This document shows positions 1-1,343 of a stretch of DNA of 1,343 bases, in pieces; within the stretch, counting starts at the first letter, position 1; each line of letters opens with the position of its first letter. Made by a program: the position numbers and the translations under genes. Where the stretch lies: assembly GCF_003334405.1 (NCBI RefSeq), contig NZ_QOWM01000045.1, one strand, 5' to 3'. Source of the stretch: Escherichia coli. GTDB lineage: Bacteria > Pseudomonadota > Gammaproteobacteria > Enterobacterales > Enterobacteriaceae. The notes beneath the pieces are model-generated. The model was not told the origin of the DNA. It saw only the letters and a list, made by a program, of their open reading frames with translations, and ran no database searches.

Positions 1-25
1 CCCATAAGCGCTAACTTAAGGGTTG
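1..25. repeat. Terminal inverted repeat at the transposase-distal end (IRR in element orientation)
   Basis: cccataagcgctaacttaagggttg at 1..25 is the exact reverse complement of 1319..1343. Identity stops at position 26 (a, versus t expected from the partner). It contains two 6-bp palindromes, AGCGCT (7..12) and CTTAAG (15..20). The outermost C residues may belong to the target rather than the element. Confidence 0.9.
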
Positions 26-32
26 AACCATC

Positions 33-84
33 TGAAGAATGCGACGCCTCGGTGCCTCGTTAAGACGATGCCTCGCGTTCTTCA
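33..84. other. Imperfect inverted repeat / potential stem-loop (12-bp arms, 28-nt loop) in the subterminal noncoding region
   Basis: tgaagaatgcga (33..44) pairs with tcgcgttcttca (73..84). The single non-Watson-Crick position (40/77) is a G-U wobble in plus-strand RNA and an A-C mismatch in minus-strand (transposase mRNA) RNA. No U-tract follows it on the minus strand, so it is not a classical intrinsic terminator. My rough estimate is that a match of this quality is only marginally unexpected by chance in a window this size. Confidence 0.3.
42..75. repeat. Three copies of a 10-nt motif CGNNGCCTCG in the noncoding tail between the transposase stop and the IR
   Basis: The copies are cgacgcctcg (42..51), cggtgcctcg (50..59) and cgatgcctcg (66..75). 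Eight of 10 positions are invariant, and the first two copies overlap by 2 nt. I did not find the core motif (GCCTCG or its complement CGAGGC) at the other end or elsewhere in the element by eye. Confidence 0.5.
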
Positions 85-173
85 ATTGCGTTTTGTAGGC
101 TGTCAGGGATACTGTCCCACGAATGGCCACCTGTAAGCTCCAGATGACCATTTTTGTTATTCTCCACAACGAG

Positions 174-1286
174 TTAGTTCTTCTTTTCGGATCCGGCACT
201 TCTGGGGGGGAAATCCAGCGATGGCTGGATTATGTCGTCAATTAAAAATGCGGCGAGTAGATTAGCAAATATCCACGCTTTCGCGAGTTCAGGTTCCTTT
301 GCACGCAAAGCATCCAGGTGCAGCAAACTTTTGAGCCGCTTAAAAGCCAGTTCAATTTGCCATCGCAGACGGTAACAATCAGCCACTTGCTCTGCTGAAT
401 ATTCATCTTCCGGTAATGATGTTAGCAATAGCACATGGCCCGCTGCTTCCAGCGTTTCCGCCTGAACTACTCGTCCTTTTCGACGATTCTCGCTGAGCAG
501 TCGGGTTTTACTGATTAATGCTTTTTCGGGAGGAAGTGATACGGCAATGAGACGTGCCGGAAAGGGAGCTCCGGCTTTTTTATTACCTGAATTGCCTATC
601 ATTACAGTGGTTTCACCGTTCTTACCGCAATCCAGCCCGCGCAGAAAACCCATCATGTCAAAGCGCATTCCTTCTGCAGTTAACCAGCGCAATCCTCGCC
701 AGTGAACCCGGACGATATAATCAGCTTCTCCAAAAGCAAGTGAGCGGATACATTCGGGACGCGAACCGAATCCCCGGTCAGCAATGCGTATCTCGTCTGC
801 CGTTTGCGCAAATCGGTCCAGCCGTTCAGCGTCTCTGCTGTCGGTTAGCTCAAAATCAGTGAACTGACAGGTATGAGGATCATATCCCATATGTAGTCGC
901 CATTCAGCGCTGCCGCCCCCGGGCGCACTGATTGCTGTTCCATCGACAAGACGCAATCTCTTTCCGCTTGTACAACCCGTAACTGCGGCGCGTACAGCAA
1001 GTGTTTGTGCGGCAAGTATGCCAAACCAGTCGGCGGCATTCCGCAGCCGCTTCAGGAGAGCCACGTCAGATAATGTTGCAACGTCATGGAGCTGAGCCCA
1101 TGCAGTGACTTCACGTAATGACATCCCCCCGGGGCCGTAAGCCAGCCCCAGACGTAGCAGAGTTGCAGCATCACGAATTTCGCGGCGGCGGGTTAGAGCC
1201 CCGGCATTACGTGCCGAAGTATCCAGTTCTTCGGGCTTACCAATATGGGCCAGAATTGCTGACCAGTTATCGTGAGAGTAATTCAT
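174..1286 (-). CDS. insL: IS186 transposase InsL (IS4-family DDE transposase), 370 aa, apparently intact
   Basis: The ORF runs from ATG (1284..1286, minus strand) to TAA (174..176). The ORF track begins 2 codons earlier at a GTG (1290..1292), but the recognised InsL protein starts MNYSHDNW, so I chose the ATG. The catalytic residues are all readable. D115 is in LVDGT (codon 942..944, gat). D170 is in IADRGF (codon 777..779, gac). E312 (codon 351..353, gaa) lies within Y305-R308-E312-K319, a perfect YREK motif (YRLRWQIELAFKRLK, 330..374). There are no internal stops or frameshifts. Confidence 0.93.
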   Translation of the reverse strand: MNYSHDNWSAILAHIGKPEELDTSARNAGALTRRREIRDAATLLRLGLAYGPGGMSLREVTAWAQLHDVATLSDVALLKRLRNAADWFGILAAQTLAVRAAVTGCTSGKRLRLVDGTAISAPGGGSAEWRLHMGYDPHTCQFTDFELTDSRDAERLDRFAQTADEIRIADRGFGSRPECIRSLAFGEADYIVRVHWRGLRWLTAEGMRFDMMGFLRGLDCGKNGETTVMIGNSGNKKAGAPFPARLIAVSLPPEKALISKTRLLSENRRKGRVVQAETLEAAGHVLLLTSLPEDEYSAEQVADCYRLRWQIELAFKRLKSLLHLDALRAKEPELAKAWIFANLLAAFLIDDIIQPSLDFPPRSAGSEKKN

Positions 1287-1292
1287 CGGCAC

Positions 1293-1321
1293 GTTAAATC
1301 ATATCAGGCGTAATACCACAA
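1293..1321 (-). promoter_or_regulatory. Candidate transposase promoter partly overlapping the IR (-35 TTGTGG, 17-nt spacer, -10 TTTAAC)
   Basis: The minus strand reads ...GGGTTGTGGTATTACGCCTGATATGATTTAACGTGCCGATG. TTGTGG is at 1316..1321 and TTTAAC at 1293..1298, with a 17-nt spacer. An overlapping TATGAT (1298..1303) is a better -10 hexamer but has no -35 at suitable spacing. Both hexamers are only partial matches to consensus, and this is pattern matching only. Confidence 0.25.
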
Positions 1322-1343
1322 CCCTTAAGTTAGCGCTTATGGG
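1319..1343. repeat. Terminal inverted repeat at the transposase-proximal end (IRL in element orientation)
   Basis: caacccttaagttagcgcttatggg is the exact reverse complement of 1..25. It lies 33 nt upstream (minus strand) of the transposase ATG. Confidence 0.9.

Follow-up and report, generated by a model that had tools for sequence, protein, structure and literature searches.

The question raised by this locus is whether a long open frame behind a run of seven C residues near the 3′ end of insL, the transposase gene of IS186, is ever joined to the transposase that precedes it. The window, that is, the whole stretch of 1,343 nt of Escherichia coli DNA that was analysed, is identical to the IS186 copies of K-12 and contains a single transposase gene flanked by perfect inverted repeats (IRs) of 25 bp:

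174..1286, minus strand: frame-0 ORF of insL, 370 aa, from ATG (1286..1284) to TAA (176..174), annotated as the IS186/IS421 transposase.
1..25, no strand: terminal IR at the insL 3′ end, encoding Q-P-L-S-stop, the end of the +1-frame tail; partner of 1319..1343.
1319..1343, no strand: terminal IR at the insL 5′ end, partner of 1..25.

Frame 0 ends in ...DFPPRSAGSEKKN, followed by the TAA at 176..174, and the DDE/YREK catalytic core lies entirely within this 370-aa InsL. Domain searches assigned residues 107-348 to Pfam DDE_Tnp_1 (E 2.4e-26) and residues 17-350 to NCBIfam NF033592 (transpos_IS4_1, above cut-off), and the Y-(2)-R-(3)-E-(6)-K signature was located in YRLRWQIELAFKRLK as Y305, R308, E312 and K319, with Y305, R308 and K319 invariant and E312 nearly so in our alignment (A1). 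The top Foldseek matches of the AlphaFold model were the Tn5 transposase structures 1MUH and 1MUS (E ~3e-9, full-length alignment); a profile search of the PDB sequences gave no Tn5 match, and Tn5 was reached by fold search only. By its YREK signature, domains, IRs and Tn5-like fold, IS186 thus belongs to the IS4 family, which has been described as being without frameshifts (PMC2266710). In the literature searched, no report of recoding in IS186, IS421 or the IS4 family was found, and the supplements of the IS4-family paper hold no text on IS186.

The initial annotation had placed G7 at 204..210 of the plus strand, read as C7 in the insL mRNA, and these coordinates were borne out. The run supplies the third base of F359 together with codons P360 and P361, 9-11 codons ahead of the stop. 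As had also been claimed, insL has an open +1 frame that extends from 229 down to 14, with codon starts at 229, 226 ... 16 and 72 sense codons between the stops at 232..230 and 13..11, the latter a TAG within the terminal IR, and it is the frame of a 62-aa GTG ORF at 11..199. When one C is deleted, the last 9 residues (RSAGSEKKN) are replaced by 63 residues (EVPDPKRRTNSLWRITK...QPLS) of basic character (13 K+R vs 3 D+E), which yields a conceptual fusion of 424 aa. The two features concerned are:

14..202, minus strand: +1-frame tail, 63 codons, E362..S424 of the 424-aa product, defined by alignments, dN/dS and a structural model.
11..13, minus strand: TAG that ends the +1 tail, lying within the terminal IR.

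The tail is predicted by AlphaFold to comprise a linker, two helices (373-389 and 394-408) and a basic disordered end. The chance of such an opening, previously put at a few percent, was correctly estimated: based on base composition and 20,000 shuffles it is 2.3-2.4% for the given frame, and 7% for any of the three frames over the span. A P of ~0.023 is what speaks for an off-frame open by chance and without function, and the window sequence alone is therefore not significant, so that significance has to come from comparison with relatives.

Across 73 loci, the tail domain was found in the +1 frame in 62, including ~50 non-redundant relatives that have 38-71% amino acid identity and come from Alpha- and Gammaproteobacteria, Acidobacteria, Gemmatimonadota and Pirellulales. 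Stops scattered through this frame in homologues had been named beforehand as part of what would count against the idea; instead, 49 of 50 +1 tails were open, over ~68 codons, and the other two frames over the tail carried 1.3-2.2 stops on average. All 49 unique +1 tails were open, and their alignment revealed the motif S-x-W-R..K...AI-G...EPPRRR..Q..L[ST]-stop, in which the W and R are invariant, and the tail stop of relatives usually lies 8-10 nt from the IS end, within the conserved IR ...GCGCTAACTTAAG... In the window the motifs read SLWRITK (172..152), AIRG (127..116) and EAPRRR (58..41). At the codon level, a purifying pattern was observed, with a dN/dS of 0.33 in the +1 frame and values <1 in 99% of 167 pairs, compared with 0.94 and 2.06 in the other frames, the alignment having been made from the tail-frame translation, which brings some bias toward that frame. 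In the closest diverged relatives the main body is 61-71% identical to IS186 and the synonymous sites of the tail are saturated, and the IS186 tail keeps every conserved motif at 40-55% amino acid identity to them. Protein conservation of the tail in the +1 frame of ~50 diverged relatives excludes a chance origin, and with the hairpin, tract and ancestry described below the comparative data refute a functionless chance opening, which we regard as practically negligible. Protein searches with the tail only (a single sequence, phmmer against 1.84 billion representatives, and a profile of 48 tails) recovered nothing beyond E. coli-type small ORFs and low-complexity noise; known in-frame relatives were missed, and these searches give no fused-to-unfused census.

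The conceptual fusion can be aligned over its whole length with natural proteins of 425-442 aa that are encoded in a single frame, and the tail has its homologue in the C-terminus of in-frame relatives of 425-440 aa, a longer C-terminus in relatives being what the initial annotation had suggested looking for. The +1 arrangement is the ancestral, maintained state, and the in-frame fused elements are derived tips within +1 clades. The C run has disappeared from the long-fused lineages, and in those of Pseudovibrio the whole FPP junction is missing. Two ‘fused’ copies of Rhizobium CP171853 (L034, L035) were set aside because they may be homopolymer errors of long-read assembly. Of the earlier idea that the tail is a relic of a longer transposase, the homology to in-frame C-termini stands, while the implied decay does not; a decaying relic is ruled out by the 49/50 open tails, the dN/dS of 0.33 and the conserved motifs. 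The +1-frame C-terminal domain of ~50 IS186-clade members is thus a departure from the family description, and IS186 stays in the family.

The junction between the two frames comprises three elements:

212..231, minus strand: RNA hairpin directly 5′ of the putative slip tract, an 8-bp stem of AAUCCAGC (231..224) with GCUGGAUU (219..212) and the loop CAUC (223..220).
204..213, minus strand: putative pyrimidine slip tract U3C7 (U 213..211, C7 210..204), its last C being the third base of frame-0 CCC (P361).
201..203, minus strand: frame-0 codon AGA right after the run, which would occupy the A site with the last CCC in the P site; TGA, TCT, TGG or TGT in relatives.

The 8-bp hairpin of IS186 (dG -10.8 kcal/mol, z -2.63) abuts U-C7 and contains a conserved 5-bp core, CCAGC (228..224) with GCUGG (219..215). 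Stability by itself is not evidence here, since the 30 nt upstream of the tract were unremarkable compared with other windows of the same GC-rich ORFs (median MFE rank 0.40), and position and covariation tests were used instead. A perfect 5-bp stem ending exactly 11 nt 5′ of the run end was present in 45 of 53 unique junctions, against a background of 12.9%. The stems at the conserved position comprise 13 distinct arm pairs, and their covariation reached 0.45 vs 0.10 in shuffles, with 0/500 shuffles reaching 0.45, all cells (100%) paired and 13 cells changed on both sides. Rfam gave no match in the window, and no terminator-like or promoter-like site was found at the junction.

The tract varies in composition: E. 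albertii has T4C6 where E. coli has T3C7, and relatives have T4C5, CTCTC6, CTCTTC5 or CTTTTC6. The last frame-0 codon is CCC in 49/49 junctions, always in the same phase (CCC makes up 26% of Pro codons elsewhere), and codon -3 is TCT in 31/49 (5.5% of Ser codons elsewhere), part of a strong bias in codon choice towards pyrimidines and towards codons that are otherwise rare in these genes. The CCC is followed by T in 47 junctions and by A in 2, both from Escherichia, at a position that is synonymous in the +1 frame. The frame-0 codon that it opens is TCT in 14 junctions, TGA in 12, TGG in 9, TGT in 7, AGA in 2 and TGC, TCC or TCG in 5, its last two bases being set by the +1-frame codon. The conserved signal is the hairpin plus a ~10-nt T/C tract plus a frame-0 CCC followed by T or A, rather than C7 as such.

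Run length among IS186 copies, a comparison that the initial annotation had proposed, was G7 in 2593, G6 in 146 and G8 in 42 of 2718 E. coli records with IS186. These variants, together with exact 424-aa (C6) and 425-aa (C9) proteins on 130 and 12 contigs in databases, are what would be expected if replication slippage in C7 toggled copies between a 370-aa and a 424-aa gene. They behave, however, like homopolymer errors. A control C6 run within the essential ORF body (1125..1130) was shortened in 78 records, often in the same assemblies; the fused-to-standard ratio was 0.1-0.4% on contigs <200 kb vs 1.25-2.3% on contigs >0.2 Mb, an enrichment in Mb-scale, long-read contigs that fits long-read homopolymer error; laboratory K-12 derivatives show the same variants; and in relatives the tract length is fixed while T and C swap. 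After the control run and the comparison of small with Mb-scale contigs, the variants were dropped as support for phase variation, and the phase-variable copy suggested earlier is highly improbable.

Based on the conserved tail in the shifted frame behind a conserved hairpin and C-rich tract, IS186 probably needs a frame change to make its full enzyme, and we consider it likely that programmed recoding, by either of two routes, gives a 424-aa transposase. Most transcripts or ribosomes would produce the annotated 370-aa InsL, and a minority would change frame by +1 at the hairpin/U3C7 site (231..204) and continue through a further 63 codons as far as the TAG inside the terminal IR, adding a basic, helical C-terminal domain. 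The frame relation, the conservation of the tail as protein and the conserved, covarying junction are observations, and from them we infer the switch itself; its efficiency, the machine that slips and the role of the tail are inferred as well. The slippage isoform to which the initial annotation gave a low prior is thereby favoured by the comparative data as an idea, whereas its tie to C7 as such did not hold. As the form that appears to be under selection, the 424-aa fusion is probably the active transposase, and 370-aa InsL would then be a truncated by-product or a regulator. IS186 copies with C7 are among the most active insertion sequences of K-12 (PMC5009759), which we count in favour of recoding.

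For the route, we tentatively favour the loss of one C by RNA polymerase, driven by the hairpin. The polymerase would realign forward on T3C7 as the nascent hairpin forms directly behind the RNA-DNA hybrid, and the resulting transcript, one C short, would then be translated normally. The closest precedent is a Roseiflexus IS630 element which, in the account given in PMC5009743, has the hairpin GCGGGCgcaaGCCCGC adjoining T5C5 and makes transcripts one C short (Penno et al. 2015). As far as that account describes the element, the IS186 junction resembles it in having a GC-rich, short-loop stem-loop directly 5′ of a hybrid-length (~10 nt) T(m)C(n) tract in a transposase gene, and in joining its frames through the loss of exactly one nucleotide, in one direction only. 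On the same account, the two differ in that IS186 belongs to the IS4/IS186 clade and is known here from sequence, not from slippage; in that its shift adds a C-terminal domain of ~63 aa to a protein that already has its DNA-binding and catalytic parts; and in that the IS186-clade hairpin usually lies 11 nt from the run end (10 nt in Roseiflexus) and the clade tract is often CTCT-C6 rather than a clean T5C5. The last two differences count against a transcriptional event: in most relatives an extra 1 nt separates the hairpin from the run end, and on the common CTCT-C6 tract the upstream part of the realigned hybrid would contain rC:dA mismatches, of a type described in review as poorly tolerated (PMC5009743).

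The same 424-aa product could instead arise by programmed +1 ribosomal frameshifting, in which peptidyl-tRNAPro would slip on the frame-0 CCC to CCC, CCU or CCA in front of a slow A-site codon while refolding of the upstream hairpin at the site of mRNA exit draws the message in the +1 direction; we see this as a genuine possibility that is nevertheless unlikely rather than likely. Frameshifting accounts more naturally than the transcriptional route for three features of the junction: a T that almost always follows the run, a CCC whose phase never varies, and a next codon that is frequently TGA or rare. A P-site codon able to re-pair in the +1 frame is present throughout (CCC then T, or A after C6-C7 in Escherichia), and after the Escherichia T-to-A change six or seven Cs still permit CCC-to-CCC re-pairing at the first Pro codon. 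TCT and TGT are rare in these GC-rich genes, AGA is a rare codon in E. coli, and some relatives read F-P-P-stop. In Listeria phage PSA, +1 frameshifting has been proven at CCC_UGA and CCC_UCC, and CCC_UGA in E. coli pheL gives 15% frameshifting, where the preceding Phe matters (PMC5009743); the uniform +1 direction also agrees with the criterion of Antonov et al. for ribosomal frameshifting (PMC3711429). With the sites of PSA (tsh/cps), pheL and prfB, the clade shares a frame-0 CCC then U, often with a UGA stop or a putatively slow codon, a +1 direction conserved across homologues, and a C-terminally extended product. It differs from them in having no short-spaced SD-like stimulator, in place of which stand the upstream hairpin and the 10-nt pyrimidine tract, and IS186 itself reads CCC_CCC_AGA. 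The missing SD-like element at prfB-type spacing argues against frameshifting, as do the constraint over three codons (9-10 nt, all pyrimidine), which exceeds what a P-site or E-site signal needs, and the common A-site codons (TGC, TCC, TCG) of 5/49 junctions. The rarity of the A-site codon may moreover be a by-product, since the +1-frame codon determines both bases that follow the T, and upstream hairpin stimulators are not known from natural +1 sites.

Two further readings dispense with recoding in E. coli. Recoding might be ancestral to the clade and disused in E. coli IS186, with the 370-aa InsL sufficient and the tail kept open through recent ancestry or weak residual constraint. The presence of the whole DDE/YREK core in the 370-aa product favours this, as does the T-to-A change after the run, which occurs in IS186 alone and makes frame 0 9 codons longer, and selection within Escherichia is not measurable because the E. 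coli copies are nearly identical. The IS186 tail is nevertheless open over 63 codons with all motifs kept despite saturated synonymous sites, the hairpin arms CCAGC/GCTGG and the tract are retained, and the change to T4C6 in E. albertii left the tract length intact, which makes disuse improbable. Alternatively, the tail might be a separate, unfused small protein (the 62-aa GTG ORF or an equivalent) with its own initiation or reinitiation, as the GTG at 199..197, two codons past the run, and the frequent calling of this ORF by gene callers and PGAP would suggest. No start codon is conserved at or near the GTG in the 49 aligned tails, however, and conservation starts at PP, inside the overlap; in natural relatives the tail stands in frame as the transposase C-terminus, and PGAP itself labels the small ORF ‘IS4 family transposase, partial’. 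This reading is very improbable.

Recoding into a 424-aa transposase, the preferred reading, would resemble that of IS1, IS3, IS5 and IS630, which use -1 frameshifting or slippage in A/T runs, in that recoding would set the level of full-length transposase and a shorter frame-0 product may regulate. In those elements, recoding at A-rich motifs links a DNA-binding ORF to the catalytic ORF downstream of it, whereas in IS186 the shift is +1, the motif C-rich and the added part a small C-terminal domain only. Tn5 (IS50) has the same fold and also the YREK signature, but its regulator Inh arises from alternative N-terminal initiation and not from C-terminal recoding. In Tn5, dimerisation and synapsis require the part of the protein that lies beyond the catalytic Glu; the likeness of Tn5 to IS186 is at the fold level and does not by itself equate the tail with the dimerisation helices.

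IS186 ranks among the four most active insertion sequences of E. coli K-12 and is a frequent source of mutation in laboratory evolution and in industrial strains. If the 424-aa trans-frame protein is active, the standard annotation (370 aa plus a 173-nt ‘non-coding’ tail) would be wrong, and in-frame IS186 copies are at present flagged by PGAP as ‘frameshifted’. Recoding of this kind is not known for the IS4 family, whose hallmark of having no frameshift would acquire a multi-phylum exception. In its strongest form, which we find possible although on the doubtful side, the comparative evidence would mean that IS186 and a multi-phylum IS4-family clade make their real transposase only via an ancient hairpin/pyrimidine-tract signal, that RNA polymerase slippage driven by a hairpin has its second natural case here, and its first in E. 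coli, and that the 370-aa InsL is a truncated form which could not complete transposition alone and may regulate it. The rate-limiting step of IS186 transposition would then be a defined 30-nt signal that could be mutated to silence or boost the element, and E. coli would offer a native model for hairpin-dependent RNA polymerase slippage or for hairpin-stimulated +1 frameshifting at proline codons.

The window holds a complete IS186/IS421 element of 1343 bp, with the following features:

1..25 and 1319..1343: terminal inverted repeats, perfect, 25 bp
1286 (ATG) to 176..174 (TAA), minus strand: insL, transposase gene, 370 aa
1121..1134: control homopolymer run in the insL body, CCCCCCGGGG (C6G4), with C6 at 1125..1130

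The element's 3′ part (window 1..300) matched 2725 records from 2168 of the 5426 complete E. coli genomes; the annotation there is 'IS4-like element IS421 family transposase', and identity was at least 99% in 2682 of these records. The initial annotation had described a C7 run near the 3′-end of insL followed by a long open +1 frame, and recalculation reproduced this geometry. The run (G7 at 204..210 on the plus strand) spans F359 to P361, and the +1 frame, the same as that of a 62-aa ORF at 11..199, is open from 229 to 14 (72 codons) and stops at a TAG (13..11) inside the inverted repeat. Loss of one C would replace the last 9 residues with a basic 63-residue tail, giving a 424-aa product. 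The few-percent chance expectation put forward for such an open frame was computed as 2.3% for one sequence, so that a single sequence by itself proves nothing. Frame 0 also stays open for 37 codons more past its TAA (63..173, minus strand; next stop 62..60), making two of the three tail frames stop-poor, and no conservation of this continuation was found among relatives.

By scanning one genome per species, 508 relatives were found and 78 loci kept, and protein hits contributed four intermediate relatives (61-71% identity). Tails were placed relative to the main ORF at 73 loci by tblastn with tail peptides, and lay in the +1 frame at 62, in frame 0 at 10 and in the −1 frame at one, which carries an additional upstream frameshift and is really of the +1 type. 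Removal of duplicates left 49 unique +1 tails from Alpha- and Gammaproteobacteria, Acidobacteria, Gemmatimonadota and Pirellulales; all 49 are open for about 68 codons, and the two non-tail frames contain on average 1.3 and 2.2 stops over the same span. They share the consensus PP-x(10-15)-S-x-W-R-x-x-K-x(8)-A-I-x-G-x(15-20)-R-x-L-x-E-P-P-R-R-R-x-x-Q-x(5-9)-L-[ST]-stop. Codon-level conservation in the +1 frame, proposed earlier as a check, was evident: pairwise dN/dS was 0.33, and below 1 in 99% of 167 pairs, compared with 0.94 and 2.06 in the other two frames, with the caveat that the alignment was built from the tail-frame translation. The tail ends in a stop codon inside the conserved terminal repeat, typically 8-10 nt short of the IS end, so the trans-frame ORF runs the length of the element, as is usual for transposase genes. 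None of the Pfam and NCBIfam models covers the tail; PGAP labels the small tail ORF of normal copies (60-67 aa) 'IS4 family transposase, partial', and the annotation pipeline thus already sees the tail homology but treats it as debris. The closest non-Escherichia relatives, three copies in Candidatus Erwinia dacicola at about 80% identity, are degenerate, with a stop in the main ORF plus a C7 in-frame variant (L020), a stop within the tail (L011) or a run interrupted as CCTCCC (L010), as would fit IS decay in the reduced genome of a symbiont.

The longer C-terminus that was to be checked for in distant relatives does exist: 425-442-aa proteins found in nature, among them ones from Pseudovibrio, Paracoccus aminovorans and several metagenomes, contain the tail as an in-frame C-terminus, and the conceptual IS186 fusion aligns with them over its whole length and across the junction. 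The tail belongs to the transposase. The origin of the fusions can be read from their DNA: one fused element has C5 and its sisters C6, and in the Paracoccus element the T that follows C6 is gone, a version present on 13 contigs of Logan read-run assemblies. When the main bodies were placed on a neighbour-joining tree, the in-frame elements were all tips lying within groups of +1 elements, which points to at least 6-7 separate fusion events and to a +1 arrangement that is ancestral and has been maintained. Lineages that fused long ago have either a decayed C run (L025, an in-frame locus) or no FPP junction at all (Pseudovibrio). An AlphaFold2 model of the fused protein (pLDDT 81.8, pTM 0.81) predicts for the tail a linker, two helices (373-389, 394-408) and a basic end that is disordered, and its best PDB matches, aligned over the full length, are Tn5 transposase, whose C-terminal region serves in dimerisation and synapsis. 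By analogy, the IS186 tail may act in dimerisation or synapsis, or, because it is very basic, in DNA binding. With such a role, the 370-aa product could be an inactive or inhibitory form. C7-bearing IS186 copies rank among the most active IS of K-12 (PMC5009759), so if the tail is required, recoding must occur in E. coli.

When junctions were aligned by anchoring at the last C of the run, the last frame-0 codon was CCC in 49/49, whereas in the rest of these genes CCC accounts for only 26% of Pro codons. Codon −2 was CCC or TCC and never CCG, although CCG makes up 50% of Pro codons elsewhere, and codon −3 was TCT in 31/49 and TTT in 12, while TCT makes up 5.5% of Ser codons elsewhere. The tract that results is about 10 nt of pyrimidines, with T3C7 in E. 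coli, T4C6 in E. albertii and T4C5 in Erwinia; other relatives have CTCTC6, CTCTTC5 or CTTTTC6. The conserved unit is thus the tract, not C7 as such. The base after the run was T in 47/49 and A in two, both Escherichia sequences, and the following codon was TCT (14), TGA (12), TGG (9), TGT (7), AGA (2) or another (5). At codon −3, TCT is preferred to TCC although the latter is also pyrimidine-only; TCC would extend the C run to at least 8, and the preference may come from selection to avoid a homopolymer so long that it is prone to mutation.

Directly upstream of the tract, a perfect stem of at least 5 bp whose 3′ arm ends exactly 11 nt before the run end was found in 45/53 unique junctions, against a background of 12.9% at arbitrary ORF positions and scores of at most 13 at adjacent offsets. 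The arms comprise 13 different pairs (including CCAGC/GCTGG, CCGGC/GCCGG, CCGGG/CCCGG, CCCGG/CCGGG, CCCCG/CGGGG, CCAGG/CCTGG and CGAGG...CCTCG). In an ungapped alignment of 16 sequences, 80/80 stem cells pair, with both-sided changes in two of the five base pairs (13 cells) and a covariation score of 0.45 versus 0.10 in shuffles, reached by 0/500; pairing collapses when partner columns are slid. Even the arm-encoded amino acids swap (GQVP against PQVG), and the pairing is kept by this swap. In IS186 the stem has 8 bp (231..224 with 219..212; dG −10.8, z −2.63) and directly abuts U-C7. Hairpin stability is not exceptional against these GC-rich genes, and the argument is carried by position and covariation.

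The initial annotation had weighed chance, a relic of a longer transposase, a phase-variable copy and a slippage-generated isoform, of which the comparative data favour the last, with recoding most likely; chance and a decaying relic were rejected as sources of the open frame. As for phase variation, run lengths do vary among 2718 E. coli IS186 records (G7 2593, G6 146, G8 42), and databases contain exact 424-aa (C6) and 425-aa (C9) proteins. The controls, however, argue against switching: the control C6 run (1125..1130), which sits in an essential region of the ORF, has lost a base to give C5 in 78 E. coli records, frequently in assemblies that also carry the run variants, which shows how frequent homopolymer errors are in deposited 'complete' genomes. 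Moreover, the fused/standard ratio rises from 0.1-0.4% on contigs <200 kb to 1.25% at 0.2-1 Mb and 2.3% at >1 Mb, a signature of long-read homopolymer error, and phase variation was rejected on these two grounds. A K-12 MG1655 assembly has a variant run at its dnaJ-proximal copy, which PGAP calls 'frameshifted'; the pipeline gives G6 copies, with their in-frame 424-aa form, as 'frameshifted' pseudogenes, for example L097 (NZ_CP032667.1, 1501-2612). In Rhizobium ruizarguesonis CP171853.1, a second C run in the tail linker (GCTAG-C5/C6-ATTGG; L036 versus L037, about 2590-2600) varies in length between copies within one genome, and Rhizobium loci L034 and L035 show C5/C6 differences at the main run; these may be long-read errors or real indel-prone sites.

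The comparative data indicate long-standing selection on a protein read in frame 0 to CCC and in the +1 frame beyond it, and frame break, tract and hairpin are conserved as well, a combination that is the signature of programmed recoding. Recoding, by either of two predicted routes, is the probable source of a predicted C-terminally extended transposase. In the route that we tentatively favour, RNA polymerase would realign at the hairpin and T(m)C(n) tract with loss of one nucleotide; the pyrimidine constraint, over about one hybrid length, fits this route best. In a Roseiflexus IS630 element, RNA polymerase yields transcripts without one C at T5C5 adjoining hairpin GCGGGCgcaaGCCCGC (PMC5009743), and IS186 shares with it a GC-rich short-loop hairpin, a T(m)C(n) tract of ~10 nt and the need for one nucleotide to be lost. 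The same fused protein could come from +1 ribosomal frameshifting, a somewhat less likely alternative: with its invariant frame-0 CCC and U as the next base, which often opens UGA or a rare codon, the junction resembles the proven +1 sites CCC_UGA and CCC_UCC of Listeria phage PSA and CCC_UGA of E. coli pheL, with a 15% shift (PMC5009743).

IS186 at 99-100% identity was also met on short contigs, low-coverage wherever the contig name records coverage (L001, L003, L006, L008, L012, L013, L023, L032 and L072), in assemblies labelled Prevotella MAG, Serratia, Marinobacter, Staphylococcus cornubiensis, Corallococcus, Streptomyces, Streptosporangium, Leifsonia and Rheinheimera; these are most likely E. 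coli DNA contamination, not real horizontal transfer. In four distant relatives (L024, L041, L069, L073), the inverted repeat continues past the conserved CATAGGCGCTAAC... end into G-rich/C-rich flanks, such as GGGGAGAGGGTTGGGG, recalling the reported IS186 target preference GGGG(N6/7)CCCC, which may be conserved across the clade.

Recoding is established in the IS1, IS3, IS5 and IS630 families (PMC5009743). The IS4 family has been characterised as frameshift-free (PMC2266710), and for DDE_Tnp_1 transposases the sites given in a genome-wide frameshift survey are all A/T-rich (PMC3711429). No report of recoding in IS186, IS421 or IS4 was found in the literature searched, and an earlier mention elsewhere is possible. 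If true, such a conserved recoding signal would be a novelty in the IS4 family, and E. coli K-12 allows it to be tested directly.
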